A stretch of DNA of 60,206 bases, filler included. It is 9 parts of 9 records of this genome, joined end to end, with 100 filler letters (N's around TTAATTAATTAA, not from the genome) between each part and the next. Parts side by side here need not be neighbours in the genome. Positions count along the whole stretch, not along the records: positions 20,458 to 25,827 come from SRR31147125_182257; 8 more parts are not named here. The stretch is one strand, 5' to 3'. The notes below the pieces were generated by a model. That model had not been told where the DNA came from and did no database searches. It saw only the letters and a program-made list of their open reading frames with translations. A program made the position numbers and the translations under genes. The stretch's first letter is position 1. Every line of letters begins with the position of its first letter. Below are positions 1-60,206 of the stretch, one piece after another.

Positions 1-564
1 ATGGTTGAACAGGATGCCGTTGCAGGCATAGATATCGTAGGCTTCCCTGTAATTGACCGTAATCCAATATGCATAGAGTTTAGCCACGGCATAAGGAGAG
101 CGGGGATAGAACGGTGTCTGTTCCGTTTGAGGAACCTCTTGCACCAACCCATACAATTCAGACGTGGAAGCCTGGTAAAACCTTGTTTGTTTCTGCAGCC
201 CCAGCATTCGAATCGCCTCGAGAATCCGCAGGGCGCCAAGACCGTCTGCGTTGGCCGTATATTCAGGCTCTTCAAAAGAGACGGCCACGTGAGACTGCGC
301 AGCCAGATTGTAAATTTCATGGGGCTTGATTTTTGCGATCACGTTAATGAGACTCGGTGCATCGGTCAAATCGCCGTAATGCAGGATGAATTGCCGTTTT
401 TCCTCATGCGGGTCTTGGTAGAGATGATCGATCCTGTCCGTGTTGAAAAGCGACGTCCTTCTTTTAATCCCATGAACTTCGTAGCCTTTGTTCAGTAAAA
501 ATTCGGCGAGATAGGCACCGTCTTGCCCGGTGACACCAGTTATTAATGCGCGTTTTTTTCCCAT
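1..564 (-). CDS. gmd: GDP-mannose 4,6-dehydratase (3' end cut by window edge)
   Basis: Manual minus-strand translation from ATG 564: [49 protein letters not shown]...[43 protein letters not shown] upstream. Absent from the ORF track, which shows only its antisense shadow. Confidence 0.97.
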
Positions 565-574
565 TATGACTCCT

Positions 575-1521
575 CTATTCTTTAAAAACTATAGGAGAAT
601 TTTTCAAATCATTTACCTCATTTTCTGCACGGACCCGGACGACATCACCATTTTTAAGCTTCTGTTCATCCCTGAGATCAAAGCGATATCCGATTCGTCC
701 TGTCGGATGAATATTTTTCTCCATCAGTGCGGTACGTAATATATTGGCCGTCGTAACAGCGACCTTTCTATCGTTTACAAACAGCTCCACGTTGATGGGC
801 ATTTCATTATATACGGCTCTGTTTCATCCTTTGACACACTGCTTTTCTATCCTTCCAAGAACCCCCGGGCCTTTGTATTTCTTGAGAGGTCCAGATAATC
901 GGATGGATTGGGGCGGATAAAGTCGATTGCCGCCTGCAATTGATCTTCGGATGGCTCCAAACCCAAAAAATCACAGGTAGATCGAATGAAGACCTCTCTT
1001 TCCGGCAGCACTTTATCGTATGCCAAGAGCATGGCAACCGGCTTTCTTTTATGGATAAAATCTATAATTTTGCCCAATTGACGATAGACACTTTGCATGT
1101 TCTTGATCAAATCCGCCTGCATGGAAATTCTGTTTCTGTTGGCGACGGAAAAAATATCCTTGAAAACGAAAATATAAAAGGGGTTGGGAAAAATGTCATT
1201 CACAACGCCCAAATAGTCCACCGACGATGGCCGCTTCCATCCCCAGACAGGGTACTCGCTCGTATAACGGGTAATCAAATCACGTGCAGCATCGTAATTT
1301 TCCGTTTCCAAGGTACGGCTTAGTTCGACATCTTCATAAACCGGTGGCCCTGCCTTCCCCATAAATACGCCGAGATGGTATAGCGCACCGGCCGCGAGAG
1401 AGGTCCCGCTTCTCGCAACACCGGACACGATGATTTGTTTCTTGGGCCCCTTTGTTTCAATGCGGTCCTGATTGATGAAATGGATGCCGGTGTTGACTAA
1501 CGATTCAAAGTTCTCAAGCAT
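575..1521 (-). CDS. Sulfotransferase-fold protein; C-terminal accessory domain separated by a frameshift (~850) and an in-frame TGA (826-824)
   Basis: ORF 847-1521 has [12 protein letters not shown] (5'-PSB-like) and WGWKRP. After a one-base shift it reads [26 protein letters not shown] into ORF 575-802, which resembles the C-terminal domain of 2440-3459. Confidence 0.7.
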
Positions 1522-1535
1522 AGATGACCAAAATA

Positions 1536-1570
1536 GGTTCTGGGTTTAAGGTTCAGGATTCAGGAATTAA
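1536..1570 (+). repeat. Degenerate heptamer tandem repeat, 5 units
   Basis: GGTTCTG GGTTTAA GGTTCAG GATTCAG GAATTAA read directly from the sequence. Confidence 0.55.
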
Positions 1571-1621
1571 AAGCCATCTGAATAAATTTCAAAATCTAAT
1601 CTCAAACAACATCCAAATTAT

Positions 1622-2026
1622 TCATTTGGCCCAATTTTCCAATTTCAACCCGGCAATCCTTTCAAATTCTTTGGTGTTGTTGCTCACCAACATCAATCCC
1701 CTCGATCTTGCCAAACCTGCAATAAGGAGATCATAGGGTCCAATCGGCGTTCCCAGCTCTTCAAGTTGAGCGCGAATGGCAGCCGATTCTAAGGCAGAAA
1801 ACCGGTCTATCGGAATAAGATTCAGGGGTACAAGAAATTTTGAAAGGGCATTTTCCGATCGTTTCCGATGCTGACTCTTTTCAACACCATATTGTAACTC
1901 GCATAGAGTAATAGTGGATATCGCAACATCCTTCGGTGAATGTTGTTTAAATCGCTCAATAACCTGCGGTGGGTGTGTTTTAATCAGGTAAATGCAAATA
2001 TCAGTATCGAGCAAATATCGAATCAA
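1622..2026 (-). CDS. vapC: VapC PIN-domain toxin
   Basis: YLLDTDICIY...ELQYGVEKS...IGPYDLLIAGLA...LVSNNTKEFERIAGLKLENW; overlaps the vapB stop. Confidence 0.95.
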   Translation of the reverse strand: MIRYLLDTDICIYLIKTHPPQVIERFKQHSPKDVAISTITLCELQYGVEKSQHRKRSENALSKFLVPLNLIPIDRFSALESAAIRAQLEELGTPIGPYDLLIAGLARSRGLMLVSNNTKEFERIAGLKLENWAK

Positions 2027-2253
2027 AGGGAATCCCTGTTTTGCATCTCAGGTTGTTTACGGCCCTCCTCCATGAAATCTTCGGGAAAGTCACACAAAGC
2101 GTCAATCAATGAATCCCATGTATTTTCAATTGGCTCAAGAACGATTTGATTACCTCTTTTAAATATTTTGACCTCCTTACCCGGAAGTCGGAATGCTTTG
2201 GGCAACCTCACCGCCTGTGAGCTACCATTTTGAAATAACTTTGCGGTTTCCAT
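2023..2253 (-). CDS. vapB: VapB antitoxin (AbrB/MazE fold)
   Basis: METAKLFQNGSSQAVRLPKAFRLPG; GGGGAG RBS before ATG 2253. Confidence 0.95.
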   Translation of the reverse strand: METAKLFQNGSSQAVRLPKAFRLPGKEVKIFKRGNQIVLEPIENTWDSLIDALCDFPEDFMEEGRKQPEMQNRDSL

Positions 2254-2273
2254 TTTATCTCCCCCTCTCAAAA

Positions 2274-2294
2274 ATATATACTATTTATATATAT
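2274..2294. promoter_or_regulatory. AT-rich imperfect palindrome, candidate VapBC autoregulatory operator
   Basis: ATATATACTATTTATATATAT about 20 bp upstream of vapB. Confidence 0.4.
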
Positions 2295-2339
2295 TAATTT
2301 GAGCAAAGTCAACGCATTGGCCCCATTATAATCAGCGGG

Positions 2340-2430
2340 TTGTCAGCAAACGCCTACGGCGCAACCTGACCTACGGGTAAAGGATTGAACGCTGTAGGTC
2401 AAGGTGGGAGTAAAACGAGTTGTCTGACAA
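2340..2430. repeat. Inverted pair of degenerate GTAG-type REP-like elements
   Basis: Minus 2374-2340 is GTAGGTCAGGTTGCGCCGTAGGCGTTTGCTGACAA; plus 2394-2430 is GTAGGTCAAGGTGGGAGTAAAACGAGTTGTCTGACAA. Both begin GTAGGTCA and end CTGACAA. Confidence 0.55.
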
Positions 2431-2439
2431 AAAGTTTCA

Positions 2440-3459
2440 TCATTGTTCAGACCGGCCAAAGGTCGGCTGCGGAACTGGCTTCTTTCCATTTATAAGCTTG
2501 GTTTGGTCAATGACCGTCTTCCCCACAACCTGGTCGCTCTTTTTTTCACGGAATTCAATGATGTCACCGTCATTAACCCCCATACCTTTCAAATCGAAAA
2601 GAATGCCGCCGTTGCCGGATCGCTTTATACCGGCTTTTCTAAGGTCGCGTCGATAACGGTTGGCCAGCGTGTGCCCCACGATTTCTCCGTTAATAAAAAT
2701 AGAAATCTCAACAGGAATTTCCCTGTCCCGATTCACGGCCCAGCCGACAATTTTGCCTTTTCGCACGCCGCCCACTTTGCCGGCAAAACAATTTTTCCGT
2801 TTTGGAGCCAACTGCCGGCAAAGGGTATCTTCGAAACGTGATGTTACTGATGCATAGAGTTCAATATCCGCTGAATTCAGGGACCGTATCAAATCGGCAT
2901 CCTTGGCACGAATCGAATGCTTTTCATCAACTTTCTCTTTACCCAGATTTTTTTTCAATAGCGGAATGTCCGTGTCGAAGATTTCATTGATCCGTTTGAG
3001 GGAACGTTCATACTGCTCCGTAAGTCCAACGAATGCCATGTTCTCGATACCAATCTTTTTGACAAACTTGGATTGGCGATTGATCTGCCCCGGACGTTTG
3101 CAGAAAACATTCAGAGAATCCTTCAACCCGTTGATCCGGACCGCGTGTTTATACTCGGAAACGACTCGCTGAACCGGATCGCGGAGGAATGTCACAAAAG
3201 TTCCTTTATCAAAATAGGGCAGATATCTCTCCGATGGGAAATGCCCGGCAATCAATTTGATGTTCCTGGCACTTACCTTCTTCCTGAAGGTTTCAAAGTC
3301 CTTACGCTTATGAATCAAGTTGTTTATCATCGGTGATGTTGCGACTACATCTTTACCGTAGTCCCGCAGTTCATGTTTCAAACCGAAATATTGACTGGCC
3401 CCGAGCCTGAAACTGGTTCCTGCGGTCTTGGGAATGTGGATGAAAATCATCGGAAACAT
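2440..3459 (-). CDS. Sulfotransferase family 2 protein with C-terminal accessory beta-domain
   Basis: IFIHIPKTAGTSF (5'-PSB) and FLRDPVQRVVSEY (3'-PB) motifs. Confidence 0.85.
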   Translation of the reverse strand: MFPMIFIHIPKTAGTSFRLGASQYFGLKHELRDYGKDVVATSPMINNLIHKRKDFETFRKKVSARNIKLIAGHFPSERYLPYFDKGTFVTFLRDPVQRVVSEYKHAVRINGLKDSLNVFCKRPGQINRQSKFVKKIGIENMAFVGLTEQYERSLKRINEIFDTDIPLLKKNLGKEKVDEKHSIRAKDADLIRSLNSADIELYASVTSRFEDTLCRQLAPKRKNCFAGKVGGVRKGKIVGWAVNRDREIPVEISIFINGEIVGHTLANRYRRDLRKAGIKRSGNGGILFDLKGMGVNDGDIIEFREKKSDQVVGKTVIDQTKLINGKKPVPQPTFGRSEQ

Positions 3460-3462
3460 GAA

Positions 3463-6021
3463 TTACCCTATGGAAAAATCCTCTTTTACACGCGACAAGT
3501 GAGGACTGTAATATGGATCATCGGCCAAGACCTGTTTCCATTTGGTTATCATAAAACGGGTTTCACCATTAAACCGCTCAATTTTTTCGGTGGAATCCTC
3601 ACCACCGCGGCTGATGGACTCGTGGTGAATCAGTTCTGCGTAGGGTGTCCACACGTTTTTATATCCGGCCTGTGCAACTTTCAGGCAAAAATCCACATCA
3701 TTAAATGCAATGGCAAGGTTCTCTTCATCAAAACCCTTCACCCGGTCGAAAATGTTTTTCCGGACAACAAGACACGCAGCGGTTACAGCTGAAACATTTT
3801 GCAACAGCAGTAAACGGCTGAAATATCCGTAGCTGGATTTCTGAAAGTATTTATGGGAGTGGCCGGCTACGCCACCGATACCCAATATCACGCCTGCATG
3901 CTGTATTCTCCCATCCGGATAGTACAGTTTGGCCCCAACGCAGCCCCGGCCCGGTCTTATCGCATGGGAAACCATCTCCGTTAACCACTGGGGCGAAATC
4001 ACCTCGACATCATTGTTGACAAAACCGATAATGGATCCATTGGCCAGCCCGGCGCCATAGTTATTGATGGCTGAAAAATTGAACGGCCGGTCGTAGGGGA
4101 CCACCCTAATGGTCTCCCTTTGATGAATGGAGGCCAGGTAATCCAACGCCTCGGGATCCCTGCTTTGATTGTTCAGGATCAGAATTTCATAGTTGGGATA
4201 CGTGGTTTTTTCGACAATGCTTGAGATGCATCGTGATAAGACCTCAACTTCATCCCTGGTTGGTATCAAAAGGGTTACAAGGGGAGCCGGATCCGGGATG
4301 GAAAAGGTCATCCGGTAGGTGTTTGGAACAGGACCGGACGAAACAGCGGCATCCAATTTTTCTCGGCGGATATAATGTTTCAGTGCCTCGATCCCGGCAA
4401 CGGTCGTATACCCTTTCTCACCAGCACCCTGGGCCGTCGATCCTTCCGATATTCGCCAATGGTACAAGACATGAGGGATGTGGACAATTTCGTCGTCCGA
4501 TAATTGGTGAACACACTGCAACAGCAGATCAAAATCCTGGCTGCCCTCCACACCACACCTGAATCCCTTCACCCTTTTTATCAAATCGCGTTTGAAAACG
4601 CTTAGGTGGGAAATATAATTTTGAGACAGAAACAGGTCCGGATTCCACCGACTTTTAAAATGGGGGTCGCTGCGGATTCCATCCGCATCTATCTTATCCT
4701 CGTCACTGTAAAGGAGGGACGCCGAAGGGGTCTCGTTAATGGCTTTTACGACAAGATAAAGTGCATGCTCGGACAGTTCGTCGTCATGATCGAGCAGAGC
4801 GACAAAATCTCCCGTTGCCAGTTCCAAAGCACTGTTGGAGGCTTCACTGATGTGCCCGTTTTCTTTCCTGATGACAAACTTTATTCGATGATCCGCCTGT
4901 GCATAGCTTTCGAGTACCCCGGCCAGATTGGGATCCGTTGAAGCATCGTCCGCGATGCAAAGCTCCCAACGTTTGTAAGATTGGTTGATAACGGATTCGA
5001 TGCACTTGCGTAAATAGGGCTCTTTCGTATTGTATACGGGAACAAGCACTGAAATTAAAGGCGCTTGCCCAAACGCTTCAATCTTCAGTTGAATGGCATC
5101 GCGATCCTCAAACATCGGCTTTTCAACCGTCTGAATCCATTCGGCATAATTCTTAGAGGTGGTTATAAAATATTGTGCGTACACGTCATAGACAAGATCG
5201 GTAAAGGGAATGCCCTCTTTTTGTGCTCTCTGTTTGAGAACGGTCCGAATCGCGGCTACGCTTTTTCCAGTAAAATCAGTTTGGGTCGATTGAATCTTTC
5301 GAATCATCCTTTTCGCAGCAAACCATGCCGGCACCTTGGCAAAGCGCAAATGCTCGACACAGAAGACACCTTCTGTCTCCAGAGGATCAAACCGGATGTT
5401 AATCGGCGGCTTGTCAAATCGGTAAAGCCGTTTTGTCATTTGGCCGTTATGGTAAGGTAGAATAAAGCTTTGCTTTTCCGAAAAACCATCGCCGGAATCA
5501 AAATATAACCTGGCCGTTCCCTGGGGCATGGAGCCGGAAATCAACAGCTCGATCATATACCAACGACGGAAAGACCTTCGCCGATAGGGGATTAACAAGA
5601 AATATGGATCTTCTCCTGTGGAATGCCAATGTCCGCTGAGGGAAATATCCCGATCCAGGTCATTTTGTGCGTTGAACCGGAAATCGATTCTTCGGAAGAG
5701 TTCGACATCATTCAGCAGATGCTGCTCTTTTTTAAACAGATGGATTTGCACCCATGCACGAAACCGTCTCAAAGCAAGCGCAAAACGCCAGCCGGATCGA
5801 TAGCGGAGAGAATCGATACGATCCGCCTGTTTTTGAACAAGTGTCTTCAAGTAAGAAATTTCAGCGTCACGCAGAACAAGTTTTTCAACGGGATCTTCTT
5901 TTTCCAGCGACGGGGTTTGTCGTTCACTGTTCGTCTGTTGCCAGCGATTCCCCCGTCGTTGCACGATCGTGATTCCGCTTTTTTCCGGATCTTTGCCTGC
6001 TGAAGACCGTTCTGTATTCAT
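3463..6021 (-). CDS. Dual-domain glycosyltransferase family 2 (polysaccharide biosynthesis)
   Basis: ISVLVPVYNT...CIADDAS...LLDHDDEL...GSQDFDL, then a second GT2 domain TLLIPTRD...FNFSAINN...AVTAACL...AFNDVDFCL. Confidence 0.93.
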   Translation of the reverse strand: MNTERSSAGKDPEKSGITIVQRRGNRWQQTNSERQTPSLEKEDPVEKLVLRDAEISYLKTLVQKQADRIDSLRYRSGWRFALALRRFRAWVQIHLFKKEQHLLNDVELFRRIDFRFNAQNDLDRDISLSGHWHSTGEDPYFLLIPYRRRSFRRWYMIELLISGSMPQGTARLYFDSGDGFSEKQSFILPYHNGQMTKRLYRFDKPPINIRFDPLETEGVFCVEHLRFAKVPAWFAAKRMIRKIQSTQTDFTGKSVAAIRTVLKQRAQKEGIPFTDLVYDVYAQYFITTSKNYAEWIQTVEKPMFEDRDAIQLKIEAFGQAPLISVLVPVYNTKEPYLRKCIESVINQSYKRWELCIADDASTDPNLAGVLESYAQADHRIKFVIRKENGHISEASNSALELATGDFVALLDHDDELSEHALYLVVKAINETPSASLLYSDEDKIDADGIRSDPHFKSRWNPDLFLSQNYISHLSVFKRDLIKRVKGFRCGVEGSQDFDLLLQCVHQLSDDEIVHIPHVLYHWRISEGSTAQGAGEKGYTTVAGIEALKHYIRREKLDAAVSSGPVPNTYRMTFSIPDPAPLVTLLIPTRDEVEVLSRCISSIVEKTTYPNYEILILNNQSRDPEALDYLASIHQRETIRVVPYDRPFNFSAINNYGAGLANGSIIGFVNNDVEVISPQWLTEMVSHAIRPGRGCVGAKLYYPDGRIQHAGVILGIGGVAGHSHKYFQKSSYGYFSRLLLLQNVSAVTAACLVVRKNIFDRVKGFDEENLAIAFNDVDFCLKVAQAGYKNVWTPYAELIHHESISRGGEDSTEKIERFNGETRFMITKWKQVLADDPYYSPHLSRVKEDFSIG

Positions 6022-7226
6022 GGCTGTTTGCGTAGCTTTTCAGGAAATCCGCTGTAAAAAGAGCCGACGAGTTGGGTCTTTTCGATGAGAAAGGTTCTAA
6101 ATTTATTAAACAGCGATCTATCCGGGGCCTGATAGCGGCTCCAGAACCGATCGAGAGGCATACCTTTACAGGTCAGGCCCTCGATGTCGTACACCGCTTT
6201 TCCCAGCACGATTGTGGGTCTATTGTGGGTTAAGGATGAAATGCCGACCGTGCTGTTTACGGTAATCGTTCCAATGGTATGCTCCAGGCAGGTTGGCAGA
6301 TGAACATCGTGAACCGAATACACCCTCTCTTCGACACCGAGTTTCCGTGCCCGTTGCTGAATGTACCTGTTGTAATTGACACGCCCCCGATCCAAAGGGT
6401 GATGCTTGATCACCAAAAACACTTCCTTCGGGGCATAACGGTGGAAAGATTGCAATACAGCATCGATGAAGCTTTTCATATCGGGAAAATGAGAATGACA
6501 ACTGATCTGGGTATCGCCAAGCGTCTGAAGCGGTACGAAAAAAAATTTTCCTTGCAGGTCGTTTTTCAGCAGCAGTTCCACATCCCGGTCGAAAACCCGA
6601 TGACCGATTTTTCGCCAGCAGTTGCGCATTCCGAATGCCGCCTCCAGTAAAACCGAATCGCATCGATGATGTTTGTAATGGGGAAAATGCCACGAATAAA
6701 GCCGCATGAACAGATAGTGAAGGATTGTGTACAGGGTCCATTTTTCAAGGGGATGGTTTACACCTGTATCAGTGGCTGTCAAGCCATCCTCTGCAATCAC
6801 TTTTTCAGGCTGTTGGTTGTAAAAACTCGCGTCTTTCGGAATGGAACTGCGGTTGTTTACCCCTCCATTTTCAAAGGTGATGTAATGCGGTCTGACATAC
6901 CCCTCTTCAAAAACAAACACATCGACCCCGAGTCGGGTGGCGACACGAATTGCTTTTTGGTGATAAAAACGGCAATCTCCATACAGAAAAACGCTGTCTA
7001 TCTTATATTTTTCAATAAATACAGATAGGTAATCCGACCATTGATCGGGAGGATGCGTGTAACACGTGCTGTTGTCCTTGTTGGCGTAAAAAAAATCTCC
7101 CCCATTAAAACAGATCCTGAAGACGCGGGCCCCCTGCTTTCTCAAAGCTCGATCGAACTTTCGAAAAAATGGCCCCATGGGACCTTGCAACAAAAGAAAA
7201 TTTTTATTTTGACAGGTTCCGATCAT
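6018..7226 (-). CDS. kpsS: Capsule biosynthesis protein, KpsS/LipB-like beta-Kdo transferase family
   Basis: FLLLQGPMGPFF...FNGGD...FEEGYVRPHYITFE...FFVPLQ...KHHPLDRG...TVNSTVG. Confidence 0.88.
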   Translation of the reverse strand: MIGTCQNKNFLLLQGPMGPFFRKFDRALRKQGARVFRICFNGGDFFYANKDNSTCYTHPPDQWSDYLSVFIEKYKIDSVFLYGDCRFYHQKAIRVATRLGVDVFVFEEGYVRPHYITFENGGVNNRSSIPKDASFYNQQPEKVIAEDGLTATDTGVNHPLEKWTLYTILHYLFMRLYSWHFPHYKHHRCDSVLLEAAFGMRNCWRKIGHRVFDRDVELLLKNDLQGKFFFVPLQTLGDTQISCHSHFPDMKSFIDAVLQSFHRYAPKEVFLVIKHHPLDRGRVNYNRYIQQRARKLGVEERVYSVHDVHLPTCLEHTIGTITVNSTVGISSLTHNRPTIVLGKAVYDIEGLTCKGMPLDRFWSRYQAPDRSLFNKFRTFLIEKTQLVGSFYSGFPEKLRKQP

Positions 7227-7417
7227 CTATTATCTGACCATGGCATTACGCTACGGAGCACCCGACAAGGCAATCAACCCGCACGGTCCACCGCAGGCCG
7301 GGAACTGGAGGGGGGATGAAATCCCACCACCCGTTAACAAACTCGTTGATTAACATACCCCGCCAAAGAACCTCAAGATAAAAAAGATCGTAAGCATTCA
7401 CAGGGTACCGCATCTTG

Positions 7418-7517
7418 NNNNNNNNNNNNNNNNNNNNNNNNNNNNNNNNNNNNNNNNNNNNTTAATTAATTAANNNNNNNNNNNNNNNNNNNNNNNNNNN
7501 NNNNNNNNNNNNNNNNN
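7418..7517. other. Artificial contig spacer
   Basis: N44-TTAATTAATTAA-N44, stop codons in all six frames. Confidence 0.99.
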
Positions 7518-7555
7518 CTGCTTGCCGTTCCCGAAGAAATAGCACCCTGCGACTC

Positions 7556-8203
7556 TTATTTCTCCCGCAAGCCATAATTTGCGATCTTGTCGAGTACGGC
7601 CTGGATCTGCGCGTTTGTCAGAAGCGGCGGCGCGTCGGTGACCTGCAGCAGGTTCACATACATCCGGGCAAGCGTTTCGACCTCAACGGCCAGCCACATG
7701 GCCTGCGCCAGAGTCGGGCCGGTGGCGATCATACCGTGATGGCGCAACAGAATGGCCTTGCGGTTTTTGAGCCCCTGTTCGACGTGCTCCGAGAGTTCCA
7801 GCGTGCCATAGGTCGCATAGTCGACGACGGGGATGTCGGTGCCTCCGGCGACCGCAACCATGTAGTGGATAGCCGGAATGGGTTTGTTAAGGATCGAAAT
7901 GACGGTGCTGTTGAGCGCGTGGTTGTGGACCACGGCGCCGGCATCGGCACGCGCGCGATAGGAGGCAAGGTGAAAACGCCATTCGCTCGAGGGCACCACA
8001 TTGTCCGCGTAGTCGCCGTTCTCGGAGACGAAAACGAGGTCCTTGGGCTTCAGCTTGTCATAGGCGATGCCGGAGGGGGTGATAAGCATGCCGCCGCTCT
8101 GCCGGACGCTGATATTGCCGGCCGTCCCTTGGTTGAGCCCGTTGGCGTTCATTTCGAGGCAGGCGTCGATGACGCTTTGACGCAATGCGATCGTGTCGCT
8201 CAT
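7556..8203 (-). CDS. fucA: L-fuculose-phosphate aldolase (class II)
   Basis: LNQGTAGNISVR...MLITPSG...PSSEWRFH...VVHNHA...IPAIHYMVA...LLRHHG; AGGAA RBS before ATG 8203. Confidence 0.93.
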   Translation of the reverse strand: MSDTIALRQSVIDACLEMNANGLNQGTAGNISVRQSGGMLITPSGIAYDKLKPKDLVFVSENGDYADNVVPSSEWRFHLASYRARADAGAVVHNHALNSTVISILNKPIPAIHYMVAVAGGTDIPVVDYATYGTLELSEHVEQGLKNRKAILLRHHGMIATGPTLAQAMWLAVEVETLARMYVNLLQVTDAPPLLTNAQIQAVLDKIANYGLREK

Positions 8204-8232
8204 TTTGACATTCCTGTTTCGCAGAAGCCGAT

Positions 8233-8265
8233 CCGATGTGCTTTTATGCGATATGGTCACATCGG
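8233..8265. promoter_or_regulatory. Inverted repeat in the divergent fucA/fucK intergenic region, candidate operator
   Basis: CCGATGTG-N17-CACATCGG. Confidence 0.4.
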
Positions 8266-8349
8266 GCCATATGGCGTTTGGTCCGACCGGATGCACCTCC
8301 GGAGGAAACTGTCCATTCCGAATTCCCGGACCGCCGAAGAGGCAAGGCC

Positions 8350-9753
8350 ATGACTGAAGACTGCGTTATTGTCCTGGATTGCGGCAGCACCAATCTGCGC
8401 GCCGTTGCGGTGTCGGCGTCTGGCAAGATCGTCGCCCGTGCATCCGAACGAAACGCCACAACGCCTGATCGTGTCAATGCCGACTGGCATTGCTGGCCCT
8501 TCGACGAAATCCTCGAAAAGCTGTCGCGTTGCGCCCGTGCTGTCGCCTCGGAAATCGACCCGGCCAGCGTGCGCGCACTGACGGTAACGACGTTCGGCGT
8601 CGACGGCACTTTTCTCGACGCGAAAGAAGAAATGCTGTTTCCGGTCATTTCCTGGTCGTGCTCGCGTACTATCGAATCGCAGTCTCACATGTCGCGCTAT
8701 GTCGCGCCGGATCGCGCTATCGAGATCAGTGGCGTCGGACATTTCGCCTTCAACACGCTCAACAAATTCATCTGGTTTCGCGAAAACCGTTCAGATGTTC
8801 TCTCGAAGGCACGGCATTTTGTGTTCCTAAGCTCGCTCATCACTCACTGGTTGACCGGACGGCTGACCAACGACGCCACCATGATCGGCACTTCGCAGAT
8901 GGCGGATATCAAGAGCCAGGAGATGAGCGCGGAAATACTCTCCGGCCTCGGTGTGGACCAGTCGCTTTTCCCTGAGACCGTTTTTCCAGGAGACGTCATC
9001 GGATCGTTGCAGGCGGGAATTGCGGCTGATCTCGGTTTATATTCCGGTGTTCCGGTGATTTCCGCCGGCCACGATACCCAATTCGCCGTTTTCGGTGCCG
9101 GCGCGGCGGCAAACCGCCCGGTCCTGTCTTCGGGGACATGGGAGGTCCTTATGGCACGATGCCAAAGCGTAATGCTCCCCGCCGTCGAAGACTTCAGTGG
9201 CGCCCTCACTTGCGAATGGGACGTGCTAAAGGGGCATTACAATCCGGGATATCAATACCTCGCCTCGGCAGTCATCGAATGGGTGGCGCGCACCATGTTC
9301 AGCGAGCGTACCGGCGCCGCGCAGTACGAAACCATGATCGCCGAGGCCGTTGCTGCGCCGGCGGATTGTCACGGTGTCACACTCGATCCCGGCTTTCTCG
9401 CCGGAGGGGGCTGCATCGCCCACCTTTCTCTCGACGTCGATCGCGGCACGCTGTTCCGCGCGACGCTGCAAGCCCTGGCCAACCGGCTAAAAACCGGACT
9501 GGGCCTTCTCGAGAAGTTCGGCAATTTCACCGCGACCGAGTTGACGCTCGTCGGCGGAGGAGGGCGCAACCGCTTTTGGACGCAGTTGAAGGCGGATACA
9601 CTCGGTATTCCGGTAAAAACCGTCGAGGAACCGGAAACCACCGTACTCGGAGCTGCCATGTTCGCCTGCCAGGGCGCCGGGTTGTACGCCTCCGCCGAAG
9701 CCGCGCGCGACGCTTTCGCCCTCGGTTATCGCATCACCGAACCGAAAACCTAG
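8350..9753 (+). CDS. fucK: L-fuculokinase (FGGY family)
   Basis: VLDCGSTNLRA...VTTFGVDG...AGHDTQFAVFG...LSSGTWEVLM...LVGGGGRN; divergent from fucA. Confidence 0.9.
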   Translation: MTEDCVIVLDCGSTNLRAVAVSASGKIVARASERNATTPDRVNADWHCWPFDEILEKLSRCARAVASEIDPASVRALTVTTFGVDGTFLDAKEEMLFPVISWSCSRTIESQSHMSRYVAPDRAIEISGVGHFAFNTLNKFIWFRENRSDVLSKARHFVFLSSLITHWLTGRLTNDATMIGTSQMADIKSQEMSAEILSGLGVDQSLFPETVFPGDVIGSLQAGIAADLGLYSGVPVISAGHDTQFAVFGAGAAANRPVLSSGTWEVLMARCQSVMLPAVEDFSGALTCEWDVLKGHYNPGYQYLASAVIEWVARTMFSERTGAAQYETMIAEAVAAPADCHGVTLDPGFLAGGGCIAHLSLDVDRGTLFRATLQALANRLKTGLGLLEKFGNFTATELTLVGGGGRNRFWTQLKADTLGIPVKTVEEPETTVLGAAMFACQGAGLYASAEAARDAFALGYRITEPKT

Positions 9754-9808
9754 AGCGCGCCGGGTCATGGTAATGCCCCAGCTAGCCGGCGCATCCTGCC
9801 TGTTGCCA

Positions 9809-9826
9809 AATCTAAACGATTAGATT
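9809..9826. promoter_or_regulatory. LacI-family-like operator palindrome upstream of the sugar ABC operon
   Basis: AATCTAAACGATTAGATT, near-perfect dyad with central AAACG.TT, just after a TTGCCA -35-like hexamer. Confidence 0.55.
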
Positions 9827-10056
9827 AACGTGCCCGATAGGAAAACGACGGCTGGGGAAGGCCGCTTTGTGATGGGGAGGTCACGTACTGCCGACAGGAT
9901 CGGTAGGCATGCTCGCATCTTTCATTTCGCGCCGAAGCGGATTTGGAATCAGATGTCATGCGGCCTTCTAGCAAATGAGTGAGTTGTGCCTGCGAAAGTC
10001 ATTTCCGGCCGTTGCCTGATCGTCGGGCGGCCAGTAGCCGAGGGAGGTATCCGAGT

Positions 10057-11577
10057 GTGAGCGATCTGGTCTGCATGGCCGGCATAGACAAGCATTTTCC
10101 CGGCGTTCACGCGCTTAGGCAGGTTCATTTCGACCTCAAGAGCGGCGAAGTCCATGCGCTGATGGGCGAGAACGGTGCCGGCAAATCGACACTGATGAAG
10201 GTGCTGTCCGGGATCTACCAACCCGATGCCGGCACAATTGAGATAGATGGCCAGGCGGTCGAGGTTTCCGGTCCGCGCGCAGCCCAGCAGCTCGGCATCG
10301 GCATAATCCATCAGGAACTGTCCCTGATGAACGATCTCAATGTGGCGCAAAACATCATGATCGGCCGCGAGCCGCGCAAGCTGTTTGGGCGCATCGACGA
10401 GGCCGAACTCAACCGCCGCGCTGCCGCCAGCCTCGAAGCGATACACATGCCCATCGATCCGCGCACCCCGGTTGCCGGACTCAGCATCGCGCGCCAGCAG
10501 ATGATCGAGATCGCCAAGGCACTGTCCAACCGGACGCGCATTATGATCATGGACGAACCGACAGCGGCCCTGACCGATTCCGAAATCAACGAGCTATTTA
10601 GCATCATTCGCGGTCTGAGGGCCGAGGGCGTCGGCATCGTCTACATCTCGCACAAGCTCGACGAGCTCAAGCGCATCGCCGACCGGGTCACGGTCATGCG
10701 CGACGGGGAGTATGTCGGAACGGTCGACGCCGCCGAGACGCCCGTGCCGACGATCATATCGATGATGGTGGGGCGCGCGCTCACCGACGAGGCGGTCAAG
10801 GTGCCGGATCTGAAGTCCGCCGAGACCGCGCTCGAGGTGCGCAATCTGACGCGCGGTCGCGACATCAAAGACGTCAGCTTCACACTGAAACGCGGGGAAG
10901 TCCTCGGTTTCGCCGGCCTGATGGGTGCGGGGCGCACGGAAGTGGCACGCGCAATATTCGGTGCCGATCCGCGAGATGGCGGCGAACTGATTGTCAACGG
11001 CAAAGCCATGGACATCCGCTCGCCCAAGCAGGCGGTGCGGGCCGGCATCGGCTATCTGTCAGAGGATCGCAAACAATATGGGCTAGCGCTACCCATGGAC
11101 GTGCGCGCCAACGTCGGCATGGCGACGCTCGATCGCTATTCTGACAGGATCGGGCGGATCGACGAATCTGGATTGGCCGGCGCAGTGGCCAATTATATCA
11201 GGTCTCTCGTCATTCGTACGCCATCGGACCGTCAGGAAACGCAGTACCTGTCGGGCGGCAATCAGCAAAAGGTCGTCATGGCCAAATGGCTGTTGCGCGA
11301 TTGCGACATCCTGATTTTTGACGAGCCGACGCGCGGCATTGATGTCGGCGCCAAGGCTGAAATCTACCGGCTGCTGGCCAAGCTCGCCGAACAGGGCAAG
11401 GCGCTGATCGTCATCAGTTCAGAACTGCCCGAAGTCCTCAGGGTGTCCCACCGGATCGCGGTTATGTGCGAGGGCCGCCTGACCGGCATTCTGCCCGGTG
11501 GGGCCGAGACCACACAGGAACAGATCATGCATCTCGCAACGCAGCGCGACACGAGCTCGAAGGAACAGGCGGCATGA
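10057..11577 (+). CDS. Monosaccharide ABC transporter ATP-binding protein (RbsA/MglA type)
   Basis: GENGAGKST, second [31 protein letters not shown] start after GGGAGG. Confidence 0.95.
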
Positions 11578-12596
11578 GCAACACAGCGGAAGACAAAAAG
11601 GAAGCAGGCACCGTTGCGGCAACCATGAGTGCGAGCGGCTTGAAGGCATCGGGCGCGCAAAAACTTCTGGCGTTCGCCAGCCTCATCGCACTGATGATTG
11701 TGTTCAGCTTCGCCTCACCTAACTTTATGCAGACTTCCAATATGATCGCCATCCTGCAGGCGACCAGCGTCAACGGCGTTCTCGCCATCGGCGCCACACT
11801 GGTGATTATCACCGGCGGCATCGACTTGTCGGTCGGAACGCTGATGACCTTTTGTGCCGTCGTCGCTGGCGTTGTGCTCACCTATTGGGGACTGCCGTTG
11901 CCGTTCGGCATTGTCGCGGCGATTGCTGCGGGCGCGCTGGTCGGGCTGACCTCGGGTACCCTCGTGGCAAAGATGAAGGTGCCACCCTTCATCGCCACGC
12001 TCGGCATGATGCTGATCATGAAGGGCCTCGCGCTGGTCATTTCGGGTACCAAGCCGATCTATTTCAACGACACACCATCCTTTTACCAGATCTCGACCGG
12101 CTCGCTGATCGGCACTTTCCTGCCGGCGCTGCCTATCCCGAACGGCGTTCTCATTCTTTTCCTCGTCGCCGGCGCGATTTCCTACGTGCTCGGCCGCACG
12201 CTTCTGGGGCGATACTGCTTCGCTCTCGGTTCGAACGAGGAGGCTGTGCGCCTGTCCGGTGTCAATGCCGATGCCTGGAAGATGGCGATCTACTCGCTGA
12301 CCGGCGCCATTTGCGGCATTGCCGGCCTGTTGATCGCATCGCGGCTCAATTCGGCCCAGCCGGCGCTCGGCCAGGGCTACGAGCTTGAGGCCATTGCCGC
12401 CGTCGTCATCGGCGGCACCTCGCTCTCGGGCGGGCGCGGCACGATTCTGGGCACCGTGATTGGCGCCCTGATTATGGCCGTTCTGCTAAACGGCCTACGC
12501 ATCCTTTCAGTCGCCCAGGAATGGCAAACCGTTCTTACCGGCTCCATCATCATCGTCGCGGTCTATGCCGACATGGTGCGGCGGCGGCGGCTGTAA
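11574..12596 (+). CDS. Monosaccharide ABC transporter permease (RbsC type)
   Basis: [50 protein letters not shown] overlap with the ATPase gene. Confidence 0.95.
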
Positions 12597-12662
12597 ACCG
12601 GCCTCTGGCCCAAGACAAAGAGGACGCTCCACGTCCCACAACAACCCACTAGGTGGACAACA

Positions 12663-13621
12663 ATGGAGGATTTCATGTTCACAAGACGCGCACTTGTCGG
12701 CCTTGTCGGCGCCGCCGCCATGCTGGCTTCGGTCAGCTTCGCTCACGCACAGGACAAGCTCTACATTCCGCTCATCTCGAAGGGCTTTCAGCACCAGTTC
12801 TGGCAGGCCGTGAAGGCCGGCGCGGACAAGGCCGCTGCCGAACTCGACGTCGAGGTCACATTTGAGGGTCCGGATACCGAGGCGCAAGTCGACAAGCAGA
12901 TCGACATGCTTGCCGCCGCGTTGGCGAAGCACCCGGACGCCATCGGCTTTGCCGCTCTCGACAGCCAGGCCGCCATTCCGCTTCTTCGTCAGGCCGACGA
13001 AGCCGGCCTTCCCGTGGTGGCGTTCGACTCCGGCGTCGATAGCGATATTCCGCTCGCCACGGCATCGACCGACAATCTTGCCGCCGCCGCTCTCGCCGCC
13101 GACAAGATGGCAGAGATGATTGGCGGCGCCGGAAAGGTTGCTCTGGTTGTTCACGACCAGACATCCCGCACCGGCATCGACCGCCGCGACGGTTTCGTCA
13201 ATCGCGTCACGGAAGCCTACCCCGACATCGAAATCGTCTCCATCCAGTACGGCGCGGGCGACCAGCTGCAGTCGACCGAAATCACCAAGTCCATTCTGCA
13301 GGCCAATCCGGACCTCAAGGGCATCTTCGGCGCCAATGAAGGTTCGGCGATCGGCGTGGTCAATGGCGTCCGCGAATCCGGTCGCGACGACGTTGTCGTC
13401 ATCGGCTACGATTCCGGTGCTGCCCAGAAGCAGGCAATCCGCGAAGGCCTGATGGCCGGCGCCATCACCCAGAACCCGATCGGTATCGGCTACGAGACCG
13501 TCAAGGCCGCCGTCATGGCGATCAATGGCGAGGCCGTGCCTACGAACATCGATACCGGTTTCTACTACTACGATCAGACGAACATCGACGATCCGGAAAT
13601 CGCCGCGGTTCTTTACGATTA
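12663..13621 (+). CDS. Sugar ABC transporter substrate-binding protein, likely L-fucose by context
   Basis: Signal peptide, YIPLISKGFQHQFWQAVKAGA, ends ...IAAVLYD then TA at the contig end; next to fucK/fucA. Confidence 0.9.
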
Positions 13622-13721
13622 NNNNNNNNNNNNNNNNNNNNNNNNNNNNNNNNNNNNNNNNNNNNTTAATTAATTAANNNNNNNNNNNNNNNNNNNNNNN
13701 NNNNNNNNNNNNNNNNNNNNN
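13622..13721. other. Artificial contig spacer
   Basis: N-run with central TTAATTAATTAA. Confidence 0.99.
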
Positions 13722-13883
13722 CCCACAGGGGTAGACCTGAATGAGATAAGGGATCATATAGATAAATTTTATTTTTCCCAGGCCATGAAAATGGCAAAGG
13801 GAAATGAAACCCGGGCTGCGAAATTATTGAATTTAAAACATCACACCTTTAGATACCAGTATAAGAAGATAATGGAAAAGTAA
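13722..13883 (+). CDS. C-terminal Fis-type HTH of a sigma-54-dependent regulator (5' partial)
   Basis: PTGVDLNEIRDHIDKFYFSQAMKMAKGNETRAAKLLNLKHHTFRYQYKKIMEK*. Confidence 0.75.
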   Translation, partial: PTGVDLNEIRDHIDKFYFSQAMKMAKGNETRAAKLLNLKHHTFRYQYKKIMEK

Positions 13884-13962
13884 GTTTTGCCGAAAGGATA
13901 ATGGGGCGCGGCGCCTGACCGGCCCCTGGGGTATCCATCAACACCTTGAATGTCCTGGAGGT

Positions 13963-14991
13963 TTATTTTATCCTCAATACCTTTGCGCCCCGGATTTTTC
14001 CGGTCTTTAATTCCACCAGGGCCTCATTGGCCTCTTCCAGCTTAAATACCTGGTATTCCGGCCGGATATTTATCCGGTCCGCAAGGCTTAAAAAGTCCGT
14101 GACATCCCTTCGGGTCACATTGGCCACACTTTTGATCTCTTTTTCCATCCATAGATGGGCAGGGTAATCCAGTTTCAGCAGCCAGTCCTTGTCCCCAGCT
14201 TCCTTGCGGATGGCATTGATGACCAGCCTGCCCCCCGGGCGCAGATGGTTTAAAGCCGCCACCACCGGCTTCCACACCGGTGTGGTGTCAATGACGGCAT
14301 CCAGGGAATCAGGGGGCGTCTGGGAAATATCCCCGGCCCAGGCCGCACCCAGTTGTCTGGCAAATTCCCGCTCTTTTGGGCTTCTGGCAAAGACCATGAC
14401 CCTGGCAGAGGGATAAAGATGATTGACCATCTTTAAAACCAGGTGGCCGGAAGCGCCGAACCCGGTAAGGCCGAGAACTTGTCCCTCCACCATACCGGTG
14501 AGGTGCAGGGATCTGTATCCGATGGCGCCGGCACAGAGCAACGGGGCGACTTCAAAATCACTGAATCTTTCGGGTATGGGAATGGCGAATTTTTCCGGCA
14601 CTGTCATATACTGGGCATATCCCCCATTGGCGTCCCTGCCCGTGGCTTTAAAATGGGGGCAGAGATTTTCAAGCCCCTGACGGCAGAACCGGCACCTGCC
14701 GCAGGCGGAAAAAATCCATGCAATGCCGACCCGGTCATCGGGCTGAAACCTTCGGGCCTTGGCACCTCTGTCTTCCACCCGTCCGACGACCTGATGCCCG
14801 GGGACCACAGGGAGGCGGGGCGGTGGGGTCCGACCCTCAATTTCGTCCAGTTCCGTATGACAGACACCGCAGGCAGACACCTTAACCAGGATTTCCTCCG
14901 GTGACGGGACCGGCACAGGCATGTCGGTCCCTTCAAGGGGGGAGGGGTCCTCTTTGAGCAGGCAGATCCGGTTTAATGCCATTGCTTTCAT
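13963..14991 (-). CDS. Zinc-dependent alcohol dehydrogenase (AdhP/CAD-like)
   Basis: CGVCHTELD, GHQVVG, CGRCRFC...C structural Zn site, PLLCAGAIGY, GFGASG. Confidence 0.93.
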   Translation of the reverse strand: MKAMALNRICLLKEDPSPLEGTDMPVPVPSPEEILVKVSACGVCHTELDEIEGRTPPPRLPVVPGHQVVGRVEDRGAKARRFQPDDRVGIAWIFSACGRCRFCRQGLENLCPHFKATGRDANGGYAQYMTVPEKFAIPIPERFSDFEVAPLLCAGAIGYRSLHLTGMVEGQVLGLTGFGASGHLVLKMVNHLYPSARVMVFARSPKEREFARQLGAAWAGDISQTPPDSLDAVIDTTPVWKPVVAALNHLRPGGRLVINAIRKEAGDKDWLLKLDYPAHLWMEKEIKSVANVTRRDVTDFLSLADRINIRPEYQVFKLEEANEALVELKTGKIRGAKVLRIK

Positions 14992-15010
14992 ATTCGGTTC
15001 CTCTTTTTGT

Positions 15011-16466
15011 TTACACGCCGATAATCCGTTTCATGGGGATGCCGTCCCCGGCATTGCCCCTGATGAGGGCAAATGATTTCACCCCCGGGGTCTTATGGAT
15101 ATACTCCGGGGAAAGATAGGTGTTTTTCATCTGGAGTTCCATAAAGACTTCTCCCGGGCGCCGGCATCCCCTGGCGATGCTGATTCCGTCGGCAAGGGAA
15201 AAGACGTCTTCAAGCTGGTCGATTTTCACCAGATGGTCCACATGATAGAAAATTTCAGGATAGGAATTGAAAACATCCCTGATCCATGGGGTGTTTGAAA
15301 ATTTTTCTGCATAAACGGACTTGATATTCATGGCATGGGCCAGGGTTTCAATAAAGGCCAGGGTTTCAGCAAAGACCTGCTGCCGGGTTCCCGTGTCCGG
15401 ATTCCCGGCCTTTAAAGGCTTCTCCTCCCGGAACCCCATGGTGGTTTCAATGGCGTCAATGGCCAGGACCATTATATCCGATTTAATGCTGGCGGACAGG
15501 TCTCCATTGGGCCACCCCAGGTTCCCTGTGACATAGAGGGGCACCAGGTGAACCTTCATCACAAATTCGCCTTCCACAAAAACCTTGAGGATCTGGTAAT
15601 TTTTATCCAGAATCCATGAAAACACGGTCCAGAAAATATTTTCGATGCTCCGGTCGGCCTGGAAATTGCGTTTGTCAGCTGTGCAGTCCCCGGTCCGCTT
15701 GCCCAGATCCAGGTAGGAATAATCCCGGGAGGCATACTCAAATTCAATCCCTTTGCCGGTAACTGCTGACAATGCCTGGGCCCCCTGAAGGGAATGAAAT
15801 CGATTGAACTGGAGCAATTGTCCTGCAATTTCATCGGCAAAACAGGCGACGGCATCCCCCCGGCAGGGCGGAACCATCATCTGAATAGCGGATCATCTCC
15901 TGCACAGCTGCATGACAATACAATGAGGTCAGCACCTTATTCATGGATGCCGCCTTTTCCGGATCCCCGGATTTAATTTTTTTGGTCAGTATTTCAATGG
16001 ATTTGGTCAGCAGCCGGTCAGGGGCGATTGAATTGAGAATATCCTTTCGGATAAAACGGCTCTCCTCCAGCATCTGTTTGATATCAAGGCCGGCGTAATA
16101 GAGAAGGCAGGCCCTGTTTGACCACAAAATCTGTTGAACGCCTACAAAAGGATTTATATTAAAAAAAGGGGCGGTATTGATGCCGAACTCCTCATCCATA
16201 TCCCTGTGCCATCCCTCATAAAATCGATATACCTCCCCCTTTAAATTGTTTTGCTTATCCGAAAGCAAATCCCGTATTAAACATCCGGTTTCAAGATTAA
16301 GGGTTTTATTGTCCATTCTGTTTTTCTTAGCAGAGACAAATCCATATTTACTCGGCAACTGGCCATAGATCTGTTTGGCCTTGTTGAGGGAAATGTCAAG
16401 GGGGCCGTCTTTCCCGCTGAAACCTGTAATCACGGGATTGTATTCACGAATCCGGTTGTCGGGCAT
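15011..16466 (-). CDS. Hypothetical protein, ~485 aa if the frameshift at the C6 run 15856-15861 is repaired
   Basis: Two overlapping ORFs (15831-16466 and 15011-15880); removing one G joins ...SALPG to DAVACFADEIAGQ.... Confidence 0.65.
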
Positions 16467-16573
16467 CTTTTTCCTTTTGACCGTATAGTATTTACCTACA
16501 CTTTAATCCTAAGTCTAAATGGGTTTATTTGTCCATAGTTCAATGGCAAGGGCTGAGTTTTTAACGCATATGC

Positions 16574-16603
16574 TTGACAAAAAAACTGGCTTTGCCCTAT
16601 AGT
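16574..16603 (+). promoter_or_regulatory. Sigma-70-like promoter
   Basis: TTGACA-N18-TATAGT about 300 bp upstream of the calpain-like gene. Confidence 0.55.
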
Positions 16604-16910
16604 AAGTTTTAATCGGCATTCCGGATAGTTCAGACCCTTGATCGATTCTAATTTCATTTTTCTTGAAAACGGCAATTTCCAAAGAGAAGCATTCTTAAAA
16701 GAGATTTCGGCATCTTTTCACTTTTTTGATAATCAATATCGGAATACTTTTCAATTTTCGTTTTCCATGTTTCCGGTCTCATCTGTGCGGCATTGATAAT
16801 TCGCCTGTATCCCGGCTGTCCAAATGCCGTGGCTCAGGCACGTACAAAGGTTGACGGCAGCCTTTGGCAAACGTGTCTTTTTCCAACGCACCAACCCAAG
16901 GAGAGAAGTC

Positions 16911-18275
16911 ATGAAAGAAGTCGCATTGCAGGAAGGTCATATTCCGGAAAATATAGGCGTTGCCAGTCCCTATGCACTGGCCGACCTTGTATCAGGAAAG
17001 AATATCCCCTGGCAAAAAATTGAAGATCGCAAGACGGTGTTGTCCGAGGTCATTGAAAGTCCCTATGAGGAATTGTTTGATCCCTCATATCAGTCGCCGC
17101 TCTATTGCGGGCTTGAACTGGACGATGACATGACCATCCAGAAAGTTGAACCCCGGCCCAGTGAACTTGATATCCGGGTGCATACGGATGAGGATGAAAT
17201 CGTCGATCCATTTCAACAGGACCCCGACCTTTCAAAATTAAATACCCTGGCAGACCTGGAAACCTATATAAAAAGCCGGCCCCTTGAGGATGTTCAAATC
17301 CTCAATTCGGATATCGTGAATCCGGGCACCCTCAGGCTGGAGATTAAGCTGACCGATATCCCTTCCCACCAGATGACGTTTCCGGCTGCGGCCATGGAGA
17401 TTCGTAACCTGGTTTCCGCCCCTGGGGTGGGAGACTGGAATCCCCCCGGGGTTGACTGGCACGACCCGGGCACTTTTTTCAAGGAAGGGACAGAATTTTT
17501 TGACCCGGTTCAGGGTGCAGTCGGGGACTGCTACCTGATCGCCGCCCTGGCATCTGTGGCCTGGGCCGATCCCTACACCATCGCTCAGCGGGGGCGGGTC
17601 ATCGGCAGAAACCAGCAGGACTTTGTAAACATGGTTCAATTTTACCCATCCCCCGGATCCGCGCCTGAAAGGCTGGAAGTGTCCGAAAAGATGCCGTTGC
17701 GGTCCGGAACATACGGATTTATCTATTGCCGTTCCAGTGAAAGCGGGGAAATATGGCCTGCGGTATATGAAAAAGCCTATGCCAAATGGAAAACAGGGGA
17801 CGGATCCGACCGGCCCAATATCACCAGAATTGCCGGAGGCGATCCTGTCAGGGCGGTCTCGGAGCTGACCGGGAAGCCGCGGTATTATTACGCCACCCGG
17901 AACCGCTCTGCAAACAACCTGTGGGGGCTTGTGAGGGGCAACAGCCGGTCTTACAAAACATTCAACCCCATGGTGGCCTGGACCTATTCCAGCGGCAGCG
18001 TATCCCCGGATAATGTAAGGTATTCAGATGCCAACCTGGTGGCCAACCATGCGTATTCCATTCTCGGATGGGCATATCGCAGCGGCCAGAGGTATATTGT
18101 CCTGCGCAATCCCTGGGGCCGCACCGAGGCCAGCATTGATACGATGTCAGGCTATTGGAGCGCATACGACATCAGCTGGTGGCGTCCCATTCGGCTGACA
18201 AGCCCTGATGGGGTGTTTGCGCTGAAGGCATCCACGTTTAAACGGTATTTTTCCGGGATGGGTGTTGCCAAATAA
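16911..18275 (+). CDS. Calpain-like (peptidase C2) cysteine protease
   Basis: QGAVGDCYLIAALAS (Cys), WPAVYEKAYAKW, NHAYSILG (His), LRNPWG (Asn); AAGGAG RBS before ATG 16911; no signal peptide evident. Confidence 0.9.
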   Translation: MKEVALQEGHIPENIGVASPYALADLVSGKNIPWQKIEDRKTVLSEVIESPYEELFDPSYQSPLYCGLELDDDMTIQKVEPRPSELDIRVHTDEDEIVDPFQQDPDLSKLNTLADLETYIKSRPLEDVQILNSDIVNPGTLRLEIKLTDIPSHQMTFPAAAMEIRNLVSAPGVGDWNPPGVDWHDPGTFFKEGTEFFDPVQGAVGDCYLIAALASVAWADPYTIAQRGRVIGRNQQDFVNMVQFYPSPGSAPERLEVSEKMPLRSGTYGFIYCRSSESGEIWPAVYEKAYAKWKTGDGSDRPNITRIAGGDPVRAVSELTGKPRYYYATRNRSANNLWGLVRGNSRSYKTFNPMVAWTYSSGSVSPDNVRYSDANLVANHAYSILGWAYRSGQRYIVLRNPWGRTEASIDTMSGYWSAYDISWWRPIRLTSPDGVFALKASTFKRYFSGMGVAK

Positions 18276-18351
18276 AATGGATCATTTGAGCAAATCTTTT
18301 CCCTGATGAGAAAAAAATAGAGCAGATCCACGTTCTGGAGCCGGTTTGACC

Positions 18352-18393
18352 GGGATTGATCAAATCATCACCTTTGACGATTTGATCAATCCC
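18352..18393. terminator. Strong hairpin between convergent genes
   Basis: GGGATTGATCAAATC...GATTTGATCAATCCC, 15-bp perfect arms. Confidence 0.75.
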
Positions 18394-18418
18394 TTTATCG
18401 CGGATCCTGGCGGAAACG

Positions 18419-20357
18419 CTATTCTTTTAGTATGATTCTGGCGTCCACCACATCCAGACCATCCTCATAGAGCATCACCGGATTGAGGTCCATTTCCTCG
18501 ATCTCCGGATAGGATTCAATGAGCTCCGAACAGATGGAGATCAGTTTTCTCAAGGTTTTTTTATCATATCCCTTATGTCCCCTGACCCCGTCCAGAATCA
18601 CCGAGGACCGGGTATCATCCAGCATCCGCTTGGCTGATGTGGGAGAGACCGGCAGCACCCAGAAGGTGACATCCTTCATGATTTCCACCATCACCCCGCC
18701 CAGACCGTACATGATCACAGGACCGAACTGTTCGTCAATTTTGGTACCGATGATGATTTCCAGGCCTTTCTGGGCCATGGGCGCCACAAGGACCCCGCGA
18801 ATTTTTGCGTCCTTATTATAGGCCAGGGCATTTTTCATGATCCGGTTAAACCCGTCCCTGACGTCAGTTTCCGTTTCAAGGTCCAAAAGCACCCCATTGG
18901 CATCGCTCTTATGGAGGATATCCCGGGAGACAATCTTGAGCACAACATTGCCTTCAATCTTTTGGGCCGCCTCCCAGGCCTCATCTTCGGTTTTAGCCAC
19001 AGTGCCCACAGAAGCCGGTGCCCCGTGGAGCCGGATGAGTTCCTTGGCCTCGTGCTCCAGCAGGACCCTGCGCCCCCTTTGTTTGGCGTTTTCAATGATC
19101 TGGACCCCTTCTTTTTTGGCCTTGGCCCCCCAGTTGAAAACAAAATTGGTTTTGGCGTGGTAGGATTTCAGGTATTGGCCGTATTCACAAAGGGAGGCCA
19201 CACATTTACACGCGACATCCAGGGAGTCATGGATGGGGATGTCATAATGGCGGAGCAGGTCCAGGGCGTGGGAATCGTGGGAGCTGTACAGGGAATGGAC
19301 AAAGATCGGCTTTTTGTATTTTTTGACCTGGGCCCCGAACCTGTGGGCGGCCTGTTCCTCACCAATGGCCAGGCTTTCTTCAAACCTGATCCCGTATCCC
19401 CCGAAAAGGCCGACCACCAGCACCCCGCCCACCTTGGGATCCTTTAAAAGAATCTTGGCGCAATCAGCAAAAAGGCTGGGATCGGAATCTGTGCCCCCGG
19501 CCACATCCACGGGGTTTACCACGGATGCGGCGTCCGGAAGGATTTTTCTCAATTGTTCCTTTGTTTTTTCGGAAAGCTCGGGCAGCTGGATCCCGTAGTC
19601 GGTTAAAAGATCCGCTGCAATGGTGGCATGGCCCCCGCCGTCGGCCAGGACAGCAATGGCGTTATTCTTGATGGGGGGCTGGCTGGAAAGGGTTTCGGCC
19701 ACAGGAAATAGTTCATCTGAATTTTCAATAACAATGATGCCGGAACGTTTATAGGCCTTTTTGGCCACTTCGCTCATCCCGGCCAGGGAACCGGTATGGG
19801 AGCCTGCAGATTTCTTCCCCGTGGCAGAGCGGCCGCTTTTCAGCAGAACAATGGGTTTTTCCAGGCTGGTATTATAGGCCTCCTGGAGGAATTTTCGGCC
19901 CTCACTCATCCCTTCCACATACATGAGAATGGATTTGGTATCCGGATCCTTCCTGAAAAATTCAAGGTATTCATGGAACTTGATATCGGCCTCGTTACCC
20001 ACACCCACATAATAGGTAAAGCCTTCGTGTTTCCTCACCGTGGCTTCGGTGATGATGGTCAGGGCCATGTTACCGCTCTGGCAGAGAAGGGCGATATTCC
20101 CCTTTGGCGCATTTTGAATGCCCACAAGGTTCATGCTGCTCTTAAGGTTCATCATCCCGGAGGTATTGGGCCCGATAAGGCGGACACCGGTTTCCTTGGC
20201 GGTACGGACCACTTCGGCTTCCAGTTCACGCCCCTTTTCACCCAGTTCCCTGAAGCCGCCTGCAATGATGACCGCGCCGGCCACTTTCTTTTTGCCGCAT
20301 TGGCGCAGGATGCCCGGAATGGTCCGGGCAGGGGTGGTGATCAGGGCCATATCCACC
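18419..20357 (-). CDS. ADP-forming acyl/acetate-CoA ligase, fused alpha-beta (5' partial)
   Basis: GGFRE, IGPNTSG, QSGN, SHTGSLAG, NPVDV, HKSDANGV, FGPVIMYGLGG, DLNPV. Confidence 0.92.
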
Positions 20358-20457
20358 NNNNNNNNNNNNNNNNNNNNNNNNNNNNNNNNNNNNNNNNNNN
20401 NTTAATTAATTAANNNNNNNNNNNNNNNNNNNNNNNNNNNNNNNNNNNNNNNNNNNN
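20358..20457. other. Artificial contig spacer
   Basis: N-run with central TTAATTAATTAA. Confidence 0.99.
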
Positions 20458-20492
20458 AAAAAGTAAGGGGCAATTCACTTGAATTGCCCCTT
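20458..20492 (-). terminator. Intrinsic terminator after the beta-helix gene
   Basis: AAGGGGCAATTCA-CT-TGAATTGCCCCTT with a T-run on the minus strand. Confidence 0.8.
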
Positions 20493-20553
20493 GTCGATTG
20501 CATACTGTTTCATGATTTATCACGGCAACCGAAACTACCGTATTATACATCAA

Positions 20554-22332
20554 TTACTCAAGAGGTAATTTCCAATAAATCGCAGAAGGATCATCTGCAA
20601 CAGTCGCATTTTCAAGATATATCGTGTTTTTGGTGCCGAAAATGTCGATGCAAGGCATAGTGATGTCAAAGTTATTTTCAAGGGTGGCACAACCCTCTTC
20701 ACTGTTCACACAGGCAGCAAGGCCCGATATATAGCCTTTGTCATATTCGTTTTTAAGTTCATCCTCAGTACATTCGCCATCACAGGTATCGCTGCTGCTG
20801 ATGCCGCATGCTTCCGGATTGTCTATGCAGTATTGCTTGCCCGCTTCAAATTGAGCATCGAGCTCTTCTTGAGGGCAGGTATCGTCATCAATCTCAACAC
20901 CGCAAGCACTCATGTTATAGCATGCGCCTTTCCACCACGCATTTCCCACCAATTCGCAGTCATATTCACAATTACACAGTTCCGGATGAGCTTCGCTACA
21001 GACCGGATTGTCGGCACTGCCCACATACTCGTAGGCACCGATATCCACAAAATCGTTGATGATGCGGTCGGTTCCCTCAAGATCCTTTGTTGAGATATCA
21101 TAAGCCAGATTATTTCCGGTATCAACACAGGGAGAGTCAGAATTTAAGTGGTAATCGTCATCATCCACAGAGACAAATGATGGATCTTCGTCAATATTTG
21201 CGTTCTCGTAACTCGCTGTTCCTGAAAGAACGCTAAAATTGTTGTTAAACAGTTTATCGATGGTCACGTCTGCGTAGATATCTTGATCACCAGAGCTGTT
21301 TTCATTTTCCTGAATAATATTATTAAAAACTCGTAGGGCACTTCCTTTGTTCGCAAGTACAAGTCCCCCACCGAGATCACTGTTAGTATAATTTTTTACA
21401 ATGGTGTTGTTGACAATATCATATACAGCAGCTTTGTCATTTAAGTCAATTCCACCACTCCCCCCTGCGTAATTATTGATGATCAGATTATTGCTGAGCG
21501 TGATGGTATCTGCATTGCCATATCTGCTGTATATAATGGCACCACCGCCCCAACCTCCGCAAGAATTGTTTGAGAAAATGTTGTGGGCCAGTGTAGCTGT
21601 CGCGGTCGCGTCATTAATTCTAAGCGCACCGCCATCTTCAGAAGAATAATTACCTGAAAAGGTATTTTTATCCAGAATGACCGAGCCTATTGAGTAAATG
21701 AACACCGCGCCACCTTCTTGGCTATATCTTCCGTCTGTCGTATTATTTGTGAATGTGTTTTTATTGAGAGTCACTGAAGTAATGTCATGAACGAATAGCG
21801 CACCGCCACCATGATTATATCCACCGGAATTGTTTGAAAAGGTGCTGTTGGTCAAAGTGAACTCATAAGCGTTACGAACTTCGATACCAGACCCGTCATT
21901 GTCTTTTACCTCCAGCTCATTCAGTTCTACATCTCCCTGGGTACTGATATAAAGCCCCCCTCCGTTATCTGTAACTGTTCCTCTTAGAAGGGTCAGCCGC
22001 TCTAAAGAGATATCAACGGACTGAGAAGAAGAATCGATATACAGTACACGTCCGACGCTCCCCCCATCCAGAATGACATCACCGGTTTCCAATTCGCCTT
22101 CGGGTTGAATGGTCAGAGTTTTAGATCCGCCGGTGGAGGTAGTCTGGTATGTAAAATTTCCGGAGTAGGTACCGGCGGCTAAATAAATGGTGGTGTCGTT
22201 GTTGCTTTCTTGTGCCTCGATCAAGGCATTCTGAAACTCATCTGCCGTGGATACGTTGGATGTGGCCGCATAGAGTAGAGAGGGTACAAAACAGACAATC
22301 AAGATAATCGATAGAAGGGTGCTTCTTTTCAT
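20554..22332 (-). CDS. Secreted right-handed beta-helix protein with choice-of-anchor-Q-like end and Cys-rich C-terminal tail
   Basis: Signal peptide MKRSTLLSIILIVCFVPSLLYA; repeated FxxN...GGA(L/V) motifs; DPSFV...DYHLNSDSPCVDTG...DIGAYEY; AAGGAG RBS. Confidence 0.82.
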   Translation of the reverse strand: MKRSTLLSIILIVCFVPSLLYAATSNVSTADEFQNALIEAQESNNDTTIYLAAGTYSGNFTYQTTSTGGSKTLTIQPEGELETGDVILDGGSVGRVLYIDSSSQSVDISLERLTLLRGTVTDNGGGLYISTQGDVELNELEVKDNDGSGIEVRNAYEFTLTNSTFSNNSGGYNHGGGALFVHDITSVTLNKNTFTNNTTDGRYSQEGGAVFIYSIGSVILDKNTFSGNYSSEDGGALRINDATATATLAHNIFSNNSCGGWGGGAIIYSRYGNADTITLSNNLIINNYAGGSGGIDLNDKAAVYDIVNNTIVKNYTNSDLGGGLVLANKGSALRVFNNIIQENENSSGDQDIYADVTIDKLFNNNFSVLSGTASYENANIDEDPSFVSVDDDDYHLNSDSPCVDTGNNLAYDISTKDLEGTDRIINDFVDIGAYEYVGSADNPVCSEAHPELCNCEYDCELVGNAWWKGACYNMSACGVEIDDDTCPQEELDAQFEAGKQYCIDNPEACGISSSDTCDGECTEDELKNEYDKGYISGLAACVNSEEGCATLENNFDITMPCIDIFGTKNTIYLENATVADDPSAIYWKLPLE

Positions 22333-22515
22333 ACTTCTTCTCCTTTGGTTCAAATTATAAATTTAATACAAAAACTACACGATTTGGCAATATAGAAGTA
22401 TTTAGGAGATGTCAAGATTTTTTATGATGGAAAAATCATAAAAATGGTCGACCACATGCAAAGTTGAAACAACGGCTTTGTTTCCCTGTGCATTCATGGT
22501 TATCGCCAAATGATA

Positions 22516-24276
22516 TCAATCATCATCGCTTGAAGCGCCGAAAATCTGCTCCATATACGACGCCTGGGACTCCATCTCTTGGATATAGCTATCCATGGCG
22601 ATATATTGGGCCGTCAGAGTGTCGTACCGTTTGTCCAAAAGAGCGGTATCGTTCTCGATCTCTTCCTCCAGTTTCTCGATTTTCGTCTGGACGGCGTCCC
22701 CTTCCGCAGTGAGCAGACCGTCGCTATCGGTGTAGCTCTTTATCTTTTCATACAACAAATCGCCGAATCCCTCTTCGCCGGTGTCGGAGTCTCCGGTGAA
22801 AAAGAGGATGACGTCTTCGGCATTTTCTTCAAGGGCCTCTTCGAGAACCGAGGTGTCAAGAGACAGCGTGCCGTCCTCTTCAACGGTCAACCCCAAATCG
22901 TAGAGACTGGTGATCTCCCCATCCGTGCTGACGGTCTGCTCCAGAAAATCAATGATGTCGTCATCGATACGGGTGATGGAGGTCTTGCCGAAAAGGATCC
23001 CCTTCTCCTCGGTGTCGGTATCGTAGCTGCTGTTTTCGTCAAGACTTTCCGTGAGCCCGTTGAGGGCGTCGATGATCTCCAGAAGCCGGGTTTCGATGAT
23101 CTCGTAATCGGGAGCCACGGAGATGGTGGAGCTGCCGGTCTCCAATAGATCGAGACCGATACCGTTGATCACATCCTCGATGTCGTCGTTTGATTGCCGT
23201 TGATAATCGATGCCGTCCACGGTAAATTGCGCATTGAGATTCTCTCCGTCCGCCCCGGTACTTTCAGTCAGTGCGATGCCCATTTGCGGTTTGTAGGTAT
23301 CGTCTTCGTCATCGAACCCCAAGGCCGATGCCGCGCTGCTGTCCCCCCATGAGATGCTCACTTCCTCAAGTGTCTCTCCACCGTCGCTTTCAGTGCCTTC
23401 GATGGAAAATGTCTCGGTATCGGAATTGTAAGTGACCGTGTAGTCGATGCCGTTTTCAGATGCGTCCTCCATGGCCGTCTCGATGGCGGCGGCCAGATCA
23501 TCCCCGCTGCTGTAGGAACCGTCGGCAATGGTGGCGGTGAGCGCTTCCCCCAACGTCCCGTCGCCGACCCGTTCCTGGAAAACAATCTCGTTGTTTCCCG
23601 ATGCTGCGGACATTTCAAGGGGTTCGGTTTCACTGATGGTGACGCTTTGATCGCTCTCCATGGCTGTGGAGAGCAGCTGGGTGTCGATGAAGATACGACT
23701 CTCTTCGCCGGAATCGTCGCTCTTCAGCACCAGCTTGTAAGGCTCGTCCCCGATTCCCGTATCCACTATGGATGCGGTGACACCGGGGTTGGCATCGTCT
23801 TCGTTGATGAGAGTGACAAGATCTTCCAGTGTGGTTCCCGCCTCCACGGTGAGGGAGACTTCGGTGCCGTCTTCTCCCAGGTGGTAGGAAAAGGACATGT
23901 CACCGGTGCTGACAATGGCCGTTTCAGACGATACCCCTTCCGAAATCCAGGTACTGTAGGTTGCCAGGGCCTCCACATTCACCGTATGGGTGACATCGTC
24001 GGCGTCGGCAACGGACTCGGCATCCACCGAACTTCCCGATGTGGTAATCTCGCTTTCCGTGAAGTTGGATCCCATGGAGAGATCCAAGGCGCTGGTTCGC
24101 ATGTTAAGAAGCGAAAGGCTGATTTCATCGATCTCCGAGCCCAACAACTCCAGCTCTTCAATTTCCTCTTCCTTGGCGTCGATGGGTTGCTGATCCACTT
24201 CACGAAGCTGTTCAAGAATACTCGAAATGTCAATACCGGATCCAATGCCGAGGGTTGATATACTGCCCGTACTCAT
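22516..24276 (-). CDS. fliD: Flagellar filament cap protein, highly acidic
   Basis: GSISTLGIGSGIDISSILEQL N-terminus; VTASIVDTG...YKLVLKS; NAQFTVDGIDYQRQSND; RYDTLTAQYIAMDSYIQEM C-terminus. Confidence 0.9.
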   Translation of the reverse strand: MSTGSISTLGIGSGIDISSILEQLREVDQQPIDAKEEEIEELELLGSEIDEISLSLLNMRTSALDLSMGSNFTESEITTSGSSVDAESVADADDVTHTVNVEALATYSTWISEGVSSETAIVSTGDMSFSYHLGEDGTEVSLTVEAGTTLEDLVTLINEDDANPGVTASIVDTGIGDEPYKLVLKSDDSGEESRIFIDTQLLSTAMESDQSVTISETEPLEMSAASGNNEIVFQERVGDGTLGEALTATIADGSYSSGDDLAAAIETAMEDASENGIDYTVTYNSDTETFSIEGTESDGGETLEEVSISWGDSSAASALGFDDEDDTYKPQMGIALTESTGADGENLNAQFTVDGIDYQRQSNDDIEDVINGIGLDLLETGSSTISVAPDYEIIETRLLEIIDALNGLTESLDENSSYDTDTEEKGILFGKTSITRIDDDIIDFLEQTVSTDGEITSLYDLGLTVEEDGTLSLDTSVLEEALEENAEDVILFFTGDSDTGEEGFGDLLYEKIKSYTDSDGLLTAEGDAVQTKIEKLEEEIENDTALLDKRYDTLTAQYIAMDSYIQEMESQASYMEQIFGASSDDD

Positions 24277-24294
24277 AACGTTTTTTCCTCTTTA

Positions 24295-25383
24295 TCACGA
24301 AGTCGTATTAATAGAATTTTGATGAGAATCAACTTTTTTAGAAAGGGGAGGCTCCATACAATAGGGGACGCTATTTCCCGAAAAGAGTTCCAAATTTTTA
24401 TCAATTGATTGTTTTGACGTTTGTTTTAATGCCAGTTTTGGTAATACATAGGCACTCCCCGGTCTGAATTTGAAGCTACTCGGAAATATCGAATACCTGC
24501 TTTGCAACTGTTCCCAAGACGTTTTCATCTTGAAATGCCTTTGGCGAAGGTTCATGTTGTAGTTCATCAAATGGGTGGAGAGGCTGTCCATGTAAGGCCA
24601 TGGGGAAGGAATTCTCGTGAAGGAAATAGATCGAAGATGTTGAAAAGTCCTCTGTTGATACTGTGCCAAAGGGTAGAATTCCAGATCTTTTTTCCGGCAA
24701 TACGATTCAACACCGTTTAGGAGATTTACCGGATCGATTTGGTTTTTATTGCTCTGATCAATCGACTCCTGACTAAATTCAATCATTGAAGGAAGTAGAA
24801 TTCCCAATGCGTTTACCGGAAGCAAAGATATCGCTTTTTCAAGAAACGACACGGTATCTTCAGTGATACATGAAGGGATTATTTCCGCATAACACCACCT
24901 TGAGGAGCAATCCAGAAGGGTATGCAAAAAACATGGGGCTTCCCACTCCAAAGCCATGGGTAACCGAATCATCGTGTGATAGAGATAAGCCCCTCGATGA
25001 TTTTTTAGATCGCCATCCATGTATTTGTCCAATCGCTCCAAACGTGAGATCCGATATTTGTTCAGACAACGATTCAATGTAGATCTGGAACACTGTTGTT
25101 CTAGGGTTGACCGGACGACGTACAACAGGTCATCGAGACCCAATTGGAGGGTCAGACGCAGTAGAACTGCGATGATTTCCTGATCCTGAGTCAATGCCTT
25201 TGATATTTTTTTTGGAGTATGGGATCCATCATACACCGAGTCTCTTTTTTTCCACTTTCGAATTGTGGTTTCACTGACCCCTAATTTTTGTGCAAGTTCA
25301 GCCACCTTTACATGGGGATTCTGTTGGATGAATTGTCTTTGGGCCGGGGTCGTGGTGGCATTTTTATGAAGATGTATTTGCAT
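24295..25383 (-). CDS. IS481-family transposase-derived protein with conserved HTH and apparently lost DDE catalytic residues
   Basis: N-terminus MQIHLHKNATTTPAQR...VSETTIRKWKKRDSVYDGSHTP...LGLDDLL...SRSTLNRCL is IS481-like. In the core, YLYHTMIRLP, ILLPSMIEF and RTFQHLRS replace the recalled motifs YLHxDvKYLP, ILTDNGxEF and QTNGMVER. Confidence 0.8.
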   Translation of the reverse strand: MQIHLHKNATTTPAQRQFIQQNPHVKVAELAQKLGVSETTIRKWKKRDSVYDGSHTPKKISKALTQDQEIIAVLLRLTLQLGLDDLLYVVRSTLEQQCSRSTLNRCLNKYRISRLERLDKYMDGDLKNHRGAYLYHTMIRLPMALEWEAPCFLHTLLDCSSRWCYAEIIPSCITEDTVSFLEKAISLLPVNALGILLPSMIEFSQESIDQSNKNQIDPVNLLNGVESYCRKKDLEFYPLAQYQQRTFQHLRSISFTRIPSPWPYMDSLSTHLMNYNMNLRQRHFKMKTSWEQLQSRYSIFPSSFKFRPGSAYVLPKLALKQTSKQSIDKNLELFSGNSVPYCMEPPLSKKVDSHQNSINTTS

Positions 25384-25698
25384 TGATCGTATTTTCCCAT
25401 GAAGTTGTCGTTCCGTTAAATGCGCTGTTTTTTTGATGGCGCATGCGTATCTGTTTCTTCCCCGGAATGAGACCAAGAAGTGTGCCCTTGTTTTATTTCC
25501 TGACATAACAACTGAAAAAATTTTGTTGAATGAATCGTTGTATCAAGAAAGAAAACTTCATCAATTCAAACTATTACGACAATTTCATTTTTCATAAAAT
25601 TTATTGAACAAAATTATGGAGAAGCATCATGTTTGAGCGGGGAGCCTGTACTTTATAAAGGTGAATAGAGAGTGATTTCGACAATAATGATCCTCGAT

Positions 25699-25714
25699 TC
25701 GACATTTATGTCGA
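25699..25714. promoter_or_regulatory. Palindrome upstream of the IS481-derived gene, candidate regulator site
   Basis: TCGACAT-TT-ATGTCGA, with an extra TTCGACA half-site at ~25677. Confidence 0.4.
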
Positions 25715-25827
25715 GCATACAGGGGGGAGTGAGATTTTAAATCATCCATTGGGGAGAAGATACGGCGAGCTTTTCAAACATAAGGAATCGGTTTTAATTA
25801 GGGATTCAGCAGCTTTTGATTTACCAC

Positions 25828-25927
25828 NNNNNNNNNNNNNNNNNNNNNNNNNNNNNNNNNNNNNNNNNNNNTTAATTAATTAANNNNNNNNNNNNNNNNN
25901 NNNNNNNNNNNNNNNNNNNNNNNNNNN
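25828..25927. other. Artificial contig spacer
   Basis: N-run with central TTAATTAATTAA. Confidence 0.99.
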
Positions 25928-26000
25928 GGACAGAATGATTTTCGCACAAAACGCGAAGAAAATTCAGTCCCCTGGTCTTCCGGTCTAACAGAACCACTTC

Positions 26001-27461
26001 CTAAACAAGGCCAACCTCACGGTTGAACGCCGAGATCAATTCATCTATCCGGTCCACCTGGTTAAAGGTATTTCCCCAATAGTTGTCATGATCGTACCAT
26101 TGCGCGTTCAACTCTTCCACATCCTTGGCCTGCTGCTCGATCCAGGTGTAATACTTGAGGTTATGGACCGCCTTGCGGTCGTAATAGCCGAGTTCCTTCA
26201 TATTGTCTATACCGATTGAGCTCAGCAGTTGGAGATCACGCCAGGTATCGGTCTCTGTGTAGACGCCCCGCTCCTCCGTCAACTCCTCAAGTCTCGACCC
26301 GTAGAGCTGCATTGAGTCGGTTGCGATACTGACAACATAGTCATCTTCGGTGAGTTCGTTGTATTTGGCGAACTTGATGGCAGCAATCATATTGCCCACC
26401 CCGGAAATCCCGAGCAGGTCGAGTATAGACACGAGGTCGCCATCCACACCGTTCGCCACCAGGGCCTCGCGTCCAACCTCTTCGTTGAAAAGCCGCAGTA
26501 GCCGCATCGGCACCTCATCGTCGACCGCGGCGACGAAGTCCGTGTCTTTACAGTCATGCACCCACGGCACATGCTTGTCGCCGATCCCCTCGATCCGGTG
26601 ACCACCGAACCCGTTCTGGAGCAGGGTGGGGCACTGGAGTGCCTCCGCCGCGGTGATTTTCGAGTAGGGAAAGATCTTCTTGAGATACGAACCTGCCGCG
26701 AGGGTGCCGCCGGAGCCCGAGGAGGAGACGTAACCTGCAAACCGTTTACCCGGCGTCAGGTACTGTTTCAACACCTCCTCGATGGCGTGCCCGGTGACCG
26801 TATAATGCCACAGCGGGTTGCCGAGCTCGTCGAACTGGTTGAATATTTGCAAGTCCTCTCCCGAATTTCTCAGCTCCCAGCATTTATCGAAGATCTCCTT
26901 GACATTCGATTCGCATCCGGGCGTCGCGATGACCTGCCCTGCGATCCTGTTGAGCCACTCGAAGCGTTCCTGTGACATCTCTTCAGGCAGAATGGCGATG
27001 GCGTTGCTAGCCAGCAGAGCCGAGATGTAGGCCCCGCCCCTGCAGTAATTCCCGGTAGAGGGCCAGACGGCCTTCGTCGCCTGGGGATCGAACTGCCCGG
27101 TGACCAGGCGGGGGGCCAGGCAGCCGTATGTGGCGCCGACCTTGTGTGCACCCGTCGGAAACCAGCGCCCGGACATCATGATGATCGACGCCCGGCACCC
27201 GGTCAGCTCGGGGGGCAGAACAAAATGATTCGGGCTCCCGAAGAGACCGCCGCTGTCCTTCTGCTCGTTGCTCCAGGATATCCTGAAAAGATTGGCGGAG
27301 TTGAGATCCCACAGCCCCACATCTCCCAGCTGATCTATAATGGCAGACGGTATATCCTCCGTCCCCTTCATCATGGCAAAAGTCGGAAGCGAGATTTTCT
27401 TTTCCCGGCAATAGGCAATATTCTTTTCCAGGATTTCCTGGTTTACTGTCAGGTCGATCAT
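26001..27461 (-). CDS. PLP-dependent fold-type II enzyme (cysteine synthase-like), substrate unknown
   Basis: PTGAHKVG (PLP Lys), STGNY, SGSGGT, HRIEGIG; GAGG RBS before ATG 27461. Confidence 0.85.
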   Translation of the reverse strand: MIDLTVNQEILEKNIAYCREKKISLPTFAMMKGTEDIPSAIIDQLGDVGLWDLNSANLFRISWSNEQKDSGGLFGSPNHFVLPPELTGCRASIIMMSGRWFPTGAHKVGATYGCLAPRLVTGQFDPQATKAVWPSTGNYCRGGAYISALLASNAIAILPEEMSQERFEWLNRIAGQVIATPGCESNVKEIFDKCWELRNSGEDLQIFNQFDELGNPLWHYTVTGHAIEEVLKQYLTPGKRFAGYVSSSGSGGTLAAGSYLKKIFPYSKITAAEALQCPTLLQNGFGGHRIEGIGDKHVPWVHDCKDTDFVAAVDDEVPMRLLRLFNEEVGREALVANGVDGDLVSILDLLGISGVGNMIAAIKFAKYNELTEDDYVVSIATDSMQLYGSRLEELTEERGVYTETDTWRDLQLLSSIGIDNMKELGYYDRKAVHNLKYYTWIEQQAKDVEELNAQWYDHDNYWGNTFNQVDRIDELISAFNREVGLV

Positions 27462-27585
27462 AGGTACCTCATGCACTGTCTTTAAGACAGGTAATAATCT
27501 GAAGTTGAAATAAAATATTATTCAAAACAATGGTGTGACCGAACAGCGGGAAACGCTCCCGGTCGTAACCGGTTCCACCAGCCTG

Positions 27586-28989
27586 CTATTCTCCCTTGTG
27601 ACCGCTCATGCCCCCCGAGATCTCCTCCGTCTGCTCTTCTTCGACGTCTTCCGGCAGCGCAAGATTGAGGCTGATCGCGATGAATGCGGCAGGCAGCAGT
27701 CCCGATGACAGCAGCACCTTCGCGGTACTCGGGAGATGCTGCAGGGCGCCCGGCTCGAGCTGGAGCCCCAGGCCTATCGAGATGGAAATCGCGAAGATCA
27801 CCATATTCCGGCGGTTCCAGTTCACGTCGGAGAGCATCGAAACGCCTGCCGCGACGACCATGCCGAACATGACGATAACACCGCCGCCCAGCACTTCTAT
27901 CGGGATCGTGGAGATGATCGCGCCGACTTTCGGGATCAGGCCGCAGATGATCAGGAAAACCGCACCGATGGTTACGACCATCCGGCTCATCACACCAGTC
28001 ATCGCGATCAGGCCGACATTCTGGGAAAAGGAGGTGTTGGGCAGGGAGCCGAAGACACCGGCGATAGCGGTTCCGACACCATCGGCCCAGGTTGCACCGG
28101 AGATCTCTTCCGCCGTCGCTTCACGACCGGCACCACCCCGGGTGATACCGGTCACGTCGCCGACCGTTTCAATGGCCGAAATAAAGGCCATCAGACAGAA
28201 CCCGATCACCGCCGCAAGACTGAACTCGAAGCCGAAATGAAAGGGGTTCGGCAGTGCGAAGGAGGCCGCGGAGCCGACCTTGGCAAAACTCACCATGCCC
28301 ATGAAATAGGCGACGACATAGCCGACGATGAGGCCGATGAGCACCGCCGCCACCGAGAGCATACCGCGAGCGAAAAATTTAAACCCGAGCGTGGTGACAA
28401 TCACCACCAGCGCGACGAACCAGTTCTTCATGCTGCCGTATTCAGGCGTGCCGATCGCAGGAACACCGCCGGCCGCATACTGAATACCGACCTTGACCAG
28501 GGCCAGGCCGATCATCGTCACAACGAGCCCGGTTACCAGCGGCGGCAATGCGAATCGTATTTTCCCGATTCCGGTCGCCAGCAGCGAGTGAAAGATACCG
28601 CCGATAATCACGCCCCCCATCAGGGCCGCCATTGCGTCAACACCTTTCCCGGCAACCAGCGGTATCATGATCGGGATGAACGCAAAACTGGTTCCCTGCA
28701 CGATTGGTAACCGCGCACCGACCGGCCCGAAACCGATCGTCTGCAGCAGCGTAGCCACACCGGCAAAAAGGATCGCCATTTGAATCATGTAGATCAGGTT
28801 GGGAAAATCCGGGGAATTTGAGCCGAAGCCAAAGCCGGCGGCCCCCGCGATAATGATTGCCGGCGTCACGTTCGAAACAAACATGGCCAGCACGTGCTGA
28901 ATCCCGAGCGGGATCGCCGTGGCCAACGGCGGCGTATAATTGGGGTCTTTGAGCTGTTCGGGAGTACCGATCTTCACGTTGGTTGTCAT
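27586..28989 (-). CDS. NCS2 uracil/xanthine/urate permease
   Basis: LGIQHVLAMF, LPIVQGTSFAF, ETVGD, NTSFSQNVGLIAMTGVMSR (NAT signature). Confidence 0.93.
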   Translation of the reverse strand: MTTNVKIGTPEQLKDPNYTPPLATAIPLGIQHVLAMFVSNVTPAIIIAGAAGFGFGSNSPDFPNLIYMIQMAILFAGVATLLQTIGFGPVGARLPIVQGTSFAFIPIMIPLVAGKGVDAMAALMGGVIIGGIFHSLLATGIGKIRFALPPLVTGLVVTMIGLALVKVGIQYAAGGVPAIGTPEYGSMKNWFVALVVIVTTLGFKFFARGMLSVAAVLIGLIVGYVVAYFMGMVSFAKVGSAASFALPNPFHFGFEFSLAAVIGFCLMAFISAIETVGDVTGITRGGAGREATAEEISGATWADGVGTAIAGVFGSLPNTSFSQNVGLIAMTGVMSRMVVTIGAVFLIICGLIPKVGAIISTIPIEVLGGGVIVMFGMVVAAGVSMLSDVNWNRRNMVIFAISISIGLGLQLEPGALQHLPSTAKVLLSSGLLPAAFIAISLNLALPEDVEEEQTEEISGGMSGHKGE

Positions 28990-29076
28990 ATCGTTTCCTT
29001 AATAATGATCGTTAGTTCTGATAGGGACCACAGGGCGTCCCTTCCTCTCCATGCTAAAAAAGTGCTCTTCAGGGCA

Positions 29077-32000
29077 TCAATCACCCTGTGATACCATGGT
29101 AAACAAATCCAGACCACCCACAGTTTGCGACAATACAGCCATCAGAACCGCCCGCTGCATGTCCACACTGTTCTTCTCAGTTTTGATCTCAGCGGAGTAT
29201 ACCGAATAATCGGTATTCAAGACAGCGCGACAATCCTGGTCCTCATAGGAGAATCCATCGGATTCCATCTGTAGGACGGAAAACTCCCCTCCGTTCTTGT
29301 ATTCCAATCTGTTCCCGGCACTGAACCGGTATCCATACTCCGCCGCGTTGTAGCTCTCTTCGGTGATGTGAAATTTCGGCTTGTCTTGATACGGTGCACC
29401 GCTGGTCGGGCAGAAGGTCGCACAGTTACCACATTCGTTACAGAAATCACCGAGATTGATGATCTGGTATCTCTGGGCGATCTGTTCCGACCCAAGCGTT
29501 ACGATATCAACGGAGCCGCCGTTTCTGACCACCCGCTGGACCGCGTAGGTGCGCGGCTCCATCTGAAACTCGACATTAGCGCGGTTGGGACAGACCGAGA
29601 CGCAGACACTGCAGATTTCGTCGCACAGCAGGCAGCGTGCGGCTTCCGCGCGGGCCGTCTGTTCGTCCAGGGTGTTGATCACCATCGTGAAGCCGGATCG
29701 TTCATCAAAGCCGATCTCAGGAGTTGGGGTACCCGGCTGGCGGCGCCCCTTTGCCGTGCGCAGTTCCGTGAAATCCACCGCCCTCGGAAAGAGGACCTCC
29801 GCAATTTCACCTTGCTCAATCGCGCGCCTGACAATTGACTCGGCGACATGCTTCCCGTCACCGATCGCATTGATCAGCGTTGACGCACCGCGCGCGGCAT
29901 CTCCACCGGCAAACACGTTTGAGATCTGAGTCTCATGGGAAACCGGGTCGATCTCCAGCTTGCCGTCCGGGAAGAAATCCGCATTGACCCGCTGGCCGAT
30001 CGCGGTGATCACACTGTCGGCCTGGAGATCGAATTCCGATCCCTCAATCCGTATCGGGCGCGGTCGCCCGCTGTCGTCCTTTTCACCAAGCCGCATCTGG
30101 AAACAGCGGTTCGAGGAGACCCTGCCGTCCTGCACCAGCATGCACTCCGGAGCCGTCAACTCGATCAGGTTGACCTGCTCATCGAGCATCCCCCTGACCT
30201 CTTCCAGGGCCGCCGGCATCTCTTCGCGGGTACGGCGATAGATCAGGTTGACCTCCCCATCAGGCCCGACGAGACGTTTGGCCGTTCGTGCCGCATCCAT
30301 CGCCGAGTTGCCGCCGCCGATGACGACAACCTTTTTTCCCAGATCGATGTCTTCGCCCCGACGGACGGCGCTCAGGAAATCGAGATTGTCCATCACTCCT
30401 TCGGCATCCTCGCCCGGGACACCGAGCTTGACGCCTTCCTGCGCCCCAATTGCCACATAGACGTAATCGAACGCTTCGACCATGGAAGCGAATTTCTCCC
30501 GATCGATCTGCGTGTTGTAATGAATCTCTACTCCCAGGGAGAGAATCGCGTCGATATCTTTTTTGATGCTCTCATCGTCCAGGCGGAAGGTGGGTATCGC
30601 ATCGGACGCCCAGCCGCCGGCAAACCCCTTGGTCTCGAAGACCTCCACCTCGAATCCCAGCTGGGCCAGAAAATAGGCACAGGACAACCCCGACGGCCCG
30701 CCGCCGACGATGCCCACTCTGACCCCGTTGGTTGCAGCCGGCTTCTCAGGGAGCGACTGCTCGGTATTCTGAATGATGAACCGTTTGATCTCCCTGATGA
30801 GGAGCGGATCGTCGTAGTTGATCCGGGTACATTTGGACTGGCAGAGGTGATCGCACACCATTCCCTGGATGTTTGGGAACGGGTTGGTCTCAAGGATGAT
30901 CCTGCGGGCTTTGTCATACTCTCCCATAGCCGTGTGATAGAGGTAGCCGGGAATATCCTGACTTGCCGAGCAGGTAGCCATGCAGGGTGCATGGATACAG
31001 TCAAAGGGACCGAGCTCTTTTTCGGTCTTGATGGTGTCGTAGGGGTACCGCTCCTTTTTGTAGTCTCCTTCATCCACCACCGCGCCCGCGTATGTCCGGA
31101 GATTCTCCCATCCCGCCCGATTCAGTCCCTGGGTGGAGCCGCTGCGGGCAACGACGAACTCGTCGATATCGGTGGCACCGACCTCGTCAAAGGCGTCACT
31201 CAGGTTTTCCAGGTATTGGGACAACCGGCCGTACCCGCCGGGCTTCAGCAGGTCGGAACAGGTCGTGATCGGCTTGAGATTGCAGGCAAGGACCTCTGCC
31301 ACATTCTCACAACTGATTCCGGCGGAAAACGAGATATCCAGCTCCCCTTCGAACTCATCCTGCAGTTTCCTCGCGAGGTTGATGGAGATGGGGTGGAGCG
31401 AGCGGCCGCTCATGTAGACCATCTGCTCGCTGTCCGGTAGCTCCTGGTCCTCATTCGTGGTTTCCAGCGTGTTGGTCAGCTTGATGTTAAACTCGACGCC
31501 GGATTCCATGGCGCTGTCCAAAAGAGATCTGATCAGGGCCACGCCGTCGGAGTATTTCAGGTCATGGTCGAAGGCCAGGTCGGGAACCTCGGTCTTGTAC
31601 CCCAACTTATCGTTGAGGATCCCGCGAACCTCGTCATCACCCAGAAGAGTCGGGTTCAGTTTGATGGTGGTGTGGAGTTTTCGCTCCTCGACGAAATAGC
31701 GGCCGATCTTCTCGACCTCGTCGGGGGGCAGCCGTGCATCGTAGAGACAGTGACGTTATTGGACATGCAATCGCCGATGTGCAGCTCTTTCACCCGTGGG
31801 TAGATGGCGGCGATTCGGTCAATTTTTTCCGCTTTTTCACTGCTGCAGTCACCCATTCGATCCAGGAATCTCTGCACCGTCGGGCTCAAAATCCCCTCGA
31901 GGTTGTACCCGACGCTCATATTGAAGATAAACCCGGGCTCATCAGGCTCGCCCCAGCCGAATCGATCCTTGAGGATATGCAGGATGATCCACGCGTTGAG

Positions 32001-32372
32001 GTATTCTTCGAAGGATTGGTCCAGTTTCAATTCCTGGGACCACTCGCAGTTATACCCCTCATCGCCCATATCGATACAGGGCTTGGTCACCTCCAGCTCA
32101 TCGAGGACCTGGACGGTTTTGAGCTCCATGTAGCGGCCGCCGGTCAACCAGGCGGCAATGATGTTCTGGGACAGCTGCGTATGGGGACCGGCGGCAACAC
32201 CGACCGGCGTTTCCAGCAACTGACCGTAGCGCTGCATCCGGAACGGATCCGTGTCCTTCGGCACAAAGAACAGCTCTTTCTCGACACCGAAAATCCGCCC
32301 ACCCTCTTCATCTTTCAGAATCCAGCTCAGTAGCGTCTCGATATCACAGGTATACAGCTTGTCACTCGCCAT
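29077..32372 (-). CDS. ygfK: YgfK-type Fe-S flavoprotein oxidoreductase, frameshifted at G6 31723-31728
   Basis: GVAAGPHTQL, ELKTVQ, EGYNCEWS; one added C gives MHGCPPDEVEKIGRYF...KLNPTLLG; then GGGPSG, GGGNSAMD, CSVCVSVCPNRAN, CNECGNCATFCP. Confidence 0.9.
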
Positions 32373-32428
32373 CTCAGTCTCCTATCGCCTCGCAGATTTT
32401 CATATCTCTGTCCGGTTCCGCTTCATTC

Positions 32429-33706
32429 CTAGAGGGACGCCCACAGGTTTTTGCCCATTTCTTTCGCATGGGACAGAATCTGCTGCTCGTCTACCGTCGT
32501 TATCCTGCGATTCTCCACAATGAGATTTCCGTTGGAGATCACGCTTTCCACGTGACGGGAATCAATCCCGTACACGAAGTGGCCGAGGAAATTGTCCCGC
32601 GTAACCTCCGTCGGCGGGTCATAGTCGAGAATCACCAGGTTATTGTCCCCATCACCGGCAGCGCCGGCGGAATTGATAAAGTCGTGAATTCCGCGAAAGC
32701 GGTTGTACACGATGTCGAAACCGATCCCCTCGGTCGCCTGCCCGGCGAGAAACGCAGCTTTGGCGCTGCGGAGCATATCGGAGTGCATCCCGTCGGTCCC
32801 GAGCATCATCCGGTCGGAAAATTCTCCATAGCTTCCGAGCCCGACGTTGTTGTTCTGGTTGCTCTCGACGCTCTGCACGATCCACACGCCCGATTGAGCC
32901 AGAAGCGCACGCTCTTCGGAAGAGAGGTGAATGCAGTGCGCCAGGATGGAGTTGTCCAGTTCGAGCGCGCCGGCGTCATGTAACCGCTCCACGACCCTCT
33001 TCCCGTAAGTGTTCAGGCACTGATCCTGGTCCGCACGGTCCTCAGCCACGTGGATATGCACGCCGGTCCTGTGCTTCCGGGCCAGTGCGACAGCATCGTC
33101 CAGCAGTGTTTCCCCGACGGTGAACGAGGCATGCAGGCCTACATGGCCTGCCCTGCCCGACGCGAGGAAGGTGTCGGTCTCCGCAAGGCCCTGTGCGGCG
33201 ATCTCCGCACCGTCCCGGTCCGAGATCTCGTAGCAGAGCATATGTGAGATGCCGACCCGATCGAACGCCTGTGCGATGACCTCAAGGGAGCCGTCGACGG
33301 CAAACGGCGACGCGTGGTGGTCGATAACGAATGTGCCTCCGCTTTTCGCCAGATAGATGGCTGAGGCCAGAGCGCTCGCCTCGATCATCTCGAGATCAAG
33401 GTGCTTGTCGATGTGCCACCAGACATATTCGAGGATCTCGGTGAAATTCGTGGGGATGCTGCGCGGGGCGGGCATCCCTCGGGCAAGGGTCGAATAGATA
33501 TGATGGTGTCCGCAGCCAAATGATTTCGTGACGAGTTTTCCGCCGCAATCGACGATCCGGTCACCGTCCCCCAGAGAACCGGGGTCCGGAATATCGACAC
33601 CACTGCGCATCGATCCGTCCGGCCCGGACTCCACGGCCAGGTGTGTCTGATGTATCTCGAGTGTCCGGTAGTCAATGAAGTATGCATCTTTCAGATAGAG
33701 CGTCAT
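32429..33706 (-). CDS. ssnA: SsnA-type amidohydrolase
   Basis: GHHHIYSTLARG, IDHHASP, GLHASFT, HIHVAE, LGTDG; located between xdh and ygfK. Confidence 0.85.
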   Translation of the reverse strand: MTLYLKDAYFIDYRTLEIHQTHLAVESGPDGSMRSGVDIPDPGSLGDGDRIVDCGGKLVTKSFGCGHHHIYSTLARGMPAPRSIPTNFTEILEYVWWHIDKHLDLEMIEASALASAIYLAKSGGTFVIDHHASPFAVDGSLEVIAQAFDRVGISHMLCYEISDRDGAEIAAQGLAETDTFLASGRAGHVGLHASFTVGETLLDDAVALARKHRTGVHIHVAEDRADQDQCLNTYGKRVVERLHDAGALELDNSILAHCIHLSSEERALLAQSGVWIVQSVESNQNNNVGLGSYGEFSDRMMLGTDGMHSDMLRSAKAAFLAGQATEGIGFDIVYNRFRGIHDFINSAGAAGDGDNNLVILDYDPPTEVTRDNFLGHFVYGIDSRHVESVISNGNLIVENRRITTVDEQQILSHAKEMGKNLWASL

Positions 33707-33771
33707 GATATTCCCTCGGATACAGTGCGTTCATGTTGTCAAATCAACATGATTCCCGTTGGTTGTTGATG

Positions 33772-36333
33772 TCATTTCGTTTTCAGAGGTGCCAGCGGCA
33801 GGCAGTAGCGGCGCTCGCCGTCAAAGCTGTAATAGCTGTTGGCGATCGCGGCAGGGGTTGGAATCGAGCTGATCTCCCCCACGCCCTTCGCCCCGAACGG
33901 TCCGGAGCTGTCGGGGCACTCCACGCCGAACACTTTGATCTCCGGAACATCCTTTGCCTTCGGAAGCCCCAGCTTTGCCATCCGGGTCGACGTGAGTCTG
34001 CCGGCTTCGAGGGGAAAATGCTCAGTGAGCGCATACCCCATCCCCATCACCACGCCGCCCTCGACCTGCCCCTCGAACAGCGTCGGGTTGATGATCCGCC
34101 CCCCATCGTGGGCCGCGTGAATCGAGCACAGCGCACCGGATTCGTCCAGGATCGCAAGATGCACGGCATACCCGTAGGAAAAATGGCTGACGATCTCACC
34201 ATCTTCATCGTGGCTGGTGGTCCAGTCGACCAGGTAGCTCCCGAAGTATTCTCTCCCGACGAGATCGGCCAGAGTGTTCTCAGCCAGATCCGCCTTGAGC
34301 TTTTCCGCCGCCAGGATTGTCGAATTCCCGAGCAGGGCGGTGCCGCGGCTGGCAGTCGTCGCTCCGCCTATCGCCCCACCGCCGGTTGATGATTTCACGA
34401 CGATTTCAACGCTGTCGTCCAGGTCGCAGATCTCTGCGAGAACCTGCCGGGCAACAGTATCGATCCCCTGGCCCATTTCGGACCAGCCGTGATGGAGTTC
34501 GATCCTGTCCGGAGCCACGACCGTCAGCTTCGTCTCGCTGAGCTCGTCTATGCCATTGCCGATTCCGCAATTCTTGATTGCGCAGGCAAGTCCCGCATAC
34601 TCCGCCTCCTGGAAGGCATCTTTGACCGCTTCCAGGCAATCACGCAACCCCACCCCGTCCGTCAGCACGTGTCCGGTGGTGGTCATCGATCCCACATCGA
34701 GCGCATTATCGTAGCGAAACTGGTATGGGTCGAACCCTCCCCGAACGCAGAGTGCATCCATCATGCTCTCCATCGCAAAGTTGGACTGGCTGACCCCGAA
34801 TCCCCGGAAGGCGCCGGCAACCGGGTTATTGGTGTAATACGCCTCGGAGATCACATCGACGCTGGGAATATGATAGGCCGATCCGGCGTGGGTACCGGTT
34901 CTCGCGACAACCGCCCCGCCCATCGATGCGTAGGCGCCCGTATCCCCGATTATCCGGGCCCGGAGACCCGTCAGCATACCCTTCTCATCGCACCCCAGTC
35001 TGTAATGCATCTTCATTCGGTGCCGCTTCGGGTGCATACGGAGGGACTCGGGGCGACTGAGCCTGACCTGCACCGGACGGTTAAGAAGCAGGGCCGCAAG
35101 CGCCGCATGGTGCTGAACGGTGAGGTCCTCTTTCCCGCCGAAAGCACCTCCCGCAGACATCAGCACGACATCGACCCTATCCTCCTCGAGCGACAGGAGG
35201 GAAGCGATCTGGGCCCGGTCCTTGAAAAGTGCCTGACTCTGGGAATAGACGATCAGCCCGCCGCTGCCGTCGGGCCGGCTGACGGCTGCTTCCGGCTCCA
35301 GGAACCCGTGTTCGACGAAGGGTGTCTCGAACTCGCCCTCCACGACATGGGCCGATCGGGCGAAGACGTCGTCAATCGCATCACCGCGGCAGATGACCGT
35401 TTCCAGCAGCAGATTCCCGCCTTCATGAACATGAATCTCGGAGTTTTTCGCCGCATCCATTTCAGTGAGCGGCTCGAGGAGTTCATACTCAATGTTAATT
35501 CGTTTCACCGCCTCTCTGGCGATCTGCTCGCTGTCGGCCACGACGCAGGCCAGCACATCTCCGATACAGCGGGTCGTTTCCCCTTCGAGGACCATCGTCG
35601 GCCAGTCTTTGATAAGTAGTCCCTGGTAGCGTTGTCCCGGGATATCGGTGCCGGTAATAATCCGGATAACCCCATCGATCTTTTCTGCCTCCGCGTAATC
35701 AACTCTCCTGACTACCGCACGGGGATGTTCGCTGAACAACAGCGCACCGTAGCACATGTTCTCGAATCTCATATCCGCAACATACGGGCCACTTCCAAGG
35801 GCCTTTTCGTAAGCCTCCACCTTGGGGTACGAATGGCCGATTCCGGTCCGGCTTTCCCACTCGATCTCCCGGTTTTCCCGCAGCGCCTCGGCGGCCAGCA
35901 AGATGGAGTCGACAATCTTCACGTAACCCGTGCAGCGACAGATGTTGACATTGAGCGCCTTGATAATCTCCTCGCGGCTGGGGTCCGCATTATTTTCCAG
36001 GAGAATTTTCGTCCGCGACAGAATCCCCGGCGTACAGAACCCGCACTGCACACCGCCCTCTGCGACAAAAGCCCGGGCCAGCGTGCGGCGAAGGTTCTCG
36101 GGAAACCCCTCGATGGTCGTCACGGACTTGTCGGCGACACGCTTCATCTTCGTCGCGCATGCCAGCGTCGGCCTGCCGTCCATCTCAACGAGACAGGCTC
36201 CGCAGGCAGCCTGGCCGGAACAGCCGTCTTTGACGGAGGTCAGCCCCATCTCATTACGCAGGAAACTGAGCAGGGATACATTTTCGTCGCCGGAATATGT
36301 AACATTGTCACCATTAAGTGCGAACGTGACCAT
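33772..36333 (-). CDS. xdh: Selenium-dependent xanthine dehydrogenase-type molybdoenzyme (2Fe-2S plus Moco domains)
   Basis: GCSGQAACGAC, QCGFCTPG, CRCTGY, GGAFGGKE, AFRGFG, EMGQG, GAKGVGE. Confidence 0.88.
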   Translation of the reverse strand: MVTFALNGDNVTYSGDENVSLLSFLRNEMGLTSVKDGCSGQAACGACLVEMDGRPTLACATKMKRVADKSVTTIEGFPENLRRTLARAFVAEGGVQCGFCTPGILSRTKILLENNADPSREEIIKALNVNICRCTGYVKIVDSILLAAEALRENREIEWESRTGIGHSYPKVEAYEKALGSGPYVADMRFENMCYGALLFSEHPRAVVRRVDYAEAEKIDGVIRIITGTDIPGQRYQGLLIKDWPTMVLEGETTRCIGDVLACVVADSEQIAREAVKRINIEYELLEPLTEMDAAKNSEIHVHEGGNLLLETVICRGDAIDDVFARSAHVVEGEFETPFVEHGFLEPEAAVSRPDGSGGLIVYSQSQALFKDRAQIASLLSLEEDRVDVVLMSAGGAFGGKEDLTVQHHAALAALLLNRPVQVRLSRPESLRMHPKRHRMKMHYRLGCDEKGMLTGLRARIIGDTGAYASMGGAVVARTGTHAGSAYHIPSVDVISEAYYTNNPVAGAFRGFGVSQSNFAMESMMDALCVRGGFDPYQFRYDNALDVGSMTTTGHVLTDGVGLRDCLEAVKDAFQEAEYAGLACAIKNCGIGNGIDELSETKLTVVAPDRIELHHGWSEMGQGIDTVARQVLAEICDLDDSVEIVVKSSTGGGAIGGATTASRGTALLGNSTILAAEKLKADLAENTLADLVGREYFGSYLVDWTTSHDEDGEIVSHFSYGYAVHLAILDESGALCSIHAAHDGGRIINPTLFEGQVEGGVVMGMGYALTEHFPLEAGRLTSTRMAKLGLPKAKDVPEIKVFGVECPDSSGPFGAKGVGEISSIPTPAAIANSYYSFDGERRYCLPLAPLKTK

Positions 36334-36393
36334 CTTTATCTCCTGTGAGTCTCTGATTCGTACCCCCCTGACAATCGTGGCCAGGGGAACGTG

Positions 36394-37222
36394 CTACCTG
36401 ACTCGCGGCGTGCCGGCCGTCAGCATCGACTGGATCGTGTCGGCAGGACACCGCGCCTTTGCCAGCAGAATCATCGCAGCGATTATGTACGGTTTGTAGC
36501 TGGCCTCCATATACATCGGTTTGCGATAGCGGTCGAACACGCTTGCCGCAACCTCGCCCTGTTCACAGCTTACTCCTGTTATATCAGCCGGGAGACAGTG
36601 CATGTACAGCGCCTCGCCTTCGTGGGTCGTGGACATGAGCGCTTCCGTACACTCCCAGTCCTTGTGCTGTTCATTCTGTGCGAGGAGCTCCTTTTCCAGG
36701 CTGTCGATGCCGTCCTGATCGCCTTCCCCGTACAATACGGTGCGTTTCTCCATCGCGGAAAACGGCGCCCAGCTCTTGGGGTAGACAATATGGGCACCGT
36801 CGAACGCCTCTTCCATCGAATTGGACCTGGTAAACGACCCGCCATTCGCTGCCGCATTCCTTTCCGCTACCGCTTCGATTTCCGGCATGACCTCGTACCC
36901 TTCAGGGTGTGCCAGCGACACGTCCATCCCGAATCTCGTCATCAACCCGATGACGCCCTGCGGTACGGAGAGCGGTTTGCCGTATGACGGGCTGTACGCC
37001 CATGTCATTGCAAGTTTCTTACCTTTAAGATTCTCCACCCCGCCGAAATGGTTGATCAGGTGCAGCATGTCAGCCATGGACTGGGTTGGATGATCGATAT
37101 CGCACTGCAGATTCACGAGGGTGGGGCGCTGTTCGAGCACACCCTCGAGGTAGCCCTGCTGCACGGCGTTGGAGACCTCCCGCATATACGCATTGCCCTT
37201 GCCGATATACATGTCGTCGCGG
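36394..37222 (-). CDS. ygeW: Knotted carbamoyltransferase YgeW (5' partial)
   Basis: NLQCDIDHPTQ, WAYSPSYGKPLSVPQG, YPKSWAP, YMHCLPADI. Confidence 0.95.
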
Positions 37223-37322
37223 NNNNNNNNNNNNNNNNNNNNNNNNNNNNNNNNNNNNNNNNNNNNTTAATTAATTAANNNNNNNNNNNNNNNNNNNNNN
37301 NNNNNNNNNNNNNNNNNNNNNN
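37223..37322. other. Artificial contig spacer
   Basis: N-run with central TTAATTAATTAA. Confidence 0.99.
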
Positions 37323-38279
37323 AATTCGGGAAGAGGAAGAGCCTCCGGTGGAGGCGGCCGGGAAACGGGATTCCTCCGGCCCTCGCTCTTCCAGGTGCAA
37401 TCCAGCCGGGATGTGGAAATAGAAGGGATCACGTTCCGGGATTCTCCGTTCTGGACAGCCCACATGCTTTACAGCCGGAGTCTGACCATCACCAACTGCC
37501 GCTTCGAGAATCCGGATGACTCTCCCAACACTGATGGGCTCAATATCGATTCATCGATGGATGTGACTGTTTCAGGATGTACTTTCGATGTCGGTGATGA
37601 CTGCCTCTGCCTGAAATCCGGCAGCGACAGTGACGGCCGGCGGGTCGGCCGGCCTGTGGAAAACGTGCATGTACGGGACTGCGTGATGAACCATGGCCAC
37701 GGAGGCGTGGTATTCGGTTCGGAGATATCCGGCGGAGTGCAGGATATCCATATCGAACAGTGCACGATGTATAAGACCGACCGGGGCATTCGGATCAAGA
37801 ATCGCCGAGGACGGGGCGGATATGTCAGGAATATCCGAATCAGCGGACTGAAAATGGTGGATGTTCCCTACCCCCTGGTTGCCAACTGCTACTACCGATG
37901 CGGAATCACCGATGCGGAACTGGCTGTTGCATCCAGCCCGGCGGCCATGCCGGTGGAAGAGACAACCCCTGTCGTGGAGAACATCTCCATCGATGACGTC
38001 AGTGCGGAAGGCGTCGTGGTGGGAGTCACACTGATAGGACTACCGGAAAGCCGGATACGCGATTTCAGTATGGGAAACTGGTCAATAGAAACAGAAATGG
38101 GGCTGTCACCTGATAATCCCGGCATACCCGCTATGGATTTCTCAGATACAAAGGTATTTGTGAAAGGCATATACGCAAGGAATACTGAAGGCCTTCAGGT
38201 AGGGACTATCCGTATAGACGGAGGGGATATCGGTCCAAACCAGATGGACATCATGTCCGGGAATCGGCCGTCCGCCTGA
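37323..38279 (+). CDS. GH28 polygalacturonase-family glycoside hydrolase (5' partial)
   Basis: SPNTDG, GDDC, GHGG and RIK motifs; the frame is open from the contig start (FLRPSLFQ). Confidence 0.92.
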   Translation, partial: NSGRGRASGGGGRETGFLRPSLFQVQSSRDVEIEGITFRDSPFWTAHMLYSRSLTITNCRFENPDDSPNTDGLNIDSSMDVTVSGCTFDVGDDCLCLKSGSDSDGRRVGRPVENVHVRDCVMNHGHGGVVFGSEISGGVQDIHIEQCTMYKTDRGIRIKNRRGRGGYVRNIRISGLKMVDVPYPLVANCYYRCGITDAELAVASSPAAMPVEETTPVVENISIDDVSAEGVVVGVTLIGLPESRIRDFSMGNWSIETEMGLSPDNPGIPAMDFSDTKVFVKGIYARNTEGLQVGTIRIDGGDIGPNQMDIMSGNRPSA

Positions 38280-39417
38280 TGGAGTATTCGACATAGGCCA
38301 GCAGGAACGGAGCGATGCCTTTCGCTTCGTTCTCCACAATCGGCTCGGACATGTAATAGTCAAAGCTTCCATCCCGCCGCTCGGGCCCTCCGAGGCCGGC
38401 GACAAGGCAGGTTCCGCCAAGATTCATCTTTCCTGTATCGTCTTCTCTCAGGTAGATTTTGCCGATGCCTTTCAAGGTGGACTCGCCGACAACGGCCATG
38501 TCGGCGGGAAGAATACCCAGCCTGACGGCTTTCAGGATCGCGTAGGAAATGATCGCAGAACCGCTTGTTTCCAGGTAGTTCCTCTCATCTTCCCCCCGGT
38601 CCACCACCTGATACCACAGGCCTGACTCATCCCGGAAAGCCATGAGGGAATCCAAAAGGCTCCGGAAGGTGCTGCTGATGAAGGTATGGAAAGCCCGGTC
38701 GTCTTCTTCATCAAGGATTTCCAGCACATCCACCAGAGCCATGGCGTACCAGCCCAGTGCCCGCAGCCAGAAGTTCGGCGAGAGCCCGGTATTTTTGTCC
38801 GCCCAGAACATCTGCCTGCTGGTATCAATGGCATGGTAGTACAGGCCAGACACGGGATCCTTCATTAAATCCGCAACATTGCGAAACTGAGCGAAACTGT
38901 CGCCGTACCCGGCTTTGTCTCTGTATCGGCGCTCGTACTCAAGATAGAACGGCTGGGCCATATAGAGACCGTCCAGCCAGATCTGGTGGGGATAGATCTG
39001 CTTGTGCCAGAAATTGCCGCCGTTTGTTCGCGGCTGGGCCTGCAGCTGGGCATACAGGGTATCCATCGCCTTTCTGTAGCGGGAGGCTCCGGTATGGTCG
39101 AACAGCCGGAAAAGCACGCTGCCCTCTTTGATGTTGTCGAGATTGTAGTCACTCTCTTTGTAGGAAAGAATGGATCCATCCTCGTTGATGAAGTGTCCGA
39201 CGAATCGATCGCAGAAATCCAGGTACTGAGGACGGCCGGTTGATTCATAGAGCTCCATGAAGGCCGTCATCATACAGCCGTCGATGTAGTTCCAGGAGGA
39301 ACTCGCGCCCATCCCGATCACTTCCTGATTCCACAGCGGATTCTCCGGCGATGCGACTTCCAGGATCTCGGCGATATAGCGGTCTATCAGTGCTTCAAAA
39401 TTCCCGTTCTCTGTCAT
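38251..39417 (-). CDS. GH105 unsaturated rhamnogalacturonyl hydrolase (YteR-like)
   Basis: WNYIDG, YNLDNI, FWHKQIYPHQIWLDGLYM, FWLRALGW, NYLETSGS. Confidence 0.92.
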   Translation of the reverse strand: MTENGNFEALIDRYIAEILEVASPENPLWNQEVIGMGASSSWNYIDGCMMTAFMELYESTGRPQYLDFCDRFVGHFINEDGSILSYKESDYNLDNIKEGSVLFRLFDHTGASRYRKAMDTLYAQLQAQPRTNGGNFWHKQIYPHQIWLDGLYMAQPFYLEYERRYRDKAGYGDSFAQFRNVADLMKDPVSGLYYHAIDTSRQMFWADKNTGLSPNFWLRALGWYAMALVDVLEILDEEDDRAFHTFISSTFRSLLDSLMAFRDESGLWYQVVDRGEDERNYLETSGSAIISYAILKAVRLGILPADMAVVGESTLKGIGKIYLREDDTGKMNLGGTCLVAGLGGPERRDGSFDYYMSEPIVENEAKGIAPFLLAYVEYSIRRTADSRT

Positions 39418-39421
39418 TCTC

Positions 39422-40306
39422 TCACCTGTTTCCGCGAAGCGTGTTGATAAACGTTATGGTTTCGTTGATGGTTGCCGGGCTGTTGTTCTCCAGGAGAACG
39501 GGGATCATCGGCTTGTATCGGCGCACCAGCTTCAGCAACAACGGGTAGTTCAATTCTCCCCTACCGGATGGGATGGCGGTATTCACCCGCCCCGATTCCA
39601 GGACGTAGTCTTTCGCATGAATGGCGACCATCCGGTCAGCGAACAATGAGAAGGCCTCCTCCATCAGGATATCGCTGTCAGCAGCCCTCTCGAAGGGCAG
39701 GAAGTTCACAGGATCGTAGATGATACCGAGATTTGGTGACGCTATCAGATCCAGTACTTGTTTCATGCGTTCATGTGAATGAATCGTATCCTTGTCGGCG
39801 ACACCTTCAATCCCGACGATGACACCGATCTTCTCCGCCGCGGCAACAAGGGTTTCCAGGCTACGCATGAACTCGGTGAAAGTTATCTCTTCGTAGATGT
39901 TTCTTTCTGAACCCGGAACGGCGGGAGACCCTGTTTCTGTTCCAACAACAGAACAGCCGAAATCCCGACAATACTTCAGATGCTCGATGAATCTCTTGAT
40001 ATGGATTTCCCTGACAGATATATCGGGATGGACCGGGTTGATGTAACAACCCAATACAGCGATATCGATGTCCCGTTTATGGAATTCCCGACCGATCATC
40101 TGGCCTAGTCCCGGACTGAGGGTGCCGTATTCGGCAGTCAGCCCGGCCACGGCCTTGTTGAGGGCCAGTTGGATATTCCCGAATCCTCTGCCGGATATGC
40201 GGTCCGCCAGCTCCGCGGCAGGAAGCCGCCCCATATCGTGTGCCCGGAATCCCCAATTAATATCTGTTTCCAGAAGCTTTTCGAATACGCCGGACGAGTC
40301 AGTCAT
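39422..40306 (-). CDS. Sugar phosphate isomerase/epimerase (xylose-isomerase-like TIM barrel)
   Basis: GFRAHDMG, LGCYINPVHPD, VGTETG, YDPVN, IHAKD, LLEN. Confidence 0.85.
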   Translation of the reverse strand: MTDSSGVFEKLLETDINWGFRAHDMGRLPAAELADRISGRGFGNIQLALNKAVAGLTAEYGTLSPGLGQMIGREFHKRDIDIAVLGCYINPVHPDISVREIHIKRFIEHLKYCRDFGCSVVGTETGSPAVPGSERNIYEEITFTEFMRSLETLVAAAEKIGVIVGIEGVADKDTIHSHERMKQVLDLIASPNLGIIYDPVNFLPFERAADSDILMEEAFSLFADRMVAIHAKDYVLESGRVNTAIPSGRGELNYPLLLKLVRRYKPMIPVLLENNSPATINETITFINTLRGNR

Positions 40307-41402
40307 GCTGTACCTGCTCATAGAATGTCCTGCTTACCGGCAGGGGTGCGTCATCTTCATTGATGAGTGCGTGGGCAAGACTGCGGATTCTGAGTGCCTG
40401 GGTTGAGGCATTCATATCTCCTTCTTTAAGTCCCAGCCCGAGAGGGACATTGTTGGGTATCGCGAGGGAACTGTTCACCAGACGGGAGAAACCACCGTCG
40501 GTTCTGAGGTGCCGGGACAGGTTGCCGTAGATGAGTTTCAGGATCTCTTGTTTCTCGGAGTTGTCGATTTCCGGCAACTGCGGCCTGATGGTGATCAGCA
40601 GGTCCATCGTATTCCGGGTCCAGCACATATCCTCGGGAATCTGTGTTCTCAATGTGTCCAGAAGACTGGAGTAAAGTGCAACCGCCCTGGGCATCGGTAC
40701 ACCGAAGGACCTGTAGATGCTGGTGAGCTTGAACGCTCCGGACAGCTGCACATAGGGAATACCGCCACCCCACATCCCGCTCTGCCCGTCCTGGTGTTCC
40801 TCCAGGTACTTCCAGAGATAGTCCATGAAAGGCCGACGTCTCTCTTCGGTCATTCTGCGAAGGTAGGATGCAGCGACGGATATGTTGTCACAGGCCATCC
40901 AGGCATTATCCCAGGGACGCTCATCTATCCACGCCCTGAAGGAGTCAGTCCGCTCCAGATGCCCCGGCAGACTCCCATCTGCGGTTTCACCGGGAATCGG
41001 AAACTCCGGAGCGGAACCGAGAAGAGCCAGGCAGCGGCTGCTGTAGGAGACAGCCCGGCCGACCATACGGTCCACATTGGCCATCTCGTTCTGCTGATCG
41101 ATGAAATAACCCTCAGGCGTCTGCCTGGAACGGAAGTAGCTGATCAGCTTTCCGCGTATTGATTCCGGCATACCCGGGATAAGGCCGGATCGCTCAAGGA
41201 TGCTGATTGCCTGGGCCGTTGATTCGATATCCGGCTCAAACTGACGTGCGTGGATGGAACTCGTCGCGTAATAGAACCCGCCCCGGCCGGCGTCATATTG
41301 TCCGGCCAGCCAGGAGTAGAACCTGTCATACAGGTAGTCATAGTCCTGGATGAGGCGAAGGAGAGGCTCCTTTGTTTCGGCAGTCCGGGGTCCGATATTC
41401 AT
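40299..41402 (-). CDS. Hypothetical protein, probable alpha/alpha toroid
   Basis: Repeated Q-x-x-x-(x)-G-x-(F/W) motifs (QYDAGRGGF, RQTPEGYF, HQDGQSGMW, RTDGGF); overlaps both neighbouring genes. Confidence 0.7.
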   Translation of the reverse strand: MNIGPRTAETKEPLLRLIQDYDYLYDRFYSWLAGQYDAGRGGFYYATSSIHARQFEPDIESTAQAISILERSGLIPGMPESIRGKLISYFRSRQTPEGYFIDQQNEMANVDRMVGRAVSYSSRCLALLGSAPEFPIPGETADGSLPGHLERTDSFRAWIDERPWDNAWMACDNISVAASYLRRMTEERRRPFMDYLWKYLEEHQDGQSGMWGGGIPYVQLSGAFKLTSIYRSFGVPMPRAVALYSSLLDTLRTQIPEDMCWTRNTMDLLITIRPQLPEIDNSEKQEILKLIYGNLSRHLRTDGGFSRLVNSSLAIPNNVPLGLGLKEGDMNASTQALRIRSLAHALINEDDAPLPVSRTFYEQVQHD

Positions 41403-42507
41403 TAGTTCAAAGAACTCCCGGCTTCTGCTTCGGCAGCCGCCTGAATGAAGGCACCGATACCTTTCCTGTCATTCAGCCTTTTCGGTTCGCTCATGTAGTA
41501 CTCGAAAGAGCCATCCCTGTAGGGATTGTTTCCCAATCCGGCCACCTGGCATGTATCCAGCAGGTTCAGATGCCCCTCGTCAGCCGATTCGATCTTCAGA
41601 TTCGTCAGCGAATCGAAGGCTTTACGCCCGACTGCTGTGAGCTCAGTACTCAGGTAGTCCTTGCGGCAGCCTTTGAAGATGGCATAGGTGAACATACAGG
41701 ACGCGGATGTCTCCAGGTAATTATCCGACCGCCCCCCTGGTCGAGTATCTGATACCAGAGGCCGGTGTCCGGATCCTGGACGGCAGCCAGGGCCTCGACA
41801 AGCTGATTGAGGATTTCGATGATCCGGGCTCTTTTCGGATGACCAATCGGCAGATGGTCCAGAACATCCACCAATGCCGCCATGTACCAGCCCATGGCCC
41901 GTCCCCAGAAATGCGGAGAGCAGCCTGTATCGTCGTCGGCCCATTTCATTCCCCGGCTTTCATCATAGCCGTGGTAGAGAAGACCTGTTTTCGCATCCAC
42001 TGCCTTCTCATACATAAGAATGACCTGATGAGCCGTGTCATCGAAGACGCCTTCTTCCCCGAGAACAGATGCGTATTCCGCCAGGAACGGACTGCCCATG
42101 TAGATGCCGTCCAACCACATCTGATGAGGGTAGATGAACTTGTGCCAGAATCCGCCCTCCCGCGTCCTGGGATGTCGGAGGAGCTGCTGCCGCAGCTGGT
42201 GAATGGCCTGGAGGTACTTCGCCTCCCCGGTTTCTCTGAGTAGCAGGAACAGAAGTTTCCCGTTGTTGATGTGATCGATATTGTATTCCTCGGGCTGGTA
42301 CCGGCTGATGACACCCCGGGGATCAACAAACAGATCCATATTTGCTCTGATGTAGTCAAGGTATTTGTCGTCACCGGTAATCGCCCATACGGCTTCCAAT
42401 CCTTTGAAGATGACACCGTAGTCATAGGACCAATTGAACGGGAGCCGTGGCTCGCGTTCTATGACGGTATCCGCCATCCGGACGCACCACATGTTGTTCT
42501 GCTTCAT
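41402..42507 (-). CDS. Second GH105 hydrolase, frameshifted at C6 41732-41737
   Basis: WSYDYG, YNIDHI, FWHKFIYPHQMWLDGIYM, FWGRAMGW; one added G joins WYQILDQGG to RSDNYLETSASCMF. Confidence 0.9.
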
Positions 42508-42550
42508 CGGAAAACCTTATTCGTCAGACACATCAATATCTACAGCCCCG

Positions 42551-42929
42551 CTATTCCTTGACGGAGCCGAGAGTGACGCCGGTGATAAAATATTTCTGAG
42601 CGATGCTGTACATGAAGAGGAAGGGAAGCATCGTGACAATGATCGATGCATTCTTGAGCATCACATCGTAGCCGACAATACCCGGATCCATCAGGTTCTG
42701 TTCATTCAGGATCATCTCCCGTACTTTCATCTGGAAGTTCATCAGATCTCTTTCGCTGATGTACATGATGAAACTGAAGAACTCATTCCAGAAAAAGACA
42801 GCGAAGAACAACCCGATAGCCGCCAGCCCTGCTTTAGAGAGCGGCAGGACGATGGAGATGAATACCCTCAAGGGCGATGCACCGTCCATTTCAGCGGATT
42901 CGAAAAGGCTTATCGGAAGCTGCTCAAAG
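42551..42929 (-). CDS. Carbohydrate ABC transporter permease (5' partial)
   Basis: EAA-like ESAEMDGASPLRVF...LPLSK, WNEFF, QKYFITGVTLGSVKE. Confidence 0.88.
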
Positions 42930-43029
42930 NNNNNNNNNNNNNNNNNNNNNNNNNNNNNNNNNNNNNNNNNNNNTTAATTAATTAANNNNNNNNNNNNNNN
43001 NNNNNNNNNNNNNNNNNNNNNNNNNNNNN
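42930..43029. other. Artificial contig spacer
   Basis: N-run with central TTAATTAATTAA. Confidence 0.99.
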
Positions 43030-43030
43030 G

Positions 43031-45610
<2,580 letters not shown>

Positions 45611-45645
45611 GCGACGAACAACGATGAATCAATGCGAGGTGAACA

Positions 45646-46491
45646 ATGGAGAAGCCATTGCCTGAAGTGGTTATGCCTCAATGCCCGGTAAACAAATTGC
45701 TGGTGGGGCAGAAGGCCCTGGTTACCGGTGCCAACTCGGGCATTGGCAAAGCCGTTGCGATTGCACTGGGACACGCCGGGGCCGATGTGGTGGTCAACTA
45801 CGTGGTGAACCCGGAAGAGGCGGAGGAGGTGTGCGGAGAAATTGAACGCTGCGGCAGCAGGGCCCTGCCGGTTCGTGCAGATGTGTCGGACGAAGCCCAG
45901 GTGCTGGCGATGTTCACTCAGACCATCGAAGCGTTCGGGACCCTCGACATCCTGGTCAACAATGCGGGCATTCAGCGCGACGCGCCGTTTGAAGAAATGA
46001 GCCTGCAGCAGTGGCAACAGGTCATTGCTGTAAACCTGACCGGCCAGTTCCTCTGCGCCCGCGAGGCCATTCGCGAATTCAAGCGAAGGGGTGTGAACAG
46101 CAGCGTCTCCTGTGCGGCCGGCAAGATCATCTGCATGAGTTCCGTCCACGAACTGGTCCCGTGGGCCGGTCACGTGAACTATGCCGCGAGCAAGGGGGGT
46201 GTGATGCTGATGATGAAATCGATCGCCCAGGAGGTGGCACCCTACCGGATCAGGGTCAACAGCATCGGCCCGGGAGCCGTCCGCACCCCCATCAACCGTG
46301 CAGCCTGGAAATCCAAGGAAGCCTACGATAAACTCATGGAGCTGGTGCCATACAAGCGTATCGGCGAGCCGGACGATATCGCCCGCGCCGCCGTGTGGCT
46401 CGCCTCCGACGAGGCCGACTATATTAACGGTACAACGATGTTTATCGACGGGGGAATGACGCTGTACCCCGGGTTTACGGAGAACGGGTGA
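45646..46491 (+). CDS. SDR oxidoreductase, glucose 1-dehydrogenase-like
   Basis: TGANSGIG, NNAG, SSVHE, YAASK. Confidence 0.92.
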   Translation: MEKPLPEVVMPQCPVNKLLVGQKALVTGANSGIGKAVAIALGHAGADVVVNYVVNPEEAEEVCGEIERCGSRALPVRADVSDEAQVLAMFTQTIEAFGTLDILVNNAGIQRDAPFEEMSLQQWQQVIAVNLTGQFLCAREAIREFKRRGVNSSVSCAAGKIICMSSVHELVPWAGHVNYAASKGGVMLMMKSIAQEVAPYRIRVNSIGPGAVRTPINRAAWKSKEAYDKLMELVPYKRIGEPDDIARAAVWLASDEADYINGTTMFIDGGMTLYPGFTENG

Positions 46492-46535
46492 GCATGGTGA
46501 AGGAAGAACGAGAAACGACGAACGGAGCCGGACAA

Positions 46536-47158
46536 ATGATCGACATTTCAGTACCGCTGTTTTCAGGGATGCCCAATTGGCCCGGTGACCCACCGGTACA
46601 CATTACCCGGATGCGCGACCAGGCGTCAGGAGACAACGCGACGGCATCCCGTCTCGAAATGGCTGCGCACACAGGAACCCACATGGACGCCCCGCTGCAT
46701 TTCATTCAGGGAGCCCCCAGTATTGATTCCCTGCCGCTGGACGCGGTGATCGGTCCCTGCCGGGTCATCGAGTTAACGGATGAAAAACAGATCGAGAAGG
46801 CAGCGCTTGTCCGCCATTCACCGGAACCGGGCGAACGCATTCTGCTGAAGACCCGCAACTCACGCCGTCGCTGGTGGGAGGATCCTTTTGATACGGATTT
46901 TGTCTACATCGCAGCCGCCGCGGCCCGCTACCTCGCAAACAGCGGCATCGCCTGCATCGGTGTGGATTATCTTTCGGTCGGCGGCTACTATCAAGACGGG
47001 GTCGAGACCCACCGGGCACTGCTCGAGGCACAGATCTGGGTTATCGAGGGGCTCGATCTGACCGCAGTTGAGCCGGGCACCTATTTCCTGACCTGCCTGC
47101 CGCTGAAAATACGAGGGGGGACGGTGCTCCCGCCCGGGCAGTACTGAGCACAGTATAA
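46536..47158 (+). CDS. Cyclase/kynurenine formamidase (KynB-like) protein, frameshift at G6 47115-47120
   Basis: HTGTHMDAPLHF, GVDYLS, HRALL...IEGL; one added G restores LPLKIRGGDGAPARAVL. Confidence 0.88.
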
Positions 47159-47206
47159 CTGTGCCAGACAGACAGTCACCTGTCAGTTTCACAAGGGACG
47201 AGGGAC

Positions 47207-47241
47207 AAAAAAAGCCCCACTCTCTTGAGAGCGGGGCTTTT
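47207..47241. terminator. Bidirectional intrinsic terminator
   Basis: AAAAAAAGCCCCACTCTC-TT-GAGAGCGGGGCTTTT between convergent genes. Confidence 0.85.
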
Positions 47242-47267
47242 CGTCCTGATAGAACCGTAGCCTGGTT

Positions 47268-48048
47268 TCAGATTTCCAGGTACGAATCCGAGAACAGGGT
47301 TTCGCCCATGATGACCTTGACGGTCTTCACGTAGTCACCCAGCTCTTTTTCAAGCGAGGACGGATCCGGTGCGGTGCCGTCCATGGCCTGATGTACGGCA
47401 TCAACGATATCAGGCCGTTGTCCCTTCGCTACCGCGGTCAGATTATCATCGAGCGGATCACTGATGACCGACTTCATACCGTAGCGCTCGAGCATGACCA
47501 TGTAGGTCGTGTTCAGAATCGGGCGCAACTCTACCGGCGGTCCGTTCGAGATATTGGACAGGCCACAGGTCGACTTGGCGCCCGGTGCGATGTCTTCGAG
47601 CATCATCTGGAAGTTCATCAGGCTGACCAGTTGGGGCTGCTGAATATTCACCGGCGTCACGATGCCGTCCACCCAGATGCGTTCGTTTTCGATGCCCGCT
47701 TCGTTTGCTGCATAGAGCAGTTCAACGGCCAGTGCGGCGCGCTCGTTCTCATCACGCGGCAGTCCGTCCGGTCCCCACAGCAGCGCGACCATATCGGCGT
47801 TATACTGTGCAGCGAGCGGCAACATCACCTCGTAACGCTCCGGCCTTGCCATAATGGAGTTGATAACGTGCGGCTTATCGCAGGGCTTGAGTACCTTCAG
47901 CCCTTCCTCGATAGCCTGGATGTTCGACGTGTCCAGAAGCAACGGAAGATCCGGTACAACCTCCTGGACAATCTCGCACACCCACGGCATCAGCTCGTGG
48001 CCGTCTTTTTTGGCCGGTCCGAGGTTGATGTCGATGTAGTCCATCCCT
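47268..48048 (-). CDS. acsE: Methyltetrahydrofolate:corrinoid Fe-S protein methyltransferase (pterin-binding TIM barrel; 5' partial)
   Basis: DYIDINLGP, LLDTSN, INSI, GLPRD...ER, TCGLSNISNG, LNTTYMVML, LFSDSYLEI. Confidence 0.8.
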
Positions 48049-48148
48049 NNNNNNNNNNNNNNNNNNNNNNNNNNNNNNNNNNNNNNNNNNNNTTAATTAA
48101 TTAANNNNNNNNNNNNNNNNNNNNNNNNNNNNNNNNNNNNNNNNNNNN
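48049..48148. other. Artificial contig spacer
   Basis: N-run with central TTAATTAATTAA. Confidence 0.99.
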
Positions 48149-48848
48149 GGGGGGAGTTCCTCTGCTCAGGAGAAGCAGGAGACCTTCGACGAACTGCTTG
48201 CACGGATAGAGGAGACCCGTCTCGGGTTCGCCCAGCGCTGGAAAAACGCCGATGTTGAGGAGAAACGGCAGATAAGGGAGGAGGCTCGTCGATTCATCGT
48301 CGATGTCGTGGCGGAGGATATCGTGCCCATGTGGAAGGGGGTACCGTGGACCATGGCGGTGATCGATGACGGCCTCAAACCCAACGCCGAGCGTCCGGGG
48401 CAGAAGGGAGGGGCATCTCTTGCAGCTGGTTCGTGGTGCGGGTTCTTCAAAATGCCGCAGTGCGCTTCGTGAGCGACAAGGCCTTCGCCGGCACCATAGC
48501 CATTCACTTTCAAAAGGCCCTTTCTCCCAGGAAAAAGATATCAAGAGGTACTGGAGCATCACTCCGGCCCAGCTTGAAAAGCGCTTTGTCGGGTTGGGGG
48601 ACGGGCTTTACGTTATTGGCCTCAACTGCCACATCGGCCTGGTACATGTGAAAGGGGAGAAGGTGCGCTTTCTCCATTCATCCTATGTCGAGCCCTACCA
48701 GGTCGTTGTGGAAGATCTGGTGGAATCCGAGGCCATCGCCCTGTCCGAGGACGCGGGATATGTGGTCTCCCCACTATTCAAAGGGATCCGTCTCATAGAT
48801 AGCTGGATAACCGGAACCAAGATCCCGTTCAGAAAACCGTCTCGCTAG
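48149..48848 (+). CDS. Hypothetical protein, possible NlpC/P60-like fold; two frameshifts (~48408, ~48535); 5' partial
   Basis: Stitched reading IVPMWKGVPW...GISCSWFVVRVLQNA...GLYVIGLNCHIGLV...FLHSSY. Confidence 0.55.
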
Positions 48849-48857
48849 TTGAGTTCT

Positions 48858-49379
48858 CTACCAGTCGCTTTGAGAAGGTTCGCAGTTGGCTTTCATCAAG
48901 GAGAGGGTGTGGTCCTCCGGGATGAACACGACCGCGTCGGCGCGCACTTCCCAGGTCTGGGCGATGGTGGTGGGTTCAGAGGATTTGTCCTCCGTGTTCC
49001 AGTAGGTCACTTCCCGGGTGCGCACATTTGCGAGTCCGTGGGCCCCGGCACGGTGGGCGTGTTTGCGCATCTCCATGACCAGATCCTTGGTGTCTTGTTT
49101 GGAATGTCCTGTCCGGGTGTTCTGGAGAACGCCGATTTTGAAGAACGGACGCTGGGGGGTTCCTTTGAATACTTTAATGCCTCTAGGTGTAGAAGGGGCG
49201 TTGGTAAATAGCTGGGAACCCCTGATGAGAGCCGCTTCGTTGACACAGCTCTCGGGGAAATACACCACCTGTGACGCACACCCGATCGAGAAGAGCAAAG
49301 ACAAACCAACAATTGCGATAAGAGATTTCATAAAGCCGAATATCCGATTTCGTTCGCCGACAGTGCTACCTATCATCAA
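48858..49379 (-). CDS. Hypothetical lipoprotein-like protein
   Basis: MKSLIAIVGLSLLFSIGC lipobox-like segment; PQRPFFKIG...MRKHAHRAGAHGL. Confidence 0.6.
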   Translation of the reverse strand: MMIGSTVGERNRIFGFMKSLIAIVGLSLLFSIGCASQVVYFPESCVNEAALIRGSQLFTNAPSTPRGIKVFKGTPQRPFFKIGVLQNTRTGHSKQDTKDLVMEMRKHAHRAGAHGLANVRTREVTYWNTEDKSSEPTTIAQTWEVRADAVVFIPEDHTLSLMKANCEPSQSDW

Positions 49380-49638
49380 GCCTTCTTCCCTATCCTACCC
49401 CAACCAAGCAACCCCATCCCATAATATTAAGTGTCAAAATAACAACAAATGGTTCAACTTCGTTTGAAAAATGAGTCCTGCCTACACTTTCAACCCTCAC
49501 CAAAGGTCCAGAGCCGGCGTTTTTCGTGGGATTCCATTTTTCATGCCAGAGTGGAAGGATCGTCATCGGCCCTTTTTCGGTTTCCCGTGTCGGCCCATGG
49601 AGGTAGAATTCGTTCTTCTGACAAAGAAGGAGAAAGAA

Positions 49639-50091
49639 ATGAACAGAACCGTACTAGGGGTAATAGCAGCAGTGGTGCTCGGTGGCGGATACTCGGCCTT
49701 TGACTACTTTACCGGCAACGAGACAGGGGAAACCTGTATTTACAACGACGACTGCAAGGGCAACCTCAGCCTTTTCAATATGGTGGACATGGGGGCCCAG
49801 TGCCTCCAGGACGAAACCGGCTTCTACTGCACCATGGAGTGCGGGACCACCGCGGACTGCCCCGCCGGCTGGACTTGCGAGATTGTTTACATAACTGAGA
49901 ACGGCATCGAGACCGGCCAGACCAATAACGTCTGCGCCAGGCCCATCCCCGGCCAGATGCCCGCGGCCCTTCCCGGTCAGGTCCCCGCTGCGGTTCCGGG
50001 ACAGGTCCCCGCTGCAGTTCCGGGACAAGTCCCCGCTGCGGTTCCCGGTCAGGTTCCGGTCCAGCCAGTGGCACCGGTCCCGACCCAGTAG
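49639..50091 (+). CDS. Membrane-anchored Cys-rich protein with Pro-rich repeat tail
   Basis: AAGGAG RBS; hydrophobic N-terminus; GETCIYNDDC...YCTMECGTTADCPAGWTC...C; (PGQVPAAV)n tail. Confidence 0.75.
   Translation: MNRTVLGVIAAVVLGGGYSAFDYFTGNETGETCIYNDDCKGNLSLFNMVDMGAQCLQDETGFYCTMECGTTADCPAGWTCEIVYITENGIETGQTNNVCARPIPGQMPAALPGQVPAAVPGQVPAAVPGQVPAAVPGQVPVQPVAPVPTQ
49948..50058 (+). repeat. 24-bp coding tandem repeat, about 4.6 copies
   Basis: Units encode PGQ(M/V)PAA(L/V) and differ mostly at synonymous positions. Confidence 0.9.
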
Positions 50092-50146
50092 AACCCGCCC
50101 AACCCTCCTTGCAACCTAGATCTACACCGAACAGAAAGACCGTTGG

Positions 50147-52379
50147 ATGAGCAAGAAAGAACATATGAAGGCCATCTTGGAGTTTCTCTCCAGGGGCGAA
50201 TACCACCGAATACGACCCAGAAAGCTGGCTCGCAAGATGGGCGTAAGCGGCGAGCAATACGGAGAGTTCCGGGCTGCCTACAAGGAGCTGAGGGACACGG
50301 GCCGCTTGGTCCTGGGAGCTCAAAACGCTCTCACTTTGCCTGCAGTGGACAAGACAATCACCGGGCGTTTCAAGTCAAACCCCAGGGGCTTCGGTTTCAT
50401 TGTTCCCGATGACCCCGACACCTCGGCGGACCTGTTTGTACCTGCCTCGAAAACCGGGGGCGCCATGAGCGGGGATCTGGTGAAAGCGCGGGTTATCAAT
50501 CAAGGCAAGCGCCAGGGGAAGATGAAGTACGCCGGGGAGATCATCGATGTGCTCGAGAGGGGGCTGTCCAGGTTGGTCGGCACCCTCGAGCAGGCCGAGA
50601 CCCATTGGTTCGTTATCCCAGACGGCCGTCGGGTCACTTCGCCGGTTGTGATCAGGGATATTTCCGAGAAGGAGTACTCCCCGGAGCCAAGGTGGTAATC
50701 GAAATCACGTCTTATCCGTCCGAGGGGGAATTGGCCTCGGGGGTGATCGTCGAACGCCTTGGAAAGAAAGGGGAGCTGGACGCGGAGATTGACTCCACCG
50801 TGAGGGCTTTCGGTATCTCTCACGAATTTCCGAAAGAGGTGTTGGAGCAGTCCAGGAATGCGGCTCTTACCTTCAACGCGGAGGTCTCGGGAACCCGAAA
50901 GGATCTGACCGGGATCACGACCATTACCATCGATCCGGACACGGCCAAGGACTACGACGACGCCATCAGCTTGGAGAAGAGGAACGGGGGCGTTCGTCTT
51001 GGAGTGCATATCGCCGACGTCTCACACTTCGTGCCCGAGGGATCCCCCTTGGATGCGGAGGCTAGGCAGCGGGGTACGAGCGTTTACTTCCCTCGCAAAG
51101 TTGTTCCCATGCTTCCGGAAACACTCTCCAACGGGGTCTGCTCCCTCCAAGAAGGGGTGGAGCGCTACGTCAAGACCGCGTTTATCGACTATGACGATCA
51201 AGGGCATATCACTGGTTTTGAGCTGGCTGAGGGAGTGATCTGCTCGGACAAACGACTCACATATACCCAGGCCCAGAAGATCTGCGATGGGGAGGATACC
51301 GATGTCTCTTCGGAGATCGTAGCCTTGGTCAAAGATATGGAGGCCCTGGCTAGAAAGATCGAGAAGCGGCGCCGCGGGGAAGGGATGCTCCATCTGGACC
51401 TTCCTGAAGTGGAGCTCATCCTGGACAAGGAGGGCAAGGTGGCGGATGCCCAGCCCGCTGATGATGCATACACCCACACGATCATCGAGATGTTCATGGT
51501 GGAAGCCAACGATGTGGTGGCGGGCTTTTTCGCCAAGCGCAAGGAGCCGCTGATTCGGCGCGTCCACCCCACCCCCGACGACGAGGCGATTTCACAGCTC
51601 CAGGCATTCGCGGGGCTTGTGGACATCGAGTTCCCGACAGCCCCACTCGGCAGGAGCTGCAGGCTCTGGTTGACTCCGTGAATGATCTTCCCGAGTCCCA
51701 CGCCATAAATCTGGCGGTGTTGCGATCGTTCCAGAAGGCCACCTACTCTTTGGAGGAGGAGGGGCACTTCGCCCTTGCCAGCGAAAACTACTGCCACTTT
51801 ACAAGCCCTATCAGGCGGTACCCGGATCTAACGGTCCATCGAACACTGGCAAGGTTCCTCAAAGGTGAGCCGCGGCCCAAGAACCAGGACAGGGAGAGCC
51901 TTGAGGACCTGGCCCACCACCTTTCCGTGCGGGAGCGCAACGCCGAATCAGCGGAGCTGGAGCTGAAGCAGGTGATGATCCTCCACCACCTCTCGCGAAG
52001 TGTGGGAGCTACCTTCGAGGGAGTGATAACCGGGGTGGCGGATTTCGGGATCTTCGTCCAGTTCCCCAAATTCCAGGTGGAGGGCGTGATTCGTTTGCCC
52101 GACCTGGGTGACGATTGGTGGGATGTCTCAGCCAAGTACGGCACGGTTCGCGGAGAGGTCTCCGGGGTTACTTATCGAATAGGAGATCCAATGGAGGTGC
52201 GCATCGCCAAGGTTGACGTTCCCATGCGTCAGATGGACCTGGTCCCCTCCGAGTACGAGCACAAAAGCGCCGTTCCCACAAAAACGCGCCCCAAACCCCC
52301 CAGCCCAGAAGAAAAAGAGGCCGACGCCCCGGAGAAGGCCGCCGCCAGCGAAGGGGTTAGTAAAAAAAGGAGATACTGA
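50147..52379 (+). CDS. rnr: Ribonuclease R, two frameshifts (~50670 and G4 51612-51615)
   Basis: RGFGFI, TIDPDTAKDYDDAIS, RGTSVYFP...PMLP, IEMFMVEAN, HFTSPIRRYPDL, S1 domain. Confidence 0.93.
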
Positions 52380-52380
52380 A

Positions 52381-52809
52381 ATGAGATTGGTTCCTGTGCT
52401 TTTGATTGTTGCTGCATGTGTTTCGATCTTCGGGTGCAAAGATGATGGTTCTGATTCTGAGCCCGGGCTCTGTGATCGCATATGCGAGGTGGAATTTGTT
52501 GGTGAGAAAGAGTGGGCGGACGAGTGGTGTGATGGTTTTTCAGTATCCGACCAGGAGGTGATGGAGGGGTGCGTCGACAGCTGCAATCAGTACTACGATG
52601 ATCTGGATGAGGACGAACAAGAGGAGGTTGATGACTGCTTCTTGTGCCTGCTCGAACTCATAGATTCGGGAGAAGAGTCCGAGTTCGGTGATATAGGTGA
52701 GCAGGATGAATGTGAATGCAACACCGATGGTGTCGGTGATTTCACGGATTTCTATTACGACTGGATGTCCGAGGATATGTACAACGATCCCAATGAGAGT
52801 TGCATGTAG
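52381..52809 (+). CDS. Acidic Cys-rich lipoprotein, hypothetical
   Basis: AAGGAG RBS; MRLVPVLLIVAACVSIFGC lipobox; CxxxC pairs; very D/E-rich. Confidence 0.7.
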   Translation: MRLVPVLLIVAACVSIFGCKDDGSDSEPGLCDRICEVEFVGEKEWADEWCDGFSVSDQEVMEGCVDSCNQYYDDLDEDEQEEVDDCFLCLLELIDSGEESEFGDIGEQDECECNTDGVGDFTDFYYDWMSEDMYNDPNESCM

Positions 52810-52873
52810 CGCTCATCCTGGCGCGAAACCACGCTCTTTTCCGCAACAGTTCAACAGTTGAGCTTGATAGATT

Positions 52874-53277
52874 CTATTTTACAAGTTCATAGGTATTGAC
52901 GATGTCGAAATCCTTGGGGTGGCCTTTGGGGATTTTTATGAAGCCCACGGGATCGTCGGGAATTTTCTCGCGTTTTATGGTGCAGGCGCCGTCTTTTTTG
53001 GGCGTGCAGGCCAGGGTTTCAAGCCAGTGGTATCTTAGGACGATCTCCTCATTGGGATCGGTATTGCGTACGGAGATCAGGTTCATGGAGGCTTCGACCT
53101 CGCCGCTGCCTTTCTGGAAGAAGTTGGGGGGTATTTTGCTTTCGAAGATTACGTGGTGCCCCAGCTGGATCACTCGCTTGAGGATTCTCGGTGAGTCGTA
53201 GAAGCGCTTGAAGGTTACCGATGCGACCACGTACTTGACTGCATAGCCTTCAATGAAACGGCGCATCTTTCCAGGGG
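52874..53277 (-). CDS. Hypothetical protein C-terminus (5' partial)
   Basis: Open frame from the contig edge: YAVKYVV...IVLRYHWLETL. Confidence 0.55.
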
Positions 53278-53377
53278 NNNNNNNNNNNNNNNNNNNNNNN
53301 NNNNNNNNNNNNNNNNNNNNNTTAATTAATTAANNNNNNNNNNNNNNNNNNNNNNNNNNNNNNNNNNNNNNNNNNNN
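53278..53377. other. Artificial contig spacer
   Basis: N-run with central TTAATTAATTAA. Confidence 0.99.
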
Positions 53378-54089
53378 GTCCCAACCCATGCCTTTTCGTC
53401 CGACGATCTCTTTTATTTGCCCTTATACGGGGATCGCATTTAAATAGCTCCGGCTGGTTTTCAGGGACGATGCCATTTCCATCATCGTGAACGCAGATTT
53501 CAAGATTAGGCCTTTTAATAGCCATATGAACAATAATTCGGAACTTCTTGTGTTGAAGTGCGTTTCTCACTAAATTGTTTAAGATATGGCTGAGCTTTGC
53601 CTCGTCCTGATACAGAACGAGTTCTTTAACTTCTGTAGATATATCCAAAAATATGCCATTGGACGATAGGTATGCATTTCGCTGATCGATGTCAGACTTA
53701 CCCCCATGCGGATCACCAATCGGCTTAAAACTCTCTGTTTCCAGCAGCGTCACCAATATTTCGGTCGCGAAATGGACAACATTGAATTTACTGAGATTGA
53801 AACGACCAGTATGACTGCTCCCCACCTCGAGTATACTCTGGGCAATGTTATCAATTTTTGCTGTGCATCGAAGGCACCGTTTTAGCGCTCTTTCCTGAAA
53901 TTCACTTAACTGACCATACTTATTTTGCCACTCAAGGAGCATCCGGTTATTATTTTCAATCACACTCAAGGGGCCCTTGAGTTCATGAACGAGTAATTGA
54001 ATATCGAGCTGACGAAAAAAATCTTGCACCTCCTTATGGCGCGATGAAGGTTGATTTTGGTTTTCGTTTGTCATTGTAAAATCGTTCAT
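53378..54089 (-). CDS. Sensor-less histidine kinase (HisKA-HATPase; 3' partial)
   Basis: LVHELKGPL (H-box), NLVRNAL (N-box), DDGNGI (G1), HGLG (G2). Confidence 0.85.
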
Positions 54090-54121
54090 TCTTGCCCGCT
54101 AGAGGGTTAAAACAATATCGG

Positions 54122-56412
54122 CTATCGTTGCCTGAAATCGGGTTTCGCACTAATGAATTTGATGATAAAAGTGGTACCGCCGGACTGGTAACACTGCTCG
54201 GCCGAACCACAATGAATACAATTTTCAATACTGCCCGGGCACATCTTTTTACCGGTGGTAATGTATCGACATCGTTGAGATTCCATTGACAACTTGAGGG
54301 GAAAGCGCTCCGAGAAGACGCGAATGCGAAGCAAATCCAAACCGCGGCCACCAGCATTGAAATCAAAAGGCTTCCCGGTGGCATACTGATAAGTATCAGT
54401 GGTGGTAAAATAATTCCCATTAATCAACTGTTTATTTTCATCTGTAATGCCTATACCCGTATCCGATACAACCAACTCAGGTCCGGCATATCCCGCATTT
54501 AAGGCAACCCTGACCCGCCCATCGTCCGGAGTATATTCAACGGCATTGCGGACCAGTCCAGTGACGATTATGTTCAGAATTTCACCCGGCAGATCAATGA
54601 ACCCAACATCCATGTCCAAAGCGGTTTGCAAATCAATCCTCCGATGAGCAAACATAGATCTAAGTTGGGAAACTTTCTTCGCCACATAGCGGTTCAAGGA
54701 AATGTGCTCCGCGCGCAATGGCCCTCGACGAAAAAACTTATCGATATAATTACGAACTCGATATGATGACACCAAGCCATTATCCGTCTCCGCAATGGTT
54801 TCCAGTTCTCCGGTGCAAAGCTCCAATAAGGCCGTGAGGGATTGTTTAATGCAGCGCTCCGGCTCGCTTATGATGTCCTGCAGTTTATACTGCATATCAA
54901 CAATACGCTCTATATTCCGCTGACAACGATCGAGGATCTTCTTGTTCCTTATATTCTCAGCATCATATCCGCCAACCAGCATTTCAAATGATGTCGCCAA
55001 CACGGAAATAGGAGTGCGCAATTCATGGGACAGACGATCTATAATGCGGTCCTTGGCGTGGTTGAGCGTCTGTATGTCCTCGTAAGATTCACGCAATGAT
55101 GCATTTATCCTGGCGTTCTCGATGGGCATGGCCACCATGCCGGCGATGCTGTTCATCAAGGTGAGGTCATCGTGAGCGAAGTTTCCATCGATCCTGTTGG
55201 ACATGACCATGGCACCAATGATTCGTTTCTCGATTTTCAATGGAACCGCCATCATATTGCGCAGCGCTGCGCCAACGGTGTTCAATCGCCAGTTTTTAAA
55301 CGCCCGCTCATCATCGATATGATTGTTGATGTATGCGCGGCCGGAAAAGAGGATCGCGCCTGCTTGATCCTGATCGAAATTAGGGTAGTGACGCACAGGG
55401 TGTCGGAAAAGACCGATTTTTTTGACACGCCGGTACGAGAATAAAGCGTTTTTTCCTTCTTCTTTTTCAAGAGAATATAGGCGCTCTCCACATTCATTAA
55501 ACGCTGGGCTTCACAGACAATAAAGGTCAAGCAATTTTTCAAATCGCTGTAGTAGGGTAGCGCTTTGGCGATGTTGAACAGAGCCTTGGTAACCCGTGCA
55601 TCCTTTTTGGATTGCGTGATATCGCGCATGGTCGTGATTAGACCATTTGGTTCCCCGTTATGATCGTACAATGCGGAGCCGTCGTAAATCACATCCAATT
55701 CACGGCCGTCTTTGGTCAGGCGCTTGGTTTCCAAATCGTAGAAAACACCGTTGGTCACCAGGCTCGCTTTGCCAGTGAGGGTCTTTTTAATCTGGTTTTG
55801 GGGGATGGGCGCAAACGGATTCAGTTCAAGGTCTTCACGCGTCCATCCAAATGTTTTTTCATAGGCAGGATTGAGATAAGCCACACTATGGTCCATGTTC
55901 TGGACCAATAAAGGAATGGGTAAAAACTTTAAAAACGCACGATACCGTCGTTTCGACTGACGGCCTCTATCATGCAATTGCTCTATCTTTAGCGTGGACT
56001 GAACAATTTCCGCCTGGGATTGCGTTTCTGCAGTTACATCACGGACAACCCCCCGCACCCCATTGGAGTGCCCCCAGTCATCAATGATCACCCATGGCGA
56101 CACCGCCAAAATACGATTATTTCCGTCTTCGTGGTTAACCCGCAAAATGATGGGGTTGGCTTGGTTGCGGCAGTTCTTTATTTCGTCAACCCAACGTTTG
56201 GCAGACGAATCATCCACCGGGTCAAAAAAAGCGCCAAGACTATGATTGATGAGTTCCTCCGGGGGCCGACCGACCATTTTGCAGAACGAATCATTAATAA
56301 ATACAAGTTCTCCTGTCGTATTCGTTTCAAAAAAGCCGGTTGCGCTGTCATTGATGAGAACTTTATAGCGATCCAGCATTACTTGGCAATCGTCATCGGA
56401 ATACCCCGGCAT
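54122..56412 (-). CDS. PAS-PAS-GAF sensor histidine kinase, frameshift ~55380
   Basis: Two PAS domains (RDVT, RDIT), GAF (MAVPLK...IENAR), SHELRTP, LVRNAVEYT, DTGIGI, GRGLDL. Confidence 0.88.
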
Positions 56413-56440
56413 GGAGCGTCCCTTTCTTATATCCGTTTAT

Positions 56441-57365
56441 TCACAGAATGCTCTCTTCCAGATTGTTCACTAACCGCTTGATTCCGTCCCTGTCTTTGCT
56501 TAATCTCTTCTCAAAGAAATAATCCAACCGCTCGAAAAAACTGTTCCAGATGGGTTTACCACCCCCGAGAACGATTTCTTTCATGAACTCTGGCAGTTCT
56601 ATCATTTTAATCTTCGGCAGAAAAAAACAGCCCCTAACTGCATGGATTTTTTAATCGCATCGGCGTTGACTGCGTGTGCCGTTAGCATTACTGCAGGAAA
56701 TCCCAACTCCACACATCGTTTCAGAAGATCAAAACCATTTACGCCCATGATATCGAGAACAACAATATCGTACTTGTTTTCTTCAAGATATTTCAAAGCG
56801 GAATCGTGGTCGGAGGCCGTGTGGATTCGGCACATGCTGAGTATATCCCCCAGTGTATCCAGGACATCCGGCTCATCATCCACCAAAAGCACCTGCTTAT
56901 CATCAAGCACCGTGCCTGCGCTCAGTTCGGACGGTTTTAGAGAAAAACCGAGCAGTGTGCCCATCTGACAACACTGCTAATAACCTCTTCTGGTTTTGAT
57001 TTGCTTAGTGTATCGTCCGAAGCAATGATGACCAGGTCAGCATTATAGAAACGGGCAAATTTGGCGATTGCTTTGCCAGGGGAATGATCAATAACACATT
57101 CAACGTAATAGTCGAAGCTTACTGACTTGTCCCATTCCTTGGCAAAGGCCTTTAACATCTCCTTGGCACGCTTTTCAGCAGCAGCAGGGCTTCTCTTTTC
57201 AGAGCCCTCTTTCGGGTAATAAACATCCGACCATGGGTCGTGGATAATGTGCGCAAGGGCGATTTTCCCTTTGGATTTTGAGGCAATTTCGGTTGCCATT
57301 CGGATGGATGATTTGGATTTTTCCGAAAAAGAGACCAGACACACAATTTTTTTTAACGTTTCCAT
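56441..57365 (-). CDS. Probable universal stress protein-receiver domain fusion; frameshifts at A5 56943-56947 and A7 56621-56627
   Basis: USP part (KKIVCLVSFSEKS...ADLVIIA...VVRWAHCSVF); one added T continues SLKPSEL...VLLVDDEPD...VLDIMG...MLTAHA; one more T gives FFLPK...GGGKPIW...LEESIL*. Confidence 0.7.
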
Positions 57366-57529
57366 AAATTCCTCCTGTAATAGACGCTATTCGCTCCTTT
57401 TTGCCAGGCCTCGCGGCAGTTTCATTGCGCTACAAAAACCCAATGCTGGGCATAGGTACGATCATCTTTCCCCTCGATATTACCACCCTTGAATGATTTT
57501 TATTGTTGACAAACTTTCGACATTCACTT

Positions 57530-58215
57530 CTACAGACGGTGCAAATCGGATACGAGGTGGCCCAGCCCCAACCTTTCAAGCGTCGCCGGCGAAGGTTTAC
57601 CGGTTTCGGGATCCCATCCCATTTGGGTGTAATAATTGCGGCGCATGCTTTCCCAATGGGTCATATTGGTAACTTCGGTGATCCGGCAGTGGGCGAAACG
57701 GCATCCCCAGCATGTAGTCGGTGTATTTATAAATTCGGTGCGCAGGAAGTCCGGTGCGAACTTCTCATATTCAGGAAAAACATTCGCTTTCAGTTTCTTA
57801 GCTCCCATGACGGCGCCCAGACCATTGTGGGCGGCAACGTGGTCACCGGCAATACAGGCGAAACGCGCCATATTCTCTCCGGCTGGCCCGATGGCGTAAA
57901 CACTGCTTTTTCGTTCGATTCCCGACTTGATGATTTTCTCAGTCTCTCTGGTGCCCTTGCTCAATAGGTGCTCCGCGTTTCGTATTTCCGCTATTCCGCC
58001 GTGGATATGAAGATAACACCACTGACTGGCCGTTCCCTGAATGATAATGCCGTCAAATCCAGACAGTTTAAGGTATGCTGCAAAAATCCATTGGCTTGAG
58101 AGATTCCGGCCATGTTCGTTGCCGGCCCTTTGCTAATCACGGAAAAAATGCCGGTTCCACCAATGCGTGTTCCGCTCAGCGATCCGCTAAAAAACATGAT
58201 ACGATTTTTGGATCA
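57530..58215 (-). pseudogene. Aldehyde:ferredoxin oxidoreductase remnant with large internal deletions
   Basis: SKGPATN...SQANGF, LKLSGFDGIIIQG, IGPAGEN, GLGAVMGAKKLKA, CWGCRFAHC, YYTQMGWDPETGKP...LERLGL; about 230 codons against roughly 600 for a typical AOR. Confidence 0.8.
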
Positions 58216-58221
58216 GTGAAG

Positions 58222-59184
58222 TTACCTATCACCAAACAAAGGGGCTCTTGTCTTTTTAATCTTGACGCGCCAGACTTCGTTTTTCATTCCTTCGGTTACA
58301 TAAAGATAGCCTTCTTGGATGGCTACATTGGTTACCATCGGCCCTGCCTCTTTGGGCATACGCAACGCTCCGTACCTAAAGCCGTCTTTATCGAAAACCA
58401 CAATCTCACCGGCAAAAAATTCTGCCACATACAGGTTCCCTTCGCTGTCAACGGCCATGCCGTCTGGACCAATGCCGCCCTCTAAACGACAGAATACAAA
58501 AGCCGTTTCCGGCGACTTCTTCGCATTTTTGGACGGCTTGGAAATGATCCGTTTCTTGTCAAATTCAGCGATATAAACCCGTTGCCCGTTGCTTGATATA
58601 GCAATGCCATTGGGATAGGCCATGTTGTCCGCAAACAATTCAACCTTCGCATCGGGTCCGGGCGGCAGATAGAAAACACGCCCGATCGGCTCAAGGGCAC
58701 TTGATCCTGCCGCATCGGTAAAATACAGCCCCCCTTTTTCATCAAAAACCAAGTCATTGACGCCTCTAAATTTCTTGTTTTCATAGCTGTCCACGATCAG
58801 CTTACGGGCACCGGTCTTTGTATTTACTTCCATGAGCCCAAGCAATCGGTCGGTGACGAACAACCGGCCATCCTTGTGGAATTTCGCGCCATTTGGAGAA
58901 CTTTGGACGTCACCGACAGCCTTGCATTTGCCATCAACGACCTTAAAAACCTCTCCTGATGCGACACCAACCATCCATATCTGACCATCCTTGTCAAAGT
59001 TTATCCCTTCAGCGAATCCCCGGCATTCGGAAACGACTTTCTCCCAGCCGCAGGTATCGCAAATCTCTGAGACGCTGTGGCGTTGGGAACGTTGCGCCTG
59101 CTGCGCCATCACCGAATCGGTTAGGAAAAATAGAAATACTGCTGATGCGATGACTATGCACACCTGCCTAAAAATAGCTCTCAT
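58222..59184 (-). CDS. SMP-30/gluconolactonase/LRE family protein, exported
   Basis: FAEG, PNG, VNDL...YFTD, YPNGIA, PDGMAVD, TNVA; GAAGGAG RBS; signal-peptide-like N-terminus. Confidence 0.9.
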   Translation of the reverse strand: MRAIFRQVCIVIASAVFLFFLTDSVMAQQAQRSQRHSVSEICDTCGWEKVVSECRGFAEGINFDKDGQIWMVGVASGEVFKVVDGKCKAVGDVQSSPNGAKFHKDGRLFVTDRLLGLMEVNTKTGARKLIVDSYENKKFRGVNDLVFDEKGGLYFTDAAGSSALEPIGRVFYLPPGPDAKVELFADNMAYPNGIAISSNGQRVYIAEFDKKRIISKPSKNAKKSPETAFVFCRLEGGIGPDGMAVDSEGNLYVAEFFAGEIVVFDKDGFRYGALRMPKEAGPMVTNVAIQEGYLYVTEGMKNEVWRVKIKKTRAPLFGDR

Positions 59185-59237
59185 AACACGATTCTCCTTC
59201 TTATTTGTCTTAAGATGATCCATTTCTCGGCGTTCCC

Positions 59238-60206
59238 TTAACCGGTCATATTCGGCAAAAACAAAACGATTTGGGGAAATGCAATCATTAGGATTATAAG
59301 GACGATTTCAACTATCAGAAATGGAATGATTCCTTTGAAAATAGAAGGCATGGGGACATCCCGGGTAATACCGAAGATGACGTAGACATTCATCCCGATG
59401 GGAGGGGTGATCAAGGCCATTTCAATGACCATGACGATTATAATTCCGAACCAGATGGGGTCGTAATTCAGATGAACGATCAACGGGTAGAATATCGGTA
59501 TGGTGAGTAAAATCATCGATAAGGCATCGATAAAACAACCCAGAAACAGATAAAGCAGGATGATCATCAGCAAAATGGCCATCCCCGGTAAATGGAACTC
59601 GCTGATAATGCCGGCCAATTCCATGGGAATCGTTGTTATTGCCAGAAATTTATTGAAAACCATTGCGCCGACAAGAATCGTAAAAATCATTCCCGAGGTG
59701 CGTATGGTTTCCACAACTGCCTCTTTGAATCCCTGCCAGCTCAGGCGCCTTCTGATCAATGAGAATACAATCGCTCCAAATGCGCCAACAGCGCCGCCTT
59801 CAGTCGGCGTAAACCAACCCAGCATCAATCCGGCAATGATCAATATCACCAGGGTGATCATTTCAACGGATTCACCAAAAACCGATAATTTTTCCTTGAA
59901 CGTAAATGTTTCTCCACTTGCCGGGGCCAGAGCCGGATTCAAACGGGCGCGGAAAAAGGTCATGCCGATAAACATGAGTGTCAGCAACAGTCCCGGAACA
60001 ATACCCGCGATAAACAACTTGCCAATGGATTGTTCGGTAATGATACCATAAATGATCAGCACCCCGCTTGGTGGGATTAAAATTCCCAACCCTCCCCCCG
60101 CTGCGACACACCCGGTTGCCAACCCATTATCATATTTATATTTTTTCATTTCCGGGATCGCCACCATGCCCATGGTTACCGCCGTGGCCAGACTCGATGA
60201 ACTGGC
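59238..60206 (-). CDS. dctM: TRAP transporter large permease (5' partial)
   Basis: GGLGILIPPS, FTPTEGGA, LITPPIGMN. Confidence 0.93.
   Translation of the reverse strand, partial: ASSSSLATAVTMGMVAIPEMKKYKYDNGLATGCVAAGGGLGILIPPSGVLIIYGIITEQSIGKLFIAGIVPGLLLTLMFIGMTFFRARLNPALAPASGETFTFKEKLSVFGESVEMITLVILIIAGLMLGWFTPTEGGAVGAFGAIVFSLIRRRLSWQGFKEAVVETIRTSGMIFTILVGAMVFNKFLAITTIPMELAGIISEFHLPGMAILLMIILLYLFLGCFIDALSMILLTIPIFYPLIVHLNYDPIWFGIIIVMVIEMALITPPIGMNVYVIFGITRDVPMPSIFKGIIPFLIVEIVLIILMIAFPQIVLFLPNMTG

What the first reader, a model, noticed from the sequence alone, without database searches (positions are those of the whole stretch)
22516..25383. Candidate domesticated, catalytically dead IS481 transposase coupled to a flagellar cap gene
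Seen: an uninterrupted 362-codon ORF in AT-rich DNA ends 18 bp before the fliD start, on the same strand. By eye it is collinear end to end with IS481-family transposases as I recall them. The DNA-binding N-terminus is strongly kept (LHKNAxTTPA.R, T.RKWKKRD...D.SHT, L.LDDLL, SRS.L.RCL). Structural core pieces are also kept (LDxxSRW; YN..L.Q.....KT; FKFRP). All three DDE positions appear replaced: HxD to YHT (T137), TDNG to LPSM (P198), and NGMVER to FQHLRS (R251). There is a ~55 aa C-terminal extension, and I found no TGT...ACA terminal inverted repeats. Established: transposon nucleases can be exapted as regulators, e.g. nuclease-dead TnpB derivatives (TldR) linked to flagellin genes. Inference: loss of catalysis with no stops and a conserved HTH fits selection for a DNA-binding function better than decay, possibly a regulator of this fliD locus.
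Basis: partly seen in the sequence, partly recalled or inferred. Interest (0 to 1): 0.8.

Follow-up and report, generated by a model that had tools for sequence, protein, structure and literature searches.

The report
Dead IS481 transposase gene beside fliD
A jumping-gene enzyme that lost its cutting residues but kept its DNA-binding head has become a fixed, conserved gene in one family of sulfate-reducing bacteria, where it mostly sits just in front of flagellar filament genes, so it probably acts as a gene switch rather than as a transposase.

Summary
On the minus strand, a 362-codon ORF (24295-25383) ends 18 bp before fliD (22516-24276). The ORF is homologous to IS481 transposases from end to end. 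Its predicted fold is two HTH modules plus an RNase-H-like core. At the three DDE positions it has T137, P198 and R251.

It is not a decaying insertion sequence. It belongs to a family found in 29 of 161 species genomes of one family of sulfate reducers, at 1-2 loci per genome. None of 92 family sequences keeps the first catalytic Asp. Pairwise dN/dS has a median of 0.21.

Context is conserved. In 22 of 30 species loci the next gene is a giant flagellin or FlgL. In 7 it is an EF-hand protein. An 18-nt DNA motif is shared by both contexts. In the EF-hand type it brackets the gene like relic transposon ends. In the flagellin type it forms an inverted pair upstream of the flagellin promoter.

The window copy lies in the EF-hand branch and is the only one found directly upstream of fliD. 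It has one marginal motif copy 120 bp upstream of fliD.

The likeliest role is a transposase-derived DNA-binding regulator. Binding and regulation are inferred, not shown.

The window is a pseudomolecule of linked contigs. Only 20458-25827 is real context.

The parts
24295..25383 (-). tnpL: 362-codon gene for a catalytically dead IS481-transposase-derived protein (stop codon 24295-24297)
   Evidence: ORF. NF033577 86.1 bits, under the 224 cut-off. Family of 68 relatives at 35-51% identity. Alignments.
25018..25383 (-). N-terminal DNA-binding region (residues 1-122): helical HTH modules, the best-conserved part
   Evidence: Pfam HTH_29, HTH_Tnp_1 and HTH_23 over cut-off. Helices 13-46 and 66-109 with pLDDT around 90. 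dN/dS 0.14.
24469..24993 (-). Degenerate RNase-H-like (DDE-type) core, residues 131-305. The DDE-equivalent codons are T137 (24973-24975), P198 (24790-24792) and R251 (24631-24633).
   Evidence: b1-b2-b3-a-b4-a-b5-a topology. Foldseek best matches are IstA, retroviral integrases, TnsB and Mos1. Catalytic columns. dN/dS 0.25.
24298..24459 (-). C-terminal extension (residues 309-362), predicted disordered, not conserved in the family
   Evidence: pLDDT under 50. Tails of the window and of L018 are not alike.
24396..24413 (+). Single copy of the family's 18-nt motif (candidate relic right end / operator). It is inverted relative to tnpL, inside the extension, 120 bp upstream of the fliD ATG.
   Evidence: PWM score 15.1. 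Reached in 77 of 1000 simulated contigs and in 8 of 5000 simulations of the 3' region. Same strand and frame as the 3' copies of EF-type relatives, but 45 nt further from the conserved F-x-F-R-P.
24277..24294 (-). 18-bp spacer with a ribosome-binding site for fliD
   Evidence: Sequence. No sigma-28-like or canonical -24/-12 promoter for fliD inside tnpL.
22516..24276 (-). fliD, flagellar filament cap, 586 aa, very acidic (24% D+E)
   Evidence: Pfam FliD_N, Flagellin_IN, FliD_C. NCBIfam FliD models. 56% identical to the FliD of G001.
20554..22353 (-). 599-aa right-handed beta-helix protein downstream of fliD, on the same strand
   Evidence: Pfam Beta_helix and NosD.
25384..25827 (-). 444 bp of non-coding DNA upstream of tnpL, up to the contig end. 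It holds a weak -24/-12-like element at 25473-25486, whose -12 part is not canonical. The last 30 bp (25798-25827) are a repeat in the sample.
   Evidence: Depth 356 against 91, with several contigs ending there.
25828..25927 (.). Artificial contig linker (44 N, a 12-nt all-frame stop spacer, 44 N). The same linker is at 20358-20457.
   Evidence: 9 such linkers' worth of N runs. The pieces have 46-61% GC.

Best explanation
tnpL is a domesticated IS481-family transposase. It keeps the transposase's sequence-specific DNA-binding head and the RNase-H-like body, but it cannot cut or join DNA, because the metal-binding D, D and E are gone.

The loss is old. It is shared by the whole family, which is a fixed, low-copy chromosomal gene of one family of sulfate reducers.

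The protein most likely works as a DNA-binding transcription regulator. Its probable target is an 18-nt motif that looks like what is left of the element's own ends. The degenerate core would serve for oligomerisation or partner contacts.

In most species the gene and its motif pair sit just upstream of the promoter of a giant flagellin gene. In the window the gene is probably co-transcribed with the cap gene fliD (18-bp gap, no promoter of fliD's own recognised), with one motif copy 120 bp upstream of fliD. On this reading it ties expression of a filament component to its own level.

Shown: homology, dead active site, low copy number, purifying selection, conserved synteny, the conserved motif.
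Inferred: DNA binding, the motif as its operator, co-transcription, and control of fliD or flagellin.
For: Homology and fold
- NF033577 E 2.8e-24.
- Alignment collinear with transposases that pass the curated cut-off.
- Model with mean pLDDT 74.6 and a DDE-type topology.
- Foldseek best hits are IstA (E 7e-9), integrases, TnsB and Mos1; 147 hits at E <= 0.001.

Dead site
- 0 of 92 non-identical family sequences have D or E in the first catalytic column.
- 0 of 92 have D in the second column (6 have E).
- 8 E and 5 D of 92 in the third column.
- Non-catalytic D columns are kept in 92 of 92.

Not mobile
- 29 of 161 genomes have it: 25 with one match, the others with 1-2 loci.
- 3 of 401 genomes in an order-wide sample have it, all from that same family.
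- No flanking inverted repeats in 38 loci, while the IS controls L021 and L044 show 47-nt and 27-nt repeats.

Selection and phylogeny
- dN/dS median 0.21, range 0.14-0.49, over 161 pairs. N-terminal part 0.14, core 0.25.
- The window keeps 64 of 74 family-conserved columns.
- The family is one clade against 7 transposases, support 100.

Synteny
- Of 30 species loci, 20 are followed by a giant flagellin, 2 by a convergent FlgL, 7 by an EF-hand gene and 1 by something else.

Motif
- A PWM built only from 15 flagellin-type copies finds a second inverted copy 64-66 bp away in 8 loci.
- It also finds copies at -40 to -63 of tnpL in 10 of 12 EF-type loci, and at the 3' end of the ORF in 11 of 12, each with p <= 0.026.
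- The 3' copy is kept in two reading frames and also where the stop codon falls inside it, so the conservation is in the DNA.
- An unbiased inverted-repeat search finds the same pair in 6 of 12 EF-type loci.

Window
- 18-bp gap with a ribosome-binding site.
- No promoter found for fliD.
- Motif copy at 24396-24413.
Against: - No experiment shows DNA binding or any effect on transcription.
- The window's protein falls in the EF-hand-linked grade, sister to L018 (support 96). L018's neighbours are not flagellar.
- Direct fliD adjacency is seen only here. The link to fliD may be a lineage accident.
- The window lacks the 5' motif copy (best score -2.6, p 0.51).
- Its one 3' copy is only marginal over the whole contig: a score that high came up in 77 of 1000 simulations, and the empirical background is 2 hits in 216 kb. 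It also lies 45 nt out of register with relatives.
- L018 lacks both copies.
- One subgroup (L026, L035, L053) sits behind a sigma-54 activator, with no flagellar or EF-hand gene next to it.
- In flagellin-type loci the motif could instead serve another factor of the neighbouring regulator cluster.
- The motif resembles none of the ends of the two IS controls, and 11 IS481-like loci gave 1 weak PWM hit. 'Relic ends' therefore rests on position and orientation only.
- dS between the window and its nearest relative is saturated.
- No whole genome is held, so copy number in this organism is unknown.
- Foldseek TM-scores are low (0.27) because the domains are arranged differently.
Confidence: 0.6

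Rival explanations
1. It is a domesticated regulator, but not a flagellar one in this organism. The window's copy is of the EF-hand type and mainly controls itself or another target. It lies next to fliD by rearrangement, without a functional link.
For: - Tree position in the EF-hand grade, support 96.
- Its sister locus L018 has an EF-hand gene, ATP-grasp and transglutaminase genes and a hydrogenase around it.
- fliD adjacency is seen in 1 of about 56 loci.
- The motif copy in the window is marginal.
Against: - The 18-bp same-strand spacing, with no recognisable fliD promoter, points to one transcript.
- A second, independent association of this family with a filament gene is unlikely by chance, given that about 20 of 30 loci already sit at a flagellin gene.
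- The window's FliD is closer to the FliD of the tnpL-bearing flagellar cluster (38-39% identity) than to that of the other cluster (30%).
Confidence: 0.25
2. It is an exapted protein with a role other than DNA binding. For example, it could be a partner or chaperone of exported, signal-peptide-less acidic proteins (flagellin, FliD, the EF-hand protein), acting through the degenerate core.
For: - All three kinds of downstream gene encode acidic proteins in which I saw no N-terminal signal peptide when reading the N-termini. No predictor was run.
- The core is under purifying selection (dN/dS 0.25).
Against: - The strongest conservation is in the HTH region: dN/dS 0.14, with many invariant columns shared with active transposases.
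- A conserved DNA motif travels with the gene.
- Known flagellar chaperones are small helical proteins (established knowledge, not tested here).
Confidence: 0.07
3. It is a decaying IS481 copy (a pseudogene) that happens to remain open.
For: - The NF033577 score is far below the cut-off.
- The DDE triad is lost.
- There is an unconserved, disordered tail.
- GC is 12 points lower than in fliD.
Against: - 362 codons without a stop.
- Orthologues in 29 genomes are intact.
- dN/dS is 0.14-0.49.
- Synteny is conserved.
- 64 of 74 conserved columns are kept.
- The family is one clade whose members all lack the first Asp, so the loss is ancient, not recent decay.
Confidence: 0.03
4. It is still a working transposase or recombinase that uses other acidic residues.
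For: - Many members of the flagellin clade have an Asp one position after the second catalytic column.
- D158 is invariant.
Against: - D158 is also invariant in true transposases, next to their DDE, so it is not a replacement.
- The window and its nearest relative have no Asp near the second position.
- The first column is never acidic.
- There are 1-2 loci per genome in fixed places.
Confidence: 0.02

Closest known systems
IS481-family DDE transposases (NCBIfam NF033577)
   Same: Collinear architecture of N-terminal HTH modules plus an RNase-H-like core. 26-30% identity over the full length and 45-58% in the first ~120 residues. In EF-type relatives a short inverted pair sits where an IS has its ends, with the 3' arm over the end of the ORF, as in the IS control L044.
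   Different: No D-D-E. HMM score 86 against a cut-off of 224. 1-2 fixed loci per genome. Conserved neighbours. Purifying selection as for a host gene.
TldR, nuclease-dead TnpB-derived RNA-guided repressors next to flagellin genes (bioRxiv 10.1101/2023.11.30.569447; 10.1101/2025.07.22.666180; seen as search listing and abstracts only)
   Same: A transposon-encoded nuclease that lost catalysis, was kept by selection, and is genetically linked to flagellar filament genes.
   Different: Unrelated protein: TnpB/RuvC fold with a guide RNA there, against HTH plus a DDE-type core and presumably direct protein-DNA recognition here. By its abstracts TldR is phage-encoded; here the gene is chromosomal and restricted to one family of sulfate reducers. 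No guide RNA was looked for here.
TnpA-REP (RAYT), called the first prokaryotic domesticated transposase (PMC8266576; abstract seen)
   Same: A low-copy, host-kept derivative of an IS transposase that still recognises short repeated DNA related to its old ends.
   Different: A HUH/Y1 enzyme that stays catalytically active on many REP copies. Here it is a DDE type, dead, and its motif is present only at its own locus.
Eukaryotic transposase-derived transcription factors that bind relic transposon ends (recalled from general knowledge; no call)
   Same: The same logic: the DNA-binding domain is kept, catalysis is lost, and old end sequences are re-used as regulatory sites.
   Different: Different superfamilies and domain of life. 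The comparison is by recall only.
Other dead IS481 derivatives noted earlier in this scan (e1-904554, fused to TPRs; e1-2395681, fused to an aminotransferase; AI notes)
   Same: A whole IS481-type transposase with lost catalytic residues, kept as a presumed regulator.
   Different: Those are fusions in other phyla or contexts. This one is a stand-alone protein with a conserved flagellar or EF-hand neighbour and a candidate operator.

Membership tests
IS481-family transposase (NF033577) | Score over the curated whole-protein cut-off of the family model | tested here: not met
   86.1 bits against 224. The relatives P0001 and P0031 score 64.6 and 51.8. True transposases score 225-270.
IS481-family transposase (NF033577) | Intact D-D-E catalytic triad | tested here: not met
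   T137, P198 and R251 in the three columns. 0 of 92 family members keep the first Asp.
IS481-family transposase (NF033577) | Terminal inverted repeats at the ends of the element | tested here: not met
   None in the window. EF-type relatives keep a short 14-21-nt inverted pair in the right places. The IS controls L021 and L044 are positive.
IS481-family transposase (NF033577) | Several copies at varying sites (mobility) | tested here: not met
   1-2 fixed loci per genome in 29 genomes. One copy in the 60-kb window. The window's own genome is not held.
IS481-family transposase (NF033577) | HTH modules followed by an RNase-H-like integrase core | tested here: met
   Model topology. Foldseek hits to IstA, integrases and TnsB. 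Pfam rve only at E 0.018.
Domesticated (exapted) transposase | Orthologues at conserved chromosomal positions across species | tested here: met
   20 + 2 flagellar and 7 EF-hand contexts in 30 species loci. The window's own fliD adjacency is unique.
Domesticated (exapted) transposase | Purifying selection on the coding sequence | tested here: met
   Median dN/dS 0.21 over 161 pairs. Inconclusive for the window's own branch, where dS is saturated.
Domesticated (exapted) transposase | A demonstrated host function | not testable with these tools
   Needs binding and knock-out experiments.
Sequence-specific transcription regulator with an operator | A conserved non-coding site that travels with the gene | tested here: inconclusive
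   Met for the family. In the window there is one copy, with p 0.077 over the contig and 0.002 in the expected region.
TldR / TnpB-derived repressors | TnpB (RuvC-type) fold | tested here: not met
   The fold is of the DDE/RNase-H integrase type with HTH modules. No TnpB family appears among the Pfam or NCBIfam hits.
FliD (neighbour gene) | FliD_N and FliD_C domains over the cut-off | tested here: met
   49.4 and 138.2 bits.

The most novel reading that the evidence does not exclude
A whole insertion sequence was domesticated as a unit. The dead IS481 transposase became a transcription factor, and its own terminal repeats became its operators. This factor-operator pair was then re-wired at least twice to flagellar filament genes: to a giant flagellin in one clade, and to the cap gene fliD in the window. 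It would let cells that carry two filament gene sets choose or tune one of them. That would make it a protein-only, DDE-type counterpart of the RNA-guided TldR repressors, and of eukaryotic transposase-derived factors that bind relic transposon ends.
Probability: 0.35. Interest if true: 0.85.

Novelty: new variant of a known kind. Interest (0 to 1): 0.72.

Why it matters
Exaptation of transposases into regulators is well documented in eukaryotes. In prokaryotes it is documented for TnpB (TldR) and for the HUH enzyme TnpA-REP.

My four searches of the open-access library found no paper on a stand-alone DDE-type IS transposase that has become a conserved host regulator with recognisable relic ends. 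That library lacks most subscription journals.

This family gives a clean, testable case:
- a dead enzyme;
- a candidate 18-nt operator;
- defined target genes (giant flagellin, FliD, an EF-hand protein);
- cultured hosts, since relatives occur in named Desulfobacter, Desulfospira and Desulforapulum strains.

It is also a second, independent line in which a transposon nuclease was recruited next to flagellar filament genes. It adds to several other dead IS481 derivatives noted in this scan, which hints that this IS family is a recurrent source of DNA-binding modules.

Tried and rejected
- Whole-genome searches of the window's own assembly: no genome is held.
- First test for terminal repeats, 400 bp on each side: nothing in any of 38 loci. 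It had missed the 3' arm that lies inside the ORF. It was redone.
- Homodimer prediction: no verdict. It is not used for or against anything.
- RNA evidence: no RNA holder is listed among sequencing runs. One DNA run, which may be the source, was laid.
- A 16-nt palindrome pair with a -24/-12 promoter upstream of tnpL, considered as the operator. It occurs only in the 8 loci that have the divergent sigma-54-activator cluster. It is absent from the Desulfobacter-type loci, the EF-type loci and the window. It is more likely the activator's site, so it was rejected as the family's operator.
- The motif pair as a multicopy miniature element: BLAST of the 116-bp stretch found only the orthologous places in 3 genomes.
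- Likeness of the motif to the ends of real IS481-type elements: 1 weak hit in 11 loci, and only 2 of 10 testable loci showed clear ends at all.
- Apparent synteny of the window with L018 through a shared oxidoreductase gene (cluster c24): void, because that gene lies on another contig piece of the pseudomolecule.
- EF-hand protein: the atlas look-up gave only generic EF-hand clusters, one of them named as a type III calcium-binding effector family. This is a lead only.
- Earlier notes of this scan by sequence, by place and by a long word list: nothing.
- Literature: four searches found no paper on this family. Only listings and abstracts were seen. No supplements were consulted.
- Rows dropped: L079 and L080 gave no intact CDS with my start-codon pattern and are not in the dN/dS set. 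The split copies L017 and L020 were left out of the tree.
Full report
WHAT IS THERE

On the minus strand, an ORF of 362 codons (24295-25383) is followed after 18 bp by fliD (22516-24276). Next comes a 599-aa beta-helix protein (20554-22353). The family alignment fixes the start at 25383, not at the longer frame from 25506.

The window is not a natural stretch of DNA. It is a pseudomolecule of at least nine contigs joined by 100-bp linkers of N runs around a 12-nt stop spacer, and the pieces have 46-61% GC. The real contig is 20458-25827 (5,370 bp). Everything outside it is not neighbourhood.

A 10,128-bp contig made by another assembler from run X1 covers the whole contig, with only a 3-base insertion elsewhere. 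It ends at the same place, where the last 30 bp are a repeat in the sample (depth 356 against 91). X1 may be the source data, so this shows only that the tnpL-fliD junction does not depend on one assembler.

IS IT A DEAD IS481 TRANSPOSASE?

Yes.
- The NCBIfam IS481 model matches at E 2.8e-24 but with 86 bits against a cut-off of 224. Pfam finds the HTH modules over cut-off and rve only at E 0.018.
- I took 8 transposase candidates from the exhaustive protein search. Six pass the curated cut-off (225-270 bits) and two fall just short.
- Aligned with them, the window protein is collinear to its conserved C-terminal motif. It has T137, P198 and R251 where all transposase rows have D, D and E.
- An AlphaFold model (mean pLDDT 74.6, pTM 0.66) shows helical HTH modules, then b1-b2-b3-a-b4-a-b5-a. 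The three positions lie on b1, at the end of b4 and on the following helix, which is the canonical DDE geometry. Residues 309-362 are disordered.
- Foldseek's best PDB matches are IstA of IS21 (E 7e-9), retroviral integrases, TnsB and Mos1. TM-scores are low (0.27) because the domains are arranged differently.

IS IT DECAY OR A KEPT GENE?

It is a kept gene.
- Homologues. The word-index search found 68 homologues of 35-51% identity and about 305-350 aa, nearly all on a single contig. They carry source names from Desulfobacter, Desulfospira, Desulforapulum and Desulfobacula. The exhaustive search shows a clear step: 22 cluster representatives lie below E 1e-30, then come ordinary IS481 proteins that match only the first ~205 residues.
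- Distribution. In whole genomes of the family of locus L018, 29 of 161 have it. Of these, 25 have one match and the rest have one or two loci. In an order-wide sample, 3 of 401 genomes have it, all from that same family. Only 5 candidates per genome were scored there, so this means 'not found', not 'absent'.
- Catalytic columns. Across 92 non-identical sequences the first catalytic column is never D or E. The second is never D. The third is E in 8 and D in 5. Non-catalytic Asp columns shared with transposases are kept 92 of 92.
- Phylogeny. The family is one clade against 7 transposases (support 100, quick IQ-TREE). The loss is therefore ancestral.
- Selection. Nei-Gojobori dN/dS over 161 pairs with dS 0.05-1.5 has a median of 0.21 (range 0.14-0.49). 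It is 0.14 in the HTH part and 0.25 in the dead core.
- The window's own branch. The window keeps 64 of 74 columns that are at least 90% conserved in the other 37 members, at the low end of leave-one-out controls (0.87-1.0). dS to its nearest relative is saturated, so its own branch could not be tested.

CONTEXT

Thirty loci from species genomes fall into four classes:
- 20 have a giant flagellin (790-960 aa) as the next gene on the same strand;
- 2 have a convergent FlgL;
- 7 have a small acidic EF-hand protein, often followed by a histidine kinase and an OmpR-type regulator;
- 1 lies behind a PAS/sigma-54 activator, with no such neighbour.

Loci from contig collections repeat these classes. 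Flagellin-type loci form a ~17-kb filament island: FlgK, FlgL, flagellin, and a FliD about 12 kb away. They are often flanked by a divergent cluster of anti-sigma factor, ECF sigma factor and sigma-54 activator. Four of 5 genomes checked have two fliD genes and several flagellins, that is, two filament sets.

On the tree the flagellin-type genes are one nested clade (support 100). The EF-hand type forms the basal grade. The window groups with L018 (Desulfamplus) in that grade (support 96). None of these loci has fliD directly downstream. The window's arrangement is unique so far.

The window's FliD is 56% identical to the FliD of G001, whose gene is cut by a contig end. It is 38-39% identical to the FliD of the tnpL-bearing island and 30% to that of the second filament set.

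A SHARED DNA MOTIF

Aligning the tnpL-flagellin spacers of 16 loci shows several conserved blocks: a sigma-28-like promoter, structured 5'-UTR elements, and an 18-nt block further upstream.

I built a weight matrix from that block alone (15 copies; the consensus is printed). It recovers three further sets of sites that were not in the training set:
- a second, inverted copy 64-66 bp downstream in 8 loci;
- in EF-type loci, a copy 40-63 bp upstream of the tnpL start in 10 of 12, each with p <= 0.026;
- an inverted copy at the 3' end of the ORF in 11 of 12, each with p <= 0.024.

The 3' copy lies in frame 1 in most loci and in frame 2 in L016. In L001, L028 and L031 the stop codon falls inside it. 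The conservation is therefore in the DNA, not in the peptide.

A search for inverted repeats that knows nothing of the matrix finds the same pair in 6 of 12 EF-type loci and in none of 16 flagellin-type loci. One arm shortly before the start and the other over the end of the ORF is how an IS is built. The IS control L044 shows exactly that. I therefore read the pair as relic ends. This rests on geometry only, because the motif resembles neither control's ends, and 11 IS481-like loci gave one weak hit.

The only gene common to both contexts is tnpL itself. That makes the motif the best candidate for its binding site.

THE WINDOW'S COPY

The window has no 5' copy of the motif. It has one 3' copy at 24396-24413, in the same orientation and frame as in its relatives, 120 bp upstream of the fliD ATG, inside the C-terminal extension.

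Its score (15.1) is reached in 77 of 1000 simulated contigs, and in 8 of 5000 simulations of the 3' region on that strand. The empirical background is 2 hits in 216 kb. It lies 45 nt further from the conserved F-x-F-R-P than in relatives. I count it as suggestive only.

If it is real, the ORF now reads through the old right end into what was flanking DNA, and stops 18 bp before fliD. No sigma-28-like or canonical -24/-12 promoter is found for fliD. Upstream of tnpL there is only a weak -24/-12-like element with an atypical -12 part. Co-transcription is thus the simplest reading, but it is inferred.

VERDICT

- The gene is a domesticated, catalytically dead IS481 transposase: about 0.9.
- It is a DNA-binding regulator acting through the shared motif: about 0.6.
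- It controls fliD in this organism: about 0.45.

I found no paper on such a family (listings and abstracts only). The nearest published parallels are TldR and TnpA-REP. Earlier notes of this scan report other dead IS481 derivatives in different architectures (not checked here).

Noticed in passing
window 7418-7517, 13622-13721, 20358-20457, 25828-25927, 37223-37322, 42930-43029, 48049-48148, 53278-53377: The window is a pseudomolecule. Contigs of 5-11 kb with 46-61% GC are joined by linkers of 44 N, a 12-nt all-frame stop spacer and 44 N. Gene order across linkers is arbitrary, and the GC spread suggests a mixed or binned source.
   Followed up: yes
window 25798-25827: The last 30 bp of the real contig are a repeat in the sample: depth 356 against 91, with at least 7 other contigs ending or starting there. 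It is not repeated within the window. Its nature is unknown.
   Followed up: partly
L003, L005, L006, L007, L008, L011, L015, L081: -215 to -144 before the tnpL start: Two or three copies of a 16-nt palindrome lie upstream of a -24/-12 (sigma-54-type) promoter of tnpL. They occur only in loci that carry the divergent cluster of sigma-54 activator, ECF sigma factor and anti-sigma factor. They are probably the activator's upstream sites.
   Followed up: partly
tnpL-flagellin spacers of 16 loci, e.g. L005 7100-7290: The 5' leader of the giant flagellin genes has a sigma-28-like promoter, two conserved hairpin-forming blocks, and GGA-containing sites, one of them at the ribosome-binding site. This is reminiscent of CsrA-controlled flagellin leaders. 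That comparison is from recall and was not tested.
   Followed up: no
L001 1977-2630, L016 7181-7819, L018 7580-8407 and others: The EF-hand proteins downstream of EF-type tnpL genes share a conserved N-terminus. I saw no signal peptide when reading them; no predictor was run. They also have a Gly/Met/Pro-rich linker and two pairs of EF-hands. One atlas look-alike cluster is named as a type III calcium-binding effector family. Whether they are exported by the flagellar system is open.
   Followed up: partly
G002, G003, G004, G005: These genomes carry two flagellar filament sets. One has a flagellin of 800-960 aa and a FliD of about 690 aa. The other has flagellins of 1100-1470 aa followed directly by a FliD of about 560 aa.
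   Followed up: partly
L037-L043 (metagenome contigs): Seven IS481-like ORFs of about 320-330 aa that match only the N-terminal 204-226 residues of tnpL showed no significant terminal inverted repeats in my test. Either their ends are short, or some of them are also immobile derivatives.
   Followed up: no
window 21459: The other assembly of run X1 has 3 extra bases (one codon) here, inside the beta-helix gene.
   Followed up: no
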